A stretch of DNA of 64,000 bases. Origin: Rhodospirillaceae bacterium (lineage in GTDB: Bacteria > Pseudomonadota > Alphaproteobacteria > Dongiales > Dongiaceae). The stretch lies in the NCBI GenBank assembly GCA_016794165.1, contig JAEUKV010000043.1:26-64025 (forward strand). Reading direction: 5' to 3'. Both the position numbers and the translations under genes were made by a program. This document shows, piece after piece, positions 1 to 64,000 of the stretch (within the stretch, counting starts at the first letter, position 1; each line of letters opens with the position of its first letter). A model generated the notes under the pieces. That model searched no databases and was not told the DNA's origin. It worked only from the letters and a program-made list of their open reading frames with translations.

Positions 1-2
1 GG

Positions 3-245
3 ATTCACTTCACCGATTTTGCGCTCTGCCTGCAGGCTGCCGTGGCTGGCCAGGGCGTGGCCCTCGGCACCACCGGGGCGGTGGCCGATCTGCTGGAGGA
101 AGGACGCCTGCTCTGCCCCTTCGAGAAGAGCATCGTCACCCCCTTCGCCTATTACATCGTCCACGACCCCGCCATCCTGAAGCGGCCCGAAGCGCAGGGA
201 TTCCTCAGCTGGATCCTGGAAGAAGCCCGCCTGACCGAGATCTAA
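3..245 (+). CDS. LysR-family regulator, C-terminal substrate-binding domain (5'-truncated by window edge)
   Basis: Frame is open from position 3: IHFTDFALCLQAAVAGQGVALG...LLEEGRLLCPF...YYIV, a GcvA-like C-terminus. Confidence 0.85.
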   Translation: MHFTDFALCLQAAVAGQGVALGTTGAVADLLEEGRLLCPFEKSIVTPFAYYIVHDPAILKRPEAQGFLSWILEEARLTEI

Positions 246-801
246 ACAGGCGCGGCAGGAAAATGGTGAGGGTCGTCGCCACGATGATGGCGGCAAGCAG
301 GCCGACCGTGAAATGGGTCCAACTGGATGGCCGCAGGGCCCCCAGCGAGACAATCAGAAAGACGATCGGCAGGTCCAGAAAATGGGTGAAAGTCGGCACC
401 TTTTCCTGGCGCGCCGCGTCTATTTCTGGCGTAAATCGCCCGAGTTTCTCGGCTTCGCGGGTGAGGCGGCCCAACTTCATGAAATAGACCCGCGTGATGG
501 TGTTGCCCTCGACGAATTCGAACAGGAACAGCGCGATCATGCCTACCAGCCAGGGCTGCTCGAGAAAGCCCCAGCCGTCATGGAAGTAGACGATGAGCAC
601 CGTGCCCGAGGCCAGCAGCAGGATGGCGCCCGGCGCGACCAGGCCGTCATAGAAGATGCCAATGGCGCGCACCGCCTCGGCGAAGACCGGCAGGGTGCGC
701 GCCTGGCGGGTGCGCACATCGAAGATGAAAACGCCGATCAGGCCGGCCGAGATCAGCATCAGGCCGACGAAATGGCCGAAGCGGCTGAGTTCATAGAGCA
801 T
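205..801 (-). CDS. DUF2269-like integral membrane protein
   Basis: 198 aa, 4-5 hydrophobic segments, N-terminal H in first helix, QPWL motif; convergent overlap with the LysR end. Confidence 0.6.
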   Translation of the reverse strand: MLYELSRFGHFVGLMLISAGLIGVFIFDVRTRQARTLPVFAEAVRAIGIFYDGLVAPGAILLLASGTVLIVYFHDGWGFLEQPWLVGMIALFLFEFVEGNTITRVYFMKLGRLTREAEKLGRFTPEIDAARQEKVPTFTHFLDLPIVFLIVSLGALRPSSWTHFTVGLLAAIIVATTLTIFLPRLFRSRSGGLLPGSS

Positions 802-831
802 GGCGGTCTCCGCTCGAACGGTGGTGCGGCG

Positions 832-1914
832 TCACGACGATACTGCCGCGATCAGCTTCGCGGCCATGGCGGGCGCGCTTTCCGGCCTGAGACGCGGCCA
901 GTCTTCGCCGAGGAGCACCTTCAGCGCCGCCGCGCATTTTTCGGTGAAGATGACGGTACCGTCCTTTTCGATGGCGCTGATGCCATCGAAACTGAGCGCG
1001 GAGGCATTGACGCCGAGCGCCTGTTCGAGGTGCCAGTCGGACGGCAGGTCGATGGCAACACCCTTGCGGCTGATCTTCACCGGATAGCCGCCAACCAGGC
1101 CGTTGGGTGCGGGCGCATGCAAGGCCTGCGGCTCGTCACCGAGTAGTGCCGCCAGCACGCCAAGCCCGGCGGAAGCGGTGATGCGGTTGATCTCCAGATC
1201 ATGCGCGACCGGCATCTTGATGCTGCGCAGCTTGTCCTTGATGGCGAGCGAGATGTCGTGGCCATGCCACAGCACCTGGAGCAGGAAGGGCGGCAATTCC
1301 TTCACCGCCTCCTCGCGATAGAACAGAGTCGAGAGCGCATGGCTGCCCACCAGCTTGATGGCGAGTTCCGAGATTGGCGCGTTGCTGTGCTGGCTGGCGA
1401 GGAAGCGGATCTTGGGCAGGCACTCGCTGACATTGCCGATGCCGACGATCGGGCCCGAGCCCGTCATGTGCAGGATGGGATTGACCACGTCAGGATAGGT
1501 GGCGGAGACCCAGGGGCAGTGCAGGTCGGATTTCTCCCAGGCCGCGCGCAGCGTGAGCATGGGCGCCAGATGACAGGCGAGCCAGCCGCCGAAGGGCAGC
1601 GCACGGATCCTGGGATTGGCGTGGCCGGTCAGCTTCCACCAGGGCAACAGGGTGGGTGCCGCCAGCATCAGGTCCGGCTGGATCCTGCGCAGGGCCTCGG
1701 CCGCGTCGGGCGCGTTGAAATCGAAGGCGACCACGTCGATGCGGGGATACTCATCCTCCAGCGCCGCACCGACCCTGGCGGCATTCGCGCGCAATTTCGC
1801 GGCGGCCACATTGCGGGTCGCCACGATGATATGCGGGAACCGCCCGTCGCGCGCCGCCGCTTCCAGCACCGCGCCGTTCAGTTTTCCCAAGGATATCAGC
1901 AGCAGCTTGCTCAC
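832..1914 (-). CDS. Hypothetical Rossmann-fold protein (saccharopine dehydrogenase/LDH-like oxidoreductase)
   Basis: 360 aa from GTG; beta-alpha-beta start LLLISLGKLNG...IIVATRN, YPDVVNP and GIGN motifs. Confidence 0.55.
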   Translation of the reverse strand: MSKLLLISLGKLNGAVLEAAARDGRFPHIIVATRNVAAAKLRANAARVGAALEDEYPRIDVVAFDFNAPDAAEALRRIQPDLMLAAPTLLPWWKLTGHANPRIRALPFGGWLACHLAPMLTLRAAWEKSDLHCPWVSATYPDVVNPILHMTGSGPIVGIGNVSECLPKIRFLASQHSNAPISELAIKLVGSHALSTLFYREEAVKELPPFLLQVLWHGHDISLAIKDKLRSIKMPVAHDLEINRITASAGLGVLAALLGDEPQALHAPAPNGLVGGYPVKISRKGVAIDLPSDWHLEQALGVNASALSFDGISAIEKDGTVIFTEKCAAALKVLLGEDWPRLRPESAPAMAAKLIAAVSS

Positions 1915-1975
1915 GGCTTCCCCGATTTCGTGACCGTCGAAGCAAACCTATATCGACAATGTTGCGTTGGCGAGG

Positions 1976-2112
1976 CCCCCTCACCCTGACCCTCTCCCGC
2001 GAGGGGAGAGGGAATGAGGTGCCGATGGCAATGATTACTGAAACTGAAGAATATTGCGTCCGTCCCGCGGAGCCCCTCTCCCCTCGCGGGAGAGGGGTTG
2101 GGGTGAGGGGGG
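1976..2112. repeat. Inverted pair of REP-like palindromic elements
   Basis: Copy 1 at 1977-2012 CCCCTCACCCTGACCCTCTCCCGCGAGGGGAGAGGG; copy 2 at 2073-2112 reverse-complements to CCCCCCTCACCCCAACCCCTCTCCCGCGAGGGGAGAGGGG; each holds a CCCTCTCCC/GGGAGAGGG hairpin. Confidence 0.8.
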
Positions 2113-4437
2113 CTACTTCTTGAACCCGGCCTTAGCAAAGGCTGCGGCCAGCGCGTTGTCGCCGCCGCCACTCTTGGCCTGCGGCTGCCTGTTGTCCTGC
2201 ATGAATTTGCGTTCGTTTTTGGCTATCGGGCGATCCTTCGGCGCACCCTGTTCCCGCGGCCTGGCAGCAGCGTCGCCAGACCGCATGGTGAGCGAGATGC
2301 GCTTCCTCGGGACATCCACCTCGACCACACGGACCCTAACCACATCGCCGGGCTTCACGACCTCGCGCGGGTCCTTGACGAAGCGGTCGGCCAGCGCCGA
2401 GACATGAACGAGGCCGTCCTGATGGACGCCTATATCGACGAAGGCGCCGAAGGCCGCCACGTTGGTAACGACACCCTCCAGCTGCATGCCGGGCACGAGG
2501 TCCTTCAACTGCTCGACGCCTTCCTTGAAGGTCGCGGTCTTGAACTCCGGGCGCGGGTCGCGGCCGGGTTTTTCCAGTTCCTTGAGGATGTCGCTCACGG
2601 TTGGGACACCGAAGGTGTCGTCGGTGAACTCCTCCGGCTTCAGGCTACGCAGCAGCTTGGTATCGCCGATCACCGCGCTGGTCTCGCGGCCCGTGACCGC
2701 GAGAATGCGGCGCACGACCGGATAGGCTTCCGGATGCACCGAGGAGGAATCGAGCGGATCCTCGCCATCGCGGATGCGCAGGAAGCCCGCTGCCTGTTCA
2801 AAGGCCTTCGGCCCCAGGCGCGGCACCTTCAGCAATTGCTGACGCGAGCGGAAGGGCCCATTGGCATCGCGGAAGGCCACGATGTTCTGCGCCAGACTCT
2901 CGCCCAGGCCGGAGACACGGGCCAGCAGCTTGGCCGAGGCCGTATTGATTTCGACGCCCACCGCGTTCACGCAGTCCTCGACCACGGCATCGAGCGCCTT
3001 GGAGAGGCGGAACTCCGCGATGTCGTGCTGGTACTGGCCGACGCCGATCGACTTGGGGTCGATTTTCACCAGTTCGGCGAGCGGATCCTGCAGGCGCCGC
3101 GCAATCGACACGGCACCCCGGATGGTGACGTCGAGTTCCGGCAATTCCTTCGAGGCGTATTCCGACGCGGAGTAAATCGAGGCGCCGGCTTCCGACACCA
3201 TCACCTTGGTGAGCTTCAGTTCCGGATGCCGCTTCATCAGATCGTCGGCGAGCTTGTCGGTCTCGCGGCTGGCCGTGCCGTTACCGATGGCGACCAGTTC
3301 CAGTTTGTGGCGATGGCAGAGCGCCGCGAGGATGGCGATCGCTTCATCCCATTTGCGCATCGGCTCGTGGGGATAGATGGTGGCGAATTCCAGTACCTTG
3401 CCCGTGGCGGCGATGACGGCGACCTTGCAGCCGGTACGCAGCCCGGGATCAAGGCCCAGGGTGGGACGACCGCCGGCCGGTGCCGACATCAGCACGTCCT
3501 TGAGGTTGGACGCGAAGACCCGCACTGCTTCCTCCTCGGCGGCCAGGCGCAACCGACCCATCAAGTCGAGCTCGATGCTGAGCTTCAGCTTCACCCGCCA
3601 GCACCACTGCACCACATCCTTGAGCCAGGGGTCGCCGGGGCGGCCCTGATCGCCGATGCCGACATGGGCGGCGATGGCACGCTCGGCCTCGTTCAATGTC
3701 TTGCGGTCCTCCGGTTCGTCCATGGCGAGGTTGAGGCTGAGGACCTCCTCCTTCTGGCCGCGGAACATGGCGAGCGCCCGGTGCGACGGCACCCTGGCGA
3801 TGGGTTCGGCGGCGTCGAAATAGTCGGAGAACTTGGCGCCGCTGCCTTCCTTGCCGTCCTGGACCCTGGAAACAAGACGCCCCTTCTCCCATAGCAGTTC
3901 GCGCAGGCGTGCCAGCAGATCCGCCTGTTCCGCAAAACGTTCCACCAGGATGTCACGTGCGCCGTCCAGCGCCGCCTTCACGTCGGCAACGCCTTTTTCC
4001 GCATCGACAAAGGCGGCGGCCTCCGTCTGGGGCTGTTTCGCGGGATCGCCCAGCAATAGATCGGCCAGGGGTTCGAGGCCGGCCTCTCTCGCGATCTGCG
4101 CCTTGGTGCGGCGTTTGGGCTTGAAGGGAAGATAGAGATCCTCCAGCCGCGCCTTGGTGTCGGCCAGCGCGATGTCGCGGGCGAGATCGCCGGTCAGCTT
4201 TCCCTGTTCCTCGATGCTCTTGAGGATCGCAGCGCGACGATCTTCCAGCTCGCGCAGATAGCCGAGGCGCTCTTCCAGCTTGCGCAGCTGCGTGTCGTCG
4301 AGGCCGCCGGTCGCCTCCTTGCGATAGCGGGAAATGAAGGGCACCGTGGCACCGCCATCGAGCAGTTCGACCGCCGCGCGAACCTGCGCTTCGCGCGCTT
4401 CCAGTTCGGCGGCAATTCTGGCCTCGATGGAAATCAT
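2113..4437 (-). CDS. tex: Tex family RNA-binding transcriptional accessory protein
   Basis: [40 protein letters not shown]-terminal S1 domain; start moved to ATG 4437. Confidence 0.95.
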
Positions 4438-4573
4438 GCGGTTTCTCCCGAATCGGTGCAATTGGCGAAAGGCGGGCCTTGTAGCGGAGGCATGACTAGG
4501 GTTCAATGCCCCACGTCATCGCTCCCACTGCTGGCAGCCGGCCAACTTTCTGAATCAATCGAAAGATCACAGT

Positions 4574-4894
4574 ATGTCCAAAAGCGCCACCTCTTCCCGC
4601 CCTGCCGCCATTGGTACGGTCCAGGTCGACAACGACCGCGTCGTCGTGACGGAGTGGCGGTTCGCACCAGGGGCCGAGACCACCTGGCACCGCCATGGCT
4701 TTGACTATGTCGTGGTTCCCATGAAGACCGGACGCCTGGAAATCGATGACGGCAAGGAGCGACGCATCGCCGAACTCGTCGCCGGCAAATCCTACTACCG
4801 CCCGGTGGGTGTCGAGCACAACGTCATCAACGCCAACGATTATGAGTTCGTCTTTGTCGAAATCGAGTTCAAAACCCCCCAGGGCCAGGCGTAG
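4574..4894 (+). CDS. Cupin domain protein (BauB-like)
   Basis: DNDRVVVTEWRFAPG..T.WHRH..DYVVVP, GVEHNVIN, FVFVEIE cupin motifs. Confidence 0.8.
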   Translation: MSKSATSSRPAAIGTVQVDNDRVVVTEWRFAPGAETTWHRHGFDYVVVPMKTGRLEIDDGKERRIAELVAGKSYYRPVGVEHNVINANDYEFVFVEIEFKTPQGQA

Positions 4895-4976
4895 CGCCGG
4901 CGCAAGCGACAAGCCGGCGCCAGCAAAGTCACGACGGGGCAACAAGGGTGCAGCCGCGACCGGCGGCACCAAAGCG

Positions 4977-7289
4977 GTGCCCTTTCCAACCAAGGAACAG
5001 GTGCTGGAATTCATCCGCAGCTCGCCGGTGCCGGTCGGCAAGCGAGAGATCGCCCGCGCCTTTCATTTGCGCGGGCAAGACCGGATTCCGCTAAAAGCCC
5101 TGCTGAAGGAACTTGAGCAACAGGGCGCAGTCGATCGCGGTCATGCGCGGCGCCTCGCCGCGCCCGGCAGCCTGCCCGAAGTCGCCGTCATCCAGGTGAT
5201 CGGTCCGGATGCCGATGGCGACATCTGGGCCCGCCCGATCGATTTTCCGGAAGACGACGCCGAGCCGCAGATCGTCATCATCGAGGACAAGAAGCTCGAT
5301 CGGCCGCTGGCGGCCGGCGACCGGGTTCTGGCGCGCCTAGAGCGCACCGATGCCGACGTCTATGAAGCGCGGCCGATCCGACGCCTGCAGAGTCGTGCCG
5401 AGCGCGTGGTGGGCGTGTTCGAGAAGGGCCCTCATGGCGGCGGCCGTCTGATCCCCTCCAGCAAACGGGTGAAGACCGAGTTCACGGTCGAGGCGAAGGA
5501 CGTCAACGGCGCCAGGCCCGACGAGATCGTGGTGGCGGAAGTCGAGCCGGCGCGGCGCCTGGGCATGCCCAAGGCGCGCATCGTTGAACGGGTCGGTCGT
5601 GTCGGCGAGGCAAAGTCGGTCAGCATCATCTCGATCGCCGAGCATCACATCCCGTTCCAGTTCCCGCCGGCGGCACTGGAACAGGCCGAACAGGCCACCG
5701 CCGCAACGCTCGGCAGTCGTACCGACCTGCGGCAAGTTCCGCTGGTCACCATCGACGGCGAGGATGCGCGCGACTTCGATGACGCGGTCTGGGCCGCCGC
5801 CGACGATCATCCGGATAACCCCGGCGGCTGGCGGATCATGGTCGCCATCGCCGATGTCGCCTGGTATGTGCGCCCCGATGATCCCCTCGATCGCAGTGCG
5901 CGGGACCGGGGCAACTCGGTCTATTTCCCCGACCGGGTGGTGCCGATGCTGCCGGAGGAACTCAGCAATGGCTGGTGTTCCCTGCGGCCGCATGAGGACC
6001 GTCCGGTAATGGCGGTCGAAATGACCCTCGATGCCCAGGGGCGAAAACTGCGGCATCGCTTCATGCGCGGCCTGATGCGCTCGGCGGCGCGTCTCACCTA
6101 TGAGCAGGCGCAAGCCGCAATGGACGGGCAGCCGAACGACCTCACCGGCCCCCTGCTCGACCCGGTCATCAAGCCGCTTTATGGCGCCTTCAGATCCTTG
6201 CTCAAGGCACGCGAGGCACGCGGCACGCTGGAACTCGACCTGCCGGAACGCCGCGTCTTCATCGACGACCAGGGCCGGATCGAGCGGATTGAGGCGAGGC
6301 AGCGCCTCGACAGCCATCGCCTGATCGAGGAGTTCATGATCGCGGCCAATGTCGCGGCGGCGGAATCGCTCGAAAAGAAACGCTGGCCCTGCATGTACCG
6401 GGTGCACGACCAGCCGGACGCCACCCGTGTCGAGGCCCTGCGCGAATTCCTGGAAACGCTCGACTTCAGCCTGGCCAAGGGCCAGGTCCTGCGGCCGAAG
6501 CACTTCACCCGGCTGCTGCAGCAGGCCAGGGAAACGCCCTATGCCGAGATGATCAGCACCTTGGTGCTGCGCTCCCAGGCCCAGGCCGTTTACGCTCCGG
6601 AGAATCTCGGGCATTTCGGCCTCGCCCTGCAGCGCTATGCTCATTTCACCTCGCCCATCCGACGCTATGCCGACCTCCTGGTCCACCGCGCCCTGATCGG
6701 CGCCTTCGACCTGGGCGAGGGTGCCCTGGACAAATCCGACGCCGCCGCCTTCGCGGAAACCGGCGTTCATATTTCCGGCACCGAGCGGCGCGCGGCGGCG
6801 GCCGAGCGCGACGCCATCGACCGCTACGTCGCCGCCTTCCTCGCCGACAAGGTCGACGCCGAATTCGAAGGGCGCATTTCCGGCGTCGCCCGCTTTGGCC
6901 TGTTCATCAATCTGCGCGGCAGCGGCGCCGACGGGATCATTCCGATTTCGACCCTGCCCCAGGATTTTTACGATCATGACGAGCGCTACCATGCCCTGGT
7001 CGGCCGGCGTTCCGGGCGCCGGTTTCAGCTCGGGCAATCGGTCACCGTGCGGCTGGTCAGTGCCGATCCGCTCACCGGCGGCATCACCCTGGAAATGCTG
7101 GCCGCCGTGCCGCTGGGGAACGAGGCGACCGGGACGGACCGCGAGAGGCCCCCTCGCGGGCAGCGCCAGGGCCCACGCGGCCGGCCGCCATCGGTGCCGC
7201 GCAAGGGCGGCGGTCCTGGCAAGGCTTCCGCCAGGGGCACGGAAAAGGCCGGAAAACCCAAGAACCGGGGCAAGAAGCGCCGCCGCTAA
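4977..7289 (+). CDS. rnr: Ribonuclease R
   Basis: TIDGEDARDFDDA, RGNSVYFP, YAHFTSPIRRYADL, S1 domain and basic tail; start (GTG 4977) uncertain. Confidence 0.93.
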   Translation: MPFPTKEQVLEFIRSSPVPVGKREIARAFHLRGQDRIPLKALLKELEQQGAVDRGHARRLAAPGSLPEVAVIQVIGPDADGDIWARPIDFPEDDAEPQIVIIEDKKLDRPLAAGDRVLARLERTDADVYEARPIRRLQSRAERVVGVFEKGPHGGGRLIPSSKRVKTEFTVEAKDVNGARPDEIVVAEVEPARRLGMPKARIVERVGRVGEAKSVSIISIAEHHIPFQFPPAALEQAEQATAATLGSRTDLRQVPLVTIDGEDARDFDDAVWAAADDHPDNPGGWRIMVAIADVAWYVRPDDPLDRSARDRGNSVYFPDRVVPMLPEELSNGWCSLRPHEDRPVMAVEMTLDAQGRKLRHRFMRGLMRSAARLTYEQAQAAMDGQPNDLTGPLLDPVIKPLYGAFRSLLKAREARGTLELDLPERRVFIDDQGRIERIEARQRLDSHRLIEEFMIAANVAAAESLEKKRWPCMYRVHDQPDATRVEALREFLETLDFSLAKGQVLRPKHFTRLLQQARETPYAEMISTLVLRSQAQAVYAPENLGHFGLALQRYAHFTSPIRRYADLLVHRALIGAFDLGEGALDKSDAAAFAETGVHISGTERRAAAAERDAIDRYVAAFLADKVDAEFEGRISGVARFGLFINLRGSGADGIIPISTLPQDFYDHDERYHALVGRRSGRRFQLGQSVTVRLVSADPLTGGITLEMLAAVPLGNEATGTDRERPPRGQRQGPRGRPPSVPRKGGGPGKASARGTEKAGKPKNRGKKRRR

Positions 7290-7422
7290 ATCGCTCATAG
7301 GTGTGCAGTCCCGACCCGATCAGGCCCTAGCCTAGGGCAGGAATTCTGATAGATTGTGGCCGAACAATCGAGGATCGGCAGGGTGCGCTGGGGCGGCGTG
7401 CGTGTGCCGGGACATGTAACGG

Positions 7423-9132
7423 ATGCCGAACGTCTTGATCGCAGGAATGCTTACCAGCCAAATGGCCGCCCATTCGGTTGCAGAGGCCCATTTCATTGAG
7501 GGGAATAGCCGCGGCCGATCGGGTGACGGCCTGGCGGACGCGCCAGAGCGGCCCAGTTTCCGCCGCTGGTTGGTTGCGCCGCTGCTGCTCGCCCTGGCGG
7601 CCTGCGCCGGGACGACGGGTAAGCTGGCTGACGACAAGACCGGGGCGCTGGACCGGGACATGCTTGTGAGCGGCCTCAGCGATATCGATTCCATCTACAT
7701 CAACAAGCCGGAACTCAGTTCCCTGACCCTGGCCGGCATGCAGCAATTGTCCAGCCTCGATTCCGCCATTCGGATTGAAGGCGACGATGACGAATTGAAA
7801 CTGCTGCACAAGGAGCAATTGGTCGACGCGGAGTTCCTCAAGGACGGCGACGATGCCAGCGCCAAGCAATGGGGCAAGGCAGCGGCCGAAATCCTCGGTG
7901 AAGCGCGCCGCGTTTCCCCCGCCATCACCAAGGCCGGGGACGAAAAAATCTATGAAACCGTCTTCACCGGTATCGTCGGCAAGCTTGACGGCTTCTCCCG
8001 CTATTCCGGCGCCGACGCCGCCAAGGAAGAGAAAGCGGCCCGCGACGGATTCGGCGGGATCGGCGTGCGCATCTCGGTCGAAGACGACCAGGTGCGCATT
8101 ACGTCCGTCATGCATTACACACCGGCCGAGCGCCTTGGGCTGAAGCGCGACGACCTTGTGCTGGAAATCGACGGCGATACGGTCGAAGGCATGACCCAGC
8201 AACAGGTGGTCAATCTTCTGCGCGGCGAGGTCGACAGCCGGGTGCGCCTGCTGATCCAGCGCGAAGGCAAGGACGAGCCGTTCGAGGTCAACGTGAAGCG
8301 GGCCCATGTGGTACCCGAAACGGTGAGCTACCGGCGCGAAGGCAATGTCGCTTATTTCCGGCTGTTTGGCTTCAATTCCGAAACCTCGAGCAGCCTGAAA
8401 CGCGAGATCAGCGACGCCAAGGACGAGATCGGCAAGAAGCTGCAGGGCGTCGTGCTCGATCTGCGCGGCAACCCGGGCGGTCTGGTGCCTCAATCGGTGG
8501 CGGTGGCGAACCTCTTCCTGGAGGAAGGCCGCATTGTCTCGATCCACGGCCGGCACCCCGACAGCCATCAGTACTTCGAGGCGAGTGACGGCGACATCGC
8601 CGGCGGTCGGCCGATCGCCGTCCTCATTGACGGAAACTCCGCATCGGCCGCGGAGATCGTCGCCGCCGCGCTGCAGGACAATGGTCGTGCCGTCGTCATC
8701 GGGACGAACTCCTATGGCAAGGGCACGGTGCAGAACATCAAGAGCCTGCCCAACCAGGGCGAGATCAAGCTGACCTGGGCCAGATTCCATGCGCCGTCCG
8801 GCTATACCCTGCATCATTTGGGCGTCTTGCCGACGGTTTGCACCAGCGGTGCTCACAGCGTGGACTCCCTGCTTGCCGAGCTGCGCGCGGGGAATCTTCC
8901 GCAGGTACCGATGGTCAAGCGCAATACCACCAAGCCGGACGATACCCCCGCGCTGGATGCGCTGCGGCGCACCTGCCCATCGCGCAAGGTTGAGGATCCA
9001 GTCGATCTGGAACTGGCGCTGAAGCTGATCGAGCTGCCTAGCCTCTATGCCGGCGCGGTCGGACTTGCCCAGCCCCCCGCGGCCGCCCATGTCGACGACG
9101 CAGCCGAAGCGCTGCTGCCGTTCATTCCCTGA
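7423..9132 (+). CDS. S41 family carboxy-terminal protease, probable lipoprotein
   Basis: LALAAC lipobox, PDZ (FGGIGVRI), DLRGNPGG, catalytic SASAAEI and SYGKG; start uncertain. Confidence 0.9.
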   Translation: MPNVLIAGMLTSQMAAHSVAEAHFIEGNSRGRSGDGLADAPERPSFRRWLVAPLLLALAACAGTTGKLADDKTGALDRDMLVSGLSDIDSIYINKPELSSLTLAGMQQLSSLDSAIRIEGDDDELKLLHKEQLVDAEFLKDGDDASAKQWGKAAAEILGEARRVSPAITKAGDEKIYETVFTGIVGKLDGFSRYSGADAAKEEKAARDGFGGIGVRISVEDDQVRITSVMHYTPAERLGLKRDDLVLEIDGDTVEGMTQQQVVNLLRGEVDSRVRLLIQREGKDEPFEVNVKRAHVVPETVSYRREGNVAYFRLFGFNSETSSSLKREISDAKDEIGKKLQGVVLDLRGNPGGLVPQSVAVANLFLEEGRIVSIHGRHPDSHQYFEASDGDIAGGRPIAVLIDGNSASAAEIVAAALQDNGRAVVIGTNSYGKGTVQNIKSLPNQGEIKLTWARFHAPSGYTLHHLGVLPTVCTSGAHSVDSLLAELRAGNLPQVPMVKRNTTKPDDTPALDALRRTCPSRKVEDPVDLELALKLIELPSLYAGAVGLAQPPAAAHVDDAAEALLPFIP

Positions 9133-9152
9133 TCAAGCGGCCAGCAGGTCAG

Positions 9153-9893
9153 ATGAGTGAGACAGCGAATCAGAGCTCGGCCGTGCGGCCGGTGGACGCC
9201 GCCGGACTGGTGCTGATCCGCGCGCCCCGGAAGGGAGCGCATGCCGGCGAGCCGGAGATCCTGATCGGCCGGCGTCCGGCGCGCATGGGTTTCCTGCCCG
9301 GGATTCACGTGGTTCCCGGCGGCCGGGTCGATCCGGCGGACATGATGCCCAGTGGCTTCGACGACAGCCTTCACCCCCGCGTCGCACACCTCCTGCGCGG
9401 CGGCGGCACCAGGCGGCCGCCGCGGGCATTTCTCCATGCCGCCCTTCGCGAGACTTTCGAGGAGACCGGCCTGCTGGTCGGGCGGCCAGCGGGCCAAATC
9501 CCGTCTGGCGGCGCCGACACCTCGCTCTGGCGGGCCTATCGGCAAGCCGGCCTCTGCCCGGATTTCACCGGATTCGACTATCTCTGCCGGGCGATCACCC
9601 CGGTGGGGTCGCGCCGGCGCTTCAACACACGCTTCTTCCTGGCCGATGGCAGCCTTGCCGATGGGCCCCTGGGGGGCGATGGCGAACTTGAGGATCTGGC
9701 CTGGCGTCCCGTCAGCGCCTTCGGCGAACTGACCCTGGTCGATGTCACCCAATATGTGCTGGAAACCGCCCTGCGGCGCTGGCGCGAACGAATCCCGATC
9801 GGCGCCGACACCCCCAAACTGCTGAATTATCGCAATAACATCATGACGTTAAGCATAGAGCGCCGCGCTCGCCTGCCGCTGGCGGCCCAATAA
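9153..9893 (+). CDS. NUDIX hydrolase
   Basis: VVPGGRVD...ALRETFEETGL Nudix box; RAITP..RRFNTRFF. Confidence 0.88.
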   Translation: MSETANQSSAVRPVDAAGLVLIRAPRKGAHAGEPEILIGRRPARMGFLPGIHVVPGGRVDPADMMPSGFDDSLHPRVAHLLRGGGTRRPPRAFLHAALRETFEETGLLVGRPAGQIPSGGADTSLWRAYRQAGLCPDFTGFDYLCRAITPVGSRRRFNTRFFLADGSLADGPLGGDGELEDLAWRPVSAFGELTLVDVTQYVLETALRRWRERIPIGADTPKLLNYRNNIMTLSIERRARLPLAAQ

Positions 9894-9894
9894 C

Positions 9895-9922
9895 TTGACA
9901 TTCGGCCGTACCTCGCTATTTT
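9895..9922 (+). promoter_or_regulatory. Sigma70-like promoter for rpmG
   Basis: TTGACA (9895-9900), 16 nt spacer, TATTTT (9917-9922), 43 nt before the rpmG ATG. Confidence 0.55.
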
Positions 9923-9965
9923 GCGCCATCCTTTTGCCGAGAAACGCATTTTTTGAGAGACGGCC

Positions 9966-10133
9966 ATGGCCAAGGCAGCAACGATTCTGGTGAAACTGGT
10001 GAGCACTGCTGACACCGGTTTTTACTATGTGACCAAGAAGAACCCGCGCACCACCACCGAGAAGCTCGAGTTCCGCAAGTATGATCCGGTGGTGAAGAAG
10101 CACGTCGCGTTCAAGGAAGCGAAGATCAAGTAA
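9966..10133 (+). CDS. rpmG: 50S ribosomal protein L33 (55 aa, absent from the ORF track)
   Basis: Manual translation [55 protein letters not shown]; no zinc-binding Cys. Confidence 0.97.
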
Positions 10134-10158
10134 TCTGCGCCGCCATGCGTGAAACAAC

Positions 10159-10188
10159 CGGGGCGCCGACAGCGATGTCGGCGCCCCG
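10159..10188. terminator. Hairpin between convergent rpmG and BKACE genes
   Basis: Perfect 13-bp stem CGGGGCGCCGACA / TGTCGGCGCCCCG, loop GCGA. Confidence 0.75.
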
Positions 10189-10206
10189 CTTCGTTGTTGG
10201 GCAGCG

Positions 10207-11037
10207 TCAGGCCGCGCGGAGGCCCAGCAGGGCACGCGCCTCGGCGGGGCTGGCCGGGTGGCGGTCGTATTTCCCACAAAGGTCGGCGACGCGTTTCACC
10301 AGTTCGGCATTGCTGGCGGCGAGGCGCCCCTTCTCGAAATAGATGTTGTCCTCAAGCCCGGTGCGGACATGGCCGCCACGCTTCAGTGCCCAGTGGTTGG
10401 CTTCAAGCTGCATGCGACCGATCGCGGCCGCGGTCCAGGTGGCGCTGGGCATCATCTCGGTCAATTCCTCGAGCATGAAGTCGACGATCTTCTCGCGCGC
10501 CGGCAAGGCGCCCGGGATGCCGAGCACGAACTGGACATGGGCCGGCGCCTTGAGCAGGCCACGGTCGACCAGGACCTTGGCGTTGTAGAGCATGGCAAGG
10601 TCAAACAGTTCGCATTCCGCCTTCACATCATGGCGCAGCATGTCGCTGGCGAGATCGTCGATCAGCTGCGGCGGATTCTCATAGATGATGGTGGCGAAGT
10701 TAACCGAACCGGTGGCAAGCGAGCCCATGTCGGGCTTCAGCTTCAGGGCGGCACCCCGCTCCGACGCCTCGCGGCCCCGCCCGCCAGTCGAGAACTGGAT
10801 GATCATCCCGGGGCAATGCCGCGCGATCCCTTCCTGCACGATGCGGAACTTCTCGATGTCGGAAGATGATTTGTCCTGATCGTCGCGGACATGGATATGA
10901 ACCAGGCTGGCTCCGGCCTCAAAGGCCTGCTGCGTGCTTTCGATCTGTTCGCTGGGTTGGGTCGGCAGAGCCGGGTTTTGTGCCTTCGAAGGCTGACTGC
11001 CGGTGATGGCGACGGTAATGATGGCGGGCGTACTCAT
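10207..11037 (-). CDS. 3-keto-5-aminohexanoate cleavage enzyme family (BKACE/DUF849)
   Basis: IITVAITGS, GASLVHIHVRD, STGGRG, ECELFD, GGHVRTGLEDN. Confidence 0.9.
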   Translation of the reverse strand: MSTPAIITVAITGSQPSKAQNPALPTQPSEQIESTQQAFEAGASLVHIHVRDDQDKSSSDIEKFRIVQEGIARHCPGMIIQFSTGGRGREASERGAALKLKPDMGSLATGSVNFATIIYENPPQLIDDLASDMLRHDVKAECELFDLAMLYNAKVLVDRGLLKAPAHVQFVLGIPGALPAREKIVDFMLEELTEMMPSATWTAAAIGRMQLEANHWALKRGGHVRTGLEDNIYFEKGRLAASNAELVKRVADLCGKYDRHPASPAEARALLGLRAA

Positions 11038-11073
11038 GATGGTGTTCGAATCCGTTCGTTCAAGGTCCGGCGC

Positions 11074-11961
11074 TCAAAGGCGCCCCAGCCAGCGAGCCGC
11101 GAGCAGCCGCCAGATATCGAGCCCGGATGGCGCCAACGCCTCCGGTACAAAGGGATCGTAGCCGTGACGGCGCAATCGCTCAAGCTGCAGCATCGCCAGC
11201 CGTCCCGGCAACAGGGCGGCCATCGCGCCGGCGCGGATACCGCGCTGCAATGGGGTGCGCCGTGCCTGTTCGATCAGCGCGGCGGCGCGTTCGGTCACGG
11301 CGGCGACCGCCCGCGGCAAGTGCCGGTCCGGTTTCATCTTGCGGAGCGCCTCGCTGGACGACTGCGCCTCTGTCATGATGGACGCGGGCACCATCACCCG
11401 GCCGCACCGCGCAAGATAGGGCACCGCCCGCATCTGGCCGATCAGGCCATAGGCGGTGCCCACCTGGCGCGCAATCCGGCGCAGCTCCGGATCTGCGCCG
11501 GTCACGCAAAGACTGACGGCGACCTCGCAGAGCGACCCGGCCGTCGCCGCGACATGGGCCTCGAGTGCCGCGAGATCTTCGGGCTGCGCTGCATCGAGGT
11601 CCCGTTCCCTGGCGTCGAGAATCCGGCCGAGCGATGCGAGATCGAGATCGCGCCGGGCCGAGATGTCGGCCAGGTTCTGTACGAGAGGGTGCCGGTGGCT
11701 GCGCTCGGCCGCCATCCCGTTTCCCGCGATTTCGCCGAACGCGTCGCGCCACCATTGCAGCCGAATGAGACCGAGCATCGGTTCCGACACTTTTTCCGCG
11801 ATGCCGGCGACTTCGGCATTGAAGAGATAGAGCGCCGCCAGGTCGTCGCGCAGCGATGCAGGCGCTGCCAGGGCGCAGAGATAACGATCGCGATCGTCGC
11901 GCCGCAATGCCGCCAGAACCTCCGCGTTTCGGTCGGCCTCGTTCACGCCCGCAGGTTCCAC
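11074..11961 (-). CDS. Squalene/phytoene synthase family protein (NDUFAF6-like)
   Basis: D.DRYL..L.AP, LYLFNAEVA, EPMLGLIRLQWWRD; start estimated at GTG 11961. Confidence 0.85.
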   Translation of the reverse strand: MEPAGVNEADRNAEVLAALRRDDRDRYLCALAAPASLRDDLAALYLFNAEVAGIAEKVSEPMLGLIRLQWWRDAFGEIAGNGMAAERSHRHPLVQNLADISARRDLDLASLGRILDARERDLDAAQPEDLAALEAHVAATAGSLCEVAVSLCVTGADPELRRIARQVGTAYGLIGQMRAVPYLARCGRVMVPASIMTEAQSSSEALRKMKPDRHLPRAVAAVTERAAALIEQARRTPLQRGIRAGAMAALLPGRLAMLQLERLRRHGYDPFVPEALAPSGLDIWRLLAARWLGRL

Positions 11962-12071
11962 AGTATTCCCATAATTTTCCAAAGGATTAGGGGGAATCAG
12001 TTTCTTACCCGGACGCCATCCTATAGAATGCGGCCCATAGCCACACCGCTTTTGCTTTGGAGGGGTTAGCA

Positions 12072-12656
12072 ATGAGCAAAATTCTCGAAAACCTGCACCG
12101 GACACTGGCCGCCGGCATCGTGCTGACGGCCGTGCTCTTCCTGATCATCAATCTCGGCGATTTCGATCCGGGAACCTATTTCGCCTTCCTGTTCCGCTGG
12201 ATCCATGTCTGGTTCGGCATCCTGTGGATCGGCCTGCTCTACTACTTCAACTTCGTCCAGATCCCGTCGATGCCGAAGATCCCCGACGAGCACAAGCCGG
12301 CGATCGGCAAGGTGATCGCGCCCACCGCCCTGTTCTTCTTCCGCTGGGCGGCAGCCGGCACGGTCCTGTTCGGGCTCCTGACCGCGCTCCACCTTGGTTA
12401 TCTGGTGGAGGCCCTGACCTTCCAGTCCGGCAGCCGCACCATCGGTATCGGCATGTGGCTGGCGCTGATCATGGCGGCCAATGTGTGGTTCATCATCTGG
12501 CCGAATCAGAAAAAGGCCCTCGGCCTGGTGGAAGCGGATGCCGACACCAAGAAAGCGGCGGGGCGCGTTGCGATGCTGGCTTCGCGCACCAACACCATGC
12601 TGTCGCTGCCCATGCTCTATTGCATGGTGGCCCAGCAGCAGGGCTATACCGGATAA
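12072..12656 (+). CDS. Urate hydroxylase PuuD N-terminal-domain family membrane protein (no cytochrome c domain)
   Basis: RWIHVWFGILWIGLLYYFNFVQ, FFFRWAA, NVWFIIWPNQKK, SRTNTMLS; GGAGG RBS. Confidence 0.8.
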   Translation: MSKILENLHRTLAAGIVLTAVLFLIINLGDFDPGTYFAFLFRWIHVWFGILWIGLLYYFNFVQIPSMPKIPDEHKPAIGKVIAPTALFFFRWAAAGTVLFGLLTALHLGYLVEALTFQSGSRTIGIGMWLALIMAANVWFIIWPNQKKALGLVEADADTKKAAGRVAMLASRTNTMLSLPMLYCMVAQQQGYTG

Positions 12657-12680
12657 GATCGTTGCCATCAGCGTTGTGAC

Positions 12681-12710
12681 AACGGGGCCCTGCGGGGCCC
12701 CGTTTCATTT
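12681..12710 (+). terminator. Intrinsic terminator after puuD-like gene
   Basis: ACGGGGCCC-TGCG-GGGCCCCGT followed by TTCATTT. Confidence 0.65.
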
Positions 12711-12838
12711 CTGCCGCATTTCATCTCTGCCCAGTTTTCGTTTCTCCCACGGGGCCCATTGCGGAACCATCGCTCCCTGACCACGTTAGTTGGCTAGACT
12801 GCGAGGTCCGCCTCGCACGCCACACAAAAGGAGCTCTC

Positions 12839-13462
12839 ATGGCCAAGATTTCCCAACCACCCCTGCCCTATGCCATGGACGCACTGGCGCCGCACATCTC
12901 GAAAGAGACGCTGGAGTATCATTACGGCAAGCATCACAAATCCTATGTCGACAATCTGAACGAATTGATCGAGGGCACGGAATTCGCCGATATGGACCTC
13001 GAAGCGATCGTCGGGAAAGCCTCCGGTCCGATCTTCAACAACGCCGCTCAGGTGTGGAACCACACGTTCTATTGGCATTGCCTCACGCCAGAGGGCGGCG
13101 GGGCACCGGACGGCCAGCTGGCGGCGGCGATCGACCGGAACTGGGGTCCGATCGACACATTCAAGTCCGAGTTCACGAAGGCGGCTGCCGGCAATTTCGG
13201 CTCCGGCTGGACCTGGCTGGTGCAGAACCGCGATGGTGGACTGGAGATCGTCAACACCAGCAACGCGCAGACGCCGCTCACCAGCGATGCGAAGCCGCTG
13301 CTCACCTGTGACGTATGGGAGCACGCCTATTACATCGACTACCGCAACAAGCGGCCGGACTATCTGGCAGCATTCTGGGAGGTAGTGAACTGGCGCTTCG
13401 CCGCGAACAACCTCGCCGCCGGAGCAGCCGAGGAGTCACAGCGTGCTCGCAAGGCTGGCTGA
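12839..13462 (+). CDS. sodB: Fe-superoxide dismutase
   Basis: [20 protein letters not shown] (Fe-type Gln), [20 protein letters not shown]. Confidence 0.95.
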
Positions 13463-13465
13463 GCT

Positions 13466-13846
13466 CTAAACGGCGATCAAGGCCGCCGCCACACGGCGAC
13501 CTTCGGCCATCAGCACGTTGTAGGTTCTGGCGGCCGCACCGGTATCCATCGGCTCGATCACCACGCCGTCTGCGCGCAAACCGGCGCGGAGGTCGCGCGG
13601 CACCTGCTGCAGTCTCGCGCCGCATCCCAGCAGCAACAGATCGACCTCACCCGCCTGGCCCGAGGCGGCGATATGCAAGAGGCTCGCGAGGTTAAGCTCC
13701 GCCATGGTCGTGACCGGCCATGGCGTGGTTGCGGTCGGGAATACCAGGATCGAACCTTCGAACACGGCACCGGCGACACGGAAGCGGCCATCGCCGTAAC
13801 TTTCGATGATCTGTCGGCCGCTGGGGATCAGGGGTGTCACATCCAT
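13466..13846 (-). CDS. Mth938-like / DUF498 (NDUFAF3 homolog)
   Basis: IESYGDGRFRV, DLLLLGCG, EPMDTGAAARTYNVL..EGRRVAAAL. Confidence 0.9.
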   Translation of the reverse strand: MDVTPLIPSGRQIIESYGDGRFRVAGAVFEGSILVFPTATTPWPVTTMAELNLASLLHIAASGQAGEVDLLLLGCGARLQQVPRDLRAGLRADGVVIEPMDTGAAARTYNVLMAEGRRVAAALIAV

Positions 13847-13885
13847 GACGCCCTCCTTGCGTTGCCTGGGCGTGCTATCGCGCGA

Positions 13886-14824
13886 TCAGGCGCCGGCCGT
13901 GTCGGCTTCCTGCGCCTTGGCCTTGGCGCCGCGGCGCAGGTCGACATAGAGCAGCAGCGGCGTCGCCATGAACAGCGTCGAATAGGTGCCAATGACAATG
14001 CCCCAGATCAGCGCCACGGCAAAGCCGCGCATCGCCTCGCCGCCCCAGATCGCCAGCGCCAGCACGGAAAGCAGCGTGAGGCCGGAGGTCACGGTGGTGC
14101 GGCTGAGGGTGGAGTTCAGCGACTGGTTGAGCAGATCGCGGACCGGCATAGTCTTGAAACGCCGCAAATCGTAGCGAATGCGGTCGAACACGACGACGGT
14201 GTCGTTGACCGAATAGCCGGCGATGGTCAGGACGGCAGCCACCGTGGCGAGATTGAACTCCATCCCGGTGAGTGCAAAGAGCCCAATGGTCGTGACGCAG
14301 TCATGCACCAGGGCGATCAGGGCGTTGAGACCGAAGTTCCACTCATAGCGGAACCAGATGTAGGCCATGATCCCGCCCATCGCCAGAATGAAGGCGAAGA
14401 AGGCGCTTTCAATCAGTTCGCTGCCGACCTTGGGGCCGACCGATTCCGTGCGACGATACTGCCACGCCGAGCCGAGAGATTCCTGCACCTTGGCAACGGC
14501 CGCCTGGGTCGCGACTTCGCCACCTTCCTGCTGCGGCACACGGATCAGCACAACGTTGGGCGCCCCGAACTCCTGCAGGGCAACTTCGCCCAACTCGAGC
14601 GCATTGAGGCTGGAGCGCATGCTGGCAAGGTCCGCCACGGCGTCCGGGCTCTCGACTTCCATCACGATGCCGCCAGCGAAATCGATGCCGAAATTAAGCC
14701 CCTTGGTGAAGACAAGACCAATCGAGGCCAGCACCATCACGATCGACAGCGCGAAAGTAATCTTGTGATAGCGCAGAAAGTCGATGCGCGTATCGGGCGG
14801 GACCAGGTGCAATGGCTTCCACAT
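13886..14824 (-). CDS. secF: Protein translocase subunit SecF
   Basis: LNFGIDFAGG, SVGPKVGSEL, GYSVNDTVVVFDRIR, TLSRT. Confidence 0.96.
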   Translation of the reverse strand: MWKPLHLVPPDTRIDFLRYHKITFALSIVMVLASIGLVFTKGLNFGIDFAGGIVMEVESPDAVADLASMRSSLNALELGEVALQEFGAPNVVLIRVPQQEGGEVATQAAVAKVQESLGSAWQYRRTESVGPKVGSELIESAFFAFILAMGGIMAYIWFRYEWNFGLNALIALVHDCVTTIGLFALTGMEFNLATVAAVLTIAGYSVNDTVVVFDRIRYDLRRFKTMPVRDLLNQSLNSTLSRTTVTSGLTLLSVLALAIWGGEAMRGFAVALIWGIVIGTYSTLFMATPLLLYVDLRRGAKAKAQEADTAGA

Positions 14825-14837
14825 GCGGCGTCGACTC

Positions 14838-16397
14838 CTAGAGCGGCAGGACCTTGGGGCGCGCCTGGCGCAACCAGATCGAGGTGATGAGGCGGGTCAC
14901 CAGAACCGCCGTGAAGACCGAGGTGACGATACCGACCGACAGCGTCACCGCGAATCCCTTGATTGGTCCGGAACCGAAGCCAAACAGGAACAGGGTCGAG
15001 ATCAGCGTGGTGAGATTGCTGTCGATGATGGTCGTCTGGGCCTCGCGATAGCCGGCTTCCATGGCGTTGATCGGCGAGCGGCCGTTGCGCATCTCTTCGC
15101 GCACGCGCTCCAGGATCAGCACGTTCGCATCGACCGCCATGCCGAGCGTCAGCACAATGCCGGCGATGCCGGGCAACGTAAGCGTCGCCTCCAGCAGGGA
15201 CAGAATGCCAAGCAACAGCGCTGCGTTGAAGGCCAGGGCCAGATTGGCAACGATACCAAAGAAGCCGTAGAGCACGACCATCGCCACCACGATCATGACG
15301 ATGGCGATGATGAAGGCGTTCTTGCCGGCTTCGATCGAATCAGCACCGAGATCGGCACCCACGGTCCGTTCTTCGATCACGGTCAGGGGTGCCGGCAAGG
15401 CACCGGCGCGCAGCAGAAGGGCAAGATCCCGGGCCGATTCAACGGTGAAGTTGCCGCTGATGATGCCGCTGCCGCCGAGGATTGCATCGCGAATGACCGG
15501 CGCGCTGATGATCTTGTCGTCAAGAATGATGGCAAAGCGTTTGCCGACGTTGCGCGCTGTCGCGTCGCCGAACTTGCGCGCACCGATGTTGTCGAACCTG
15601 AACTGCACGACGGGCAGGCCCTGGTCGAAGCCTTGCTGGGCGTCGGTGAGGTTCTCGCCCGAAATGAGCACGCTCTTCTGGACCCACAGCATCTGGCCCG
15701 GCGCGCCGTCGCGCTCGATCACCGGCAATCGCACCGAGGTGGGCGGACCGGAACCCGTGCTTTCGGCGGTCTCGTCCACCATCTGGAAGGTCATCTTGGC
15801 GGTTTCGCCGATCAATCGCTTCAGGCTCTGGGGATCCTTCACCCCCGGCAACTGCACGACGATGCGGTCCTCGCCCTGGCGGATGATGGTCGGCTCCTTG
15901 GTGCCGGTCTCATCGATGCGGCGACGGATGATCTCGATCGACTGATCGACCGCATGGCGCTTGGCTTCCGCGATGGCAACATCCGAGAAGCTGAGAGAAA
16001 TCGCGCCGTCGGCGGAAATGTCGAGCTGCATGCTGCCAGCGATCGGCGCCAGGGCTTCGCGCGCGCGATCGGCGGCACCCGGATCGCTCAACTGCGCCAC
16101 CACCGACTCGCCGCGCAGGCCAAGGCCGGTATAGCCCAGCGTCGCTCCCCGCAGGGCGGCACGGGTCTCACCGACAACGCTCTCCAGCTTTTCGCGAATC
16201 AGCGCCGCGGTATCGACCTCATAGAGGAGATGCGAACCGCCCTGGAGATCGAGGCCGAGGCTGATGGTGCGGGCCGGCAACCAGGAAGGCAGCCGCTGCA
16301 ATTGTCCGTCGCTGAACAGGTTCGGGGCGGCGGCATAGAGGCCGATCAGCAGGGTGAGCAGGATCAGCGTGATCTTGAATTTCGAGAAGTGCAGCAT
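14838..16397 (-). CDS. secD: Protein translocase subunit SecD
   Basis: LGLDLQGGSHL, IIRRRIDETG, LLLRAGALPAPL, MAVDANVLI.ER..EE. Confidence 0.96.
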   Translation of the reverse strand: MLHFSKFKITLILLTLLIGLYAAAPNLFSDGQLQRLPSWLPARTISLGLDLQGGSHLLYEVDTAALIREKLESVVGETRAALRGATLGYTGLGLRGESVVAQLSDPGAADRAREALAPIAGSMQLDISADGAISLSFSDVAIAEAKRHAVDQSIEIIRRRIDETGTKEPTIIRQGEDRIVVQLPGVKDPQSLKRLIGETAKMTFQMVDETAESTGSGPPTSVRLPVIERDGAPGQMLWVQKSVLISGENLTDAQQGFDQGLPVVQFRFDNIGARKFGDATARNVGKRFAIILDDKIISAPVIRDAILGGSGIISGNFTVESARDLALLLRAGALPAPLTVIEERTVGADLGADSIEAGKNAFIIAIVMIVVAMVVLYGFFGIVANLALAFNAALLLGILSLLEATLTLPGIAGIVLTLGMAVDANVLILERVREEMRNGRSPINAMEAGYREAQTTIIDSNLTTLISTLFLFGFGSGPIKGFAVTLSVGIVTSVFTAVLVTRLITSIWLRQARPKVLPL

Positions 16398-16490
16398 GTC
16401 GCCTTGGATCCTTGGCGTGACGGGCGGGCTCGCCGGCGCTGGAACGATCGGGACCGGCCTGGTTGGGCGCGGTCCCGGTTATTCCCGCAC

Positions 16491-16883
16491 TCAGGCGTCG
16501 TTGGCGCCGCTCTTGCTCTCGACCGCCTTCGCCTTCTCATCGGCCTTGCCACCCTTGGCCGCAACGCCCGGGCGGTTCAGCACTTCGCTGACCGCGGTCC
16601 GCACCACGCGGACGCGGACATTGGCCGCAATCTCGACCTCGACGTCGTTCTCGCCCTCGACCGCCTTGGTCACGAGGCCAAGAATGCCGCCGCTGGTCAG
16701 CACCTTGTCGCCCTTCTTGAGCGCGGCCACCAGGGCGCGATGTTCCTTCATCCGCTTCTGCTGCGGGCGGATCATCAGGAACCAGAAAACGACGAAGATG
16801 AGGACCAGCGGCAGAAAGCTGGTCAACATATCGGCGCCGCCGGGGGCTCCCGCTGCCTGCGCATATGCTTCAGAAATGAACAT
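16491..16883 (-). CDS. yajC: Preprotein translocase subunit YajC
   Basis: FWFLMIRPQQKR, LKKGDKVLTSGGILG; upstream of secD. Confidence 0.95.
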   Translation of the reverse strand: MFISEAYAQAAGAPGGADMLTSFLPLVLIFVVFWFLMIRPQQKRMKEHRALVAALKKGDKVLTSGGILGLVTKAVEGENDVEVEIAANVRVRVVRTAVSEVLNRPGVAAKGGKADEKAKAVESKSGANDA

Positions 16884-17019
16884 CCGATTTCTCCCTGGAA
16901 TGAATCGACCGTCAGGGTCCGGCCATCAGCCCCAACCCTCCCGAAAGGCGGGACTATAACCATCGGGCCGGGAAAAGCAATCCGGCGCTTTCCTTTAAAT
17001 TACAGCCGGTTAATGGACT

Positions 17020-18339
17020 TCAGCCAGCAGCGCGGCGGCGCAGTTCCAGAAGCAGCGCCTGGGTCGCGAAGCCATCGGCGGGCAATCCCACCTGCAACTG
17101 GAAGCCGCGGATGGCCTTGCGCGTCTTCAAACCGATGACCCCGTCCACCGCGCCGTCGAGCAGGCCACGATCGACCAGGCGCTGCTGCAGTTCCTCGCGC
17201 TCGGCCAGAGCCAGCGGCGGTTCGTCGACCGGCCATTTCGCCTGCACCCCCTTCCCGCCCATCACCCGGTCGCCGAGATAGGCGACGGCCAGGGCGTAGG
17301 AGGTGGAGTAGTTGTATTTGAGGATCGCCCGGAAATTCCTGGTGACCAGGAAAGCAGGCCCCTTGTGTCCGGCGAGCACCAGAATTGACGTGCCACCCGG
17401 CAGGTTCGGCAGCGCCTGGCCGTCGATGCGGCGCACCCCGCGCTGCTGCCAATGGTCGATCGGGTGCTCGATATCAAGTTCCGCCTCCTGATAGGGGAAG
17501 CCGGCCGGCAGCTTCACCTCAAAGCCCCAGGGCAGGTCACGCTGCCAACCATCGCGCACCAGATGATTGGCGGTCGAGGCAAAGACATCGGGCATCGAGG
17601 TCCACAGATCGGGTGCGCCCGAGCCATCGCGGTCGACCGCGATGGTCAGGTAGTTCGAGGGCAGAAACTGGCTGTGGCCCATGGCGCCGGCCCAGGATCC
17701 GATCATCTGTCCCGGCGCGATCCGTCCGGCACTGGCGATCTTCAGCGCCGAGAGCAGTTCGGTGCAGGCGAAATCCTTGCGGCTGGTGCCGTAGCCGACA
17801 TTGGAGAGCGCCTCGAACACATTGACGTCGCCGAAATTGCCGCCGAAATCGGTCTCGATGCCCCAGATCCCCATTAGGATCGCTGCATTCGTCCCGAAAT
17901 CGCGCTCGATTTCCGCCAGCAGCGCCCGGTTCTGCGGCAATTGCGCCTGCCCCTTGGCAACGCGTTCGGCCGAAACGGCGCGGTCGAGATAGGTCCAGAC
18001 CGGAGTCACGAACTCGGCCTGTTTGCCGGCGCGATCGCGGATGGTCGGGTTTTCGGAGACGTGGGCGAAGGCCGTACGAATGACCTTCTCCGCCTGCCCC
18101 TGATGCAGCGCATAGGCGCCGAAGCGTGCTACCCATTCGTCGTAGCTGGCTGCTTCCTTGGGGCAACTGGTCTGGTCGATTTCGGTCATGTCCGGCACGC
18201 CGAGGCTGGTCATGACTGGCGCGGCGGGTGCCGGCTGTGCAGCAGGTGCTGGCGTGGCTGCCTGTGGCTGGGGTGCCGGCGCCGCGCAGCCACTGATGAG
18301 AAGGGCCACCAGCAAAGCCCCGCCACGTCGCGCCATCAT
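17020..18339 (-). CDS. Lytic murein transglycosylase (MltB/SLT_2) lipoprotein with C-terminal PG-binding domain
   Basis: ISGC lipobox, IWGIETDFG, GSWAGAMGHSQFLPS, VDGVIGLKTRKAIR.FQ. Confidence 0.9.
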   Translation of the reverse strand: MMARRGGALLVALLISGCAAPAPQPQAATPAPAAQPAPAAPVMTSLGVPDMTEIDQTSCPKEAASYDEWVARFGAYALHQGQAEKVIRTAFAHVSENPTIRDRAGKQAEFVTPVWTYLDRAVSAERVAKGQAQLPQNRALLAEIERDFGTNAAILMGIWGIETDFGGNFGDVNVFEALSNVGYGTSRKDFACTELLSALKIASAGRIAPGQMIGSWAGAMGHSQFLPSNYLTIAVDRDGSGAPDLWTSMPDVFASTANHLVRDGWQRDLPWGFEVKLPAGFPYQEAELDIEHPIDHWQQRGVRRIDGQALPNLPGGTSILVLAGHKGPAFLVTRNFRAILKYNYSTSYALAVAYLGDRVMGGKGVQAKWPVDEPPLALAEREELQQRLVDRGLLDGAVDGVIGLKTRKAIRGFQLQVGLPADGFATQALLLELRRRAAG

Positions 18340-18552
18340 CTTCCCGCCCCGATTTCTGCCCATCACGCACTTACCCTGACTTCGCCCGAATCAATTGCCC
18401 GCGAACGCGTGGAGGAGAATACGAGGCGATGGCCGGAATGTCACCGGGAAGCTCTGCGTCCGAAAAACCCCTGCCAAACAGCGGGATGGGTCCTAGGCGC
18501 GGGCTCCGCCGTGTGCCAGATTAGGCCAACATTAGATTGGGGTATCGCGATC

Positions 18553-19479
18553 ATGATGCCATCCTTAAAGGGTTTGAAGGCGGTCGAAGCCGCCTTGCGC
18601 CTCGGGAGTTTCGCCTCTGCCGCCGAGGAACTGAACGTCACGCAGACGGCGATCAGTCGCCTGGTCAAACTGGCGGAGGCGCAGCTCGGCCAGAAGCTGT
18701 TCGATCGCCAGGCCAACTCACTGCGCCCCACGCCAGCCGGCAGCAGCATCAAGCCCCTGCTGGAAGATGCGTTCCGTCGGCTCGAACTCGCTGTCGACAG
18801 CGTCCAGCGTGCCACGCCGCCGAGCCTATCGGTCGCCACCGGCCCGACCTTCGCCATGCGCTGGCTGATCCCGCGCCTGCACCTGTTCCAGCGCCAGCAC
18901 CCAGGCATCGAAGTGCGCCTGGTAACCGCCATTGAAGATACCGTGACCCTGAGGGCGGACTGGGCCGCCACGATCCGCCTGAGCTCGGCGCCTCTCCCCG
19001 GATTGATGGCCGAGCCGCTGTTCGGCGCGGCACTTTTCCCCGTGGCGGCACCAACCCTTGCCCAGTCCATCCAGCTGCAAGGCGACCTCCTCCACCACAC
19101 CCTGCTCGAGGTCGCACATGCACCGCAGGATTGGCCGCGCTGGCTGAGCCAGAGCGGTCTCGATCCAGCCCGTTTCCGGCGCCGGCTTTCCTTCGACTAT
19201 TCCGCCTATGCCATCCAAGCTGCGCTCGATGGCCTCGGCGTCGCGCTGGTCCGCGCGCCCTATGTCCAGGACGACCTCGATGCCGGCCGGCTGGTGCGCC
19301 TGTTCGATCTGGCGCTGGTCGATCCGGGCAAGGCCTGGCACCTGATCTACCGGCCGGAAACCCTTATGGATCGCCCTTTTGCCGCCTTTCGCGACTGGCT
19401 GTTGGCGGAAGTACCCGCCGCGCCGGACGCGGCCCCGCAGCAACCGAAGGCGCCGCCGGCTCTGGCGTCGGACGCATAA
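18553..19479 (+). CDS. LysR family regulator (GcvA/AmpR-like)
   Basis: PSLKGLKAVEAALRLGSFASAAEELNVTQTAISR HTH; FAMRWLIPRL. Confidence 0.92.
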   Translation: MMPSLKGLKAVEAALRLGSFASAAEELNVTQTAISRLVKLAEAQLGQKLFDRQANSLRPTPAGSSIKPLLEDAFRRLELAVDSVQRATPPSLSVATGPTFAMRWLIPRLHLFQRQHPGIEVRLVTAIEDTVTLRADWAATIRLSSAPLPGLMAEPLFGAALFPVAAPTLAQSIQLQGDLLHHTLLEVAHAPQDWPRWLSQSGLDPARFRRRLSFDYSAYAIQAALDGLGVALVRAPYVQDDLDAGRLVRLFDLALVDPGKAWHLIYRPETLMDRPFAAFRDWLLAEVPAAPDAAPQQPKAPPALASDA

Positions 19480-19558
19480 CAGCCATGATGGCGGTCAAGC
19501 TTGCGGGGGATAGCGGCGCCACTATGCTGCTCCGGCCAAATGGGGGAGCTCGGGTTTC

Positions 19559-20455
19559 ATGTCGAATGGGGCGGTCGCCACGCAGCGTCTCGGTACCGTG
19601 CTGGTGGTCGCCGCCGCGATCTGCTGGAGCCTTGGCGGACTGATCGCAAGGCAGATCGCGCTCGATCCCTGGACCATTGTCGCCTGGCGCGGCACCATCG
19701 CTGCCGTCACGCTGCTGCTGTTCCTGCTCTATCGGGACCGCGGCAATACCTGGGCACTGTTCCGCGATATGGGATTGGGCGGAATTGGCGTCGCCATCTG
19801 CTTCGCCGCCGCCTCGATCTCCTTTGTCATCGCCCTGCAACACGCCACCGTGGCGCTGATCCTGGTGGTACAGTCGACCGCGCCGCTGATTGCCGGGCTG
19901 ATCGCCTGGATATGGATGGGCGAGAAACTAACCTGGGCGCGAATCCTCGCCATGGCAGTGGCCTTCGCCGGCATCCTGCTGATGGTGGGAAAGGCCGAGG
20001 GCCATGCCGACGCGCTGGGCATGACGCTCTCGGTGGTCATCGCCTTCAGCTTTGCCGTCGCCACAGTCCTCACCCGGCGCTATGCCCATGTCCGCATGAC
20101 ACCGGCAACCTGCCTCGGCACCGCGCTCATGGGAGCGATTGGATTCATCATGGCCGGCGGCACGGTATTCGAGATCGACGGCACGGACTTTTTCTATCTC
20201 TTCCTCTTCGGCGCCGTGCAACTGGCAATCGGCCTCATTCTCTTCACCACAGGGGCGCGGCACATCCCGGCGGCGCAGGCGGCCCTGCTCTCCCTCGTCG
20301 AAACCGTCCTTGGCGCCTTCTGGGTGTTCCTGTTCCTGGGCGAGAACCCCGGGATTTACGCACTCTATGGCGGCACCCTGGTGCTGGGCGCCGTGGCGGC
20401 GAACACGCTCTACGACCAGCGCCGCGTCGCGCGCCAGCCGCTCAATGTGGCCTGA
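19559..20455 (+). CDS. DMT/EamA family transporter
   Basis: 298 aa, about 10 TM, two EamA repeats. Confidence 0.88.
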   Translation: MSNGAVATQRLGTVLVVAAAICWSLGGLIARQIALDPWTIVAWRGTIAAVTLLLFLLYRDRGNTWALFRDMGLGGIGVAICFAAASISFVIALQHATVALILVVQSTAPLIAGLIAWIWMGEKLTWARILAMAVAFAGILLMVGKAEGHADALGMTLSVVIAFSFAVATVLTRRYAHVRMTPATCLGTALMGAIGFIMAGGTVFEIDGTDFFYLFLFGAVQLAIGLILFTTGARHIPAAQAALLSLVETVLGAFWVFLFLGENPGIYALYGGTLVLGAVAANTLYDQRRVARQPLNVA

Positions 20456-20479
20456 GTTCGCACGACGAGGGGCCACTTC

Positions 20480-21706
20480 ATGACCGGTGGTTCGCCCCGA
20501 CCGGGCCTTTCCCCAATTCTGCGCGCGCTGGGTCCGTTCGCCGCCGGATATTTCACCTCCTACCTGTTTCGCGTGGTTAACGCGGCCATCTCCGACGATC
20601 TCATTGGCGAGCTTGGACTCAACAATACCGATCTCGGCTTCATGACGGCGATGTACCTCTACGGCTTCGTGCTCTTTCAGCTGCCACTCGGCTTGCTGCT
20701 CGACCGCTTCGGGCCGCGTCTGGTTCAGAGCGGCCTGTTGCTGGTGGCCGCGACCGGGGCTGCCTGGTTCGCCCTCGGCACGGATACGTTCAGTCTCGCT
20801 GCAGCGCGACTCCTGATCGGCATGGGGCTCGGTGGCTGCCTGATGTCGGCGTTCAAGGCCAATGCCATGTGGCTGCCGCCGGAGAGGCTGGCACTCGGCA
20901 ACTCGAGCATGGTGACCTTTGGCGCACTCGGCTTTCTGGCCGGCAGCTATCCCGCCAATTTTCTCGCCGACCTCATCGGCTGGCGACCGCTCTTCTTTGT
21001 ACTGACGGCTTTCACCCTTGCCGTCGCGGCGACCATCTTCTTCGTCGTGCCGAAGCGGCCGGACGACCATCGCCCGGTGGCGCTGTCGATCCAGTTGGCG
21101 GGCTATTGGGGCGTGTTCAAGGACCCTGTCTTCTGGCGCGTGGCCCCGATGGTCGCCGCCATTTCCGGTACCTTCATCGCCACTCAGACCTTATGGGCAA
21201 CGCGCTGGATGACCGATGTCCTGGGGCTCGACCAACAGGCGGCCAACCAGCAATTGATGGTCCTGGGCCTCGCCTTCGCCATCGGGTCGCTCTCGACCGG
21301 AGTCATCGCCGACCGGGTACAGCGCCGGGGCGTCGGCCTGAAGACAGTGGTAGCCGCCGCATTCTCCCTCTTCGCCCTCGCCCAGCTGGCAATGATCCTT
21401 GCCGTGCCGGTGCCGCTGCCCGTTATCTGGATCATCTACGGCCTGACCGGCCAGGCCGCCAATCTCGGCTATGCGACGCTGGCCAATCACTTCGGCCGCG
21501 ATCTTGCGGGACGCGCGCAATCGGCGGCCAACCTGCTGCTGTTTCTCGCCTCCGCCCTTTTCCAGTCCGGCACCGGCTGGGTGCTCGACCGCATGAACGG
21601 CCTGGGTCATGACTGGGGCTACCCGCTCGCCTTCGGTGGCCTGCTGGTGCTGCAGGTCGCCGCCTTCCTGTGGTACGCCGCCGGCCGCTACACAGCGGCG
21701 CGCTGA
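20480..21706 (+). CDS. MFS transporter
   Basis: GLLLDRFGPR motif A, about 12 TM. Confidence 0.9.
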   Translation: MTGGSPRPGLSPILRALGPFAAGYFTSYLFRVVNAAISDDLIGELGLNNTDLGFMTAMYLYGFVLFQLPLGLLLDRFGPRLVQSGLLLVAATGAAWFALGTDTFSLAAARLLIGMGLGGCLMSAFKANAMWLPPERLALGNSSMVTFGALGFLAGSYPANFLADLIGWRPLFFVLTAFTLAVAATIFFVVPKRPDDHRPVALSIQLAGYWGVFKDPVFWRVAPMVAAISGTFIATQTLWATRWMTDVLGLDQQAANQQLMVLGLAFAIGSLSTGVIADRVQRRGVGLKTVVAAAFSLFALAQLAMILAVPVPLPVIWIIYGLTGQAANLGYATLANHFGRDLAGRAQSAANLLLFLASALFQSGTGWVLDRMNGLGHDWGYPLAFGGLLVLQVAAFLWYAAGRYTAAR

Positions 21707-22134
21707 CGCCTGGTCCAGGCCGACAGCGCCCAATCGAGCGACAGGCGGCCGGCCCCGTTGCGAATGAGGAATAGCAGCGCCACCGCCCAGACCGCATGCG
21801 TATCGAAGGCATTGGGATAGACGAAGACCTGGATCACCAGGGTCATGCCGAAGAGGCCGAGCGCGGCGAAACGCGTCGCCAGGCCCGCAAACAGCAGGAA
21901 CGGCAGGGTGAGTTCCGCGCCCATGGCGAGCGGTGCCGCCAGTTCGGGCGGCAGGAACGGCAGCCGGTATTCGCTTTCGAACAGGGCAAGGGTAAGGCCG
22001 CTATCCCAGCCGTCGAGCTTGAGCAGGCCGGAGCGCAGAAAGATGGCGCCGATGCCCAGCCGCGCCAGCACGGCGATGAGGTCGTTGGGCACGCGTTCGA
22101 ACAGGTCGATCAGTCGTCGAATGACGTCGGTCAT
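21688..22134 (-). CDS. bufD: DoxX family membrane protein (bufferin locus)
   Basis: LARLGIGAIFLRSG, AELTLPFLLFAGLATRFAAL, GAGRLSLD; last gene of the DUF692 operon. Confidence 0.85.
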   Translation of the reverse strand: MTDVIRRLIDLFERVPNDLIAVLARLGIGAIFLRSGLLKLDGWDSGLTLALFESEYRLPFLPPELAAPLAMGAELTLPFLLFAGLATRFAALGLFGMTLVIQVFVYPNAFDTHAVWAVALLFLIRNGAGRLSLDWALSAWTRRQRAAV

Positions 22135-22146
22135 GATGGTCGTTTC

Positions 22147-22938
22147 CTAGTTTGAGCTGGAATGGCCCGGTGCGAAGCCGGTGATGGCGCCCCCCCGAAA
22201 GAGGGCCGCCAATGTAAGGGTCAGGTCGAAATCGAGATCGCGCGCCGCCGCCAGTGCGGCGGCATCGCCCAGGGTTCGGCCTTCTTGCAGGGCGGCGATC
22301 AACACATCGCCCGCCGGTGGCAGATCGAGCAGCAATACCTGACGATGTGGGCGGACGATCAACACGGATTCGCCGGCACTGTCAGCCAGGACTGGCTGGA
22401 GATCGGGCGCGACGGCATTGGCCCGCCAGATCGACGCCACGGGATAGGCCGAAGACAGCGCAGTCGCCGTCGGATGCAGGGTGAAGCGCAACTCGGCCAT
22501 GGCGGAGGGAGCCAGCCTAGCCAGGGGCGAGAGGTCGGCGGGCACCGCATCGGCACCGTGCGCCGCGAGGTGCCGCAGCCATTCCAGCCGCGCGATGTCA
22601 GCGAGATAGGGCAAGGCGCCAACCGCGTCGAACTCCTTTAGAAACGCCGCGAAGGCACCGCCATATTCCATGATCACCGGCGAGACCGGCGGGTGCCGGC
22701 GAATGAAGATCGCCGCCATATCGGCGAAGAACGCTTCCCCCACCAGACGGACCACCACGGGAAAACGCGCCCGCAGCGCTGCGGTGAGGCTGGCAAAGAT
22801 GTTGTTGCGATGAATGTCGAAACGATCGGCGGCGGGCCTGCCTGCACGGCCGATGACCCCCGCGGGCCGGGGCAATCGCGCATCCCACAGGGCGCGCGCA
22901 AAACCTGCTTCGCTATTCAAGGAGTCAGGCGACGTCAC
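22147..22938 (-). CDS. bufC: DUF2063 (HvfC/BufC-type) RiPP-modification partner
   Basis: RFDIHRNNIFASL..AL...FP.V..LVG..FF; follows DUF692. Confidence 0.85.
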   Translation of the reverse strand: MTSPDSLNSEAGFARALWDARLPRPAGVIGRAGRPAADRFDIHRNNIFASLTAALRARFPVVVRLVGEAFFADMAAIFIRRHPPVSPVIMEYGGAFAAFLKEFDAVGALPYLADIARLEWLRHLAAHGADAVPADLSPLARLAPSAMAELRFTLHPTATALSSAYPVASIWRANAVAPDLQPVLADSAGESVLIVRPHRQVLLLDLPPAGDVLIAALQEGRTLGDAAALAAARDLDFDLTLTLAALFRGGAITGFAPGHSSSN

Positions 22939-23830
22939 GGCCGCCTCCTCTTTCGTGAACCCGATCGACGATGGATTGCGCGCGCCGCGCCTCCGCCAGC
23001 AGTATCGGCCAATCGGGGAGATCGCTGTCCCATTCGATCAGCACCGGAACCGGCGGCAGGTGCTCGACCATGCGGGCAAAAAGCCGCCAGACCGGATCCG
23101 CGACGGGCCGGTCATGGGCATCGATCAGGACCGGCAAGCCGTCCCGGTCGAATTCCGGGGCGTGGCCGGCAAGATGGATTTCCATCACCGCCGCGCGCGG
23201 GAAGCTGGCGAGATAGGCCAGCGGATCCGTACCGGCATTCATGCACGAGACATAGACGTTGTTGAGATCGAGCAGCAATCCGCAGCCGCTCCGCGCCGCC
23301 AGTTCCGCCAGAAACGCGGTCTCCGGCATCTCGCTTGCCTCGAAGGCGAGATAGAGGGAGGGGTTCTCGATCAGGATCCGGCGACCCAGAGCCTCCTGGG
23401 TTTCGCCGACATGGTCGATCATGCGCGCCAGGTTTTCGCGGGTGTAAGGCAGCGGCAGCAGATCGTTGAGATAGTGGCCGCCGTGACTGGACCAGGCCAG
23501 GTGTTCGGAAAAGAGCCCGGGCTGATAGCGCGCGGCCAGCGCGCGCAGGCGCTGGAGATGGGCGGCGTCGGGGCGCTCCTCGCCACCCAGGGAAAGGCCG
23601 ACACCGTGGAAGGAGAGCGGCATCCGTTCCCGTACCTGGGTCAGGTAGTGATGCTGCGGCCCCCCGGCGCAGAGATAGTTTTCCGGATGCACTTCGACCC
23701 AGGCGATCTGGCCGGGATCGGCGAGCACATCCGCGTAATGCCGCGGCCGCAGCCCGACCCCGGCCAGCATGGGTATCTGGCCGGGGCACGGGGCGATGCC
23801 GCCATGCCGGGGAGGGACCGGGACGGGCAC
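22925..23830 (-). CDS. bufB: DUF692 multinuclear non-heme iron oxidative enzyme (MNIO)
   Basis: GVGLR, EVHPENY, HGVGLSLG, SEHLAWS, DLLPLPYT, IENPS, LDLNN, EIHLAGH, IDAH, IEWD. Confidence 0.95.
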   Translation of the reverse strand: MPVPVPPRHGGIAPCPGQIPMLAGVGLRPRHYADVLADPGQIAWVEVHPENYLCAGGPQHHYLTQVRERMPLSFHGVGLSLGGEERPDAAHLQRLRALAARYQPGLFSEHLAWSSHGGHYLNDLLPLPYTRENLARMIDHVGETQEALGRRILIENPSLYLAFEASEMPETAFLAELAARSGCGLLLDLNNVYVSCMNAGTDPLAYLASFPRAAVMEIHLAGHAPEFDRDGLPVLIDAHDRPVADPVWRLFARMVEHLPPVPVLIEWDSDLPDWPILLAEARRAQSIVDRVHERGGGRDVA

Positions 23831-23842
23831 CGACTTTACGCC

Positions 23843-24130
23843 TCAGGAGCCGATCGGCTCGAGCGAACCGGCGCGGGTGCTGCCGTCCGGCAGGGTCACC
23901 ATGGTGGTAGCGCAGGAACCGGCCGGAACCAGTTTCCAAGCAGCCTTGTCATAGTCGATCTTGGAGGTGCCAGCGCAGGAATTGCCGCCGGCCGAGGCAC
24001 AGTCGTTCTGGCCAGCCAGGGAGATACCATAGCATTTTTCGGTGCCTTCGGCGGCGGCCGGCGCGGCCGAAAGCGCCAGCGCGGAAAGCAGGGAACCGGC
24101 GATGGCGAGGCCGGCGGTACGACGATTCAT
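23843..24130 (-). CDS. bufA1: DUF2282 secreted four-Cys precursor peptide (bufferin BufA1 type)
   Basis: Signal peptide then EKCYGISLAGQNDC...SCAGTS..DY...W..VP.GSC; GAGG RBS before ATG 24130. Confidence 0.9.
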   Translation of the reverse strand: MNRRTAGLAIAGSLLSALALSAAPAAAEGTEKCYGISLAGQNDCASAGGNSCAGTSKIDYDKAAWKLVPAGSCATTMVTLPDGSTRAGSLEPIGS

Positions 24131-24178
24131 GTTAATCCTCACTTGTTGAGAGAGCCGGAAATGGCTTACAGCGGGTGT

Positions 24179-24204
24179 TACGGCGGGTATCGCGGAGCTG
24201 TTAC
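24179..24204 (-). promoter_or_regulatory. SigF/EcfF-type ECF promoter for the buf operon
   Basis: Minus strand GTAACA (24204-24199), N16, CGTA (24182-24179). Confidence 0.75.
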
Positions 24205-24273
24205 AAGGGTGCTTCCGCGCCGGAGACCGGTTTACCGCGGCTCACCCCTGCGGCATCATCCGGCCGGGAATCT

Positions 24274-24298
24274 GTAACAATCCCGCCGCGGCGCCGTA
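24274..24298 (+). promoter_or_regulatory. SigF/EcfF-type autoregulatory ECF promoter
   Basis: GTAACA (24274-24279), N15, CGTA (24295-24298), just upstream of the sigma gene. Confidence 0.7.
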
Positions 24299-24312
24299 AT
24301 CGGGGAGAAGGT

Positions 24313-24867
24313 GTGAGCGATCTGGAGCAAGAGCTGGCAGGCTGGATGCGTGTCGCCCGGGATGGCGACGAAACAGCCTATCGGCATCTGCTCGGTGCTC
24401 TCGCCGGGTTGTTGCGCGGCTGGGTCCGGCGGGAATTGTCGCGCCAGGGCTACGGCGTCGCAGATGCCGAGGACATCGTGCAGGAAACGTTGCTGGCTGT
24501 TCATCTGAAGCGGGAGACCTGGGATGCCGATCGGGCAATCCTGCCCTGGCTCCGGGCAGTGACCCGGCACAAGCTGATCGACAATCTGCGTCGTCGCGGG
24601 AGACGCATCATGGTGCCGATCGACGATCTGGTGGAGGTCCTGCCAGCACCGGAAGCCGACGAGGGGCTTTCCCCCGCCGCGCTCGACCGGCATCTGGCAA
24701 AATTGCCAAGCGGCCAGGAGAGGGTGGTGCGCGCGATCTCGGTCGATGGACTGAGCATCAGCGAGACGGCGATCACGCTCGCCATGAAGGAAGGCGCGGT
24801 CCGGGTTGCCCTCCATCGCGGCCTCGCGGCCCTTGCCAAAGCAGCCTCGCGCGACGATCCATCATGA
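24313..24867 (+). CDS. sigF: ECF sigma factor (SigF/EcfF type)
   Basis: DAEDIVQETLLAVHLKRETWD, WLRAVTRHKLID, region 4 VRVALHRGL; GTG start after GGGGAGAAG. Confidence 0.88.
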   Translation: MSDLEQELAGWMRVARDGDETAYRHLLGALAGLLRGWVRRELSRQGYGVADAEDIVQETLLAVHLKRETWDADRAILPWLRAVTRHKLIDNLRRRGRRIMVPIDDLVEVLPAPEADEGLSPAALDRHLAKLPSGQERVVRAISVDGLSISETAITLAMKEGAVRVALHRGLAALAKAASRDDPS

Positions 24868-24877
24868 AGCTGGTGAC

Positions 24878-25516
24878 ATGAAAACCGAAGAACTCATTGG
24901 CACCCTGGTTGCCGATCATCACAGGAAACCCCTCGTCACCGGGCGAACCCTTTGCGGCGCAGTACCGCTCGCCCTGCTGGTGTCGGCGTGCCTGTTCGCC
25001 TGGCTGCTGGGCGCGCGCCCGGATTTCGGCGCCGCGCTGACCTCCTGGCGCTATCTGCTCAAGCTCCTGATGGCGGCTGCCATCGCGGCCACGGCAACCG
25101 CATGCCTGCTGCATCTCGCCCGGCCGCAGCATCGCGCGGATTCGGCCTTCCGCTGGCTGCCACTCCTGGCGCTGCCGCTGCTGGCGGGATTTGTTATGGA
25201 GATGGCCGCCCTGCCGAGCGACCGCTGGCTCACGGCGGCGATCGGCAACCAGCCCTATTTCTGCCTGATCTTCGTGCCGCTGCTGTCCCTCGCCCCGCTG
25301 GCGGCGACGCTCTGGGCCCTGCGCCAGGGGGCGCCGCAATCGCCTGGTGCCGGTGGCGCGATGGCCGGCCTGGCCGCGGGCGGGATGGGCGCCGTCGTCT
25401 TCGCCCTTCATTGCGACAACGATTCGCCCTTTTATGTTGCCATCTGGTACCTCGGCGCCATCGGCATCGTGACCCTGCTCGGCACCTTCCTGGGCCGGCG
25501 GGTCCTGCGCTGGTAG
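24878..25516 (+). CDS. nrsF: NrsF (DUF1109) membrane anti-sigma factor
   Basis: MKTEELIG.L.AD start, 6 TM, conserved Cys in YFCLI and ALHC.ND, WY.GAI. Confidence 0.9.
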   Translation: MKTEELIGTLVADHHRKPLVTGRTLCGAVPLALLVSACLFAWLLGARPDFGAALTSWRYLLKLLMAAAIAATATACLLHLARPQHRADSAFRWLPLLALPLLAGFVMEMAALPSDRWLTAAIGNQPYFCLIFVPLLSLAPLAATLWALRQGAPQSPGAGGAMAGLAAGGMGAVVFALHCDNDSPFYVAIWYLGAIGIVTLLGTFLGRRVLRW

Positions 25517-25605
25517 CGTTCCCCTAGAGTTCCGCAAAGGTCCGCCGAGGATTCAGGCCGGCGAACCAATCCGCGGGCCGGTTGGCGCGGCGGCGCCTTT
25601 CGACT

Positions 25606-26340
25606 ATGCTGCCCGCCATGGGAACGACTCAGACACCGATCATCGAACGCTCACTGCGCGCCTTCACGCTGCTTGAGGGCCTGTCCGACGCCGAGCTCAA
25701 AAATCTGGAAGGGCGGTGCCGCTGGCGCAACTGCGACAAGGGCCAGACCATCCTGGACAAGGGGGCGACCTCGCGCGACGTGTTTTTCGTGCTGCGCGGA
25801 GCCGTGGCGGTCGTGACCTTCTCCCCTACCGGCAAGGAAGTGACCCTGGCAACCGTGAGGCCCGGGGAATCCTTCGGCGAACTGGCGGCGATCGACGAGC
25901 AGCCACGTTCGGCCAGCGTCACGGCGATCGAGAAGTCGGAACTGTGCATCATGCCGCCCGACATCTTCCTGGAACTGGTGCGCAGCAACGCGCTCGTCTC
26001 CTTCCGGCTGCTGCAGCGCATGGCACGACTGGTCCGCCAGAGCGGACTGCGCATCATGGAACTCTCGACCCTGCAGGCGGCGCAGCGGGTCTACGCCGAA
26101 TTGCTGCGCATGGCCCAGCCGGAGGCCGCGGTCCCCGGGCTGTGGGTGGTTCGGCCCCTGCCGCCGATGCACGAGATCGCCGGCATGACCAGCACCACGC
26201 GCGAGACCGTCAACCGCGCCATCAGCCAGCTCTATCCCAGCGGCCTCCTCAAGCGGAAAGGTCGCAATCTCTATCTGATGGACCGCAGCAAGCTCGAAGA
26301 ACTGGTGCAGACCCTGCAGGCCCACCACAATCACAAATAG
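25606..26340 (+). CDS. Crp/Fnr family transcriptional regulator
   Basis: cNMP-binding FGELAAIDEQPRSASV plus HTH EIAGMTSTTRETVNR; start 25606 or 25618. Confidence 0.9.
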   Translation: MLPAMGTTQTPIIERSLRAFTLLEGLSDAELKNLEGRCRWRNCDKGQTILDKGATSRDVFFVLRGAVAVVTFSPTGKEVTLATVRPGESFGELAAIDEQPRSASVTAIEKSELCIMPPDIFLELVRSNALVSFRLLQRMARLVRQSGLRIMELSTLQAAQRVYAELLRMAQPEAAVPGLWVVRPLPPMHEIAGMTSTTRETVNRAISQLYPSGLLKRKGRNLYLMDRSKLEELVQTLQAHHNHK

Positions 26341-26544
26341 GCTGGTTTCTGCGGCTTCGTCTTAATCGTTAACGCCGCCCACGGCATCGCCCAAGGCGAT
26401 CACGATTGCGGCAACTGGCAGCAGGCCCCCGCCTTGCCATGGCGGAATGACTGGCGATAATGCCGCCGGTTCCCTATCTCAGGCAGGTCGAAGCGGCCCT
26501 CTGGCCAGATCGGCCGCGGGTCTCAAGAGTATCCGGATACCATC

Positions 26545-27648
26545 ATGCAGCGTTCTTTCGTCATTGCCGGCGCGATCGCCGTGGCCGTTTCGCTCTACGT
26601 CGCCTCGGGATTCGTCTTCCCGCACCGGGATCAGGCCGCGAATGCCGCGCCGGAACCCGGCATCGACGCCGACGCCGGAGCCCCCGTGGCCGACGAGCCG
26701 GCCGCACCCCTGCCCCGCGTCGGGGTCATCGATTCGGTCGCTCGGGAGCGACAGCGGGCCATTGTCCTGCGCGGCCGCAGCGAGGCCGACAGGACCGTCA
26801 CCATCAGCGCGCAGACCACCGGCCAGGTGGAAGAAGTCATGGCCGAAAAGGGTGCCCGGGTCAGTGCCGGCACACCGATCGCGCGCCTCGACGATGCCGA
26901 CCGGCGAGTCAAGCTGGTGGAAGCGACCGCCCTGCTTGCCCAGCGTGAGGAGGAATGGAAGGCCACCTCCGAGCTCAGCGCCAAGGGATACAGCCCCAAG
27001 CTCAGCCTGCCGGATCTCGAAGCCAAGCTGGCTCTGGCGCGTTCGGCGGTGGCGGCCATGCAGGTCGAGATCGCCTACCTCAAAATCGCCGCGCCAATCG
27101 AAGGTGTGCTCAACGAGCGCCATGTCGAGATCGGGAAATACCTGCAGCCAGGCGATCCCGTCGCCACCATCGTCGACCTCGACCCCATTCTGCTGATCGG
27201 CAGCGTGGCGGAACGCGAGGTGCCACACATCATCCTGGGCGCGCCGGCAACCGCGCGCCTGATCGACGGCCAGGAGGTCACCGGCCATGTCCGTTTCGTC
27301 GCGGCCAGCGCCGACGAAACCACCCGTACCTTCCGCGTCGAGATCGCCGCCGACAATGCCGACTATCGCATCCGGCAGGGGCTTTCCGCCGAGATCGTCC
27401 TGCCGATTGCCAGCGAGCCGGCCCATCTCATCTCGCCGGCCTCCCTCACCCTCGACGAAAACGGCCAGGTCGGGGTGAAGACGGTCGATACCGAGAACAC
27501 GGTCGGCTTTCTCCCGGTCCAGGTGATCGGCGAAGACAGCGATGGGCTGTGGATCGCAGGACTTCCGCCGCAGCTCCGCATCATCACGGTCGGGCAGGAA
27601 TTCGTCAAAGTGGGCCAGGTCGTGACTCCCGTCCCGGTCCAGCCCTAA
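26545..27648 (+). CDS. RND efflux periplasmic adaptor subunit
   Basis: N-terminal anchor, lipoyl-like GARVSAGTPIARLD, IAAPIEGV, TRTFRVE. Confidence 0.92.
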   Translation: MQRSFVIAGAIAVAVSLYVASGFVFPHRDQAANAAPEPGIDADAGAPVADEPAAPLPRVGVIDSVARERQRAIVLRGRSEADRTVTISAQTTGQVEEVMAEKGARVSAGTPIARLDDADRRVKLVEATALLAQREEEWKATSELSAKGYSPKLSLPDLEAKLALARSAVAAMQVEIAYLKIAAPIEGVLNERHVEIGKYLQPGDPVATIVDLDPILLIGSVAEREVPHIILGAPATARLIDGQEVTGHVRFVAASADETTRTFRVEIAADNADYRIRQGLSAEIVLPIASEPAHLISPASLTLDENGQVGVKTVDTENTVGFLPVQVIGEDSDGLWIAGLPPQLRIITVGQEFVKVGQVVTPVPVQP

Positions 27649-27667
27649 GCGATACGGGTCCCGATCC

Positions 27668-30600
27668 ATGCGCGCCCTCATCAATGCCTGCATCGACAAC
27701 GCCCGCGTGGTCCTGGCCCTGCTGGCGATGCTGGTAATCGGCGGCTATGCCGCCTATCAGTCGCTGCCCAAGGAATCCTCGCCCGACGTCCAGATCCCGA
27801 TCGTCTATGTCAGCATGTCGCTGGAGGGGATTTCGCCGGACGACTCCGAGCGTCTTCTTGCACGTCCGATGGAGCAGCATCTGCGCGCCATCGAGGGGCT
27901 CAAGGAAATGCGCTCGATGACCTATCTGGGTGGGGCCAGCACGATCCTCGAGTTCCAGACGGGTTTCGACATCGACAAGGCGCTGGTCGATGTCCGCGAC
28001 AAGGTTGACCTCGCGCGCCCGGACCTGCCAGACAGTGCCGACGAGCCCACCGTGCACGAGGTTAATATCAGCCTCTTTCCGGTGATCGTGGTGACGCTTT
28101 CGGGCGATCTTCCCGAACGCACCCTGATGCGCCTTGCCGACCGGCTGAAGGACAAGATCGAAGGCATCGGCAATGTGCTGGAAGCGCGGCTTCAGGGCCA
28201 GCGCGAGGAACTGGTTGAGCTGGTGATCGATCCGCTGCGTTTCGAGAGCTACGGTCTGGTGGCCGACGATCTCGCTCAATTGGTCGGGCGTTCCAACCGC
28301 CTGGTGGCGGCGGGCACCCTCGATACCGGGCTCGGCCGCTTCGCGATCAAGGTCCCCGGCCTCTTTGAAACCGCCGAGGATATCCTCAACATGCCGGTCA
28401 AGGTGAGCGGCGACGCCGTCACCACGGTGCGCGACATAGCGACTCTGCGCCAGACCTACAAGGATGCCACTTCACTGGCACGTATCGACGGCCTGCCCGC
28501 GGTCGGCATCGAAGTTTCGAAACGCACCGGCACCAACCTCATCGACACGGTCGAGGAAGTGCGCCGCGTGGTGGCGCAGGAGCAGCAATCCTGGCCGGCC
28601 CACGTCAAGGTCACCTTCTCGCAGGACACGTCGAACGAGATCAGGCACATGCTGTCGGATCTGGAGAACAGCCTGATCCTGGCCGTCATCCTGGTCATGA
28701 TCGTGATCGTGGCGTCGCTCGGCCTGCGCGGCGGACTGATCGTCGGCTCGGCGGTGCCGGGCTCGTTTCTGATCGGCATCCTGGCACTGGCGGGATTCGG
28801 CATCACCATCAACATCGTCGTGCTGTTCAGCCTGATCATGGCCACCGGCATGCTGGTAGACGGCGCCATCATCCTGGTCGAATACGCCGACCGGCGCATG
28901 CTGGAGGGGATGGACCGGCGCCAGGCCTATGCCGAGGCCGCGCGCATGATGGCCTGGCCGATCTTTTCCTCGATCGCCACGATCATCGCCGCCTTCCTGC
29001 CGATGGCGTTCTGGCCGGGCGTGGTCGGTGGCTTCATGAAATACCTGCCGATGACCCTCACCGCGACGCTGCTCGCATCGCTTGCCATGGCGATGATCTT
29101 CATCCCCGTGATCGGCGCCCTCATCGGCAAGCCAAATGGCGCCGCCCTTTCCACCATCGAGGCAGAGAAGCTCTCGGCCGCCGAGCAACTGGCACGCGCC
29201 CGTGGCCTGGATCGGCTTTATCTCGGCTTCCTGCGCCGGGCGCTCAAGATCCCCGGCACCGTCATCGCCGGCGGTGTTGGTATCCTGATCGGCACGGTCA
29301 TGCTCTATGCGCTGGTGTTCCCGACGGGGATCGAGTTCTTCCCCGAGGTCGAGCCCGACAATGCCCAGCTACAGATCCATGCCCGCGGCAATCTTTCCGT
29401 CGACGAACGCGACAGATTGGTGCGCCAGGTCGAGGCGATTGCGCTTGAACTGCAGGCCGAGACTGCCGAATTCCGCAGCATTTATTCTGTCACCATCGGC
29501 GGCGATGGTGGCCAGAGCCTGGGCGAGGAAATGGCCGACGATGTCATCGGCTATGTCAATCTGGAGTTCACCGACTGGCAGGACCGGCGTCGCGCCGATG
29601 CGATCCTGGCCGATCTCGGGGAACGCAGCGCGGATTTGCCCGGCATCCATGTGGAAACACGCAAGCAGGAAGGTGGTCCGGGCGGCGGCAAGCCGATCCA
29701 TCTTGAAGTCGCGTCCCGGGACTATGCCCTGCTGGCACCGACGGCGCAGATGCTGCGCGCGAAACTGGAAAGCATGCCCGGCCTCGTCGCCATCGAGGAT
29801 TCGCTGCCGGTTCCCGGCATCGAGTGGAAGATCAATGTCGACCGCGCCCAGGCCGCGAAATTCGGTGCCGATGTCACCGCCATTGGCAATGCCGTGCAGC
29901 TGGTGACCCGCGGTCTCAAATTCGGTGACTACCGCCCGGATTGGGCCGATGACGAAATCGACATCGTGGCGCGGTTCCCGATCGAAACCCGCAATGTGAG
30001 CGAGATCGACCAGTTGCGGCTGCCGACCGCGCTTGGCGTTGTGCCGATCAGCAACTTCGTCGAGCGCGAGGCGGTACAGAAACTGGGCCTGGTGCGACGG
30101 GTCGATGGCGAGCGCGTCGTCAACGTCCGCGCCGACGTCGCCCCTGGCGTCCTCGCCGACGACCAGATCGATGAACTCCGCACCTGGCTGGCCGATGCCA
30201 CGCTGGATCCGGCGGTCACGGTGCAGATCCGCGGCCAGGATGAGGATCAGAAAGAGGCCCAGGCCTTTCTCGGCGCCGCCTTCGCCGTCACCCTGGCGCT
30301 GATCACCCTCATCTTGCTGCTGCAGTTCAACAGCTTCTTCTTCACCTTTCTGGTGCTGTCCTCGATCGTCATGTCCACCATCGGCGTCATGGTTGGCCTG
30401 ATGGTGATGGGCCAGCCCTTCGGCATCGTCATGAGCGGCATCGGCGTGATCGCGCTTGCTGGCATCATCGTCAACAACAACATCGTGCTGATCGACACCT
30501 ACAAGCACTTGCTTAGGACCAGCGCCGACCGGACCGAGGCCCTGCTGCTGACCGGGGTGCAGCGCCTGCGGCCGGTGATCCTGACCAAGCTCACCACCGT

Positions 30601-30853
30601 GCTCGGCCTCATCCCGATGATCTTCCAGGTCAATATCGACTTTGCCACCCGCGCCGTCACGCTGGGGGCGCCGGCCACGCAATGGTGGACCCAGCTCGCG
30701 ACCGCGATCGCCTTCGGCGTGCTGTTTGCCTCGCCCCTCACCCTGGTCTTCACCCCGGCCGCGCTGATGCTGCAAGGTCGCATCACTGACTGGCTAGCGG
30801 CGAAGGTCGGCCAGAGAGGTGGCGATGCGCGTGCCGGTCGTGAGCCAGCATAG
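27668..30853 (+). CDS. RND efflux permease (AcrB/AcrD/AcrF family)
   Basis: 1061 aa, PKESSPDV.IP, GMLVDGAII.VE, RLRPV, two TM blocks. Confidence 0.93.
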   Translation: MRALINACIDNARVVLALLAMLVIGGYAAYQSLPKESSPDVQIPIVYVSMSLEGISPDDSERLLARPMEQHLRAIEGLKEMRSMTYLGGASTILEFQTGFDIDKALVDVRDKVDLARPDLPDSADEPTVHEVNISLFPVIVVTLSGDLPERTLMRLADRLKDKIEGIGNVLEARLQGQREELVELVIDPLRFESYGLVADDLAQLVGRSNRLVAAGTLDTGLGRFAIKVPGLFETAEDILNMPVKVSGDAVTTVRDIATLRQTYKDATSLARIDGLPAVGIEVSKRTGTNLIDTVEEVRRVVAQEQQSWPAHVKVTFSQDTSNEIRHMLSDLENSLILAVILVMIVIVASLGLRGGLIVGSAVPGSFLIGILALAGFGITINIVVLFSLIMATGMLVDGAIILVEYADRRMLEGMDRRQAYAEAARMMAWPIFSSIATIIAAFLPMAFWPGVVGGFMKYLPMTLTATLLASLAMAMIFIPVIGALIGKPNGAALSTIEAEKLSAAEQLARARGLDRLYLGFLRRALKIPGTVIAGGVGILIGTVMLYALVFPTGIEFFPEVEPDNAQLQIHARGNLSVDERDRLVRQVEAIALELQAETAEFRSIYSVTIGGDGGQSLGEEMADDVIGYVNLEFTDWQDRRRADAILADLGERSADLPGIHVETRKQEGGPGGGKPIHLEVASRDYALLAPTAQMLRAKLESMPGLVAIEDSLPVPGIEWKINVDRAQAAKFGADVTAIGNAVQLVTRGLKFGDYRPDWADDEIDIVARFPIETRNVSEIDQLRLPTALGVVPISNFVEREAVQKLGLVRRVDGERVVNVRADVAPGVLADDQIDELRTWLADATLDPAVTVQIRGQDEDQKEAQAFLGAAFAVTLALITLILLLQFNSFFFTFLVLSSIVMSTIGVMVGLMVMGQPFGIVMSGIGVIALAGIIVNNNIVLIDTYKHLLRTSADRTEALLLTGVQRLRPVILTKLTTVLGLIPMIFQVNIDFATRAVTLGAPATQWWTQLATAIAFGVLFASPLTLVFTPAALMLQGRITDWLAAKVGQRGGDARAGREPA

Positions 30854-31399
30854 GGCACCGAAAATCCAGGCAAGCAGCGCAAAGCTGTTCGGGACCAACA
30901 GCATCACCACGAAAACCAGGATGGTTTCGGTGCCTTCGGTCAGGCCACCGATATAGGCGATTCCCTTCCTGGCCGTCGGGGTGTCGCCAACACCCCGCTT
31001 TGCCATGAAGATGGCATGGGCGAGGAAGCTCGTGCCGGTGCCGACAAAGCTGAGGACGAGGAAGGCGGCGGGCAGCGCGTCGACCGGGTCGCGAACGGCG
31101 AACGCGAAGACGAACAGCGCGTAGAACAGGAAATCGAGCACGATGTCGAGATAGGCGCCCCGCTCGGTCGGCCGGGTGAGGCGCGCCAGGGCGCCATCGA
31201 GCCCATCGCACAGCCGATTGCCGAAAAGCAGCAGCAGCGCCGGCATGAGCCAGTCGCCGGCGATGGCGGCGGCGCTGGCAAGCCCCAGCAGGAAACCGAG
31301 CCAGGTCACCTGATCGGCGCCAAGACCCCACGACCGCAGGGCGACAGCCGCCTTTTCAAGATGGGGATCGATGCGCCGGCGGACGGCGCGGTCGAGCAT
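30794..31399 (-). CDS. CDP-alcohol phosphatidyltransferase (YnjF-like)
   Basis: DGLDGALAR..T..GAYLDIVLD signature; GGLTEGTET. Confidence 0.88.
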   Translation of the reverse strand: MLDRAVRRRIDPHLEKAAVALRSWGLGADQVTWLGFLLGLASAAAIAGDWLMPALLLLFGNRLCDGLDGALARLTRPTERGAYLDIVLDFLFYALFVFAFAVRDPVDALPAAFLVLSFVGTGTSFLAHAIFMAKRGVGDTPTARKGIAYIGGLTEGTETILVFVVMLLVPNSFALLAWIFGALCWLTTGTRIATSLADLRR

Positions 31400-32190
31400 C
31401 AGTCCTGGTCCAATTCAGCGCTGGCATCCGCCGGCGCCGGCGCCGGGCGCTGCGTCTGCAGGCGGCGATGCGTCTGATAGGCGATCGGGATGGTGCAAAG
31501 ATAGGCGAGCAGCGTGAAGAACAATGTCGCCCAGGGGAGGCTCACCAGCAGAGCGGCATAGATCGCCACCGCGGTCATGGTCGGCAGCACCAGCGATTGC
31601 GAAATGCGCACCCGCTTGAACGAGAAGGTCGGCAGGCGGCTGACGGCGAGACCGGCGACAACGATCACGGCCAGACCGGCAAAAACCGGTTCGCGCAGGA
31701 ACGAGGCGCCGAATTCCAGCCAGGCGATCAACGGCATCAACACCAGCCCGGCGGCGGCCGGCGCCGGTACGCCGGTGAAGAAACGACTGTGCCAGGCCGG
31801 CAAATCGGCATTGTCCAGCTTGGTGTTGAAGCGCGCGAGGCGCAGCGCCATGGCGCCGCTGAAAGCCAGAACCAGGGCCCAGCCGACGCCCTTCACCTCC
31901 TGGGTGCTCCACAGGAAGACGATCATCGCCGGGGCGACACCGAAACTGACAAAATCGCTGAGGGAATCAAGCTCGGCGCCGAACTTGCTGGAGGAATCGA
32001 GCAGCCGCGCGATACGACCATCGAGCGTGTCGAACACGGCGGCGATGACGATGGCGATCACCGCATAGTCCCAGCGCTCCAGCAGCGCAAAACGGATACC
32101 GGTCAGCCCTGCGAACAACGCGCACAGGGTCAGCATGTTGGGAATCAGCCGGTTGATCGAGTGGTCGCGCAGCCGGTGTCGCCTGATCAT
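31399..32190 (-). CDS. pssA: CDP-diacylglycerol--serine O-phosphatidyltransferase
   Basis: IPNMLT, DTLDGRIAR...SSKFGAELDSLSDFVSFGVAP, RLARFN, FFTGVPAP. Confidence 0.95.
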   Translation of the reverse strand: MIRRHRLRDHSINRLIPNMLTLCALFAGLTGIRFALLERWDYAVIAIVIAAVFDTLDGRIARLLDSSSKFGAELDSLSDFVSFGVAPAMIVFLWSTQEVKGVGWALVLAFSGAMALRLARFNTKLDNADLPAWHSRFFTGVPAPAAAGLVLMPLIAWLEFGASFLREPVFAGLAVIVVAGLAVSRLPTFSFKRVRISQSLVLPTMTAVAIYAALLVSLPWATLFFTLLAYLCTIPIAYQTHRRLQTQRPAPAPADASAELDQD

Positions 32191-32220
32191 CCCGTTCTCC
32201 TTTACGGTAAAGCGGTCGTC

Positions 32221-32907
32221 CTAGCGCATCTCGCCGAGACGCGCGGCTTCGTCCGAGCGCAGATCCGCCAGCACGGTTTCGCCGGCGATCGCGGTCTGCC
32301 CGACACTGACCAGCGGCTGCACCCCGTCCGGCAGGTAGACATCAACCCGGCTGCCGAACCGGATGAGGCCGAAACGCTCGCCGGCATTGAGCCGCTGCCC
32401 GACCCGGGTCCAGCAGATGATGCGCCGCGCGACCAGCCCGGCAATCTGTACCGTGCAAATATCCTGCCCATCGACCGTCCTGAGATGCAAGGATTGGCGT
32501 TCGTTCTCGTCGCTTGCCTTGTCGAGGGCGGCGTTGAGAAACTTGCCCGGACGATAGGCGCTCGCCACCACCTCGGCATCCACCGGCGAGCGGTTCACAT
32601 GGACGTTGAAGACGTTCATGAAGACGCTGATGCGGGTGCGCGGCCGCTGGTCGAGGCCGAGTTCCGCCGGCGGGACGGCGGGCTGGATCATCTGCACCAC
32701 GCCGTCCGCCGGGCTGATGATCAGTCCGGCCCGATTCGGCGTGATGCGATCAGGGTCACGAAAGAAATACGCACACCATAACGTGAGTATCGCGCCAGCC
32801 AAACCCAGCGGCAACCACAGCCACCACAGAAAGACCGTGACGGCGGCGAAGATGCCAATGAACGGCCAGCCAGCACGGTGAATTGGGCAGAGGACCTTGG
32901 GAGTCAA
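32221..32907 (-). CDS. psd: Phosphatidylserine decarboxylase proenzyme
   Basis: [48 protein letters not shown] cleavage site. Confidence 0.95.
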
Positions 32908-33069
32908 CGCATTCTCTCACTTCAGTTCAGGCAAATGAGCGGGTTCTGCCCCGCGCAGGCACTTAACGTCCTGACTTGCCATAGAACGACCACCACGTCA
33001 CGGGTGAAATCGTCACCCTTCCTGATGATCCTGCGAACAAAGATGAATTTTGCGTGGCGAACGCGCAGC

Positions 33070-33084
33070 TTTACAAATCGTTAA
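33070..33084. promoter_or_regulatory. CtrA-like box (one mismatch)
   Basis: TTTA-CAAATCG-TTAA in the AT-rich psd/hypothetical intergenic region. Confidence 0.35.
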
Positions 33085-33144
33085 GTCTAGAGCCATTAGC
33101 ATCTAGGCGCGCCATGCCGTCGGCGCAAGAAGGGGCGACCGACC

Positions 33145-33600
33145 GTGACCATGGATATGTTAGCCAGGAAGATGCTGCCGTCCGAGATGGACCATCTCCG
33201 GCTTGATCAGGACGGCAAGCTGCGCCTGGGCCGCAGTGGTGGATTGGTGGAATTCACCTTTTACTACATGGACGTGCCCTTCAGCGCCGTCACCCGCCAG
33301 ATCCAGTCGGGCCCGATCGTTCAGATTTCCGGCGAGATTGCGCCACTCCCCTATTCGGCCGAGGGCACCTCGATCCGGCGCGCGACCATCGCGATTATCG
33401 ATGCCAGCCAGGACCTCGCCCATACCCGGCTGGCGGTCAGCAAACAGAAGACAATCCTGTGTGTCGGCAAGGCGCCCATCAGCGAACCCTGGGCGCCAGT
33501 CGACCTGATCGCCGCCGCCGCCAGCGTCATCATCGAGATCCGGCCCTATCTGCAGATGCTGGCCGAGGTCCTCCCGGCCTGGCCCAAGCCGCGCGGCTGA
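33145..33600 (+). CDS. Hypothetical protein
   Basis: About 150 aa, plausible composition, fills the gap between psd and the LysM gene; start 33145 or 33151. Confidence 0.7.
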   Translation: MTMDMLARKMLPSEMDHLRLDQDGKLRLGRSGGLVEFTFYYMDVPFSAVTRQIQSGPIVQISGEIAPLPYSAEGTSIRRATIAIIDASQDLAHTRLAVSKQKTILCVGKAPISEPWAPVDLIAAAASVIIEIRPYLQMLAEVLPAWPKPRG

Positions 33601-33607
33601 CGCCGCC

Positions 33608-34732
33608 CTACTGCGCCGGCAATTCGAACACCTGCCCGGGATAGATCAGGTCCGGGTCGCGGATGCGATCCTTGTTCGCTTCATAGATGACGCTGTATTG
33701 CAGGCCGTCGCCATAGGTGCGGCGGGCGAGGCGCCAAAGCGAATTGCCCGGCTGCACGATGACCTGGTTGCCATCCAGCGACAAGCTGGCGAAATCGGGC
33801 TGTTCGATTGGCTGGACGATGCGGGCCACGACCTTGCCCTCGGCATCGAGTTGGTCGATGCGCAGTTCGTGCGAACCGACCGGCAGGTCACGCGGCGGGG
33901 TGAAATCCCAGCGACCCTGCGGATCGACAGTCACCGACCCCAGCAAATCGTTGTTGAGATAGATGGCGATCCTGCTATCGGCCGGCGCCCGTCCGGCAAA
34001 CGCCATCCGGCCGGCCTGATCGAAATCGACCACATCGAGGGTCGGCTCGCTGGCTGGCCCGGCGCTCGCCTGCCCGCCGGTGGCGCCAGGCAGATTGAGC
34101 ACCTCGCTCGCCCCCACCCCGTCCTGCGGCACCGAGAGAGCGAGAACCCCAGCCGGCTCGGTCACCGTGCCGCCGGCGATGTCCTTGGCCGGCTCCGGCA
34201 CCATCACGATCACCATCCGCTCGGATTGCAGCGGCTCCCCACCGTCGCGCAGCATCTGAAGGGTGAACTTGTGCTGGCCCGGCGCTATGGCGCGATTGGG
34301 CAGCAGCACCCACTCGCCGCGATCATCGGTTTCTGCCTCGCCGATCGGCTCGCCGTCGTCAAGCAGTATCACCGTGGCACCCGGCGTCGCCCGGCCCGCG
34401 ATCACGGCGTCGCCATTGGGATTGACCCGCACCACATCGAAGCTTGGCGGGATCAGCATCGGCTCGGCAGCCGCCACCTCGGTCGCCGCCGGATTGGCGA
34501 CGTCACCGGATTCCTCGGCCTGATCCGACGGCGCGACGGCAGGCGCCGCGGCGGACGGGGTTTCGGTCGCGGCGCCATCCACCGCAGCGGCGGTTTCGGA
34601 CGTCGACTCGGTGGCAACATCGGCCGCGTCCAAGGCGTCATCGTCCTCCTGCCGACCGATGGCATAGATCAGGCCTGCGGCCAGAATGATCACCGCCGCG
34701 CCGGTAACCCCGATCAACGCCAGTCTCGACAT
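33608..34732 (-). CDS. Membrane-anchored LysM peptidoglycan-binding protein with Ig-like repeats
   Basis: N-terminal TM, PSFDVVRV.P.G..VIAGRA, C-terminal VIVQPGNSLWRLARRTYG.G..Y..IYEAN...I.DPDLIYPGQ. Confidence 0.9.
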   Translation of the reverse strand: MSRLALIGVTGAAVIILAAGLIYAIGRQEDDDALDAADVATESTSETAAAVDGAATETPSAAAPAVAPSDQAEESGDVANPAATEVAAAEPMLIPPSFDVVRVNPNGDAVIAGRATPGATVILLDDGEPIGEAETDDRGEWVLLPNRAIAPGQHKFTLQMLRDGGEPLQSERMVIVMVPEPAKDIAGGTVTEPAGVLALSVPQDGVGASEVLNLPGATGGQASAGPASEPTLDVVDFDQAGRMAFAGRAPADSRIAIYLNNDLLGSVTVDPQGRWDFTPPRDLPVGSHELRIDQLDAEGKVVARIVQPIEQPDFASLSLDGNQVIVQPGNSLWRLARRTYGDGLQYSVIYEANKDRIRDPDLIYPGQVFELPAQ

Positions 34733-34887
34733 GCGACTACCCCATTTCCAAAGGGCCTGGCACGGGTGCCGGCCGCACTCCCCGGGCGCAATCTTGGGGC
34801 GCCATCACCCACCCCGATCAGGAGCCTCGGTTCCGCATTGATTCCCAAGCGGGCCACGTCACAAGGCTAAACCCCGCCGACGCCAGA

Positions 34888-34935
34888 GGCAATCACCGCG
34901 GCAATCACTGCGGCAATCACTGCGGGAATCCCGGC
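34888..34935. repeat. 12-bp tandem repeat, three copies plus one degenerate
   Basis: GGCAATCACCGC, GGCAATCACTGC, GGCAATCACTGC, GGGAATCCCGGC. Confidence 0.85.
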
Positions 34936-35161
34936 CGGGTCGTCATTGACTGGCCCCGGCCGGCCGCGGTGGGGTACCGCATCGTCATTGAACTGCCACC
35001 GAAGCTGGCTCATATTGTGTGGCGATGATCACGTCCTGCTTGTCCCCGGCCCGACTTCCCTGGGCCCTTCTTCGCCACCGCCGAGACCTGTCCCCTGCCA
35101 TGCCTGTTCATGGTGGAGTTTCGCCCGTCCGGCCGTCGCCATCATGGAGCACCACATCGGA

Positions 35162-35746
35162 ATGACCCCGATCTCATCACTTTGCGTCTATTGCGGGTCG
35201 TCCCGCGGATCGAACCCGGCCTTCGCAGCCCTTGCCACCGAGCTGGGCCGCGAGATGGCCGCGCGCGGCGTTCGCCTGATCTATGGTGGCGGCCGGGTCG
35301 GCCTCATGGGCATCTGTGCCGATGCGGTAATGGCGGGGGGCGGCGAGGTCATCGGCGTCATCCCGCAGCATCTGCAGGACCGCGAAGTCGGCCATACCGG
35401 ACTCACCGAATTGAAGGTGGTCGACAACATGCATACCCGCAAGCGCATGATGTTCGACTACTCTGACGCCTTTTGTGTCCTGCCGGGCGGGCTCGGTACC
35501 CTCGAGGAACTGTTCGAGGTGGTGACCTGGCGCCAGCTCGGCATTCACGACAAGCCGATCATCGTCCTCAATGCCGATGGCTACTGGGACCGATTGGTCG
35601 CGATGATCGACGGCATCATCGAAGACGGGTTTGCGCAACCCGCCGTGCGCCAGTTTTTCTCGGTCGCCAATTCCGTCGGCCGCCTGTTCGATCTGCTGGC
35701 CTCGCCGCCCGATACCCAGGAGCGCGATTATCCCGAGCGTTTGTAA
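35162..35746 (+). CDS. LOG family (TIGR00730) phosphoribohydrolase
   Basis: CVYCGSSRG, YGGGRVGLMG, MHTRK, LPGGLGTLEE; start 35144 or 35162. Confidence 0.92.
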   Translation: MTPISSLCVYCGSSRGSNPAFAALATELGREMAARGVRLIYGGGRVGLMGICADAVMAGGGEVIGVIPQHLQDREVGHTGLTELKVVDNMHTRKRMMFDYSDAFCVLPGGLGTLEELFEVVTWRQLGIHDKPIIVLNADGYWDRLVAMIDGIIEDGFAQPAVRQFFSVANSVGRLFDLLASPPDTQERDYPERL

Positions 35747-35963
35747 GGACGCCTCCGGCCGCATCGACAAGTCTCCGCGATCGGCACCAGGAGATAGAAA
35801 CAAAACAGCAACCAAGACCATTCTATCGATCTGATATTGCCTGACATTTGAGCTGCCAAATTCCTTCAAATCCGAACGTGCAGCCACTAGACTGCGGTCG
35901 ATTTCGCATCATTCTCGGCGGGCGCGTCCCGCTAGCCTGTCTATTCAGAAGGGATTCCGCTGC

Positions 35964-37178
35964 ATGGCCAAGATCAAGGTGAAGACCCCGGTCGTCGAGC
36001 TCGACGGCGATGAAATGACCCGAATCATCTGGGCGTTCATCAAGAACAAGCTGATCCTGCCCTATCTCGATATCGACCTGAAATACTACGATCTTGGCGT
36101 GGAAAGCCGCGACCAGACCGGTGACCAGATCACCATCGATGCCGCCAATGCGATCAAGAAATATGGCGTCGGCGTCAAATGTGCGACCATCACGCCGGAT
36201 GAAGGCCGGGTGAAGGAATTCAACCTCAAGTCAATGTGGCGCTCCCCCAACGGCACCATCCGCAACATCCTCGACGGCACCGTGTTCCGCCAGCCGATCA
36301 TCTGCAAGAACGTGCCACGCCTCGTGCCGGGCTGGACCCAGCCCATCGTCATTGGCCGTCATGCCTTCGGCGATCAGTATCGCGCCACCGATTTCATCGT
36401 GCCGGGCAAGGGCCGGCTCACCATGACCTTCGTGCCGGAAGACGGCAGCGCGCCCATCGAGAAGGAGATCTTCAAGTTCCCCGGCGCCGGCGTCGCCATG
36501 GGCATGTACAACCTTGATGATTCGATCCGCGGTTTTGCCCGCGCCTGCTTCAATTACGGCCTGATGCTCGGCTGGCCGGTCTATCTCTCCACCAAGAACA
36601 CGATCCTCAAGATCTATGACGGCCGCTTCATGGACATTTTCCAGGAAGTCTATGACCAGGAATTCGCCGACCAGTTCAAGGCGAAGAACATCCGCTATGA
36701 ACACCGTCTGATCGACGACATGGTGGCCTCCGCCCTCAAATGGTCGGGCGGTTTCGTCTGGGCCTGCAAAAATTATGACGGCGACGTGCAGTCCGATACC
36801 GTGGCCCAGGGCTTCGGCTCGCTGGGCCTCATGACTTCGGTGCTGCTCTCGCCGGACGGCAAGACGGTGGAGGCGGAGGCCGCCCACGGCACGGTGACGC
36901 GTCACTACCGCGAGCACCAGAAGGGCAAGGAAACCTCGACCAACCCCATCGCCTCGATCTATGCCTGGACCCGGGGCCTCTGGTATCGCGGCAAGTTCGA
37001 CGGCACGCCCGAGGTGCAAAAATTCGCCGAGAATCTGGAGAAGGTCTGTGTCGATACCGTGGAATCCGGCTTCATGACCAAGGATCTGGCGCTCCTCATC
37101 AGTCCCGACCAGAAATGGCTGACGACCACCCAGTTCCTCGACAAGCTCGACGAAAACCTCAAGAAAACGATGGGTTGA
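35964..37178 (+). CDS. icd: NADP-dependent isocitrate dehydrogenase
   Basis: [50 protein letters not shown]. Confidence 0.98.
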
Positions 37179-37183
37179 TCATC

Positions 37184-37723
37184 ATGCTGAATCGATTGCT
37201 CCTGGCGCTGGTTCTGTTCCTGGGCGCCAGCGCGCCGAGCCTTGCCGCCGATCCGGAGAACACACTCTTCCTCGACCTCAAGGACGGTCGCGTGGTGATC
37301 GAGCTGCTGCCCGACGTGGCGCCGCAGACCGTGGCCCGGATGAAAGAACTGGCACGCCAGGGCTTTTTCGACGGCACGCCGATTCACCGGGTCATCCCGG
37401 GCTTCATGGCGCAGATGGGCGACCCCACCGGCACTGGCATGGGTGGCTCGGGCCAGAGCCTGCCGGCCGAATTCAGCAACATGAAGCATGTGCGCGGCAC
37501 TGTTTCGATGGCCCGGGCGAACGATCCCAATAGCGCCGACAGCCAGTTTTTCATCTGCTTCGGCGACGCGTCGTTCCTGGATGGCAAATACACCATCTTC
37601 GGCCAGGTGATCGACGGCATGCATTTCGTCGACCGGATCACGCCTGGCTCGGAAGCCAATAACGGGGCGGTCGCCAACCCGGACAAGATCGTCAAGGTCC
37701 AGGTCGCCGCCGACGCGAACTAG
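37184..37723 (+). CDS. Cyclophilin-type peptidyl-prolyl isomerase, exported
   Basis: Signal peptide; HRVIPGFMAQ.GDPTG, SMARA.DPNSADSQFFI, YTIFGQV. Confidence 0.92.
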   Translation: MLNRLLLALVLFLGASAPSLAADPENTLFLDLKDGRVVIELLPDVAPQTVARMKELARQGFFDGTPIHRVIPGFMAQMGDPTGTGMGGSGQSLPAEFSNMKHVRGTVSMARANDPNSADSQFFICFGDASFLDGKYTIFGQVIDGMHFVDRITPGSEANNGAVANPDKIVKVQVAADAN

Positions 37724-37743
37724 GCACGGACAGCCAACGTCAG

Positions 37744-37781
37744 ACGGGCGATGCCGGGAGCCTTCCTGGCATCGCCCGTTT
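37744..37781. terminator. Hairpin between convergent PPIase and prsW-like genes
   Basis: 16-bp stem ACGGGCGATGCCGGGA / TCCTGGCATCGCCCGT (one G-U), 4-nt loop. Confidence 0.75.
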
Positions 37782-37810
37782 CCATTCCAGGGGACAGCTG
37801 GCAATGCCGG

Positions 37811-38785
37811 TCAGCGTCGCGGTGCGCGCGGCCAGTTGTTGGGCGGCGTTTCGCCGTGTTCCGGCAAGCGCATCGTCAAGATCGCGCCGAATGCCGTCGG
37901 AAGAATCGCCATTGCCATCATCCAGGCCCCCTCGATATCGCGACCAATCAACTGGACCAGACCGATCAGCAGGACGGCGCCACCCCCCAGCATCATCGCC
38001 CACCCGATCCAGCGCCAGAACCGCAGGGTACGATCATCGCCGCGATGCAGATCGATATCCGGGTGGGGCCGACGAAAGACCTCGATCAGTTCCGCCCGCG
38101 CCGACCACCAGGCCGCCGCCGCCGAAACGGCGAGCACCAGCACGAACAGGGTCAGCAACTGGATCTGCAAGAGCGATGGCGTACCCTGATGGGTGCTGCC
38201 CGCAACGTTGAGCGCCATCAGCGGGAAGTCATAGAGTCCGTGCGCCGCGATTGGCAGCATCAACGCCAGGATCACGGCCAGGGGGGCGGCGATCGCCTTT
38301 CGCCACCACCAGGCCAGAAATACGCCCATCACCATGCCATCAATCGTATGACCCGGCACCGCCATGGCGCCGCGCAGCAGGCTGGCGGAGAACCAGTCCG
38401 GGCCGGCACCGGTGACATAGAGAATGTTCTCGAGCAGCGCAAAACCGATTCCCACCAGCACCGATCCGCAAAACAGATCCCCGGCGGAATCACAGTCAGG
38501 ATGGCGGCGAATGTAGAACCAGACAATAAGGAATTTGGCGATCTCCTCGGGGATCGCGGCACCCATCCAGGCGCGGACGGCAGCACCGGCAATGCCATCC
38601 ACCGGCAGACCGAGCCGCGCCAGCAGGATCGAGAAGCCAAGTGCCAGCGGCGCGGAAATCATGCCGCCGATCAACGCCTTGGCTCCCAACGACAGGCCGA
38701 AGCGATGGCGGAAATGCGTGAGGAAGAACGCGGCCAGGAACAAGGGCGGCAGCACCGCCACCGCAAGGATGAACACTTGCACCAT
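37811..38785 (-). CDS. PrsW family intramembrane glutamic protease (copy 1, extra C-terminal TMs)
   Basis: PEEIAKF, GFALLENILY, PGH, HGLYD motifs. Confidence 0.88.
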   Translation of the reverse strand: MVQVFILAVAVLPPLFLAAFFLTHFRHRFGLSLGAKALIGGMISAPLALGFSILLARLGLPVDGIAGAAVRAWMGAAIPEEIAKFLIVWFYIRRHPDCDSAGDLFCGSVLVGIGFALLENILYVTGAGPDWFSASLLRGAMAVPGHTIDGMVMGVFLAWWWRKAIAAPLAVILALMLPIAAHGLYDFPLMALNVAGSTHQGTPSLLQIQLLTLFVLVLAVSAAAAWWSARAELIEVFRRPHPDIDLHRGDDRTLRFWRWIGWAMMLGGGAVLLIGLVQLIGRDIEGAWMMAMAILPTAFGAILTMRLPEHGETPPNNWPRAPRR

Positions 38786-38898
38786 GAGACCCCCGGCCCG
38801 TTGACCCGCGGGGTACCCTACCTTGCGAACCTCGTTGTCGCCAAGTCAGGGCGCCTGGTCGGGGCGCAAAGCCGGGGCACAAAGCCGGCGGGCGTATC

Positions 38899-39531
38899 TC
38901 AGCGGCCGATCAGGCGCTGGAACTCCCGCCGCGTCTCGGCATTTTCACGAAAGGCACCGAGCAGGGTGGAGGTGGTCATGGAAACGCCCGCCTTGTTGAC
39001 CCCGCGCGTCGTCATGCAATGATGCTCGGCCTCGATCACGACGCCGACGCCGATCGGATCCAGCACCTGCTGGATGGTGTTGGCGATCTGCGCCGTCATC
39101 TTCTCCTGGATCTGCAGGCGGCGGGCATAGGTTTCGACCACGCGGGCAAGCTTGCTGATGCCGACCACGCGCGCGCGCGGCAAGTAGCCCACATGGGCCC
39201 TGCCGATGATCGGCGCCAGGTGGTGTTCACAATGGCTGACAAAGGGAATGTCCTTCAGCAGCACCATCTCGTCATAGCCGTCGATCTCCTCGAATGTGCG
39301 CTGCAGGATGGCAACCGGATCGTCGAAATAGCCGGCGTAGAACTCGTCAAAAGAGCGTGCCACCCGTTCGGGCGTTCCCAGCAGGCCTTCGCGGTCCGGG
39401 TCGTCCCCGGCATAGGCGATCAGGGTGCGAATGGCGGCCTCAGCTTCGGCCTTTCCGGGACGTCGTGCCAGGGCGCTGACGCGCTCGCTGGACAAAGTTT
39501 CGGTCAGTGACAGGTGGCGGTGGGCGTGCAT
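38899..39531 (-). CDS. folE: GTP cyclohydrolase I
   Basis: [45 protein letters not shown]; start uncertain. Confidence 0.95.
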
Positions 39532-39589
39532 GCTGGCGCTCCAAGACGGTTGCCAGCTGAATACGGCCGCGTCGGGCGGCCGGATCACC

Positions 39590-40390
39590 TCAACCTGCAA
39601 CTTCGGCCCGGGCGCGATCGGGGCGCAGACGCCGACGCATAATGATGACGCTCACGATCGCCGTCAGGACGACACAGGGGATGAGGATCGCCGCCAGCAG
39701 GAAATGGCTGGCGAGGGCCTCGACATCGATCTGATCGATCTTGCGCTGCGACTGGAAGAGGATCAGCACGGCGGCAATCAACCCCCAATTGACGGCGGCG
39801 TGCCCAATCACCGCCGCTGCGTAGCCGGCAAACGCCGCTGACCAGCGAAGCCGGCCTTCCACGGCGAAGCGGGTGAAGAACAGCCCCATCAAGCAACCGA
39901 GCGAGGCATGCAACAGGCTGGCAAGGATCGAGCGCGCCAGGGGCACGATCAGCGGATACTCGAACTTGGCACTGAACATCGTGGCGAGGTCGACATCGAG
40001 GCTGTAGGCGATGTTCTCGACCGCCGCGAAGCCCAGCCCGCACAGGATGGGCAGGCGAAAGGCCGTCGCCGGTTCGATATCGTTGTGGGACACCGAGTGG
40101 TGGCGCAACAGGAGGATGACCGTGACGACAGCAATCGCCTTGACCAGCTCCTCCGGGATTGCGGCCAGCCCCAGGCTGGCCGCCAGGGCATCGTCAAGGC
40201 CGGGATCGTGCGGCATGCGAATGACGCCGCCGAGATCGAAGGCAAGCAGGATCGGCAAGGGCGACAGGGCGCCCAACAGCAGCGCCAGGCCAACCACGCG
40301 CCACTTGATGCGGGCCGGCAACAGATGCTGTGTCGCCAGCACCCATAGCGCCGTGATGGTAACGACAATGGCAATGGCGGCGATGGTCAT
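39590..40390 (-). CDS. PrsW family intramembrane glutamic protease (copy 2)
   Basis: [27 protein letters not shown] motifs. Confidence 0.82.
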
Positions 40391-40417
40391 GATCGGCCAT
40401 TTACCGCTCTATTCACC

Positions 40418-43090
40418 TCAAGCCGCCTTGACCCGGCCGCGCAGCATTTCCTCGATGGCGGTTACCGCGTCGCCGGCGCGCGCCGCGTCGGGTCCACCCG
40501 CCTGCGCCATGTCCGGCCTGCCGCCGCCGCCCTGCCCGCCGATTGCCGCGCTCGCTGCCTTGACCAGATCGACCGCGCTGATATGTGCGACGAGGTCATC
40601 GGTGACACCGACCACAATCGACGCCTTGCCGTCGGCCGTCGCTACCAGGGCGACAACGCCGGAACCGAGCTTCTTCTTCAACTCGTCGGCCATGCCCTTG
40701 AGCTCTTTCGCCGGCACGCCGTCCAGGACCCGGCCAGAGAACTTGACGCCGGCCACCTCGACGATGTCGGCCGCATTGCCGCTGCCGCCGGTGGCGATGG
40801 CCTTGCGCGCCTCGGCCAGTTCCCGCTCCAGCTTCTTGCGCTCCTCAAGCAGGCCGGTTATGCGCGTCGGCAGTTCCTGCGGCAACGCCTTGATCGCAGC
40901 CGCCGCCTCGGCCAGCTGCTTCTGCTGCTCGGCCACATAGGATTCCGCTGCTGCGCCGGTCACCGCCTCGATCCGGCGCAGGCCCGCACCGACCGCGCCT
41001 TCCGACACGACCTTGAGGAACCCGATATCGCCGGTGCGCTGGACATGGGTCCCGCCGCAGAGTTCCGTCGAGAACTCGCGGGGCTCCACTTCCTCGCGCC
41101 CGCCCATGGAGACGACCCGCACTTCCTCGCCATATTTCTCGCCGAACAGCGCCATGGCACCCGCCTTGATCGCATCGTCCGGCGTCATCAGCTTGGTGGC
41201 CACATCGGCATTGGCGCGGATGCGCTTGTTCACTTCATGCTCGACCCAGGCGATATCCTCCGACGTCATGCCTCTGGTGTGGGAGAAGTCGAAGCGCAGG
41301 CGATCGGGCGCCACCAGCGAGCCCTTTTGCGTCACATGATTGCCGAGGCGCCGGCGCAGCGCCTCGTGCAGCAGATGCGTCGCCGAATGATGCGCGCGCA
41401 GGCCCGAGCGACGCCCATGATCGACGATCATCTCCATGGCATCGCCGGCCTTGAGGCTGCCCTTGACCACCTTGCCGAGATGGACGTGGAGATCGCCGAG
41501 CTTCTTCTGCGTATCGCCGATTTCGACCACGGCACCGCCGGCGGTCGTCAGTCGGCCGGCATCGCCCATCTGGCCGCCGGATTCGCCGTAGAACGGTGTC
41601 TGGTTGGCAATGATGGCGACCTCGTCGCCGGCCTTCGCCTCCGGGACTTCCTGGCCGCCCCTCACGATGGCAAGGACCTGCCCTTCGGCCTTTTCCGTGG
41701 AATAGCCGAGGAAGTCGGTGGCGCCGAGGCGCTGGCGGATTTCGAACCAGATCTTTTCCGTGGCCGCTTCGCCGGAACCGGACCATGCGGCGCGGCTGCG
41801 CTCGCGCTGCTTCTCCAACTCGACATTGAAGCCCGCGACATCGACCTCGATGCCCTTGTCCCGCAGGATCGACTGGGTGAGATCGAGCGGGAAGCCGCGG
41901 CTGTCGGATAGAGCGAAGGCGACGCTGCCCGAGAGCTTGCCGTCGGCGGTGAGACCGCTCTTCGTCGCGATCGCCCCCTCGAGTTCCTTGAGGCCGGTTT
42001 CCAGCGTCTGCTTGAAGCGCGATTCCTCGAGCTTCAGCGTTTCGGTGATGGCGGCTTCGGCCCGGCCCAGTTCCGGATAGGCAAGTCCCATTTCGGCCAC
42101 CAGAGTCGGCACCAATTGCCACATCAGCGGCTCCTTGCAGCCCAACAAATGCGCGTGGCGCATGGCACGGCGCATGATGCGGCGGAGCACGTAGCCGCGG
42201 CCGTCATTGGACGGCATGACACCGTCCGCCACCAGGAAAGCGCTGGACCGCAGATGGTCGGCGATGACCCGGTGGCTGACATTGAGCGGGCCGTCGGGAT
42301 CAGTGTTGGAGGCGTGGGCGGACGCCTCGATCAGGTTGCGCATCAGATCGATGTCGTAGTTGTCGTGCTTGCCCTGCAGCACGGCAGCGAGGCGTTCCAG
42401 CCCCATGCCGGTATCGATCGAGGGACGCGGCAGGTTCACGCGCTCGTCCTTCGAGATCTGTTCGTATTGCATGAACACGAGATTCCAGATTTCGATGAAA
42501 CGATCGCCATCGGCATCGGCCGAGCCCGGCGGCCCACCGGGGATGCCCTCGCCATGGTCGTAGAAGATCTCCGAGCAGGGACCACAGGGGCCGGTATCGC
42601 CCATGGCCCAGAAATTGTCCGAGGTCGGGATGCGGATAATCCTTGAATCGGGGAGGCCGGCGATCTTTTTCCACAGGCCATGCGCCTCGTCGTCGTCGAC
42701 ATAGACGGTGACGGTCAGCTTGTCCTTGGGCAGGCCGTATTCCCGGGTGATCAAATTCCACGCCAGTTCGATCGCCCGATCCTTGAAATAGTCGCCGAAG
42801 CTGAAATTCCCCAGCATCTCGAAGAAGGTATGATGCCGGGCGGTATAGCCGACATTCTCGAGGTCGTTGTGCTTGCCGCCGGCGCGGACGCATTTCTGGG
42901 CGGTCGAGGCGCGGGCGTAATCGCGCTTTTCCTGGCCCGTGAAGACGTTCTTGAACTGGACCATGCCCGAATTCACGAACATCAAGGTAGGGTCATTGCG
43001 CGGCACGAGCGGCGACGAGGGGACGATTTCGTGCCCCTCCTTGCGGAAGTAATCGAGGAAAACGCGGCGGATATCGTTGGCGGTCTGCAT
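40418..43090 (-). CDS. alaS: Alanine--tRNA ligase
   Basis: [59 protein letters not shown]. Confidence 0.98.
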
Positions 43091-43311
43091 CGTCTGGGTC
43101 CAAAAACACGAGGCCGGGGCGAAACCAATCCGCCCATGTTGCGGCGCGAAGAGCAATTATTTAGAATTTTTCTAGGCAAAACAAGGCATTTGAGGCGGCG
43201 CGCTGGCGGCTCAGCCCCGATTTTGGCGCATACCGCGGCGCTTCAGCACACGGCCAAACCCCTTCAAGAAATGAGGAGGAAAAGCGGTCCCATCCCCCTT
43301 ATATTTCTTTC

Positions 43312-44352
43312 ATGAGCAATTCGCCCCTCACCGCCCAGCCAAAAGCGGGCGGCACCCCGATGATCGACCCCTTCGGTCGCCATATCTCCTATCTGCGGGT
43401 CTCGGTGACCGATCGCTGCGATTTCCGGTGTGTCTACTGCATGGCCGAGGACATGACCTTTCTGCCCAAGGCCGAGATTCTCAGCCTGGAGGAGCTTGAC
43501 CGGCTGTGCAGCGCCTTTGTGACCCTGGGGGTAAAGAAACTGCGCCTGACCGGCGGCGAACCCCTGGTCCGCAAGGGTATCATGCAGCTGATCGGCAACC
43601 TCTCGCGGCACCTGGAAACCGGTGCGCTGGAGGAACTGACCCTCACCACCAATGGCAGTCAGCTCGGCAAGTATGCCCGGGACCTCGCCGCCCATGGCGT
43701 GAAGCGGATCAATGTCTCGATCGACTCCCTCGACCCCGAGAAGTTCACCCGCATCACTCGCTGGGGCAAGCTGGGGCCGGTCCTGGACGGCATCGAGGCG
43801 GCCAAGGCCGCCGGCATCCGGGTCAAGCTGAACACGGTCGCCCTGAAGGGGGTCAATGACGACGAGTTCCATCGCCTGGTCGAATGGTGCGGCGAAGAGG
43901 GCCACGACCTCACCTTCATCGAGGTGATGCCGATGGGCGATATCGGCGGCGAGAACCGGGTCGATCAGTTCTATCCGATCTCGCTCCTGCGCGCGCATCT
44001 CGCCCAGCGCTGGACGCTGGTCGAAAACGACCACCGCAGCGGCGGGCCGGCACGTTATGTGACCCTGGCCGAGACCGGCCAGCGCGTCGGCTTCATCACG
44101 CCGCTCACCCACAATTTCTGTGAATCCTGCAATCGCGTGCGACTGACCTGCACGGGCACGCTCTACATGTGCCTCGGCCAGGATGATGCCGCGGATCTCC
44201 GCGCCCCGCTGCGGCAGAGCGAATCCGACGAACTCCTGGTGGCCGCGATCCGCGAGGCGATTGCACGCAAGCCCAAGGGCCACGATTTCATCATCGACCG
44301 GCGCCACAGCGGTCCCGCGGTCGAGCGGCACATGAGTGTGACCGGCGGGTAA
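43312..44352 (+). CDS. moaA: GTP 3',8-cyclase (radical SAM)
   Basis: [17 protein letters not shown]-terminal [14 protein letters not shown], terminal GG. Confidence 0.96.
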
Positions 44353-44388
44353 GCCTCGCCGGTCCTCTGTCCCCGGCGGGAGAAGCCT

Positions 44389-44925
44389 CTAATTGATGAC
44401 GACCTGGTGAGCGAAGCTCTTGCCGTCCGAGATGGTGACCTGGGTGAAGCCGAGCAGCTTCAGCAGATCGAAGAACGTGGCTTCCTCGGGCTGCGTGTTC
44501 TTCTGAAAGAACGGCGTCGAGCGCGCCACCAGCGTCATGCTGGCGAAAAGCGCGCGCGCCCGATAGATCGTATCGAGCGCGCCATCGTGCAGACCGATGA
44601 TGACCAGTTTCTGCGACTCGTCGCCCTTGGCGAAAATGGCGTAGTCGGGCGCGTATTGCGCGGCCAACTGCTGCCGGGCCATGCCGATGACGAAACCCTG
44701 GCGCCGAATCTCGTCGCTGTCGGGCAGGGTGACGACTCGCGCCTGATAATGCTCGACTGTTTGCGGCGCCGGGTAATAATAACCTTCGTGGTGATCGCCG
44801 ATTTCCTCGTCTTCGAACTGCTCAAGGGCGATGGTTTCCTGGGCCCGAGATTGGGTCACGCCCATACCGGCCCCCGCCACCAGAGCCACCGCCAACCCGT
44901 AAACCGCCCACTGCAAACGCCGCAT
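44389..44925 (-). CDS. Hypothetical exported protein
   Basis: Signal-peptide-like N-terminus, GGGGGA RBS, 178 aa; no function recognised. Confidence 0.7.
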   Translation of the reverse strand: MRRLQWAVYGLAVALVAGAGMGVTQSRAQETIALEQFEDEEIGDHHEGYYYPAPQTVEHYQARVVTLPDSDEIRRQGFVIGMARQQLAAQYAPDYAIFAKGDESQKLVIIGLHDGALDTIYRARALFASMTLVARSTPFFQKNTQPEEATFFDLLKLLGFTQVTISDGKSFAHQVVIN

Positions 44926-44992
44926 CAGATCCCCCTGCGCCCGGCTTCCAGCCCCCTGTCAGACGTGCCTAGACTGCTTGGCGGAACGTGCT

Positions 44993-45021
44993 TTGGCAAG
45001 CGGCCTTGCAGTGGCTATACT
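44993..45021 (+). promoter_or_regulatory. Sigma70-like promoter for NAD kinase
   Basis: TTGGCA-N17-TATACT. Confidence 0.5.
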
Positions 45022-45116
45022 GCCGGCCGTCCGGGGAGAAGAGACCAGTGAGCATGGATCTGCGAGAACAGAGCTGGCGCAGCCAAACCGGACAGGGAGA
45101 TTCCGGCACCTTGAGC

Positions 45117-45878
45117 ATGCCCAGTATCGCCTTCGTGGCGGCCGAATCACCGGATGCCCAGGCGGCTTTGGCCGACCTCACGGCGCGCTACGGCAGGGGT
45201 GATCCCCAGAACGCCGAGATCATCGTCGTGCTGGGCGGCGACGGCACCATGCTGCGCGCCCTCCATGACACCATGAATCGCCCGGTCCGCATCTTCGGCA
45301 TGAATTGCGGGACCGTGGGCTTTCTGATGAACCGCTACGATCCGGCCAGCCTGCCGGAACGGCTGGCGCGGGCCCAGACCGTCGTGCTGCATCCCCTGCA
45401 GCTGACCGCGCGCACCAGCGACGGCAGCGAACATCGCCTGGTCGCCATCAACGAGGTTTCGCTGCTGCGCGAAACAGCGCAGGCCGCCAAGATCACGGTC
45501 GAAATCGACGGACGCGAGCGCATGAACGAGCTGGTCTGCGATGGCGTCATCGTGGCGACTCCGGCCGGCAGCACGGCCTACAACCTCTCCGCCCACGGAC
45601 CGATCCTGCCGCTGGCCGCCGGCGTCCTTGCCCTCACCCCGATCAGTGCCTTCCGGCCGCGGCGCTGGCGCGGCGCCATCCTGCCGGAACGCGCGAAGCT
45701 GCGTTTTGTCATTCGCGAACCCGACCGCCGCCCGGTAAGCGCCACCGCCGATTTCAATGAGGTGCGCGAGGTGACCGAAGTGACCGTGCGCCAGGACCAG
45801 AGCATTGCGCTCAACCTGCTGTTCGATCCCGAACACCACCTCGAAGAGCGCATCCTGCAGGAACAGTTCCAGGCCTAG
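45117..45878 (+). CDS. nadK: NAD kinase
   Basis: [36 protein letters not shown]; start 45054 or 45117. Confidence 0.95.
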
Positions 45879-46744
45879 CGCCGCACCTGCCCGGCGGCGA
45901 AGGCGCAGATATCGGCGATCAGCCGGTCGATATTGGCTTTCAATTCGGCAAAGCCGGCATGTTTCTCGATGCGGTCCTCGTCCATGTAGAGGCCGCGGTT
46001 GACCTCGATCTGCAGGGAATGGCGCCCCAGCAGCGGTCGGCCGAAACGCTCGACCAGTTCGGCCCCCTTGAACGGATGGTTGAGCCGCACCGAATATCCC
46101 ATGTTGCGCAGGCGCGCCGCCACGAACTCGGTAAAGGCCGGGTCGCAGCTCGCGCCTTCCCGGTCGCCCAGCACGAAATCGTCGCGCGGCACGCTTTTTC
46201 CATGGTGCCGGCCGGTGGTCCGCATGGAGTGGCAGTTGACGTGCCAGACGGCGCCGAACCGGCCAACGCGGGCGTCCAGCATCGACTCAAGCTCGACGTA
46301 ATAGGGCCGATGATAGCCGTCGATCCGCGCCATGATCTCGGCGACGCTCAGCGAGCGGCCATAGATCTCGACCCGTCCCTTGATCAGGCGACGCACCAGA
46401 CCCAGCCCCATCTCGGCCTTTTCGCTGGTGCGCACGGGACGCGGCCAGGGTTCCGCCAGCATGTCGATGTCGATTTCGTCCTCGTGCCTGTTGGGGTCGA
46501 TATAGGCGCGCGGGAACAGCGCCTTGAGAAATCCGGCCCCGGCCTCGGGTGCCGCCTCATAGAGATCGTCGACGAAGGCATCCTCTGCCCGGCGCAGCAT
46601 ATCCCGCGGCACGGTATGGTCGAAATCGTCGGGATAGGCATACCCGCTATGGGGTGAATCGAACACCACCGGGGCCGGTTCGGTCTCCGGCCCGGGCTCG
46701 TAGCGCACGAGGATTCCGGGGATATGGGTGCTCTGCCGCGTCAC
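45875..46744 (-). CDS. N-formylglutamate amidohydrolase family protein
   Basis: [46 protein letters not shown]. Confidence 0.88.
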
Positions 46745-46787
46745 GTCGAACCCGTCCTGCCTCGCCAGCCCGCTGCCTGTCCGTTGC

Positions 46788-46815
46788 TTGCCATTGTCGG
46801 TTACCCCGGTATGCT
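46788..46815 (+). promoter_or_regulatory. Sigma70-like promoter for argE
   Basis: TTGCCA-N16-TATGCT upstream of the TAGGAG RBS. Confidence 0.45.
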
Positions 46816-46848
46816 CTCAGCCTGCGTCCGTCAATAGGAGTTCCCATC

Positions 46849-48009
46849 TTGGCGCCCCGTCCAGACAGCCTTGCCATGATCCGCCGCCTGGTGGCCTTCG
46901 ACACCACCAGCCGCAACTCGAACCTCGACCTCATCGCCTTCGTCCAGGATTATCTCGACGGCTTCGGCATCAAGAGCCAGTTGATGAAGGACGAGACCGG
47001 CCAGAAGGCCAATCTCTACGCGACCATCGGCCCGGACGACCGCGCCGGCTATGCCCTCTCGGGACATACCGACGTGGTGCCGGTGGACGGCCAGGATTGG
47101 GCAAGCGACCCTTGGGATGTGAAGGAGGCGGACGGCCGGCTCTATGGGCGCGGCACCACCGACATGAAGGGCTTCGTCGGCGTTGTCCTCGCGGCCGTCC
47201 CCGAGCTCGCCAAACGACAGCTCACCACACCGGTGCATCTCCTCTTTTCCTATGACGAGGAAGTGGGCTGCCTCGGCGTGCGACGCGCCCTCGAGGTGAT
47301 CAAGGAGTTTCCGGTCAAGCCCAAGGGCTGCGTCATCGGCGAGCCCACCTCGATGAAGGTTGCCATCGCCCACAAGGGCAAGAAGAGCCTGCGCTGCCAT
47401 GTCCACGGCCTCGAATGCCATTCATCGCTCGCCCCCAAGGGCGTCAACGCGGTCGAATACGCCGCCGAAGTGATTGGCTATCTCAAGCGCATGGGGCGCC
47501 GTTTTGCCAAGGAAGGACCGTTCGATCCCGATTACGACGTGGCGCATACGACCGTGCATACCGGCATCGTCAGGGGCGGTACCGCCCTCAACATCGTGCC
47601 CAAGGATTGCAGCTTCGATTTCGAGTTTCGCTACCTGCCGGTGCAGAACCCCGATGACCTCGTCGCGGAGGTGAAGCGTTTTGCCGAGGAGCAGCTGGCC
47701 GCCGAAATGCGTGCCATCAGCGGCGAAACCGGATTCTCCTGGGAACCCATTTCGGCCTTTCCCGGCCTCGATACCGCCGAGGACGCCGAAATCACCGTCA
47801 TCGCCAAGGCACTCACCCAGGCCAACGACACGATCAAGATCGCCTTTGGCACCGAAGGCGGGCTCATTCAGGAAATCGACATCCCGACCGTGATCTGCGG
47901 CCCGGGATCGATCGAGCAGGCCCACAAGCCCAATGAATGGGTGGCGCTCGACCAGATCGCGCAATGCGAGGCGTTCCTGCAGCGCCTGACGGCGAAGGTT
48001 AGCGCCTAG
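46849..48009 (+). CDS. argE: Acetylornithine deacetylase (M20)
   Basis: LSGHTDVVP, GRGTTDMKG, SYDEEVG, IGEPT, HSS, EQAHKPNE; TTG start after TAGGAG. Confidence 0.9.
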   Translation: MAPRPDSLAMIRRLVAFDTTSRNSNLDLIAFVQDYLDGFGIKSQLMKDETGQKANLYATIGPDDRAGYALSGHTDVVPVDGQDWASDPWDVKEADGRLYGRGTTDMKGFVGVVLAAVPELAKRQLTTPVHLLFSYDEEVGCLGVRRALEVIKEFPVKPKGCVIGEPTSMKVAIAHKGKKSLRCHVHGLECHSSLAPKGVNAVEYAAEVIGYLKRMGRRFAKEGPFDPDYDVAHTTVHTGIVRGGTALNIVPKDCSFDFEFRYLPVQNPDDLVAEVKRFAEEQLAAEMRAISGETGFSWEPISAFPGLDTAEDAEITVIAKALTQANDTIKIAFGTEGGLIQEIDIPTVICGPGSIEQAHKPNEWVALDQIAQCEAFLQRLTAKVSA

Positions 48010-48024
48010 ATCCGGCGCGGCCCG

Positions 48025-48375
48025 TTAGAGACTATGCCGCTTGCGCCAATCGACCGGATAGAGCGCATAGCAGACGACCGCCTTCTCGCCCTCATAGGTG
48101 ATCGGCGTCCTTTCCGGCAGCCAGATGATGTCGCCGGGGCCGGCCTCGATCACCCCGCCCGGGTGCCGGAGGCGGAACCAGCCATCGAGCACGATGATCA
48201 TCTCGTCGTAGAGTACCGTCCACTCGATCGCGCAGCCGTCGAATTTGGCGATGCCGACGCCCATGGAATGCGACATGTCGGGACCGACCAGGCGGCTGAT
48301 CTCGGCCTTGCCCGGCGGTCCGCCATAGGGTTCGAAAATCATCTCGGATCGCTTGAAGTGCTTCACCTCGGACAT
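48025..48375 (-). CDS. EutQ-like cupin
   Basis: IEWTVLYDE..IVL.G, GPGDIIWLP, YALYP.DW; GGGAG RBS. Confidence 0.75.
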   Translation of the reverse strand: MSEVKHFKRSEMIFEPYGGPPGKAEISRLVGPDMSHSMGVGIAKFDGCAIEWTVLYDEMIIVLDGWFRLRHPGGVIEAGPGDIIWLPERTPITYEGEKAVVCYALYPVDWRKRHSL

Positions 48376-48391
48376 GGCAATTCTCCCTGTC

Positions 48392-49345
48392 TCAGGACGG
48401 TTGCGCGGCATTGAGCGCGGGATCGGATTTCCTGGCCTTCAGCAATTGCAGTTCCGACATCACCACGCCGGCGATAACCAGGACGCCGCCCATCAGTTGC
48501 GGCCAGCTCGGCGCGGTGCCGGCCAAGGCGAAGATGCCGATCGCCACCACCGGCACCAGGTTGAGATAGAGGCTGGCCACCACCACGCCGGTGCGCTTGA
48601 CGCCGAAATTCCACAGATAGACACCCAACGCTACCAGCACGATGGTCACCCAGGCCAGGATCAGCACGTCGTCGGCCGATGCCGGCAGCGCTGGCGGAAA
48701 CGGCGCCGCGCCTGCCACGCCGGCGACAAGATAGATCACTGCCAGGGCCACGCCGCCGGTTGTCATGGTGCTGGTGGTGATGCGCAGTTGCGACCAGCCG
48801 CGGCACCAGCGCTGCGCCGCGGTCGAGTACCAGGACCAGCAGGCGAAGGCCAGCACGATCAGGAGTTCGCCGCCGCGAAAGTCGAAACCGCGACCCGCCT
48901 CGTTCAAGCGCACCGTGGCGATGGCGCAGCCGAGGATGGCGAGCACGATGGCCGGCAGCATGCGTCGGTTGATCGGGATGCCGAAGATGACCCGATCGAC
49001 GATCGCCGCCACCGCCGGCGAAGTCGCACTGAGGATCGCCGCCGTCACCGGATGGCAGAAATGGATGCCCACGGTAAAGAGTGCCGAATAGCAGCCGATG
49101 CCAATCACGCCGAGGAGCCAAATGCGCGGGCCGCTTACCGGTCCCGAGCCATCGGCCAGGACAACCGGCCGGCGCCTTTCCAGCAGCAGGAGAGTTGTCC
49201 ACATCAGCGGAACGGCACCAATGTAGCGGATGGCGGCCAGAAAATAGGGATCCCAGGTCCCCAAAAGATGTGCCACGGCCGGCACCATGGTGCCCCAGAG
49301 CAGTGCCAGAAGCAGGAGGCCGAAATAGCCGATCCATTGAGTCAT
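48392..49345 (-). CDS. DMT/EamA transporter (paralog A)
   Basis: About 10 TM; LALLWG, WDPYFLAAIR, YLNLVP. Confidence 0.88.
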   Translation of the reverse strand: MTQWIGYFGLLLLALLWGTMVPAVAHLLGTWDPYFLAAIRYIGAVPLMWTTLLLLERRRPVVLADGSGPVSGPRIWLLGVIGIGCYSALFTVGIHFCHPVTAAILSATSPAVAAIVDRVIFGIPINRRMLPAIVLAILGCAIATVRLNEAGRGFDFRGGELLIVLAFACWSWYSTAAQRWCRGWSQLRITTSTMTTGGVALAVIYLVAGVAGAAPFPPALPASADDVLILAWVTIVLVALGVYLWNFGVKRTGVVVASLYLNLVPVVAIGIFALAGTAPSWPQLMGGVLVIAGVVMSELQLLKARKSDPALNAAQPS

Positions 49346-49466
49346 GATCTTGAAGCAATCCTGGCGGAGAAAGAGGCTGCGGTGGCGCCAACTATGGCTC
49401 GACACTGTGCTAAAGCTTGCTTATCTTCGTCAAGGTCGCGGTCAATGACGACAGACTGCGACCTTA

Positions 49467-49592
49467 CGACCGGCTGGGGGAGAGCCCCGGCACTTCTGCA
49501 AGACCTGATACTTCGACCACCGGGGGAGATCCCTGGATCAGCCGACATCGCAACGACAGCTATCCCAGGCGACCATTGGGGAAGACCCCCAA
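49467..49592 (+). other. Three tandem hairpin repeats in the speB leader (candidate structured RNA or operator array)
   Basis: CGACC-(1-2 nt)-YYGGGG-RAGAN-CCCYRR at 49467, 49514 and 49570. Confidence 0.6.
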
Positions 49593-49620
49593 GTGAGCAA
49601 ACCCAGGAACGGACGACATC

Positions 49621-50604
49621 ATGGCCGACAACCAGCAAGACGACAGCGAGATCAAGATCGACGGCGCCATCGCGCGCAAATCGCCCTATGGCCTCGCCCT
49701 CGAACCGACCTTCGCCGGCGTGCTTTCCTTCATGCGGCGCAATTACAGCAAGGATCTGACCGGCGCCGATCTGGTCATCAGCGGCGTGCCGCTCGATCTT
49801 GCGACCACGCATCGGCCAGGCGCGCGCCTCGGCCCGCAGGGCATCCGCCTCGCCTCCGCCGAGGTCGCGTCGCTGAAGCCCTATCCCTGGGGCATCGATC
49901 CGTTCGAAAAACTCTCGGTCATCGATTTCGGCGACTGCTACCTCGACGTTCACAATCCGATGACGATCCACGACGCCATCGTCGACCATGCGCGGCACAT
50001 CCTGAAATCCGGCGCCCGTATGCTGACCTTCGGTGGCGACCACTATGTCACCTACCCGCTGCTCAAGGCGCATGTCGAGAAGTTCGGCAAGCCGCTTTCG
50101 CTCATTCACTTCGACGCCCATTGCGATACCTGGGCCGACGACACGCCGGATTCGCTCAACCACGGCACCATGTTCTACAAGGCCGTGAAGGACGGTCTGA
50201 TCGACCCCAGGCATTCCGTCCAGATCGGCATCCGCACCTGGAACGACGATTTCATGGGGATCAACATCCTCGATGCGCAATGGGTCCACAGCCATGGACC
50301 CCAGGCGGTCATCAAGGAGGTCAACCGCATCGTCGGCGAGCGACCGGCCTATTTCACCTTCGACATCGATTGCCTGGATCCGGCCTTTGCCCCGGGGACC
50401 GGCACCCCGGTTTCCGGCGGACTTTCCAGCGCCCAGGCACTGGAAATCGTGCGTGGCTTCACCGACCTCGACTTGGTCGGCATGGACGTGGTCGAAGTGG
50501 CGCCGCCCTTCGATCAAAGTCAGATCACCGCGCTTGCCGCGGCGCATCTCGCCTGCGATCTCATCTGCCTCTTCGCCAAACGCAAGGCCGCGGGCAAGGT
50601 CTGA
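49621..50604 (+). CDS. speB: Agmatinase / ureohydrolase
   Basis: GGDHYVT, HFDAHCD, NHGT, FDIDCLDPAFAPGTGTP, VEVAP. Confidence 0.9.
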   Translation: MADNQQDDSEIKIDGAIARKSPYGLALEPTFAGVLSFMRRNYSKDLTGADLVISGVPLDLATTHRPGARLGPQGIRLASAEVASLKPYPWGIDPFEKLSVIDFGDCYLDVHNPMTIHDAIVDHARHILKSGARMLTFGGDHYVTYPLLKAHVEKFGKPLSLIHFDAHCDTWADDTPDSLNHGTMFYKAVKDGLIDPRHSVQIGIRTWNDDFMGINILDAQWVHSHGPQAVIKEVNRIVGERPAYFTFDIDCLDPAFAPGTGTPVSGGLSSAQALEIVRGFTDLDLVGMDVVEVAPPFDQSQITALAAAHLACDLICLFAKRKAAGKV

Positions 50605-50608
50605 TCCG

Positions 50609-51529
50609 CTACAAGGGCCGCACGACGCGCCGCGTGGCCAGGATGCGCCACTCCGAATAGACGATGCCCGCCAGAACCAGTACACCGCCCAGCAGTTGCT
50701 GGGCGGTGGGCTCGACCCCCTGCATCAGCACCAGGATCAGGATGGCGACGCAGGGTGTCAGGTTGATATAGAGCGAGGCCGTCACCACGCCCACGGCGCG
50801 CACACCCGCGTTCCACAGCACGACCCCCAACACCATTACCGTGACGACGTACCAGACCAGGCTGAAGAGCTCGATCCCTTGCTGCGGCGGCGGCGGTGGA
50901 AAGACGACGTACCCGCCCAGCGCCAAGCCTGCGTAGATCACGCACATCGCCGTGCCGGAGGTTGCCATGGTGGCGAAGGTGATACGGACCTGCGACCAGT
51001 CCTGACACCAGCGCTGCGCGACCGTCGAATACCAGCACCAGCAGATTATCGAGCAGAACACCAGCAACTCGCCACCACCCAGCGCCACCCCACCCCTGGC
51101 TTCCGGGTCGACGGAGGCGAGCGCACAGCCGGCGACGCTGGCGAGGATGCCCGGCACCATCAGCCGGTTGAACGGCAGGCGGAAGAAAACGCGGTCGGTC
51201 ACCGCGGCGACGGCCGGGGCGGCGGCGGTGATGATCGCGGCCAGGATGGGGTCGCTGAACTGGATGCCGACGGTATAGAGAAGCGCAAAGCCACCGTTGC
51301 CGACGACACCGAAGAACCAGACCCGCCACAGCGGCATCGGCGTGGGCGCGGGGCGCTTGCGGTCCGTCCACAGCATCAGCAGATAGAGCAGCGGCACCGC
51401 CCCCAGGGAGCGCACGGCGACCAGGAAATAGGGATCCCAGCGCTCCAGCTGGTATTTGGTGAGCGGGATCATGCCGCCCCAGATCAGAGCCACCAGCAGT
51501 AGACCCGCGATTCCCGTCCAGCGCGACAT
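50609..51529 (-). CDS. DMT/EamA transporter (paralog B)
   Basis: LLVALIWG, WDPYFLVAVR, YINLTP; start estimated at ATG 51529. Confidence 0.88.
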   Translation of the reverse strand: MSRWTGIAGLLLVALIWGGMIPLTKYQLERWDPYFLVAVRSLGAVPLLYLLMLWTDRKRPAPTPMPLWRVWFFGVVGNGGFALLYTVGIQFSDPILAAIITAAAPAVAAVTDRVFFRLPFNRLMVPGILASVAGCALASVDPEARGGVALGGGELLVFCSIICWCWYSTVAQRWCQDWSQVRITFATMATSGTAMCVIYAGLALGGYVVFPPPPPQQGIELFSLVWYVVTVMVLGVVLWNAGVRAVGVVTASLYINLTPCVAILILVLMQGVEPTAQQLLGGVLVLAGIVYSEWRILATRRVVRPL

Positions 51530-51736
51530 GTAACCGATCCCCGTGTGAACGCGCCCTGCGAGAAACCGGGCCGCGCACTCTCTCAGAGCGCTCACCGGCC
51601 CGTCAATCGCCCGCAGGCGCATGCCGCTGCCGCATGCCGCGCATGACCTCGGCCGGATTGACAGGACCGGACGCAAGCTCGACATTCCCTAACCAACCGC
51701 GACACCGGTCATGCATCAGCTCACGGAGTAGCCACC

Positions 51737-53053
51737 TTGGAACCACAAATTGCCCCCAATGCGGTACCTGCCATGGCGGATGTCGTCATCGTCGGCGCCG
51801 GCATCCAGGGCTGTGCCAGCGCCTACTACATGGCGCGCGCCGGATTGAAGGTCGTGCTGATCGACAAGTCGCGCGTCGCCGCGCAGCAAAGCTCGCGTGC
51901 CTGGGGCTTTGTGCGTGTCCAGATGCGCGATCCCGACGAAATTCCCCTGATGCAGGCCGGCAAGGAAATCTGGCGCGGCCTCGAGGCCGAATTGAACGCC
52001 GATCTGGAATGGAACCCGGGCGGCGCGCTCTATGTCACCAACCGGCCGGCCACCATGGCCTACCGCGAGAAGTGGTTCAACGATACGCGCGGATTTGAGC
52101 TGGATTCGCGTCTGCTTTCGCCGACGGAAGTCACGCGCCGCCTGCCACAGATGACGAGCCCGGTGATCGGCGGCCTGCTCACCGAAAGCGACGGCCATGC
52201 CGAACCAAGAAAGGTGGCTCCCGCCTTTGCCCAGCGGGCGCGTGAACTGGGTGCCAGCGTCCTGGAAGGTTGCGGGGCGCTCGCGGTCGAGCGTGCCGGT
52301 GGCCGGGTTTCCGGCATCGTGACCGAATGGGGCAGCATCAAGACGGACAAGGTGATGGTATCGGCCGGGGCCAGTTCCTGGCGGATTCTGAAATCCATCG
52401 GTATCGACCTGCCGCAATCCTGTATCCGCGCCTCGGTGGCGCGCACCAATGTGCTGCCGTATCTTACCGACGCGGCCTTTGTCGGCGATAATGTTGCCTT
52501 CCGCAAGCGCAAGGACGGCTCATTCAATATCGCCTCAAGCCTGCACGGTGATGTCGACGTGACGCTCGATCACATCCGTCTTGCGCCCTGGTATTGGAAG
52601 CCCTATCTCGAAAGCAAGAAGGGCATCGACCTTCATGTCGGCGTGCCGCTGTTGCGCGATCTCGCCCAACGCCTGCCCTGGCGAGACGAGGCGAAGTACC
52701 CGGCGATCCACGAACGCGAGCCACTGATCCCGCCGCATCAGGCACGGCTGAAAAGCGCCGTCCAGATTCTGGAGCGCGATTTCCCCACCATCGGTCGCGT
52801 CGGGATCGCCGAGCAATGGGCCGGCAACATCGATTCGTTGCCTGACGGCATTCCGGTTCTCGACGCGCCGACGGATCACCCCGGGTTGCTGATTGCCACC
52901 GGCTTCTGCGGCCACGGCTTCGCGCTGGGCCCAATCGTCGGCCGGGTGATGTGCGATCTCGCCACCGGCAGGGCGAACAATCTCGCCCTGCGAGCCTTCC
53001 GCCTGTCACGTTTCGCCGAGGGCGACGTGAAGGCACCGATGTCGATCTGGTGA
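51737..53053 (+). CDS. FAD-dependent oxidoreductase (DadA/SoxB amine or D-amino acid oxidase family)
   Basis: DVVIVGAGIQG, QSSRAWG, WAG.ID..PD..PV, ATGFCGHGFALGP. Confidence 0.9.
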   Translation: MEPQIAPNAVPAMADVVIVGAGIQGCASAYYMARAGLKVVLIDKSRVAAQQSSRAWGFVRVQMRDPDEIPLMQAGKEIWRGLEAELNADLEWNPGGALYVTNRPATMAYREKWFNDTRGFELDSRLLSPTEVTRRLPQMTSPVIGGLLTESDGHAEPRKVAPAFAQRARELGASVLEGCGALAVERAGGRVSGIVTEWGSIKTDKVMVSAGASSWRILKSIGIDLPQSCIRASVARTNVLPYLTDAAFVGDNVAFRKRKDGSFNIASSLHGDVDVTLDHIRLAPWYWKPYLESKKGIDLHVGVPLLRDLAQRLPWRDEAKYPAIHEREPLIPPHQARLKSAVQILERDFPTIGRVGIAEQWAGNIDSLPDGIPVLDAPTDHPGLLIATGFCGHGFALGPIVGRVMCDLATGRANNLALRAFRLSRFAEGDVKAPMSIW

Positions 53054-53058
53054 ATGTG

Positions 53059-53463
53059 ATGACCGAACTCAGCCCCGCGACCAACGCCTTCATCGACGGC
53101 CTCAAAGTCGATGCCGACGGCCTCATTCCGGCGATCGCCCAGCAGCACGATACCGGCGAAGTCCTGATGCTGGCCTGGATGAACCGCGAGAGTATCCGCT
53201 CTACCCTTGCGAGCGGACGCGTGGTCTATTGGTCGCGCTCCCGCCAGGCGCTGTGGCGCAAGGGGGAATCGTCCGGCCAGGTCCAGCACCTGGTGGAACT
53301 GCGCGCCGATTGCGACCGGGACTGCCTGCTGCTGCTGGTCGACCAGACCGGAGTCGCCTGCCATACCGGCCGGCGCTCCTGTTTCTTCACGGCGCTGCGC
53401 AATGGCGAGCCGGCCATTGTTGCCGAAATCCTGGCCGATCCCAGCAAGCTGTACGGCCACTAA
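53059..53463 (+). CDS. hisI: Phosphoribosyl-AMP cyclohydrolase
   Basis: GLIPAIAQ, VLMLAWMN, YWSRSR..LWRKGESSG, DCDRD, ACHTGRRSCF. Confidence 0.96.
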   Translation: MTELSPATNAFIDGLKVDADGLIPAIAQQHDTGEVLMLAWMNRESIRSTLASGRVVYWSRSRQALWRKGESSGQVQHLVELRADCDRDCLLLLVDQTGVACHTGRRSCFFTALRNGEPAIVAEILADPSKLYGH

Positions 53464-53483
53464 GTCCCTAGGAATAAAGGTGC

Positions 53484-53498
53484 TTAATGCGATTTTAA
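53484..53498. promoter_or_regulatory. CtrA consensus binding site
   Basis: TTAA-TGCGATT-TTAA, an exact TTAA-N7-TTAA, 57 nt before the ATG of a small membrane protein. Confidence 0.6.
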
Positions 53499-53555
53499 AC
53501 TTCCGCGACGAAGGTTCGAAGCAATCACGGCCATCAACCTGAGGCGTGGGCTACC

Positions 53556-53744
53556 ATGAGTCGCGAAAAGAACGAACAGAGGGCGCTCGACATCGTCGCC
53601 GGACGGGCTGACGCGGCGACCGCGACAGCGCCCAAAAAAGCCGGCCTTGGCGGCCTGGAAAAGGCAGGCATCGCCCTTTGGCTCCTGGTCCTGCTGGGTG
53701 GCGCGCTCGCGGCGGTTTATTTCCTGGTGCTGGCACCCAAATAG
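53556..53744 (+). CDS. Small single-pass membrane protein (62 aa)
   Basis: Polar N-terminus then GIALWLLVLLGGALAAVYFLVL; fills the intergenic gap. Confidence 0.7.
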   Translation: MSREKNEQRALDIVAGRADAATATAPKKAGLGGLEKAGIALWLLVLLGGALAAVYFLVLAPK

Positions 53745-53806
53745 GCACCGCCAGCTTCCGCACATCCTGCCCGTCGGCTAAGGTGTCGCTCTCCACGGGG
53801 CGGGGC

Positions 53807-54433
53807 ATGCGCGAGATCTACGATATTTCCCAGACACTCCGCATCGGTCTACCGGTCTGGCCGGGCGACACGGCGTTCGACCTGCGGCGAGTCTGGACCA
53901 TGGGTCCCGGCGTACCGGTCAATGTCTCGGCGCTTACCTTCTCGACCCATAGCGGCAGCCACGCCGATGCGCCGCTTCACTACGACGCTGCGGGTTGCGC
54001 CATCGACGGCGTCGATCCGACTGTCTATCTGGGACCGGCACAGCTTGTCGATGCCGGAGATGCAGGCGACCTCGTCACCGCGGCGATGATTCTTCCTCAC
54101 CTTCAGCTGGGCGTCGAGCGACTCCTGATCCGCACCTATCCGGTGGCGCCACAAGCGCAGTGGGACAGCGGGTTCGCGGCAGTCGACCCGGCACTCATCG
54201 ATGCCATTGCCGCGCGCGGGGTACGGCTGATCGGGGTCGACACCCCGTCGCTCGACCCACAGGATTCCAAGACCATGGCGGCACATCTCGCCGTGGCACG
54301 GCACGGCCTCGCCATCCTGGAAGGGCTGGTGCTCGACAAGGTGCCGGTCGGCATCTATGAACTCATTGCCCTGCCCCTCAAGATTGCCGGAGCCGATTCC
54401 AGTCCGGTTCGCGCGCTGTTGCGGAGTCTCTGA
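53807..54433 (+). CDS. kynB: Kynurenine formamidase (arylformamidase)
   Basis: DISQ, WPGDT, HSGSHADAPLH, GVDTPSLDP, ILEGL, SSPVRA. Confidence 0.92.
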   Translation: MREIYDISQTLRIGLPVWPGDTAFDLRRVWTMGPGVPVNVSALTFSTHSGSHADAPLHYDAAGCAIDGVDPTVYLGPAQLVDAGDAGDLVTAAMILPHLQLGVERLLIRTYPVAPQAQWDSGFAAVDPALIDAIAARGVRLIGVDTPSLDPQDSKTMAAHLAVARHGLAILEGLVLDKVPVGIYELIALPLKIAGADSSPVRALLRSL

Positions 54434-54434
54434 C

Positions 54435-55676
54435 ATGTCACACCTCGATCGCGCCGCCTGCGCCGCCCAGGACGACGGAGATCACCTCGCCTTCGCGCGG
54501 GACCGGTTCGATCTGCCGGCCGGTATCATCTATCTCGATGGCAACTCCCTTGGCGCCCTGCCAAAGAGGACGCCGACGCGGATCGAAACGGTGATCCGCC
54601 GGCAATGGGGCACCGACCTCATTACCGGCTGGAACAAGCACGGCTGGGTCGACCTGCCGCGCCGTCTCGGCGCGCGCATCGCCGATCTGATCGGGGCACA
54701 TGCCGACGAGGTGGTGGTGTGCGATTCCACTTCGATAAACGTCTTCAAGCTGTTGAGTGCCGCCCTTCGCCTGCGCCCGGATCGCAAGGTGGTCCTCTCC
54801 GATACCGGCAATTTCCCGACCGACCTTTACATGGCACAGGGGTTGGCGGATCTGCTCGGACGGGGGCATCGCCTGGAACTGGTATCGCCGGCGGATATCA
54901 CCGCGCGCATTGCCGAGGATGTCGCCGTGGTCCTGTTGACCGAAATCGACTACCGCACCGGCCGGCGCCACGACATGGCGGCGATCAACGCCCGGGCCCG
55001 GGCCGCGGGCGCCCTGACCCTCTGGGATCTCGCCCATTCCGCCGGCGCCATGCCGGTCGATCTTGACGGCACGGGCACCGATTTCGCCATCGGCTGTGGC
55101 TATAAATACCTCAATGGCGGGCCGGGCGCCCCGGCCTTTCTCTATGTCGCGCGGCGCTGGCTCGGCGAAACGCAGCAACCGCTATTCGGCTGGTTCGGCC
55201 ATGCGGCGCCTTTCGATTTTGAAACCGCCTATCAGCCGAGATCCGGGATCGATCGGTTCCTGGTGGGAACCCCGCCGGTCCTCAGCATGGCGGCCCTCGA
55301 ATGCGGACTGGAGACCTTCGCCGGCGTCGACCTCAGCCAGCTGCGCGCCAAGTCGCTCGCCCTCGGCGATTTGATGATCCGGCTGGTGGCGCAGGAATGT
55401 CCTGGGCTGGGTCTCACCCTCGCCAGCCCGATCGACGCCGGCCGGCGTGGCAGCCAGGTGAGCTACGCTCATGCCAGCGGCTATGCCGTGATGCAGGCGC
55501 TGATTGCCCGGGGCGTCATCGGCGACTTCCGGGCGCCCGACCTTCTGCGCTTCGGCTTCACCCCGCTTTATACGCGCTACCAGGACATTTGGGATGCCGT
55601 CGCCGCCCTGAAAACCGTGCTGGAACAGGGCGAATGGCAGAGGCCCGAATTCAGCCATCGCGCCGCGGTGACCTAA
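54435..55676 (+). CDS. kynU: Kynureninase
   Basis: YLDGNSLG, CDSTSIN, NFPTDLY, WDLAHSAG, GCGYKYLNGGPG, RFGFTPLY. Confidence 0.95.
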   Translation: MSHLDRAACAAQDDGDHLAFARDRFDLPAGIIYLDGNSLGALPKRTPTRIETVIRRQWGTDLITGWNKHGWVDLPRRLGARIADLIGAHADEVVVCDSTSINVFKLLSAALRLRPDRKVVLSDTGNFPTDLYMAQGLADLLGRGHRLELVSPADITARIAEDVAVVLLTEIDYRTGRRHDMAAINARARAAGALTLWDLAHSAGAMPVDLDGTGTDFAIGCGYKYLNGGPGAPAFLYVARRWLGETQQPLFGWFGHAAPFDFETAYQPRSGIDRFLVGTPPVLSMAALECGLETFAGVDLSQLRAKSLALGDLMIRLVAQECPGLGLTLASPIDAGRRGSQVSYAHASGYAVMQALIARGVIGDFRAPDLLRFGFTPLYTRYQDIWDAVAALKTVLEQGEWQRPEFSHRAAVT

Positions 55677-55781
55677 ACGCATTCACCGGAATGTGCGGGT
55701 CGGGGGCTGGATTTTGCCGCAGCGGCGGGGCAACATGGCGCCAGATCGACGGTTCAACTTTAGGCACAGGGGGCAGCAGCC

Positions 55782-56024
55782 ATGCGGCCGATCTTCGTGA
55801 TGGTGAAATGCGACCCCGGCAAGGCCTATGAAGTGGCGGAAAAGGCCCTCGATACCGTGCAGCAGATCGCCGAACTCTATTCGATTTCCGGCCAGTACGA
55901 CCTGCTGGTGAAATGCTACCTGCCGAGCGAGATGGATGTGGGCCGCTTCGTCACGTCGGAGTTGCAGACCCTGCCTTTCGTCAAGGATACGCTGACCGTC
56001 ATCACCTTCAACGCCTTCACCTGA
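55782..56024 (+). CDS. Lrp/AsnC ligand-binding-domain-only protein
   Basis: 80 aa, ELYSISGQYDLLVK, no HTH. Confidence 0.85.
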   Translation: MRPIFVMVKCDPGKAYEVAEKALDTVQQIAELYSISGQYDLLVKCYLPSEMDVGRFVTSELQTLPFVKDTLTVITFNAFT

Positions 56025-56071
56025 AGAGCCGCCGTCAACGGCGCATAACAAGAACTGGGAGACATGACATC

Positions 56072-57286
56072 ATGAGTACGCGTTCGTTCCTGCTGAAATC
56101 CGCCAGCGCCGGCCTGATGGCCGCCCTGCTGGCAACGCCGGCCCTGGCCACCGACACCAAGGTCGGCATTCTTTTCGACGTGACCGGCCCCATTGCCAGC
56201 TTCATTCCACCGATGATGGACGCGGTCAAGCTTGCCAATGACGAGGTAAATGCCGGCGGCGGCCTGCTCGACGGCCAGATGGTGACGGTAGTCGGGGACA
56301 CAACCGGTGCCACGCAAGGCGCGGTCGACGCCGCCACCAAGCTGGTCAACATCGAGAACGTGCCGGTCGTGGTCGGCGCCCTGATGTCCGGGACCACGCT
56401 GGCAGCAGCCAATGCCGTCACCATTCCGGCCGGCGTCACGCAGATCTCGCCCACCGCGACTTCGCCCGACTTTACCGGCCTCAACGACAACGACTATGTG
56501 TTTCGCATCGTACCGTCGGACGCCTATCAGGGTGTGGTGCTGGCAAAGCTGGTGCTCGACCAGGGCATCACGACCGTGGCGCTCACCTATGCCAACAACG
56601 ACTATGCGACGCCGCTGGCGACCGGCTTCGCCGCGGCCTACAAGGCCGGCGGCGGCACCATCGCCGCCGAAGTGAAGCATGAGGAAAAGCAGCAGAGCTA
56701 CATGGCCGAACTTGGCACCCTCGCCAAGGACAAACCGGAAGCCCTGGTGCTGATCGCCTATGCTGGCGATTCCGGCACCACCATCGTCAAGGAGGCGCTG
56801 GAGAACGATTTGTTCACCCGCTTCATCGGCACCGACGGACTGCGCGACAACAAGCTCATCGAGCAGATCGGCGCCGAGCACTTGAAAGACTCCTTCTTCA
56901 CCTCGCCATCGGCCCCCGAGAGCGAAGCCGCCACCAAGTTCGAGGCGCTCTATACGGCCGCCTTCGAGACCACAAAGGACAAGATCTTCATCGGCCAGAC
57001 TTATGATTCAGTCATGCTGGCAGCTCTCGCGGTCGAAAAAGCCGGTTCCACCGACCGCGCCAAGGTACGCGACGCGCTGCGCGAGGTCGCGAGCGCGCCC
57101 GGCGAGAAGATCCTGCCCGGCGAATGGGCCAAGGCCAAGGCCCTGATCGCGGAAGGCAAGGACATCGACTATTCCGGCGCCACCGGCGAGATGGAATTTG
57201 ACGCCAACGGCGATATCCCCGGCGTCATCGGCCATTTCGTGGTCGAGGGCGACGGCTACAAGCAGGTCGGTCTGGTCAATCCGTAA
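56072..57286 (+). CDS. ABC transporter substrate-binding protein (Liv/PBP1 type)
   Basis: Signal peptide, TGP, GALMSGTT, QISPTATSP, FRIVPSDAYQG, YSGATG...FDANGD. Confidence 0.92.
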   Translation: MSTRSFLLKSASAGLMAALLATPALATDTKVGILFDVTGPIASFIPPMMDAVKLANDEVNAGGGLLDGQMVTVVGDTTGATQGAVDAATKLVNIENVPVVVGALMSGTTLAAANAVTIPAGVTQISPTATSPDFTGLNDNDYVFRIVPSDAYQGVVLAKLVLDQGITTVALTYANNDYATPLATGFAAAYKAGGGTIAAEVKHEEKQQSYMAELGTLAKDKPEALVLIAYAGDSGTTIVKEALENDLFTRFIGTDGLRDNKLIEQIGAEHLKDSFFTSPSAPESEAATKFEALYTAAFETTKDKIFIGQTYDSVMLAALAVEKAGSTDRAKVRDALREVASAPGEKILPGEWAKAKALIAEGKDIDYSGATGEMEFDANGDIPGVIGHFVVEGDGYKQVGLVNP

Positions 57287-57306
57287 CCGACGCTTGCCCT
57301 GATTGT

Positions 57307-57348
57307 GCGGCCCGCCTTCCGCGACGATGGCGGGCCGCCGATCTTTTT
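57307..57348 (+). terminator. Hairpin with T-tract after the SBP gene
   Basis: GCGGCCCGCC-N12-GGCGGGCCGC then CGATCTTTTT. Confidence 0.55.
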
Positions 57349-57358
57349 GGAGATGCCG

Positions 57359-58027
57359 ATGCCCATCGCAGCGATCCTGTTCGATGCCTACGGCACCCTG
57401 CTCGACATCCACGCCGCCATGGCGACCCATCAGGCGCGGATCGGCCCGCGCGCCGCGGAGATATCCGCGCTGTGGCGGCAGAAGCAGCTGGAATACACCT
57501 GGACACTGACCCTGGCGCAGGACTACCGCCCCTTCGACACCGTCACCGCGGAAGCGCTCGATTTCGCCCTCGCCCAGCACGGGATCGATGATGCTGCGTT
57601 GCGCGCTGACCTGCTCGCCACCTATCGGGTTCTGCCGCCCTTTCCCGAGGTGGTCGGCGCGCTCGCGACCCTCAGGCGAAAGGGGCTCCGCCTCGGCGTC
57701 CTTTCCAATGGGACGGGCACAATGCTGGACGCCGCGTTCGCTGCAGCCGGCCTCGAGGAAATGCTGGACCCGATCCTCTCGGTGGACACCCTGCGGATTT
57801 ACAAGCCGGATCCACGCGTCTACGCCATGGCAACCAACGCATTGGCGCTGGCACCGTCCGAAATCGGATTCGTCTCCAGCAATGCCTGGGACGCCATGGG
57901 GGCCGCGCGCTTCGGCTTCCACGTCTTTTCGCTGCGACGTCGGCCAGATCCTGTCGAATACGACCTGAATTCGCGCGCAACACTGATCGCGCATCTCGGC
58001 GAGATCGCGGCTACCCTCGGCCAGTGA
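57359..58027 (+). CDS. Haloacid dehalogenase type II family hydrolase
   Basis: FDAYGTL, WRQKQLEYTW, LSNG, YKPDPRVY, VSSNAWD. Confidence 0.9.
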   Translation: MPIAAILFDAYGTLLDIHAAMATHQARIGPRAAEISALWRQKQLEYTWTLTLAQDYRPFDTVTAEALDFALAQHGIDDAALRADLLATYRVLPPFPEVVGALATLRRKGLRLGVLSNGTGTMLDAAFAAAGLEEMLDPILSVDTLRIYKPDPRVYAMATNALALAPSEIGFVSSNAWDAMGAARFGFHVFSLRRRPDPVEYDLNSRATLIAHLGEIAATLGQ

Positions 58028-58036
58028 GGCCTGCCC

Positions 58037-58981
58037 TCAATCGATCCTTCGGGGCGGTCGCTCCGGCAGGATGCCCCTGGCGAAGCGTTGCAGCACGACG
58101 ATCAGCAAAACGCCGATGAGGAGCGCGCGCAGATAGGACGAACGCGTGATCCACTCGGCCGGCAGGCGATTGGTGAAGAGCTCCGTCCCCGACCAGATCA
58201 GCCAGACGACCAGTGCACCCAGCAGCGCCCCCCGATTGTTGCCGCTGCCACCGATGATCAGCATCACCCAAACCAGGAAGGTCGTGAGCAGCGGCTCGGT
58301 TGCGCTGGCGCCGATGAACTTGAAATACATGGCCGAGAGTGCGCCGCCAAGACCCATCACCATCGACCCGATGACGAAGGCCTCGAGCCGAAACCGTACC
58401 ACGTCCTTGCCGATCGCAGCGGCGGCCAACTCGTTGTCGCGAATGGCCCGCATGGCACGGCCCCAAGGCGACGCCCAGGCACGCTCGGCGGCAAGATAAA
58501 GTACGACGAGAATCAGCACGACCAGCAACAGGAAGGCAGCATTTCCCCAGGGCTGACCGAGGCTTTCGAACGGTCGCGGCACGGTCGAGATGCCCATGGT
58601 ACCGTTGGCGAGCCAGGTCTCGTTCTTGAACACGAGCCGGATGATCTCGGCGATGCCGATGCTCGCCATGGCGAGGTAGTCACCCTTGAGGCCGAGGCAG
58701 ATGCGCCCGATCGGCCAGGCGATCAGGCCCGAGAGCAGCATCGCCACCGGCAAGGCTGCCAAGGGCGGCCAGCCGAAGCCGCCCAGATGGTTGGCACTTT
58801 CCGGCGCTGTCAGGATCGCTGTCGTGTAGGCGCCCACGGCGAAGAACCCGGCGATGCCAGCGTTGAACAAGCCAGCAAAACCCCACTGCAGGTTGAGAGC
58901 CAATGTCAGCACGCCATAAATGCCGATCATGGTCAGTAGCGTAAGGCCATACATCAGCAGGCCGAACATGGGGATATCCAT
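58037..58981 (-). CDS. Liv-type ABC permease (LivM-like)
   Basis: LNLQWGFAGLFN.G, L.GDYLA, RAIRDNELAA, GGSGNN.G; TGATG coupling to upstream gene. Confidence 0.92.
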   Translation of the reverse strand: MDIPMFGLLMYGLTLLTMIGIYGVLTLALNLQWGFAGLFNAGIAGFFAVGAYTTAILTAPESANHLGGFGWPPLAALPVAMLLSGLIAWPIGRICLGLKGDYLAMASIGIAEIIRLVFKNETWLANGTMGISTVPRPFESLGQPWGNAAFLLLVVLILVVLYLAAERAWASPWGRAMRAIRDNELAAAAIGKDVVRFRLEAFVIGSMVMGLGGALSAMYFKFIGASATEPLLTTFLVWVMLIIGGSGNNRGALLGALVVWLIWSGTELFTNRLPAEWITRSSYLRALLIGVLLIVVLQRFARGILPERPPRRID

Positions 58982-59871
58982 CACAGTACCCGCCCCTTGA
59001 ACAGTCCCGTCGGTCGCCACACCAGCATTGCCACCATGACGAAGAAGGCGACCGCATTCTTGTAGGCCGGCGGCACCAGTGGCAATTCGCTCAGCCAGGG
59101 ATAGGTGGCGACCTCCTGGGCGATGCCGATGGCAAGCCCACCGACAATGGCACCATAGGGCCGCCCGATCCCGCCCAGGATTGCCGCGGCAAAAAGTGGC
59201 AGCAACAGATCCCAGCCGATGCTGGGGTGCAGCTTGGTATTGATGCCGGCGAACACGCCCGCCGCCGCCGCGAGCCCTCCCCCGATCAGCCAGGTCCAGC
59301 GCACGACCTTCTCTGTATCGATGCCCGAGATGCGGGCGAGATCGGCATCGTCACTCATCGCCCGCATCGCCTTGCCCATGCGGCTGCGGCTGAGAAACCA
59401 GTGCAGCGCCGCGGCAATGACCACGGAGGCGGCGATGATGATGATGTGTTTCTGCGCCAGGCGGATATCGCCAAAGAGCGGAATCGGTCGTCGGATGCCG
59501 GTTTCGTAGCTGAGGATATCGACACCCCAGAAAAGCTGGATCGCCGAACGCACCACCAGCATGACGCCAAACGAGGCGATGACGACAATAATCCCCGGCG
59601 ACCGTCGGAAGGGCCGATAGACAACGTGATCAATGCCCATACTGGCCAAAGCGCCACCCAGGATCGCAAAGGGCAACGCCGCATAAACCGACCAGCCAAG
59701 CGCGATCACAACACTATAGGCAAGATAGGCACCCAGCGTCATCACGTCGCCATGGGCGAAATGAGCAAAACGCAGGATCGCGAAGATCAGCGAGATGCCG
59801 ACCGCGCCCAGCGCATAGATGCAGCCCACCGCGACGCCCGGCAGCAGATAGAGGTTGATGAACTCGGCCAT
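58981..59871 (-). CDS. Liv-type ABC permease (LivH-like)
   Basis: YALGAVG.SL, FAHFAHGD, GKAMRAMSDD..LA..SGI, AILGGIG. Confidence 0.92.
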   Translation of the reverse strand: MAEFINLYLLPGVAVGCIYALGAVGISLIFAILRFAHFAHGDVMTLGAYLAYSVVIALGWSVYAALPFAILGGALASMGIDHVVYRPFRRSPGIIVVIASFGVMLVVRSAIQLFWGVDILSYETGIRRPIPLFGDIRLAQKHIIIIAASVVIAAALHWFLSRSRMGKAMRAMSDDADLARISGIDTEKVVRWTWLIGGGLAAAAGVFAGINTKLHPSIGWDLLLPLFAAAILGGIGRPYGAIVGGLAIGIAQEVATYPWLSELPLVPPAYKNAVAFFVMVAMLVWRPTGLFKGRVL

Positions 59872-59882
59872 GCGATCGTTCC

Positions 59883-60587
59883 TCACCCGCCCAGAAAGGA
59901 CTGGCCGATTTCGGGATTGTCGAGCAGGGCAGCTGCCGTATCCGTCAGGCGATTGCGACCGGTCGCCAGCACATAGCCGCGATGCGCGATGCTGAGTGCC
60001 TGCCGGGCGTTCTGCTCCACCAGCAGGATGCCGATTCCGGCCTGGTTGACCGCGACGATCCGCTCGAAAATCTGCTCCATCACCAGTGGCGAGAGCCCGG
60101 CCGTGGGTTCATCCAGCATCAACAGCTTTGGTTCCGCCATCAGGGCGCGGCCCACCGCTACCATCTGGCGCTGCCCACCGGAAAGTTCGCCTGCCGGCTG
60201 GCGCGCCTTTTCCTTGAGGACGGGAAACAGCGTGAACACCTGTTCCAGCATGCGCGCCAGCGTCATCGGTTTCAGGAAGGCTCCCATCTCCAGGTTTTCC
60301 AGCACGGTGAGATTGCGAAAGACGTTGCGCTCCTGGGGCACGTAGCCCATGCCAAGGCCGACCAGCGCATTGGGCAGCCGGCCGGTCACATCCTGACCGT
60401 CGAACCGGACCGATCCGGCGCGCAACTGCACCAGGCCGAAGATCGCCTTCATCGCTGTGGACTTGCCGGCCCCATTGGCGCCAATGATGACGACGATCTC
60501 GTTGGCTTCCACGGCGAGATCAACCCCATTCAGGATATCCATCCCACCATAGCCACCAACCATTCCGCTCGCCTCAAGCAGCGCCAC
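59883..60587 (-). CDS. Liv-type ABC ATPase (LivF-like)
   Basis: GANGAGKST, LSGGQRQM, LDEPTAGL, LVEQN; start approximate. Confidence 0.93.
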   Translation of the reverse strand: MALLEASGMVGGYGGMDILNGVDLAVEANEIVVIIGANGAGKSTAMKAIFGLVQLRAGSVRFDGQDVTGRLPNALVGLGMGYVPQERNVFRNLTVLENLEMGAFLKPMTLARMLEQVFTLFPVLKEKARQPAGELSGGQRQMVAVGRALMAEPKLLMLDEPTAGLSPLVMEQIFERIVAVNQAGIGILLVEQNARQALSIAHRGYVLATGRNRLTDTAAALLDNPEIGQSFLGG

Positions 60588-61380
60588 GACGCACCCCATC
60601 ATGACCCGACTTGCCACCGCCCAGATAGGCCTCGATCACCGCTTGGTCGCCGCGCACGTCGGCCATCGATCCCTGCATCAGGACCCGCCCCTCCGCCATC
60701 ACGATCACCGGATGGCACAGGCGCGCGATCAGGTCCATGTCGTGTTCGATGACGAAGAAGGTATAGCCGTGATCTCGGTTCAGCCGCTCGATTTCACCGG
60801 CGATTTCGGCCAGCAGGGTGCGATTCACGCCGGCGCCGATCTCGTCGAGCAGCACCACCTTGGGCTGCCACATCATGGTGCGCGCGAGCTCGACCAGCTT
60901 TTTCTGGCCGCCGGAAAGATTCCCGGCAAGTTCATGTTTGACGTGATCGATACGCAGCTGCGCCAGGACCTCCTCGGCACGCAGCCGGATACCCTTCTCT
61001 TCCCGCCGTACCGCCGGCCAGCGCAGCCAGGCATTGACCAGGCGCTCGCCGGATTGGCGCGCAGGCACCGCCATCAGGTTCTCCAGCACGGTCATGCGGC
61101 CGAATTCGTGGGCGATCTGGAAGGTGCGGGCGAGCCCCTTCCGGAACAGCCTGTGTGCCGGCCAACCGGTCACATCCTCGCCATCGAGCCAAACCGTTCC
61201 CTGGTCGGGCGCCAACAGACCGGCGATGATGTTGAACAGGGTCGACTTGCCCGCCCCGTTCGGTCCGATCAGGCCCGTGACCGAGCCCTTGGCCACCGCC
61301 AATGAGCAGCCGTCGACGGCCCGGATGCCGCCGAATCGTTTGACGAGATTTTCGACCTTGATCATCTGGCCCGCGATCAC
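60574..61380 (-). CDS. Liv-type ABC ATPase (LivG-like)
   Basis: FGGIRAVD, GPNGAGKST, RTFQ, LSGGQKK, LLDE, IEHDM. Confidence 0.93.
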   Translation of the reverse strand: MIAGQMIKVENLVKRFGGIRAVDGCSLAVAKGSVTGLIGPNGAGKSTLFNIIAGLLAPDQGTVWLDGEDVTGWPAHRLFRKGLARTFQIAHEFGRMTVLENLMAVPARQSGERLVNAWLRWPAVRREEKGIRLRAEEVLAQLRIDHVKHELAGNLSGGQKKLVELARTMMWQPKVVLLDEIGAGVNRTLLAEIAGEIERLNRDHGYTFFVIEHDMDLIARLCHPVIVMAEGRVLMQGSMADVRGDQAVIEAYLGGGKSGHDGVRRGAA

Positions 61381-62885
61381 TTGGGCCGCGCAGCGGAATG
61401 CTCCGGCAGATAGTTTGCAAACTCGTGCTCCACCGCCTTGGCATCGAGTGCCAGTCCGCAGGCAACGCCGGAAGCCATGCCGCCGGGATAGATTTCCTCC
61501 GCCCGGCCGCGCAGGCCCTGGATGATCGCCTCGGCAACCGCCGTCGGGCGCATCTTCATGCCTTCGAAGCCCGGCGTCATCGGTGTGTCCACGGCACCCG
61601 GCAGCACTCCCATGACATGCGTGCCCTGCTGCTTCAACTCGGCCCGCAATCCCTGCGTCAGGGACAGCAGGGCCGCCTTGGACGCGGCATAGGTCGACAT
61701 CAGCGGCAGGTTGACATGGGCCACGATGGTGATGAGGTTCACCATCGCCCCGCCGCCATTCCTTGCCAGCAGCGGCTGGAAGGCGCGGGCCATGGCGAAC
61801 GTGCCGAGATAGTTGACCTCCATCTCGTGCCGCGCGTTTTCCAGACTGCCGGGGGCGAACAGGCCCTCATTGGAATTCCATCCGGCATTGTTGACCAGCA
61901 GAGTGACGTCGGCGCAGGCCCTGGCCGCCTTGTCGATGCTGGCAGGATCCGCGACATCGAGCTGAACCGGCACCAAACGATCGGGCGCCACGGCCACCAG
62001 GGTGCGCAGGGAATCCGGATTGCGCGCCGCGCAGTACACCTTCGCCACCCCGGCGCGCAGCAGCGCGCGCACGGTTTCGCTGCCGATGCCGCCATTGGCG
62101 CCCGTCACCAGGGCGACCGCATCCTTGACGAGATCCGGACCCGAACCAAGCGCCGCCCGGGCGACGGCGCCCTTGGCCCCGTCCTGGATCAGGCCCTGGT
62201 CATAGGCCAGCACCACCCACTGGAAGCCCTGTGCCCGCCGGTCGGCGGCCATGCTGGCATAGGGCGTGAAGATGCCGCAGGTCTTCCCGGCCGCCTTCGC
62301 AGCCGCCAGCACAGACTGAACCGCAGCCTCGTGCTTCGGCCCGAAATCCGGAAAGGTGCCCAGCGACATGGAAAGATCGAATGGGCCGATGAACAGCATG
62401 TCGATACCGGGAACGGCCGCGATCTCGGCGGCGTTGGCGACCGCTTCTGCCGTCTCGATCATGACGGCGACCAGGATGTCGTCGTTGGCGCCGCCGATAT
62501 AAGCCTTGTAGTCGAGCATCGGCCGCGTTCCGCCGCCCGAGCGGCCGCCCAGAGGCGGATACTTGGCCTTGCGCACCACTGCCCTGGCCTGTGCCGCCGT
62601 ATCCACCATCGGCACGATGAGCGCACGGGCGCCGGCATCGAGGACCGAGCCGATGGCATAGTCGCTGTCATCGGCACTCCTGACGGCAGGCACCGCGCGA
62701 TGGCGGACCAGGCCCACGGCATGCTCCAGGCTGCCGCGGTCCCAGAGCCCGTGCTGCATGTCGAAAACGACGCTGTCGGGGCCGGATTCCGCCAGCAGTT
62801 CCGCAGCGGAGGGCAAGCCCAGGGTCGCCCAATGGCAGGTGACGCAGCCACCAGACGCCAGTTTCTCCTTGAGTGGGTTGCTCAT
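61377..62885 (-). CDS. Fusion of HpcH/HpaI class II aldolase domain and SDR oxidoreductase domain
   Basis: aa 1-245: DMQHG, AVR, VPMV, MIET, FIGPFDL; aa 253-502: VTGANGGIG, LVNNAG, YAASK, PGAVDT; one continuous frame. Confidence 0.9.
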   Translation of the reverse strand: MSNPLKEKLASGGCVTCHWATLGLPSAAELLAESGPDSVVFDMQHGLWDRGSLEHAVGLVRHRAVPAVRSADDSDYAIGSVLDAGARALIVPMVDTAAQARAVVRKAKYPPLGGRSGGGTRPMLDYKAYIGGANDDILVAVMIETAEAVANAAEIAAVPGIDMLFIGPFDLSMSLGTFPDFGPKHEAAVQSVLAAAKAAGKTCGIFTPYASMAADRRAQGFQWVVLAYDQGLIQDGAKGAVARAALGSGPDLVKDAVALVTGANGGIGSETVRALLRAGVAKVYCAARNPDSLRTLVAVAPDRLVPVQLDVADPASIDKAARACADVTLLVNNAGWNSNEGLFAPGSLENARHEMEVNYLGTFAMARAFQPLLARNGGGAMVNLITIVAHVNLPLMSTYAASKAALLSLTQGLRAELKQQGTHVMGVLPGAVDTPMTPGFEGMKMRPTAVAEAIIQGLRGRAEEIYPGGMASGVACGLALDAKAVEHEFANYLPEHSAARPK

Positions 62886-62886
62886 G

Positions 62887-63999
62887 CTATTGGCCGGCGC
62901 TTTCCGCCCAGCGCTTCATCAGCGTGTTGGAGGGCAACTTCTCGTCCAGGAGCTTCTTCGCAGTCTCGATTCCGGCGGTGGGCAGGTTCTTCGGATCCAA
63001 CAGGCCGATCTGCACCAGCACCGAGGCCTGGTCCCAGTAGATATGTTCGTTGTAGAGCTTGTCGCCGCGGAAACAGACGATGGCAACCAGCGGGATCTCG
63101 ACATATTTGCCCGTGGGTGCCACGCCCGGCAGCATCCAGTCGATTTCCCTGTCATGGGTAAAGCAGAACAGCATCTCGTCGACGACACGATCGGCACCTA
63201 TCGTGCGCGAGATGGGAATGAGCTTGGTGTCGGCCGGGTTCGCATTCACGAAATGGTGCTGATAGAAGCGCGAGAGGTCCTTGGCGCCCACGCCTCCGGT
63301 CATGGTCGGAATGTGGTTGACATAGGGTTCGGCCACCATCGTCGCCATGGTGGCGGCGACATCGCGCGTCGCGAACTCGTGGTAACAATGCGCATCCCAC
63401 AACGCGGAGAGATCGTAGCGCGGGCCAAGTGCCTTGCGGAACACGGCGATCGATCGCGAATGGGCCATGATCGAGGCCGGCTTGTCGAAATGCTCGCCCA
63501 TGGTGCGCGCAAAGGCGTGGTCGACTCCCGGATAGGTATAGAGTTCGATCTCCGGCCGGTCCTTCAGCGCGGCATAGATCTGGTCGCGCGCATCCTTGCC
63601 GCAATACTGGTCGAGTTCGGCAAAATGCAGCACGGTCGGGCATTTGATGTTACGAGCCTCGTCGAGCGCGCCTTCGATGCCGACACCGTAATAGCCGACC
63701 GCAGCATCGACATCGACGCGGGCCGCGGTGAGATAAGCGAGTTTTCCGCCCAGGCAATGACCGAGGACGCCGACCTTGCCGTTGCAGGCCGCATGCCGGC
63801 GCAACGCCGCCACTGTGGCGCCGATATCCTCGATGCCCGTATCGACGTCGAATTTCTGGAAAAAGCCGAACGCCTTCTGCCATTCCTCCGGCGAATAGCC
63901 CATGTCGACATTGGGCTCCATGCGCCAGAAGAGATCCGGTGCCAACACCACATAGCCTTCCTCAGCGTAGTAGTCCGCCGTTTCCCGCACATAGGCATT
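62887..63999 (-). CDS. Dienelactone hydrolase fused to SnoaL/NTF2-like domain (5'-truncated)
   Basis: GYVVLAPDLFWR, GHCLGG nucleophile elbow, YPGVDHAF; C-domain PYVNHIPT.TGG, VDEM, EHIYWDQASVL. Confidence 0.9.
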   Translation of the reverse strand, partial: NAYVRETADYYAEEGYVVLAPDLFWRMEPNVDMGYSPEEWQKAFGFFQKFDVDTGIEDIGATVAALRRHAACNGKVGVLGHCLGGKLAYLTAARVDVDAAVGYYGVGIEGALDEARNIKCPTVLHFAELDQYCGKDARDQIYAALKDRPEIELYTYPGVDHAFARTMGEHFDKPASIMAHSRSIAVFRKALGPRYDLSALWDAHCYHEFATRDVAATMATMVAEPYVNHIPTMTGGVGAKDLSRFYQHHFVNANPADTKLIPISRTIGADRVVDEMLFCFTHDREIDWMLPGVAPTGKYVEIPLVAIVCFRGDKLYNEHIYWDQASVLVQIGLLDPKNLPTAGIETAKKLLDEKLPSNTLMKRWAESAGQ

Positions 64000-64000
64000 G

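Follow-up and report, generated by a model that had tools for sequence, protein, structure and literature searches.

We analyzed a 64,000-nt stretch of DNA, referred to here as the window, from a bacterium of a Dongia-like genus; among named relatives, an uncultured Dongia sp. MAG matches it best. An array of three hairpins sits in a 275-nt intergenic space of the window, between a divergent EamA/DMT transporter gene on the minus strand and an agmatinase gene on the plus strand. The gene order is MoaA, a hypothetical gene, NAD kinase, FGase, an ArgE-like deacylase, a EutQ-like cupin, EamA-1, the leader with the array, agmatinase, EamA-2 and a DAO-type oxidoreductase, and synteny around the agmatinase leader was kept in all five relatives compared, to the extent of their contigs. 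The features of the locus, by position in the window, are as follows.

48025-48411, minus strand: EutQ-like cupin gene, co-oriented with the EamA transporter gene (Pfam EutQ, 2.4e-13).
48392-49345, minus strand: EamA/DMT transporter gene, divergent, in an operon with the EutQ-like cupin gene (Pfam EamA, 1.4e-29).
49399-49427, plus strand: sigma-70-like agmatinase promoter from a promoter scan, with -35 TCGACA at 49399-49404, a 17-nt spacer and -10 TATCTT at 49422-49427; predicted TSS at about 49432-49436.
49412-49423, no strand assigned: block AAAGCTTGCTTA in the promoter spacer, containing the inverted repeat AAGC-TT-GCTT; near-invariant in 10 of 11 leaders and replaced in genome G020.
49432-49465, plus strand: stem-loop at the predicted transcript 5' end, AAGGTCGCGGTC / GACTGCGACCTT, with a 12-bp stem and one mismatch (inverted repeat I1).
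49467-49490, plus strand: unit 1, CGACC-GG-CTGGGG[GAGAG]CCCCGG, made up of CGACC (49467-49471), GG, CTGGGG (49474-49479), GAGAG (49480-49484) and CCCCGG (49485-49490); second stem pair a U-G wobble; covariance model score 32.3 bits.
49514-49536, plus strand: unit 2, CGACC-A-CCGGGG[GAGAT]CCCTGG, made up of CGACC (49514-49518), A, CCGGGG (49520-49525), GAGAT (49526-49530) and CCCTGG (49531-49536); third stem pair a G-U wobble; 32.9 bits.
49564-49569, plus strand: upstream CCCAGG box, which abuts the 5' side of the last unit; CCCAGG or CCTAGG in 10 of 11 leaders.
49570-49592, plus strand: unit 3, the last and most conserved, CGACC-A-TTGGGG[AAGAC]CCCCAA, made up of CGACC (49570-49574), A, TTGGGG (49576-49581), AAGAC (49582-49586) and CCCCAA (49587-49592); 39.5 bits.
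49602-49609, plus strand: downstream CCCAGGAA box with a Shine-Dalgarno-like AGGA, 12 nt before the ATG; found in all unit-bearing leaders and in genome G014.
49621-50604, plus strand: agmatinase gene, a SpeB-type ureohydrolase and the gene behind the leader (NCBIfam NF002564, 4.6e-139; Pfam Arginase, 2e-89).

The solved structures nearest to the agmatinase were agmatinase 4dz4 (4.6e-162) and E. coli SpeB 7lol (1.2e-90), while guanidinobutyrase and guanidinopropionase structures matched far more weakly (~1e-58 to 1e-61) and guanidine hydrolases were also much more distant. By these similarities, the enzyme downstream of the array is a predicted SpeB-type agmatinase. Agmatinase stands at the arginine-to-putrescine branch point, and to our knowledge essentially nothing is known of its post-transcriptional control in alphaproteobacteria. 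The start of the divergent transporter gene, an ATG at 49345, was picked by alignment with relatives. A second, paralogous EamA/DMT gene lies on the other side of agmatinase (50609-51685, minus strand); the two transporters are ~41-48% identical and are arranged in the same way in the relatives. They may serve agmatine import or putrescine export. We found no gene for a transcription factor or known RNA-binding protein within ~12 kb on either side of the array.

The first-pass annotation had described three tandem hairpins sharing a CGACC lead-in and an RAGAN loop, and the sequence reads exactly in this way. The full pattern, CGACC-N1-3-YYGGGGRAGANCCC, was matched 3 times in the window against an expectation of 0.00 from 100 shuffles, and the core pattern, GGGGRAGANCCC, 3 times against an expectation of 0.08. 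Within the 3.74-Mb, 98.7%-complete assembly, both patterns were confined to the array locus. A relaxed search of the same genome, which asked for GACC, an RAGAN loop and a stem of 5 bp or more, returned 17 hits including the three units, compared with 13 in the reversed-sequence control, which is no excess. We rejected a dispersed repeat of the REP or MITE type, because scattered copies are absent and the relaxed motif does not exceed the control. That the motif is no dispersed repeat is further seen in the strict pattern, found nowhere else in this genome and at one locus per genome in the relatives.

The units are spaced irregularly, with start-to-start distances of 45-72 nt, and the linkers between successive hairpins, read from the leader sequences, measure 28-55 nt. 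Direct repeats in the array (D1-D4) show that it originated by duplication. The sequence CCCAGGAACGGACGACATC before the ATG is a diverged copy of CCCTGGATCAGCCGACATC after hairpin 2 (repeat D2), a relation which shows that the array grew by tandem duplication.

The promoter scan found no other promoter-like site in 49300-49700. The same promoter was found at the identical aligned position in G020 and G016, while the -10 of G001, TAAGGT, fell one match below the scan threshold. Across 11 leaders, the -35 hexamer and the T, A and T of the -10 (TAnnnT) were invariant. With a conserved promoter-like site upstream of them, the units fall into a predicted 5' untranslated region of ~188 nt, the TSS being itself predicted from the promoter. 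The placement of the array in the agmatinase mRNA leader, as first proposed, thus agrees with the position of the predicted promoter. The AAAGCTTGCTTA block in the spacer is more conserved than a spacer requires, and a transcription factor that controls the divergent promoters may use it as a DNA operator.

The predicted TSS coincides with the start of the 5'-terminal stem-loop, which has a folding energy of -20.1 kcal/mol and a z-score of -4.3 relative to shuffles. Relatives carry a hairpin in the corresponding 5' place, of different sequence and of variable strength, with z-scores from -5.6 to +0.5. In every case some 10 nt separate the last module from the CCCAGGAA box downstream of it. Two CCYAGG boxes (49564-49569 and 49602-49607) flank the last unit, the second of them bearing the AGGA.

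We examined base pairing in 21 distinct units, drawn from 12 leader sequences, 11 of them from genomes and one from a metagenome contig. Of the cells of the 6-bp stem, 99.2% were paired. Changes on both sides were seen at the outer three of the six stem pairs (C-G/U-A, U-A/C-G and G-C/A-U), and the exceptions to Watson-Crick pairing consisted of five G-U or U-G wobbles and a single mismatch, C-A. None of 500 shuffles reached the observed covariation score, and shifted registers lost the pairing. Compensatory changes were also seen between orthologous units, where U-A occurred in 7 and C-G in 3 at one pair, and A-U in 8 and G-C in 2 at another; orthologues of unit 3 in other genomes, for example, read TTAGGG...CCCTAA, a compensatory change from G-C to A-U.

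The unpaired parts of the unit were held constant. GACC and the AGA of the loop were invariant in 21/21 units; the C that precedes GACC in the window is often A, G or T in the relatives, so that the invariant lead-in is GACC. The loop reads G/A-AGA-N, mostly GAGAN, with A at position 1 in one unit and C, G or U, never A, at position 5. Where the last loop letter is C, a seventh base pair can form, which leaves an AGA triloop. The functional module, as these alignments define it, consists of a single-stranded GACC, a spacer of 1-2 nt, a 6-bp G/C-rich helix that tolerates sequence change provided pairing is kept, and a loop with an invariant AGA.

The units also have a strand. GACC and AGA always lie on the agmatinase sense strand, and ACGAC occurs 27 times in 14 leaders compared with 0 for its complement. 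The five wobbles pair on the plus strand only, and reading the opposite strand would reverse the ratio of wobbles to mismatches (five G-U to one C-A). Because it is the complementarity of the half-sites and not their letters that is kept, together with an asymmetric centre, the units are best read as RNA hairpins of the plus strand. The comparisons therefore indicate that they are selectively maintained sense-strand RNA stem-loops, as the first-pass annotation had suggested from the varying stems and the constant lead-in and loop of the window; the stems covary in the relatives as well. The hairpins were present in nearly all predicted folds of the leader, and the leader as a whole was no more stable than shuffles (z = 0.08).

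In two leaders, those of metagenome contig L118 (M118, ~1465-1505) and of G010 (L085), 12-nt ACGACCNCAATG tandem repeats stand just before the first hairpin, and ACGACC boxes number 3 in L118 and 2 in G010. GACC boxes have thus multiplied there without hairpins.

To obtain a neutral yardstick we used 125 four-fold degenerate sites of the agmatinase gene in 13 orthologous loci. Pairwise identity at these sites was 0.45-0.78 (mean ~0.57) and 5.6% of the columns were invariant, so the sites are close to saturation. Of the 46 columns that run from the AGG preceding the last unit to the CCCAGGAA box inclusive, 32 were invariant in 11 sequences (P ~1e-29); linkers between units were free to vary in sequence and length. 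Set against near-saturated four-fold sites, the mostly invariant last unit and Shine-Dalgarno box show strong purifying selection on the element, and it is this selection that keeps the array in its subclade.

All 24 genomes of the genus have an agmatinase orthologue. Thirteen of them form a subclade with agmatinases at least 88% identical, and units were found in 11 of these 13, always in the orthologous intergenic space between EamA and agmatinase. Besides the window genome, the element was present, in 1-3 copies, in 10 other genomes of the genus and in 3 metagenome contigs, again in the orthologous space. One unit was found in G008, two in 7 genomes, three in the window and in G006, and two plus a degenerate third in G020. 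The two remaining members of the subclade have lost the units. G018 retains the promoter and part of the 5' leader with the 5' hairpin; in G014 (L145), the upstream region is rearranged and only the CCCAGGAAGAG box (AAACCCAGGAAGAG) is left. The array is thus dispensable, as two lineages have lost it with the agmatinase gene kept. In G018 (L142, ~1400-1500) a remnant of the 5' half of a unit, CCAGGGGAGCAG / GAGACACCAGGGGAGCAG, has left GGGGAG at a distance of 9 nt from the ATG, where it is an apparent Shine-Dalgarno sequence.

The other eleven genomes of the genus, a sister clade with 70-77% identical agmatinase, have leaders unrelated to the array. When 83 genomes of the family were searched with the motif as a regular expression, the 59 from other genera gave just single chance-level matches in coding or terminator sequence. 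The covariance model of the unit, run on 301 genomes of the class (a sample that covers 253 genera), had no match in the 298 from outside the genus, and the element was not found in the regions upstream of 79 other agmatinase homologues. In a metagenome collection, a two-unit expression matched 18 loci, of which 15 were unrelated tandem repeats and 3 lay at the Dongia-like agmatinase locus. By these searches the element appears restricted to one subclade of one Dongia-like genus.

We looked for a structure with which the hairpins might compete. It had been proposed that CCTGG in hairpin 2 can pair alternatively with CCAGG at the ribosome-binding site. This pairing is possible in the window, but as a switch it is not conserved, since G006, the closest three-unit relative, reads CCCCGG at this place and G020 and G008 lack such an element. 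We rejected two further pairings. CUGGG of the first unit and CCCAG of the Shine-Dalgarno box could pair in 10 of 13 leaders and are energetically no match for the hairpin; the long-range helices that RNAalifold drew from the full alignment were rejected because their bases lie inside the promoter. RNAalifold also paired CC/GG of the upstream CCYAGG box with GG/CC of the downstream box, a helix that would shut in the last hairpin and cover the Shine-Dalgarno sequence. As both boxes are near-invariant and the helix is weak, the pairing comes without covariation support and is put forward here as a hypothesis. No conserved competing fold or expression platform was found in whole-leader folds or alignments, and no terminator-like site in the scan of 49300-49700.

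Judged by eye on the alignments, a K-turn, a loop E, a uORF, a sigma-54 promoter and a G-quadruplex do not fit, the uORF being limited to G010, M118 and G005. There, a short reading frame begins just before the first unit, at AUG (G010, L118) or UUG (G005, L083), and is read through the hairpin to a stop, which in G010 is the UAG of CAUUAG and in G005 and L118 that of the CCUAGG box. This frame is absent from the other species and probably fortuitous.

To compare the array with catalogued RNAs, we ran Infernal cmscan against Rfam 15 with permissive filters on the window (E<=10) and on 7 relatives (E<=1). No relevant family was found and no mini-ykkC; the hits were noise only, mir-512 and isrG in the window and the snoRNA sR60 in one relative. 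The claim that the hairpins belong to no known RNA family and are not guanidine-II is supported by this search.

Guanidine-II hairpins come close in kind. They are short, cooperative and tandem, they dimerize by Watson-Crick pairing between loops, and arrays of more than two of them exist (PMC12335538). The units of the window resemble guanidine-II (mini-ykkC, RF01068) in their short tandem GC-rich hairpins, conserved small loop, covarying stems and variable linker, and likewise in their place in 5' leaders, near the ribosome-binding site, of genes for the metabolism or export of guanidino compounds. The guanidine-II loop reads ACGR, and its C and G pair with those of the partner loop. The loops of the array, in contrast, read RAGAN (or AGA closed by G-C) and contain no self-complementary dinucleotide; two RAGAN loops lack Watson-Crick complementarity, so a loop-loop dimer of the guanidine-II type cannot form. 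All of its hairpins carry the invariant 5' GACC that guanidine-II lacks, and the array is found in 1-3 copies in one subclade of a genus, whereas guanidine-II spans many phyla.

Three protein-bound systems were considered as well. Target RNAs of the ANTAR proteins (AmiR/NasR/EutV-type) share with the array tandem small hairpins, loop purines and a place in the leaders of nitrogen or amine catabolic genes. An ANTAR substrate consists of two hexaloop hairpins (A1, G4) joined by a short linker, the second of which overlaps a terminator, whereas the loops of the array have 5 (or 3) nt, its linkers measure 28-55 nt and it has no terminator. We rejected an ANTAR target on loop size, on the missing terminator and Rfam match, and on distribution: ANTAR proteins do not track the motif, their domain (PF03861) being found in 2 of 24 genomes of the genus (G000 and G016) compared with 11 for the motif. 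The genome of the window, one of these two, has its ANTAR-domain gene outside the window, on contig C117 (22962-23120, minus strand), which is unrelated to the array.

Sites for CsrA/RsmA are similar in presenting multiple purine motifs on hairpins, with CAGGA at the Shine-Dalgarno sequence, flexible spacing and a mechanism of translational repression. The array differs in its invariant letters, which are AGA and GACC and not A(N)GGA, and in having a single target locus per genome. A tblastn search of the 98.7%-complete assembly with E. coli CsrA detected no homologue (best E = 0.88), and with no CsrA in the genome and different invariant letters we rejected a CsrA site.

The lambda-type nut site (boxA and boxB) also places a short single-stranded box 5' of a GC-rich hairpin of 5-7 bp with a purine-rich pentaloop. 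GAGA-N can take a GNRA-like fold, and the boxB pentaloop is bound by an arginine-rich peptide. The array differs in having no phage context, in a GACC box 1-2 nt from the stem, in a loop whose position 5 is never A and whose position 1 is A in one unit, and in its 1-3 repeats directly before a start codon. The likeness to nut sites is a resemblance only. By kind, we class the array with the tandem-hairpin cis-regulatory leaders, as an undescribed, lineage-restricted structured leader motif that stands outside the catalogued families.

The array probably tunes agmatinase expression. Our preferred reading, to which we give a probability of roughly 0.4, is that it is a set of modular binding sites for a trans-acting factor that would control translation of the agmatinase mRNA. 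A copy number of 1-3, a spacing of 28-55 nt and the lack of a conserved competing fold fit modular binding sites better than a single aptamer. In such a mechanism, each module would be the binding site of one trans-acting factor, most likely a dedicated putative RNA-binding protein, and occupancy, above all of the module proximal to the Shine-Dalgarno sequence, would set how often ribosomes initiate on the agmatinase message. This might occur by steric exclusion of the 30S subunit, or the CCYAGG boxes might close round the last hairpin and thereby engage the GG of the Shine-Dalgarno sequence in pairing; the lifetime of the agmatinase mRNA could possibly be affected too. Extra upstream modules would add avidity or cooperativity, and the physiological signal would probably be tied to arginine, agmatine or putrescine status. 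With one target locus per genome, a protein regulator would have to be dedicated to the agmatinase leader. Dedicated regulators are usually encoded beside their target, and our search for a candidate binding protein found none: CsrA is absent, ANTAR does not co-occur and there is no adjacent regulator gene.

The same missing regulator gene fits a small-molecule sensor akin to guanidine-II. Its tandem hairpins would cooperate in binding a cationic metabolite of the pathway (agmatine, arginine, guanidine, putrescine or another polyamine) and would thereby change how accessible the ribosome-binding site is. A ureohydrolase gene between two EamA transporter genes is a fitting place for such a sensor, a single locus per genome is typical of riboswitches, and the invariant unpaired GACC and AGA are candidates for ligand or tertiary contacts. 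There is also the precedent of guanidine-II, whose short tandem GC-rich hairpins form a cooperative aptamer and occur in clusters of more than two (PMC12335538). The RAGAN loops, however, are mutually non-complementary and so could not dimerize as guanidine-II loops do, G008 has a single unit, and there is neither a conserved alternative structure nor a terminator to act as expression platform. The distribution is extremely narrow as well, with unrelated leaders before the orthologues of the sister clade. We consider a sensor of this kind improbable, and its more specific form, slightly more so. That form would be a new minimal class of tandem-hairpin riboswitch, like guanidine-II in architecture but different in chemistry, whose direct ligand would be a polyamine, agmatine or some other cationic or guanidino metabolite and which would control agmatinase translation as the CCYAGG boxes close over the Shine-Dalgarno sequence. 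Unlikely, if less so, is a constitutive structural element with no dedicated factor, which would serve leader folding, protection from ribonucleases, polymerase pausing or a fixed translation efficiency; as a variant, GGGGAGA might be a sequestered Shine-Dalgarno-like decoy or standby sequence. Very stable hairpins that persist in nearly every predicted fold, accompanied by a 5'-terminal stem-loop as is typical of stabilized mRNAs, would suit this role, as would the flexible copy number and tolerated loss, and a Shine-Dalgarno-like GGAG is present in each 5' arm, with the CCAGGGGAGCAG remnant of G018 now an apparent Shine-Dalgarno sequence. What a purely structural role leaves unexplained is why the unpaired GACC and AGA are invariant (21/21) beside stem letters that change freely, and why the fifth loop position alone is free.

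Two explanations would place the function outside the RNA or deny one. The units could be DNA-level operators; they would then either form roadblocks on the downstream side of the agmatinase promoter or serve the divergent transporter promoter from upstream. The region is a divergent intergenic one, the units are hyphenated palindromes as DNA, ACGACC-like boxes recur, partly at 12- or 24-nt spacing, and the promoter spacer holds a further conserved DNA block. A dimeric protein, however, would fix a half-site consensus, and here the outer letters differ between units yet stay complementary; the AGA centre is asymmetric, invariant and found on one strand only, and the five stem G-T pairs of the sense strand are A-C mismatches from the other. 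With irregular spacing of the units (45-72 nt) and no adjacent regulator gene in addition, we regard operators as very doubtful. Still further down, and strongly disfavoured, is the view that the array is a neutral, young by-product of local tandem duplication or slippage. The direct repeats D1-D4, the 12-nt ACGACCNCAATG repeats of G010 and M118 and the losses in G018 and G014 are what such a process would leave behind, but the units are near-identical between species and carry compensatory changes despite saturated synonymous sites.

The RNA module that is repeated in the array is very small and clearly under selection; it needs just four unpaired letters and a 6-bp hairpin whose loop holds AGA. 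Its natural variants with 0, 1, 2 or 3 copies form a ready-made deletion series. A protein partner would mean a new RNA-binding regulator and recognition code, and a metabolite partner the second aptamer assembled from mini-hairpins, after guanidine-II. Confinement to one subclade of a genus limits the general impact unless the mechanism proves new.

The sister clade has a leader hairpin of its own for agmatinase. Leaders L148, L149, L150, L152 and L155 (G002, G013, G015, G004 and G012, respectively) share a conserved hairpin ~60-140 nt upstream of the agmatinase start, reading AAAC/TTATAGCATCCGGCC..CGATCGTCCCGG-N4-6-CCGGG. It is GC-rich and covarying and is followed by GGATCGAGGA at the Shine-Dalgarno sequence. 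This is a second leader hairpin for agmatinase, unrelated to the array, and an upstream CGATCG could pair with GATCG beside the Shine-Dalgarno sequence.

What the first reader, a model, noticed from the sequence alone, without database searches (positions are those of the whole stretch)
58037..63999. Tightly coupled operon of two double-domain enzymes plus ABC uptake: candidate undescribed catabolic pathway
Seen: DLH-SnoaL stop to aldolase-SDR ATG is 1 nt; the fusion stop overlaps the LivG-like GTG (GTGA); the ATPases and permeases overlap or nearly abut. Four catalytic domains (lactone hydrolase, NTF2-like cyclase/hydrolase, aldolase, SDR) sit in two proteins, with a type II haloacid dehalogenase facing them. 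Established: DLH opens lactones, and HpcH aldolases finish aromatic or sugar-acid routes at pyruvate. Inference: uptake, lactone opening, redox step and aldol cleavage of an unknown lactone, aromatic-derived or halogenated acid. The operon start is outside the window.
Basis: partly seen in the sequence, partly recalled or inferred. Interest (0 to 1): 0.6.

Follow-up and report, generated by a model that had tools for sequence, protein, structure and literature searches.

The report
IifA-like oxindole-to-anthranilate operon with aldolase-SDR fusion
The operon is real and conserved, but its "lactone hydrolase" is a relative of IifA, the enzyme that turns an oxidised indole into anthranilate, so the locus most likely breaks down oxidised tryptophan or indole derivatives by a variant route nobody has described.

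Summary
Six minus-strand genes are tightly coupled: a DLH+SnoaL protein, an HpcH aldolase+SDR fusion, and LivG/F/H/M. A haloacid dehalogenase gene converges on them.

The interpretation changes. The DLH-SnoaL protein is a full-length homologue of IifA (the Dongia mobilis orthologue is 59% identical to Acinetobacter baumannii IifA). The literature describes IifA as a two-domain, putatively cofactor-independent oxygenase that converts 3-hydroxyindolin-2-one to anthranilate.

- **Clade.** It belongs to a sister clade that never sits beside an indole oxygenase. This clade pairs with a PRK08264-type SDR, which here is fused to the aldolase.
- **Co-occurrence.** In 61 Dongiaceae genomes, all 25 with the full IifA-like gene also have the fusion. 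Five of five genomes from outside that sample carry both genes unlinked or about 10 kb apart.
- **Missing first enzymes.** Tested Dongia genomes gave no hit for IifC, tryptophan dioxygenase or IDO (the IDO control was silent).
- **Converging operon.** It encodes kynB, kynU, a stand-alone RAM protein, the transporter's amino-acid-type binding protein, and the dehalogenase.

Best reading: an anthranilate-forming locus for imported, already oxidised tryptophan or indole derivatives. The proposed steps (aldolase releases isatin and pyruvate, SDR makes dioxindole, IifA-like makes anthranilate) are inference. I class it as a new variant of a known kind.

Earlier scan note e1-5239644 flagged the same aldolase-SDR fusion on this stretch.

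The parts
62887..63999 (-). IifA/DhoA-like two-domain protein (DLH fold plus SnoaL fold). It is truncated at the 5' end by the contig end; about 40 codons are missing.
   Evidence: Pfam DLH 3e-36 and SnoaL 21 bits. A. baumannii tblastn hits are 59-60% identical over the whole 370-aa fragment. The D. mobilis orthologue, 92% identical to the window fragment, is 59% identical and 74% similar to A. baumannii IifA over 412/416 aa. Published iifA primers match that A. baumannii ORF exactly. The ClcD-type residues Cys123, His202, Asp171, Glu36 and Arg206 are kept; Arg81 is Trp.
62890..63444 (-). C-terminal SnoaL/NTF2-fold domain of the IifA-like protein, its most conserved part.
   Evidence: It is 71-95% identical across loci in which the DLH domain is only 51-59% identical in the distant ones. 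AlphaFold2 model pLDDT 95. Foldseek finds a generic SnoaL/NTF2 fold at 12-21% identity to solved structures. About 8000 database proteins score E<1e-20.
61377..62885 (-). HpcH/HpaI class II pyruvate aldolase (residues 1-245) fused to a PRK08264-type SDR (residues 253-502).
   Evidence: Pfam and NCBIfam NF006118, 304 bits against a cut-off of 279. D42, Q44, H45, R69, E144 and D170 are invariant in 117 homologues. The SDR carries TGxxxGIG, NNAG, N358, T386, Y399 and K403 in the window. The fusion is conserved down to 54% identity.
60574..61380 (-). LivG-like ABC ATPase.
   Evidence: ABC_tran plus BCA_ABC_TP_C; best NCBIfam match LivG, 215 bits. Its start overlaps the aldolase-SDR stop.
59883..60617 (-). 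LivF-like ABC ATPase.
   Evidence: ABC_tran; NCBIfam UrtE/LivF, 205-215 bits.
58981..59886 (-). LivH-like permease.
   Evidence: BPD_transp_2, 5e-44.
58037..59020 (-). LivM-like permease, the last gene of the operon.
   Evidence: BPD_transp_2, 3e-41.
57305..58027 (+). L-2-haloacid dehalogenase-type HAD (type II), convergent with the operon.
   Evidence: TIGR01428, 204 bits against a cut-off of 125. PDB 2no4 at 3e-54. All nine L-DEX YL catalytic residues align: D10, T14, R41, S118, K151, Y157, S175, N177, D180. It recurs next to the aldolase-SDR gene in several genera.
56072..57286 (+). Periplasmic binding protein (Peripla_BP_6) for the LIV-type importer. The long ORF from 55913 has a spurious start.
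   Evidence: Pfam 4e-47. A signal peptide MSTRSFLLK...ALA-TD is present. Alignment to LivK 1usg keeps S79, T102, Y150 and Y202, with W18 as F and E226 as D. It lies in the operon after LivM in L022, L025 and L051.
55782..56024 (+). Stand-alone RAM (AsnC/Lrp ligand-binding domain) protein, 80 aa.
   Evidence: PDB 2cvi and 2e1a at 5e-8. Copies 73-96% identical lie next to the HAD, SBP or aldolase-SDR genes in 23 loci.
54357..55676 (+). Kynureninase KynU.
   Evidence: TIGR01814 equivalog, 313 bits against a cut-off of 246.
53678..54433 (+). Arylformamidase KynB. The true start is probably near 53816.
   Evidence: TIGR03035 equivalog, 248 bits against a cut-off of 223, matching from residue 47.

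Best explanation
The locus forms anthranilate from imported, already oxidised tryptophan or indole derivatives, either as catabolism or as salvage.

What is shown:
- Gene 1 is a clade-II member of the IifA/DhoA family. The studied members of this family convert 3-hydroxyindolin-2-one (dioxindole) to anthranilate.
- Gene 2 fuses a class II (HpcH/HpaI) pyruvate aldolase to an SDR of the type that accompanies clade-II IifA genes in other bacteria.
- Both genes are translationally coupled to a LIV/HAAT-type ABC importer.
- The importer's amino-acid-type binding protein is encoded in a converging unit together with kynB and kynU (formylkynurenine to kynurenine to anthranilate plus alanine), a small RAM sensor-like protein and a haloacid-dehalogenase-type hydrolase.
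- No indole oxygenase (IifC) or tryptophan 2,3-dioxygenase was found in the Dongia genomes tested. An IDO search was also blank, but its control was silent.

What is inferred (most likely mechanism):
1. An amino-acid-like oxindole such as dioxindolylalanine is imported.
2. It is deaminated to its 2-oxo acid by an enzyme not assigned here.
3. The aldolase domain cleaves this 4-hydroxy-2-oxo acid into pyruvate and isatin.
4. The fused SDR reduces isatin to 3-hydroxyindolin-2-one.
5. The IifA-like enzyme converts that to anthranilate.
For: IifA identity:
- tblastn finds A. baumannii at 59-60% over 100% of the query.
- That ORF heads an operon of 416/261/416/176/315 aa ORFs that matches the published iifABCDE. 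The published iifA primers hit inside it exactly (PMC4577076).
- The D. mobilis orthologue is 59% identical over its full length.
- IifA function and its two-domain DLH plus SnoaL make-up come from PMC7225977, PMC6221969, PMC10934121 and PMC12538310.

Trees:
- Clade I, split off with 100/98 support, holds the iifABCDE clusters and the pCAR1 Rieske cluster.
- Clade II holds the window, every aldolase-SDR genome, and the SDR-only pairs.
- Clade II also holds Burkholderia PAMC 26561 (beside an iac-like IAA cluster), Paraburkholderia pBN1 (M20-MFS-PLP-cupin-SDR-IifA) and Skermanella (aminotransferase-IifA).

Coupling of the two fusions:
- In 61 family genomes, all 25 with the IifA-like gene also have the fusion.
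- Five of five genomes from outside that sample have both genes unlinked or about 10 kb apart.
- Stand-alone SDRs 44-56% identical to the window's SDR domain sit next to clade-II IifA genes in two classes.

Other support:
- The aldolase catalytic residues are invariant.
- The binding protein keeps its alpha-amino-acid binding residues.
- kynB and kynU score at equivalog level.
- No TDO, IDO or IifC was detected.
- An SDR-type carbonyl reductase is known to convert isatin to 3-hydroxyindolin-2-one (PMC10934121).
Against: - No enzyme of clade II has been assayed, so its substrate could differ from that of clade I.
- The window's SDR domain is only 28% identical to IifB.
- The SDR catalytic Tyr is Leu or Phe in 94 of 117 family members, which is hard to reconcile with a classical reductase. 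The window's own copy has Tyr.
- HpaI-type aldolases normally release aldehydes, not an activated ketone such as isatin.
- No deaminating enzyme is assigned.
- The kynB/kynU adjacency is limited to some Dongiaceae lineages.
- In other lineages the LIV importer is replaced by other ABC importers.
- The haloacid dehalogenase and the RAM protein have no role in the scheme.
- The control for the IDO search was silent.
Confidence: 0.55

Rival explanations
1. Two unrelated units share one transcript. The IifA-like and aldolase-SDR genes form a small detoxification module for isatin or oxindoles made by neighbouring organisms. The LIV-type importer with its binding protein carries ordinary amino acids or kynurenine for the kyn genes only.
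For: - In four genomes the IifA-like gene pairs with just a stand-alone SDR, among housekeeping genes such as LptD and LptFG. These genomes have no aldolase of this subfamily.
- The transporter type varies between lineages: LIV, SBP_bac_11, SBP_bac_8 or Dpp-type.
- The binding protein's nearest solved relatives are Leu/Ile/Val binders.
Against: - The stop/start overlap between the aldolase-SDR and LivG genes, and close spacing, persist across genera.
- In L022, L025 and L051 the binding protein follows LivM in the same operon as the aldolase-SDR gene, with no kyn genes nearby.
- In Inquilinaceae the binding-protein orthologue stays within 2-4 kb of the IifA-like gene even though the aldolase-SDR gene is far away.
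Confidence: 0.2
2. One reading: the DLH domain hydrolyses an unknown lactone, possibly halogenated. The SnoaL domain, SDR and aldolase finish the route at pyruvate, and the haloacid dehalogenase removes halide from a 2-haloacid product such as chloroacetate.
For: - The DLH domain is close to ClcD (1din, E 8.5e-45) and keeps the Cys-His-Asp triad and Glu36.
- The dehalogenase keeps all nine catalytic residues of L-DEX YL.
- It recurs next to the aldolase-SDR gene in three arrangements.
Against: - The whole protein is 59% identical to IifA, whose reported reaction is oxygenation of a lactam to anthranilate, not lactone hydrolysis.
- Arg81 of ClcD is replaced by Trp.
- No cycloisomerase or maleylacetate reductase was identified among the neighbouring genes annotated.
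- All other contexts of the family concern indole or tryptophan metabolism.
Confidence: 0.1
3. A kynurenine side route. Kynurenine is transaminated to 4-(2-aminophenyl)-2,4-dioxobutanoate. The SDR reduces C4, and the aldolase releases pyruvate plus 2-aminobenzaldehyde, which is oxidised to anthranilate. The IifA-like enzyme acts on a cyclised by-product.
For: - kynB and kynU are adjacent, and no TDO was found.
- The order SDR-then-aldolase fits the SDR being the older partner of the IifA-like gene.
- An aromatic aldehyde dehydrogenase lies next to an IifA homologue in L143.
Against: - Kynureninase already gives anthranilate directly.
- The dioxo acid cyclises spontaneously to kynurenate (general knowledge).
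- The kyn genes are missing from most aldolase-SDR loci.
- This route leaves IifA without a clear role.
Confidence: 0.08
4. A non-phosphorylative sugar-acid route: the SDR acts as a sugar dehydrogenase, DLH as a lactonase, and HpcH as a 2-keto-3-deoxy-sugar-acid aldolase.
For: - One source names the fusion 'RhmA / short-chain dehydrogenase'.
- The nearest solved aldolases are YfaU, HpaI and GarL.
Against: - No dehydratase or sugar transporter was seen in any context.
- The importer is of the amino-acid type.
- The first enzyme is an IifA homologue.
Confidence: 0.03

Closest known systems
The iif / ind / dho-ipo indole degradation cluster (iifABCDE of Acinetobacter sp. O153 and A. baumannii; dhoAB-ipoABC of Pseudomonas savastanoi)
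   Same: It has an IifA/DhoA-family two-domain protein (DLH plus SnoaL fold, about 410 aa, 59% identical for the D. mobilis orthologue). An SDR is encoded right beside it, and anthranilate is the expected product.
   Different: - No IifC/IifD flavin monooxygenase was found in the genome.
- The SDR is not an IifB orthologue (28% identity) and is fused to an HpcH aldolase.
- The IifA-like protein falls in a separate, well-supported sister clade.
- The operon continues into an amino-acid-type ABC importer and faces kynB/kynU.
RhaEW, the bifunctional L-rhamnulose-1-phosphate aldolase / L-lactaldehyde dehydrogenase (PMC3870299)
   Same: An aldolase is fused to a dehydrogenase domain that acts on the carbonyl product of the cleavage. 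Both activities were validated for RhaEW. The domain order, as I recall it (not checked in the paper), is also aldolase at the N-terminus.
   Different: RhaEW's aldolase is, from my own knowledge, of the class II 'Aldolase_II' family acting on a sugar phosphate. Here the aldolase is an HpcH/HpaI pyruvate aldolase. The resemblance is in logic only; the window's protein is not a member.
ClcD dienelactone hydrolase (carboxymethylenebutenolidase, PDB 1din)
   Same: The N-terminal domain aligns over its full length at E 8.5e-45 and keeps Cys123, His202, Asp171, Glu36 and Arg206.
   Different: - It carries an extra, very conserved SnoaL domain.
- Arg81 is Trp.
- It has no chlorocatechol-pathway neighbours.
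- The studied family member IifA is reported as an oxygenase acting on a lactam.
The bacterial kynurenine pathway (kynA-kynB-kynU)
   Same: kynB and kynU score at equivalog level and lie adjacent.
   Different: No kynA (TDO) was found in six Dongia genomes. The genes are joined to a binding protein, a RAM protein and a dehalogenase, which suggests they work on imported formylkynurenine or kynurenine.
The LIV-I / HAAT branched-chain amino acid ABC importer (LivJ/K-HMGF)
   Same: It has two ATPases, two BPD_transp_2 permeases and a Peripla_BP_6 binding protein with conserved alpha-amino-acid contacts.
   Different: The importer genes are co-transcribed with catabolic enzymes. The binding protein is encoded on the other strand, and its ligand is untested.

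Membership tests
IifA/DhoA (3-hydroxyindolin-2-one to anthranilate enzyme) | Two-domain architecture: N-terminal DLH fold and C-terminal SnoaL fold, about 410-416 aa | tested here: met
   Pfam finds DLH plus SnoaL. Full-length relatives are 409-415 aa. The SnoaL fold was modelled at pLDDT 95. The architecture of IifA is stated in PMC7225977.
IifA/DhoA (3-hydroxyindolin-2-one to anthranilate enzyme) | Full-length sequence similarity to a gene shown to be iifA | tested here: met
   The D. mobilis orthologue is 59% identical and 74% similar over 412/416 aa to the A. baumannii ORF that carries the published iifA primers and heads an iifABCDE-sized operon.
IifA/DhoA (3-hydroxyindolin-2-one to anthranilate enzyme) | Placement in the same clade as IifA genes from iif clusters | tested here: not met
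   The window's protein lies in sister clade II, split off with 100/98 support. All iifBCD-linked copies and the pCAR1 copy lie in clade I.
IifA/DhoA (3-hydroxyindolin-2-one to anthranilate enzyme) | Genomic company of IifB, IifC and IifD | tested here: not met
   No IifC homologue at E<=1e-10 in five Dongia genomes. In the own genome the best IifB match is 33% and the best IifD match 39%.
IifA/DhoA (3-hydroxyindolin-2-one to anthranilate enzyme) | Conversion of 3-hydroxyindolin-2-one to anthranilate | not testable with these tools
   This needs an enzyme assay.
HpcH/HpaI class II pyruvate aldolase | Pfam HpcH_HpaI domain plus catalytic His45, Arg70 and metal ligands Glu149 and Asp175 (HpaI numbering, from my own knowledge) | tested here: met
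   PF03328 at 5e-33. H45, R69, E144 and D170 are invariant in 117 homologues. The Glu before the His in HpaI-type enzymes is Gln44 here.
Classical SDR | TGxxxGxG and NNAG motifs plus the Asn-Ser-Tyr-Lys tetrad | tested here: inconclusive
   The window has TGANGGIG, NNAG, N358, T386 (Thr in place of Ser), Y399 and K403. In the family the Tyr position is Leu in 87, Phe in 7 and Tyr in 23 of 117 members.
ClcD-type dienelactone hydrolase | Cys-His-Asp triad, Glu36, and the two substrate arginines Arg81 and Arg206 | tested here: not met
   The triad, Glu36 and Arg206 align, but Arg81 aligns with Trp. No chlorocatechol-pathway genes were seen nearby.
L-2-haloacid dehalogenase (HAD type II) | TIGR01428 score above its cut-off and the nine catalytic residues of L-DEX YL | tested here: met
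   204 bits against a cut-off of 125. D10, T14, R41, S118, K151, Y157, S175, N177 and D180 all align.
LIV/HAAT ABC importer | LivG- and LivF-type ATPases, two BPD_transp_2 permeases, and a Peripla_BP_6 binding protein with alpha-amino-acid contacts | tested here: met
   Alignment to LivK keeps S79, T102, Y150 and Y202, with E226 as Asp. The ligand itself is untested.
RhaEW aldolase-dehydrogenase | Aldolase_II (adducin-type) aldolase domain fused to an SDR | tested here: not met
   The aldolase domain here is HpcH_HpaI. Only the fusion logic is shared (PMC3870299).

The most novel reading that the evidence does not exclude
A previously undescribed branch of tryptophan-derivative catabolism. Oxidised tryptophan (dioxindolylalanine or a related 3-substituted dioxindole) is imported by an amino-acid-type ABC system and deaminated. 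Its side chain is then removed by a retro-aldol cleavage that releases isatin and pyruvate. A fused SDR reduces isatin to dioxindole, and a clade-II IifA makes anthranilate. Together with orphan kynB/kynU, this would let Dongia salvage or eat tryptophan oxidation products without any indole or tryptophan oxygenase. A parallel cluster in Hyphomicrobiales holds a related aldolase, a PF04199 cyclase, an IorAB-like oxidoreductase and a flavin monooxygenase. I speculate that this cluster takes the same isatin to 2-aminobenzoyl-CoA.
Probability: 0.22. Interest if true: 0.75.

Novelty: new variant of a known kind. Interest (0 to 1): 0.52.

Why it matters
IifA is the least understood step of bacterial indole degradation. 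It is described as a putatively cofactor-independent oxygenase with an alpha/beta-hydrolase domain and a SnoaL domain.

This work shows that IifA homologues fall into two clades:
- one linked to indole oxygenases;
- one linked to a different SDR, PLP enzymes, amino-acid or peptide importers and, in Dongiaceae and some neighbouring alphaproteobacterial families, an aldolase-SDR fusion.

That points to oxindole or isatin-type substrates entering the anthranilate route from sources other than indole. Candidates are oxidised tryptophan, auxin breakdown products and kynurenines.

The predictions are directly testable in a cultivable organism, Dongia mobilis.

If the aldolase really releases isatin, it would be a new way to remove the tryptophan side chain and a new activity for HpcH aldolases.

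Tried and rejected
Leads that did not help:
- Treating the DLH domain as a ClcD orthologue. I rejected this because of the IifA identity, the Arg81-to-Trp change and the lack of chlorocatechol genes.
- Inferring the SnoaL domain's function from its fold. The first AlphaFold2 run on 18 close sequences was poor (pLDDT 55). A deeper alignment gave pLDDT 95, but Foldseek returned only generic SnoaL/NTF2 hits at 12-21% identity. NCBIfam gave only a weak match to 'ketosteroid isomerase-related', and the ESM Atlas gave only 'ester cyclase'.
- The first literature searches on DLH, SnoaL, aldolase and SDR fusions found nothing relevant. The link came only from finding a StyA/IndA-type monooxygenase next to homologues in other classes.
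- The 919-aa ORF in Geminicoccaceae (L115). No Pfam domain lies in the N-terminal 520 residues, so I treat it as a spurious extension in high-GC DNA.
- The sugar-acid and pantolactone-type ideas. I dropped them for lack of dehydratase or sugar-transport genes, and after the IifA result.

- The primary paper, Sadauskas et al. 2017, is not held.
- The caps on family-library and PDB-sequence searches were reached. The PF04199 cyclase of L083 therefore could not be compared with isatin hydrolase, and several neighbouring genes remain unannotated.

Full report
**Observation**

The window is contig C144 of a 332-contig genome of a Dongia-like bacterium. The contig ends 13 nt (window base 64000 = contig base 64025 of 64038) beyond the window.

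Six minus-strand genes lie at the stated coordinates:
- a DLH plus SnoaL protein (62887..>63999);
- an HpcH/HpaI aldolase plus SDR fusion (61377..62885, 502 aa);
- two LivG/LivF-type ATPases;
- two BPD_transp_2 permeases.

One base separates the first stop from the next ATG. The following junctions are GTGA-type overlaps or short overlaps. A type II haloacid dehalogenase gene converges on the last permease, with 9 nt between the two stops. A simple scan found no internal promoter-like or terminator-like sites above the shuffle expectation.

Two corrections apply:
- Only about 40 codons of the first gene are missing. In relatives the protein starts MAGxYI and is 409-415 aa long. The operon begins with this gene, downstream of a LysR gene whose orthologue in this genome lies on the 2.3-kb contig C182.
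- The transporter's binding protein lies on the opposite strand.

**Conservation and coupling**

The aldolase-SDR fusion is a populated family: 538 proteins at E<=1e-3, full length down to 54% identity, in Dongia, Dongiaceae and Geminicoccaceae. A scan of one genome per species added Inquilinaceae and Stellaceae, and also found split forms.

In 15 family genomes the order DLH-SnoaL, aldolase-SDR, LivGFHM recurs.

The phyletic pattern in 61 family genomes:
- 25 have a full DLH-SnoaL gene, and all 25 also have the fusion;
- 5 have only the fusion, all of them fragmented assemblies 83-91% complete;
- none has DLH-SnoaL alone.

These genomes are related, so the counts are not independent. However, two genomes of the window's own genus lack both genes. 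In addition, five of five genomes in which no DLH-SnoaL gene was found within the locus fetched around the fusion carry a 69-72% identical DLH-SnoaL gene elsewhere, from about 10 kb (Geminicoccaceae) to 1.1 Mb away or on another contig. The two proteins are therefore functionally tied.

The older partner is the SDR. Four genomes have DLH-SnoaL followed by a stand-alone SDR that is 53-56% identical to the window's SDR domain, among housekeeping genes. These genomes have no aldolase of this subfamily.

**What the first protein is**

The DLH domain resembles ClcD (1din, E 8.5e-45). It keeps Cys123, His202, Asp171, Glu36 and Arg206, but has Trp in place of Arg81.

The C-terminal domain is the most conserved part. 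It is 71-95% identical across loci in which the DLH domain is only 51-59% identical in the distant ones. About 8000 database proteins match it at E<1e-20, many at 75-85% identity. These include about 185-aa stand-alone forms in rotifers and a chytrid. Even so, only 16 of 401 sampled Pseudomonadota genomes carry it.

A good model (pLDDT 95) has a generic SnoaL/NTF2 fold with no close solved relative.

The decisive clue came from other classes. There the gene is followed by an SDR and by a StyA/IndA-type indole monooxygenase (PDB 7z4x, E 1e-180). That is the arrangement of the iif indole-degradation operon.

A tblastn search of PLSDB found A. baumannii at 59-60% identity over the whole query. 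In that record the matching ORF heads five ORFs of 416/261/416/176/315 aa. The published iifA primers of Lin et al. 2015 match inside it exactly (PMC4577076, Table 2). The D. mobilis orthologue, 92% identical to the window fragment, is 59% identical and 74% similar to A. baumannii IifA over 412/416 residues.

The literature describes IifA as follows:
- It is a putative cofactor-independent oxygenase of two domains, the C-terminal one with a SnoaL fold.
- It converts 3-hydroxyindolin-2-one to anthranilate.
- IifC/IifD oxidise indole and IifB is the SDR step.

Sources: PMC7225977, PMC6221969, PMC10934121 and PMC12538310. The primary paper, Sadauskas 2017, is not held.

**Two clades**

A maximum-likelihood tree of 49 homologues splits them with 100/98 support.
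- Clade I holds every copy linked to iifBCD. In a second tree it also holds the pCAR1 copy, which sits behind a Rieske dioxygenase and an SDR and near antABC.
- Clade II holds the window, all genomes with the aldolase-SDR fusion, and the SDR-only pairs. It also holds copies from three named organisms:
  - Burkholderia sp. PAMC 26561: SBP-SDR-IifA beside what looks like an iac-type auxin-degradation cluster, my reading of the annotated products.
  - Paraburkholderia aromaticivorans pBN1: M20 peptidase, MFS, class V PLP enzyme, cupin, SDR, IifA.
  - Skermanella rosea: class IV aminotransferase followed by IifA.

The SDRs next to clade-II copies in Burkholderiaceae are 44-48% identical to the window's SDR domain. 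IifB is only 28% identical.

The tested Dongia genomes have no IifC homologue. The own genome has no IifB orthologue.

**The converging unit**

On the plus strand lie:
- kynB (TIGR03035 equivalog);
- kynU (TIGR01814 equivalog);
- an unannotated 80-aa stand-alone RAM protein (PDB 2cvi at 5e-8);
- the binding protein;
- the dehalogenase.

The binding protein has a signal peptide, and its mature N-terminus lies at residue 81 of the long ORF. Aligned to LivK, it keeps Ser79, Thr102, Tyr150 and Tyr202, and has Asp for Glu226. This is the set that holds the alpha-amino-acid moiety (residue roles from my own knowledge of LivJ/K). It follows LivM in the same operon in more distant genomes.

The RAM and dehalogenase pair travels with the aldolase-SDR gene in 23 loci of several arrangements. 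The dehalogenase keeps all nine catalytic residues of L-DEX YL.

No tryptophan 2,3-dioxygenase was found in six Dongia genomes, five of them 99-100% complete. No IDO was found either, but that search's control was silent.

**Mechanism**

Shown:
- the identity of the parts;
- their coupling;
- the clade structure;
- the lack of detectable indole and tryptophan oxygenases;
- the amino-acid character of the binding protein.

Inferred: IifA and KynU both end at anthranilate, so the locus most likely turns imported, already oxidised tryptophan or indole derivatives into anthranilate.

In clade I an oxygenase plus IifB delivers dioxindole. In clade II another SDR must do so. The simplest such reaction is reduction of isatin, which SDR-type carbonyl reductases are known to perform (PMC10934121).

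An HpcH aldolase fused in front of that SDR would then release the ketone. The 4-hydroxy-2-oxo acid that yields isatin plus pyruvate is the 2-oxo acid of dioxindolylalanine. This fits the amino-acid-type importer and the aminotransferases seen beside clade-II genes elsewhere.

RhaEW is a validated precedent for an aldolase fused to a dehydrogenase that acts on the cleavage product (PMC3870299).

Weak points:
- No clade-II enzyme has been assayed.
- The SDR Tyr is Leu or Phe in 94 of 117 family members.
- HpaI-type aldolases normally release aldehydes.
- The deaminating step, the dehalogenase and the RAM protein are unplaced.
- The importer type varies between lineages.
- No expression data could be obtained.

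**Verdict**

The operon is real and conserved, and it is probably one pathway, but the first enzyme belongs to a studied family and the chemistry is oxindole-to-anthranilate rather than lactone opening.

The combination of a clade-II IifA, an aldolase-SDR fusion, an amino-acid importer and orphan kynB/kynU did not turn up in the literature I could search. It is a new variant of a known kind, of moderate interest, with clear bench tests in Dongia mobilis.

Noticed in passing
window 55782-56024 (+): An unannotated 80-aa stand-alone RAM (AsnC/Lrp ligand-binding domain) gene lies between kynU and the binding protein. It is single-copy in this genome. Copies 73-96% identical sit next to the HAD type II gene in 23 related loci.
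   Followed up: partly
window 53678-55676 (+), and Dongia genomes G000, G016, G028, G036, G043, G049: kynB and kynU score at equivalog level, but no tryptophan 2,3-dioxygenase (PF03301) was found in six Dongia genomes. No IDO was found in five, although that control was silent. These look like orphan lower kynurenine genes sitting next to an importer's binding protein.
   Followed up: partly
window 61686-61688 (codon of Tyr399 in the aldolase-SDR gene), and homologues P0001-P0120: The SDR catalytic tyrosine is Tyr only in Dongia proper and in the stand-alone SDR copies of loci L077-L081. It is Leu in 87 and Phe in 7 of 117 family members, and also Leu in the stand-alone copy of L053. The Lys, the Asn and the cofactor motifs are invariant.
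   Followed up: partly
L083:7564-19947 and about 20 similar Hyphomicrobiales loci (L082-L106): A conserved cluster runs GntR, luciferase-like monooxygenase, flavin reductase, an HpcH aldolase (45-52% identical to the window's aldolase domain), V4R protein, FAD-linked oxidase, PF04199 cyclase, IorAB-like 2-oxoacid oxidoreductase and a Dpp-type ABC importer. It may be a related indole or tryptophan-derivative route.
   Followed up: partly
proteins P0321, P0325, P0382: The IifA C-terminal SnoaL domain occurs as stand-alone proteins of about 185-200 aa, 78-79% identical, in bdelloid rotifers (Adineta vaga, A. steineri) and a chytrid (Zopfochytrium). This suggests horizontal spread or very strong constraint.
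   Followed up: no
G000 contig C182, positions 499-1305 (minus strand): The LysR regulator that precedes the operon in Dongia mobilis has its orthologue (78% identical) on this 2.3-kb contig, which probably adjoins the window's contig end. The first 38 or so codons of the IifA-like gene are in no contig.
   Followed up: partly
L153 (pCAR1.3, NC_021506.1 5126-22232): The carbazole plasmid pCAR1 carries a clade-I IifA homologue behind a Rieske dioxygenase, an isochorismatase-family hydrolase and an SDR, a few kb from antABC. This looks like an iif-like module with a different oxygenase.
   Followed up: partly
L155 (Burkholderia sp. PAMC 26561, NZ_CP014310.1 409273-426382): A clade-II IifA gene with a PRK08264-type SDR and an ABC binding protein lies back to back with what looks like an iac-type auxin-degradation cluster: Rieske alpha and beta subunits, an NTF2 protein, an amidase and an SDR.
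   Followed up: no
window 55913-56071 (+): The long ORF of the binding protein begins 159 nt too early. Its first 53 codons overlap the RAM gene, and the real start is the Met in front of the signal peptide at 56072.
   Followed up: yes
PLSDB records NZ_CP104448.1, NZ_CP077849.1, NZ_CP064203.1: These three A. baumannii records of 3.6-4.1 Mb are filed as plasmids but are evidently chromosomes and carry almost no annotation.
   Followed up: no

Follow-up and report, generated by a model that had tools for sequence, protein, structure and literature searches.

An aldolase-SDR fusion beside an IifA-type gene in Dongiaceae: a candidate two-step enzyme of oxidised-indole catabolism

Described systems and the operon of the fusion gene

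DmpFG and BphIJ are two-subunit complexes in which an HMGL-type aldolase is combined with an acylating aldehyde dehydrogenase, which converts the aldehyde to acyl-CoA. Another set of described enzymes leads from indole derivatives to anthranilate. IifA converts 3-hydroxyindolin-2-one to anthranilate (PMC6221969, PMC10934121, PMC12538310), and this activity was shown for the Acinetobacter enzyme (PMC6221969, PMC10934121). An SDR-type carbonyl reductase reduces isatin to 3-hydroxyindolin-2-one (PMC10934121), and IadF, IadG and IadH carry out a reductive side-chain removal giving C8H7NO2 (PMC12633357). The known routes from oxidised indoles to anthranilate still have unassigned steps.

The stretch of DNA analysed in this study (64,000 nucleotides, hereafter the window) carries one operon, in which the gene for an IifA-like oxygenase is followed by an aldolase-SDR fusion gene and then by the genes for a Liv-type ABC importer (Table 1). 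The TAG stop of the IifA-type gene lies one base before the ATG of the fusion, and the GTG of the LivG-type gene overlaps the TGA stop of the fusion (with an alternative ATG 12 nt downstream). The location of the LivG-type gene directly after the fusion is conserved in Dongiaceae loci. The convergent Peripla_BP_6 protein is probably the binding component of this importer; the position of its gene is conserved in relatives, and in one locus (L006) the gene lies within the operon.

Table 1. Features of the fusion locus (positions are those of the window)
Feature	Positions	Strand	Basis
Aldolase-SDR fusion gene	61377..62885	minus	ORF list, ATG start, 502 aa + stop
HpcH/HpaI class II pyruvate aldolase domain, aa 1-245	62151..62885	minus	Pfam PF03328, PDB/Foldseek matches
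Ten-residue linker, aa 246-255, LGSGPDLVKD	62121..62150	minus	Codon table, no in-frame start codon
Classical SDR domain, NADP-type, aa 256-502	61380..62120	minus	Pfam PF00106, NCBIfam NF006118
IifA-type two-domain gene (dienelactone-hydrolase + NTF2/SnoaL-like folds)	62887..63999	minus	Pfam DLH E 5e-36, SnoaL (weak)
LivG-type ABC ATPase	60574..61380	minus	Pfam ABC_tran + BCA_ABC_TP_C
LivF-type ABC ATPase	59883..60617	minus	Pfam ABC_tran, synteny
LivH-type permease	58981..59886	minus	Pfam BPD_transp_2
LivM-type permease, last gene of the operon	58037..59020	minus	Pfam BPD_transp_2
Peripla_BP_6 solute-binding protein	55913..57286	plus (convergent)	Pfam
HAD-family hydrolase, FDAYGTL motif	57305..58027	plus	Pfam Hydrolase, HAD_2
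Cyclase-family (PF04199) gene + kynureninase gene	53678..55676	plus	Pfam Cyclase, KYNU_C

Over 368 aa, the gene upstream of the fusion shares 68% identity with the leading gene of an operon of the iifABCDE type (L106:8004-9239); this closeness, the two domains and a length of about 410 aa place it in the IifA/DhoA group. The window copy is without its first ~40 residues because the contig ends there, cutting off the 5' end. In the reference operon, the IifA-like gene is followed by an SDR (adh_short_C2, 262 aa), Smoa_sbd (414 aa), Flavin_Reduct (178 aa) and a 299-aa ORF at the iifE position, of which the counterpart in a second such operon (L068) is Phenol_MetA_deg; an AraC-type regulator recurs divergently across iif-type loci. 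The content of these two operons equals that of iifA-E/iifR of A. baumannii (PMC4577076, Table 2). By homology, the window gene is predicted to specify the conversion of 3-hydroxyindolin-2-one to anthranilate. A full-length orthologue of the IifA-like gene also matches ClcD (1din, E 2e-43). ClcD-like residues and extradiol dioxygenase neighbours had prompted the idea of an analogue of the lower pathway of protocatechuate 4,5-cleavage (lactol dehydrogenase, lactonase, isomerase and aldolase), which was superseded by the direct match to IifA.

As in the iif or dhoAB-ipoABC operon, an SDR gene adjoins the IifA-type gene in the window. The iif operon includes the IifC/D monooxygenase, whereas the window operon is without IifC/D and carries an aldolase and an ABC importer instead; for this reason, the pathway probably starts from a compound other than indole itself. 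Like DmpFG and BphIJ, the fusion physically couples a pyruvate aldolase to a nicotinamide-dependent partner for the carbonyl product; unlike them, it is a single chain, in which the HpcH-type aldolase is joined to an SDR that probably works reductively. Its Pfam domains are HpcH_HpaI and adh_short, and the likeness is one of logic only.

The fusion protein and its two domains

The original prediction of a single 502-aa frame with two complete domains was confirmed by the ORF list and two Pfam domains, and every motif that it named was located at the expected position of the protein. The linker had been described as free of ATG, GTG and TTG in frame, in agreement with our codon-by-codon reading, which gave zero such codons for residues 226-259. 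The first in-frame start candidate past the linker is the GTG at V260; as this codon sits inside the Rossmann beta-1 strand, the SDR is without an independent start. The structure of the fusion was predicted with AlphaFold2 on 99 homologues (mean pLDDT 94.2, pTM 0.88). The linker, conserved among homologues, was modelled with high confidence (block pLDDT 92-98 for the linker region).

Full-length homologues of the fusion formed about 295 clusters (90% identity) from NCBI, JGI, ENA and Logan assemblies, under such names as 'SDR family oxidoreductase' (NCBI) and 'RhmA/short-subunit dehydrogenase' (JGI). The fusion is genuine and not an artefact, for it recurs far beyond chance; misassembly is very unlikely because the full-length homologues come from independent assemblies. 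The chance that a sequencing error or an overlooked stop codon has merged two neighbouring genes is close to nil: dozens of assemblies, made independently and drawn from four sources, have this frame uninterrupted, and the linker is conserved and confidently modelled. One relative (G074) carries the gene in shifted frames, but these represent two frameshifts within one gene, either in a broken copy or through indel errors. The apparent two ORFs of this relative were also considered as a natural split form, that of a two-gene ancestor, and rejected for the two frameshifts in one gene. The architecture had been held to be undescribed. This still stands in that no solved structure with it was found and the open-access literature gave no description of the fusion or of the DLH-SnoaL/SDR module, an absence that is weak evidence; the fusion is not unique, however, but belongs to a conserved family of some 300 clusters. 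It is an uncharacterised fusion of two known families.

The profile PF03328 (HpcH_HpaI) matched aa 19-232 with E 5e-33 and 114.6 bits (cut-off 25), covering profile positions 5-217 of 221. The motifs MQHGLW (H45), AVR (R69), MIET (E144) and GPFDL (D170) were found, and the four residues are kept in all of the 120 fusion homologues. We take them to be the equivalents of catalytic His45 and Arg70 and of the Glu and Asp metal ligands in HpaI numbering. The nearest PDB entries are 6r62 (SwHKA) and 2vws (YfaU), both with E 1e-32, and the AlphaFold2 model shows the TIM-barrel fold of HpaI/HpcH (Foldseek TMt 0.83-0.90 to 4b5w, 2v5k, 2vws and 6r62). The domain thus resembles HpaI/HpcH, YfaU (RhmA), GarL and SwHKA in fold, in 30-36% identity and in its catalytic and metal residues, but differs in motifs of its own, QHGLWDR and PPxGxRSGGG, and in the attached SDR. 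Against the NCBIfam equivalogs it scored 129 bits for HpaI (TIGR02311, cut-off 369), 111 for GarL (TIGR03239, cut-off 407) and 111 for RhmA (NF007521, cut-off 441). Judged by these profiles, it is a member of none of the three. A sugar-acid pathway of the RhmA/GarL type was dropped as a lead, since these scores lie far under the cut-offs and the neighbourhood is free of sugar-acid genes. The acceptors known for HpcH/HpaI aldolases are mostly aldehydes rather than ketones, which counts against the isatin proposal set out below. The closest stand-alone aldolase (G081) is 49% identical to the fusion aldolase, and the aldolase half of an aldolase-cyclase fusion (P0227) is 43% identical to that of the window. 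A link between the cyclase half of the latter and the cyclase gene of the window was rejected, their identity being only 24%, at most weak support.

The SDR domain was matched by PF00106 (adh_short) at aa 257-438 with E 5e-38 and 130.9 bits (cut-off 26.6) and scored above the cut-off of the subfamily NF006118 (PRK08264.1-4) at aa 253-493 (304.4 bits against 279). Its motifs are TGANGGIG (261-268), AAR (R288), NNAG (332-335) and YAASK (399-403), with D310 as a further residue; the positions of the catalytic tetrad Asn-Ser-Tyr-Lys are occupied by N358, T386 (Thr at the usual Ser position), Y399 and K403. The nearest PDB entry is 5u4s, an SDR of Burkholderia cenocepacia crystallised with NADP (E 4.5e-49, 40-42% identity, Foldseek TMt 0.94). 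The window SDR shares with this protein and its subfamily the NADP-type Arg after beta-2; the subfamily proteins are stand-alone, and none is characterised. The use of NADP(H) usually means reduction in vivo. While 5u4s is a stand-alone protein with Ser and Leu, the window SDR is fused and has Thr and Tyr.

This difference extends over the whole family. The SDR half had been regarded as canonical except for the exchange of Ser for Thr; the window protein does have Tyr399, but across the family Leu is usual at the position of the catalytic Tyr: among 120 fusion homologues it is occupied by Tyr in 23, Leu in 90 and Phe in 7. The pairs Ser+Leu and Thr+Tyr covary strictly in the SDR lineage, Thr+Leu was never seen, and at least 11 Tyr/Leu switches were counted on the SDR tree. 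G262, G266, G268, R288, N332, N358 and K403 are present in all 120 homologues, the substrate-loop motif N392, L393, P394 and M396 is conserved, and a basic residue at position 390 is clade-specific. The same SDR type also occurs fused to an ABC-transporter ATPase.

The frequent Leu or Phe may be taken as a sign that the SDR half is non-catalytic and binds NADP(H) for a structural or regulatory purpose (for example as an organiser of aldolase oligomers or a redox sensor), with turnover by the aldolase alone. Although 5u4s likewise has Leu and still binds NADP, and the fusion of this SDR type to a transporter ATPase fits such a role, we give this explanation little credence. The window protein and its clade keep both Tyr399 and Lys403, the conservation of N358, K403, NNAG and the substrate loop suggests a working active site, and the Ser+Leu/Thr+Tyr covariation looks like compensatory tuning of the active site rather than decay. 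A two-step enzyme is the most likely reading of the fusion. Channelling between its two domains, which the original prediction included, is no more than conceivable on a confident single-chain model (pTM 0.88).

Association with IifA-like genes and descent of the SDR half

In the home family (Dongia or Dongiaceae in the names of the matches) the fusion was detected in 43 of 81 genomes, but outside this family in just 2 of some 400 genomes belonging to the class. Among the 81 family genomes, 38 have both the fusion and an IifA-like gene, 5 the fusion only, 1 the IifA-like gene only and 37 neither (Fisher p = 2e-16). The five fusion-only genomes are all fragmented (220-930 contigs), and both fusion-bearing genomes outside the family also carry an IifA-like gene. 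The two genes are direct neighbours in 9 of the first 16 fusion loci (within L001-L047) and again in L048-L052, and lie near each other in 3 further loci. The orthologue in L048, from Dongia mobilis CGMCC 1.7660, is 86% identical to the window protein.

The same type of SDR, without aldolase, is located beside an IifA-like gene or at the end of an IifA-headed Opp-type operon in about 30 of 80 loci of Alpha-, Beta- and Gammaproteobacteria and Acidimicrobiia. For 75 non-Dongiaceae loci, no unfused aldolase was found within 8 kb of the IifA-linked stand-alone SDRs. Of 63 fused domains on the SDR tree, 61 fall into a single clade, placed next to the IifA-linked stand-alone SDRs. The SDR half thus comes from a stand-alone SDR of a kind that recurrently neighbours IifA-type genes in several phyla. 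Since this type is elsewhere an unfused neighbour of IifA-like genes, the aldolase was added and fused later.

The fused SDR holds a gene position beside the IifA-like gene, and in the canonical iif pathway IifB directly precedes IifA, by oxidation (PMC6221969). The fused SDR might then replace IifB as an oxidative enzyme that turns a diol or lactol into the substrate of IifA, with the aldolase acting on another pathway intermediate (a side-chain fragment or a ring-opened product after the IifA-like enzyme), so that the two domains are co-regulated without catalysing consecutive steps. Several observations make this arrangement distinctly unlikely. The fused SDR shows 32% identity over 182 aa to the IifB-type SDR (adh_short_C2, L106:9252-10040) and, as far as this comparison indicates, is not an IifB orthologue; loci with the fused SDR lack the IifC/D monooxygenase, the maker of the IifB substrate; R288 and NADP-bound 5u4s point to NADP(H); and covalent fusion usually joins consecutive steps. 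The fusion, as a two-step enzyme, probably supplies the IifA-type oxygenase with its substrate.

Proposed reaction sequence and the nature of the substrate

The context points to a catabolism of oxidised indoles or tryptophan-derived compounds ending in anthranilate. We estimate a probability of roughly 0.4 that the fusion is a bifunctional aldolase/isatin reductase feeding IifA, the substrate being deduced from the neighbouring genes only. The importer would take up a compound derived from tryptophan or indole. This compound, which may be a gamma-hydroxy aromatic amino acid (dioxindolylalanine, for instance), would be converted to a 4-hydroxy-2-oxoacid, by transamination or oxidative deamination in the case of an amino acid. 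C4 of this oxoacid would be C3 of a 3-hydroxy-2-oxindole (isatin-pyruvate type), and a Mg2+- or Mn2+-dependent retro-aldol reaction in the aldolase domain would release pyruvate and isatin. The SDR domain would then reduce isatin with NADPH to 3-hydroxyindolin-2-one, which the IifA-type enzyme would oxidise to anthranilate. To our knowledge, the isatin-pyruvate adduct is not a documented metabolite.

In this sequence the fusion would be a one-polypeptide analogue of the IadF/IadG/IadH trio (CoA ligase, thiolase and alcohol dehydrogenase) in the iad auxin pathway of Variovorax. The proposed logic is common to both, that is, C-C cleavage of a C3 side chain together with a dehydrogenase, leading through C8H7NO2 toward anthranilate (PMC12633357). 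The iad route employs three separate enzymes and CoA activation, whereas the fusion combines a CoA-independent aldolase with an SDR, and there is no sequence relationship. The step proposed for the SDR domain is the same as that of the SDR carbonyl reductases acting as isatin reductases (cited in PMC10934121); these are animal enzymes of another SDR subfamily, and no orthology is claimed. A new CoA-independent route for the degradation of oxidised tryptophan or indole-pyruvate derivatives, from the retro-aldolase through isatin and the attached reductase to IifA, combined with a Tyr-independent SDR mechanism, perhaps via the basic residue 390, is a tentative and rather doubtful proposal.

That the 2-oxoacid comes from an amino acid is suggested by the importer, which belongs to the amino-acid (Liv) class, and by aminotransferase genes in two genomes. 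The window operon itself has no aminotransferase gene. A HisC-like class I/II aminotransferase gene lies directly after the fusion in one genome (G290) and directly after the stand-alone aldolase in the other (G081), the two enzymes being 51% identical to each other. For the latter genome, which has the related aldolase, the aminotransferase and a Liv importer, no IifA-like gene was found, and the aldolase module can therefore work without IifA, perhaps on another substrate.

A more general chemistry is the second option of the original prediction, in which the SDR captures the aldehyde irrespective of IifA. An ordinary 4-hydroxy-2-oxoacid, such as a 2-keto-3-deoxy sugar acid or the 4-hydroxy-2-oxoglutarate derived from a gamma-hydroxy amino acid, would be cleaved to pyruvate and a reactive aldehyde, for example glyoxylate, lactaldehyde or a semialdehyde, which would be reduced by the SDR with NADPH. 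GarL and GarR provide a precedent for the combination of aldolase and aldehyde reduction. The about equal distance of the aldolase domain from HpaI, GarL and RhmA (111-129 bits) and 2-Hacid_dh genes after two distant fusion loci are consistent with it, as is the aldolase-aminotransferase-Liv module without IifA. This chemistry leaves unexplained, however, both the origin of the SDR half in an IifA-linked lineage and the fact that IifA-like genes adjoin the fusion and co-occur with it almost perfectly, and the scores against the characterised equivalogs are all far under the cut-offs; we consider it possible, though on the unlikely side. Generic readings with 2-keto-3-deoxy acids or the capture of any aldehyde, as first proposed, ignore this context, that is, the SDR lineage and the tie of the fusion to IifA-like genes.

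Three further points run against isatin as the intermediate. The catalytic Tyr, present in the window protein, is absent from most family members, which is awkward for a carbonyl reductase; the IifA homologues could act on a substituted analogue, changing the order of steps; and the 2-Hacid_dh genes near the two distant fusion loci fit a small 2-oxoacid or aldehyde product, for example glyoxylate.

If the role of the fusion as aldolase and isatin reductase is right, it would be a compact two-step enzyme in a complete candidate operon of importer, C-C lyase, reductase and oxygenase, which turns oxidised indole or tryptophan derivatives into anthranilate and pyruvate. Isatin, dioxindole, oxindoles and auxin catabolites have signalling roles in soils, plant roots and animal guts. 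The fusion would also act as a Rosetta-stone link, suggesting a likely function for the widespread PRK08264.1-4-type SDRs, including 5u4s, near IifA-like genes. The repeated loss of the catalytic Tyr in a conserved and apparently functional SDR lineage would be of interest to enzymologists, and a natural aldolase-reductase fusion may serve as a biocatalyst for chiral 3-substituted 3-hydroxy-oxindoles.

On the side of anthranilate, the cyclase-family and kynureninase genes form a putative second route to this compound in the same locus, in keeping with the proposed pathway, and their gene order is also found in two other fusion loci (L001 and L002). The HAD-family hydrolase with its FDAYGTL motif resembles 2-haloacid dehalogenases; its gene is a recurrent convergent neighbour, observed in L001, L002, L042, L043, L045, L048 and L052.

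The fused gene and its surroundings

The single frame claimed by the original prediction was recovered at the same position and assigned to the minus strand. The aldolase and SDR motifs quoted for it were all found at their reported positions, and the linker proved free of an independent SDR start, with zero in-frame start codons across residues 226-259. The earliest is a GTG at V260, which falls within the Rossmann beta-1 strand. Pfam matched HpcH_HpaI at aa 19-232 (E 5e-33) and adh_short at aa 257-438 (E 5e-38). By NCBIfam, the C-terminal half is a member of SDR subfamily NF006118 (PRK08264.1-4; 304 bits versus a cut-off of 279), and the N-terminal half reached only 111-129 bits against the HpaI, GarL and RhmA equivalogs (cut-offs, 369-441).

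Features of the fusion locus and of related loci
Feature	Position	Strand	Remarks
Aldolase-SDR fusion gene	61377..62885	minus	single ORF, ATG start, 502 aa
DLH-fold + SnoaL/NTF2-like gene	62887 to beyond 63999	minus	1 base between its TAG stop and the fusion ATG
LivG, LivF, LivH, LivM	downstream of fusion, in this order	minus	GTG overlaps the fusion's TGA
DAO-type oxidase		plus	convergent to the fusion operon
Cyclase-family (PF04199) gene and kynureninase gene	53678-55676	plus	convergent on the operon
Small AsnC-type gene		plus	convergent; assigned by synteny
Peripla_BP_6 binding protein		plus	convergent
HAD hydrolase	57305-58027	plus	convergent; FDAYGTL motif
Fusion gene with two frameshifts (L043)	G074:C1:41940-43381
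ATPase-SDR single ORF	L111:13526-15148	plus	about 525-540 aa
ATPase-SDR single ORF	L066:13608-15182	plus	about 525-540 aa
Tautomerase-NTF2-like ORF of G081	L128:10557-11126	minus	189 aa

Searching 5.8 billion proteins by word index gave 295 matches. Each of the best 120 was about 500 aa long, carried both Pfam domains and was 54-86% identical to the fusion; they came from NCBI, JGI, ENA and Logan assemblies, and the named ones are labelled Dongia sp., Dongia deserti, Dongiaceae or Geminicoccaceae. The gene is single-copy in its own genome by whole-genome search. Within the family, 43 of 81 genomes in 5 of 17 genera gave a match, nearly always full-length and uninterrupted; the exceptions were three truncated at a contig end, four with one stop that is read through and one frameshifted. 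Outside the family it was present in just two genomes (G290, 52% identity; G182, 46%) among about 400 of the class. The AlphaFold2 model (99-sequence alignment) showed a mean pLDDT of 94.2 and pTM of 0.88, with 92-98 in the linker region. Misassembly at the junction is excluded for practical purposes, and it is exceedingly improbable that the fusion is an artefact of any kind. The gene in genome G074 was rejected as a natural split form, as both frameshifts lie inside one gene, which is either a pseudogene or affected by indel errors.

A library clustered at 50% identity held one other full-length representative, P0122, indicating that the fusion family is narrow. No PDB entry covered both domains (best query TM-score, 0.47), literature searches on the aldolase-SDR architecture found no description, and the proteins are named 'SDR family oxidoreductase' (NCBI) or 'RhmA/short-subunit dehydrogenase' (JGI). 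Conserved within a narrow range of taxa and annotated in generic terms, the architecture is, as far as could be found, uncharacterised. It is nothing categorically new: both domains come from well-known families, and the neighbour gene from a characterised one.

Since the contig stops at the window edge, the upstream gene is truncated. The kynureninase and cyclase-family neighbours make the locus a small anthranilate hub. Among the called genes of L001 and L002, two syntenic relatives, no tryptophan 2,3-dioxygenase was found, which raises the possibility that the cell imports kynurenine or something similar. The FDAYGTL motif of the HAD hydrolase is typical of L-2-haloacid dehalogenases, and this gene recurs convergently just after the fusion or its importer in several genera (L042, L045, L052).

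The IifA-type partner and the origin of the fusion

For 85 loci, every ORF lying up to 6.5 kb from the DLH-SnoaL gene was included in a clustering. The recurrent neighbours were Opp components (30, 25 and 17 loci), a divergent AraC-type regulator (24), a Rieske oxygenase alpha subunit (12), Peripla_BP_6 (12), a styrene-monooxygenase-like flavoenzyme (12) with flavin reductase (8), an AMP-forming ligase (10), MarR (9), VOC-fold proteins (7), Phenol_MetA_deg (6) and TctC (6). One recurring series, DLH-SnoaL (about 411 aa), adh_short_C2 SDR (262), Smoa_sbd (414), Flavin_Reduct (178) and Phenol_MetA_deg (about 300) plus AraC, is exactly the iifA-B-C-D-E/iifR operon of Acinetobacter baumannii, with products of 416, 261, 412, 176, 315 and 352 aa and the same Pfam families (PMC4577076). 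Marinobacterium is listed among genomes with iif-type clusters in the WHOP study (PMC12538310), and the partial window protein shares 68% identity over 368 aa with the protein that heads such a series in Marinobacterium. In this pathway IifC/D convert indole to indole-2,3-dihydrodiol, IifB converts the latter to 3-hydroxyindolin-2-one (PMC6221969, PMC10934121, PMC12538310), and IifA, a cofactor-independent oxygenase, forms anthranilate from 3-hydroxyindolin-2-one (reviewed in PMC6221969; PMC10934121, PMC12538310).

The operon match and the 68% identity identify the upstream gene as a member of the IifA family. In its DLH half the Cys nucleophile is retained, as are the counterparts of ClcD Glu36, Arg81, His202 and Arg206. 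The NTF2/SnoaL-like C-terminal half is much more conserved than the hydrolase half and includes long segments, rich in His, Asp and Trp, that do not vary at all (alignment of IifA-type proteins A3; loci L048-L127), which suggests that the oxygenase chemistry may reside in the NTF2-like half.

By tblastn, the gene immediately before the fusion is the IifA-like one (62-91% identical) in nine of the 16 fusion loci retrieved first (L001-L047), and again in L048-L052 from a later set; in three more loci it is nearby. Among the 81 family genomes, 38 carried both genes, five the fusion only, one the IifA-like gene only and 37 neither (Fisher's p 2e-16, uncorrected for phylogeny); all five fusion-only genomes are fragmented (220-930 contigs), and the single IifA-like-only genome is 66% complete. 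Both fusion-bearing genomes outside the family, G290 and G182, also have the IifA-like gene, and on a Geminicoccaceae contig (L004 and L098, the same record) it lies about 11 kb from the fusion. A natural one-domain form, a stand-alone DLH-only homologue, was found just in genomes without the fusion (G053, G056, G075, G077 and G079, all of one genus); it aligns at 66-68% identity with residues 1-235 of the IifA-like protein, similarity stopping at about 235-241.

In other alphaproteobacterial families the DLH-SnoaL gene adjoins stand-alone SDRs, without aldolase, that are 52-57% identical to the fused SDR domain. When one genome per species was scanned, the two-domain protein appeared at 64-72% identity in at least 592 loci of Alpha-, Beta- and Gammaproteobacteria and Acidimicrobiia. 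Among the best 80 of these, a PRK08264-type SDR is adjacent in about 12, and in about 13 more this SDR closes an Opp-type ABC operon, at a constant distance of 5.2-5.35 kb downstream; an aldolase occurs in the five Dongiaceae-type loci only. The SDR tree groups 61 of the 63 domains that are fused to an aldolase in a single clade (support 91, or 98 for 60 of them), which adjoins the IifA-linked stand-alone SDRs, so that a single origin of the fusion would be tenable. From the stand-alone linkage, the restricted aldolase and the tree, we conclude that an old set of DLH-SnoaL gene, SDR and importer was joined later by an HpcH-type aldolase, which became fused to the SDR N-terminus. In both Opp loci examined, L111 and L066, whose operons begin with an IifA-like gene, the SDR is fused to the last ABC ATPase. 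This architecture, also present in protein P0125 and confirmed by Pfam for L111 and P0125, is odd in its own right.

Active-site residues of the SDR half

In the 120 homologues, aldolase residues H45, R69, E144 and D170 are invariant, as are the SDR glycine motif, R288 (the NADP-type Arg after beta-2), N332, N358 and K403. The closest solved SDR, 5u4s of Burkholderia cenocepacia, was crystallised with NADP. Two catalytic positions vary: the 'Ser' position is S in 99, T in 16 and A in 5, and the 'Tyr' position is L in 90, Y in 23 and F in 7, Leu or Phe thus amounting to about 80% of fusion proteins. Thr386 with Tyr399 is the pair in the window protein and in close relatives at 75% identity or more. 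Most of the fusion family, like 5u4s, has Ser with Leu, and Leu or Phe also replaces the Tyr in many IifA-linked stand-alone SDRs; canonical Ser with Tyr dominates among more distant stand-alone relatives (83 of 109). IifA-linked clades alone have a basic residue (His, Arg or Lys) at position 390, which in unlinked SDRs is mostly Leu.

A FastTree phylogeny of 190 SDR domains required at least 11 Tyr/Leu(Phe) changes and nested the Thr-Tyr clade of the window inside Ser-Leu fusion proteins. This recurrent switching is a real oddity. In all fetched loci the pairs were Ser-Leu (34), Thr-Tyr (12) and Ser-Tyr (10), and never Thr-Leu, a strict covariation that speaks for two alternative active-site arrangements rather than simple decay. 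That the SDR half is non-catalytic, an idea more plausible for the Leu-type members and less so for the Tyr-bearing window protein, we regard as very improbable.

Proposed substrate of the aldolase and a candidate pathway

At 32% identity the fused SDR is no orthologue of IifB, and IifC/D are missing from loci bearing it, so the entry compound is probably not indole. An oxidative, IifB-like SDR, with the aldolase acting elsewhere in the pathway, appears rather improbable. In G290 a class I/II aminotransferase directly follows the fusion, stop and start overlapping. In G081, the nearest stand-alone aldolase (49% identity) has behind it first an aminotransferase sharing 51% identity with the G290 enzyme and then a Liv importer orthologous to that of the window (LivG 69%, LivM 61%). 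Both arrangements point to an amino-acid-derived 2-oxoacid as the aldolase substrate. The two aminotransferases are 46-50% identical to the homologue in the window's own genome, which adjoins a prephenate-dehydrogenase-like gene in what we take, from sequence, to be the usual hisC/tyrC arrangement. No IifA-like gene was found in G081, and the Dongiaceae operon thus seems to have been assembled from two modules, one of aldolase and amino-acid importer, the other of IifA and SDR.

Class II pyruvate aldolases require a 4-hydroxy-2-oxoacid. The SDR lineage is tied to the enzyme consuming 3-hydroxyindolin-2-one, and the isatin scheme is proposed as the simplest way to make the fused activities consecutive. 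The substrate would be a 4-hydroxy-2-oxoacid in which C3 of a 3-hydroxy-2-oxindole serves as C4; in formal terms it is the aldol adduct of isatin and pyruvate, which may arise by transamination of dioxindolylalanine or oxidation of indole-3-pyruvate. The aldolase domain would cleave it to pyruvate and isatin, the SDR domain would reduce isatin with NADPH to 3-hydroxyindolin-2-one, and the IifA-type enzyme would convert this to anthranilate. Every step has precedents. Reduction of isatin to 3-hydroxyindolin-2-one by SDR-type carbonyl reductases is known (PMC10934121). Removal of the side chain by IadF/G/H, in the iad pathway of Variovorax, is described as reductive and gives C8H7NO2, the formula of 3-hydroxyindolin-2-one (PMC12633357). 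As a speculation, the highly electrophilic C3 carbonyl of isatin might let the Tyr general acid be dispensed with.

That both domains act on consecutive steps of an IifA-linked pathway has, in our estimate, a probability of about 0.6; the specific sequence of adduct cleavage, isatin reduction and IifA step is tentative, at somewhat less than even odds. Generic capture of an aldehyde after cleavage of an ordinary 4-hydroxy-2-oxoacid would fit the IifA-free aldolase module of G081 and the 2-Hacid_dh neighbours in two fusion loci, but leaves the SDR ancestry and the co-occurrence of fusion and IifA unexplained, and we consider it unlikely. The tie of the fusion to IifA gives a concrete, testable pathway hypothesis.

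Directly upstream of the G081 module lies an ORF combining a 4-oxalocrotonate-tautomerase-type domain with a SnoaL_2/DUF4440 NTF2-like domain. In the representative library, P0227 (497 aa) joins an aldolase of the same subfamily, 43% identical to that of the fusion with the QHGLWDR and RSGGG motifs in common, to a PF04199 domain; the window's cyclase-family gene, which carries the annotation kynurenine formamidase in relatives, belongs to that Pfam family. This architecture lends weak further support.
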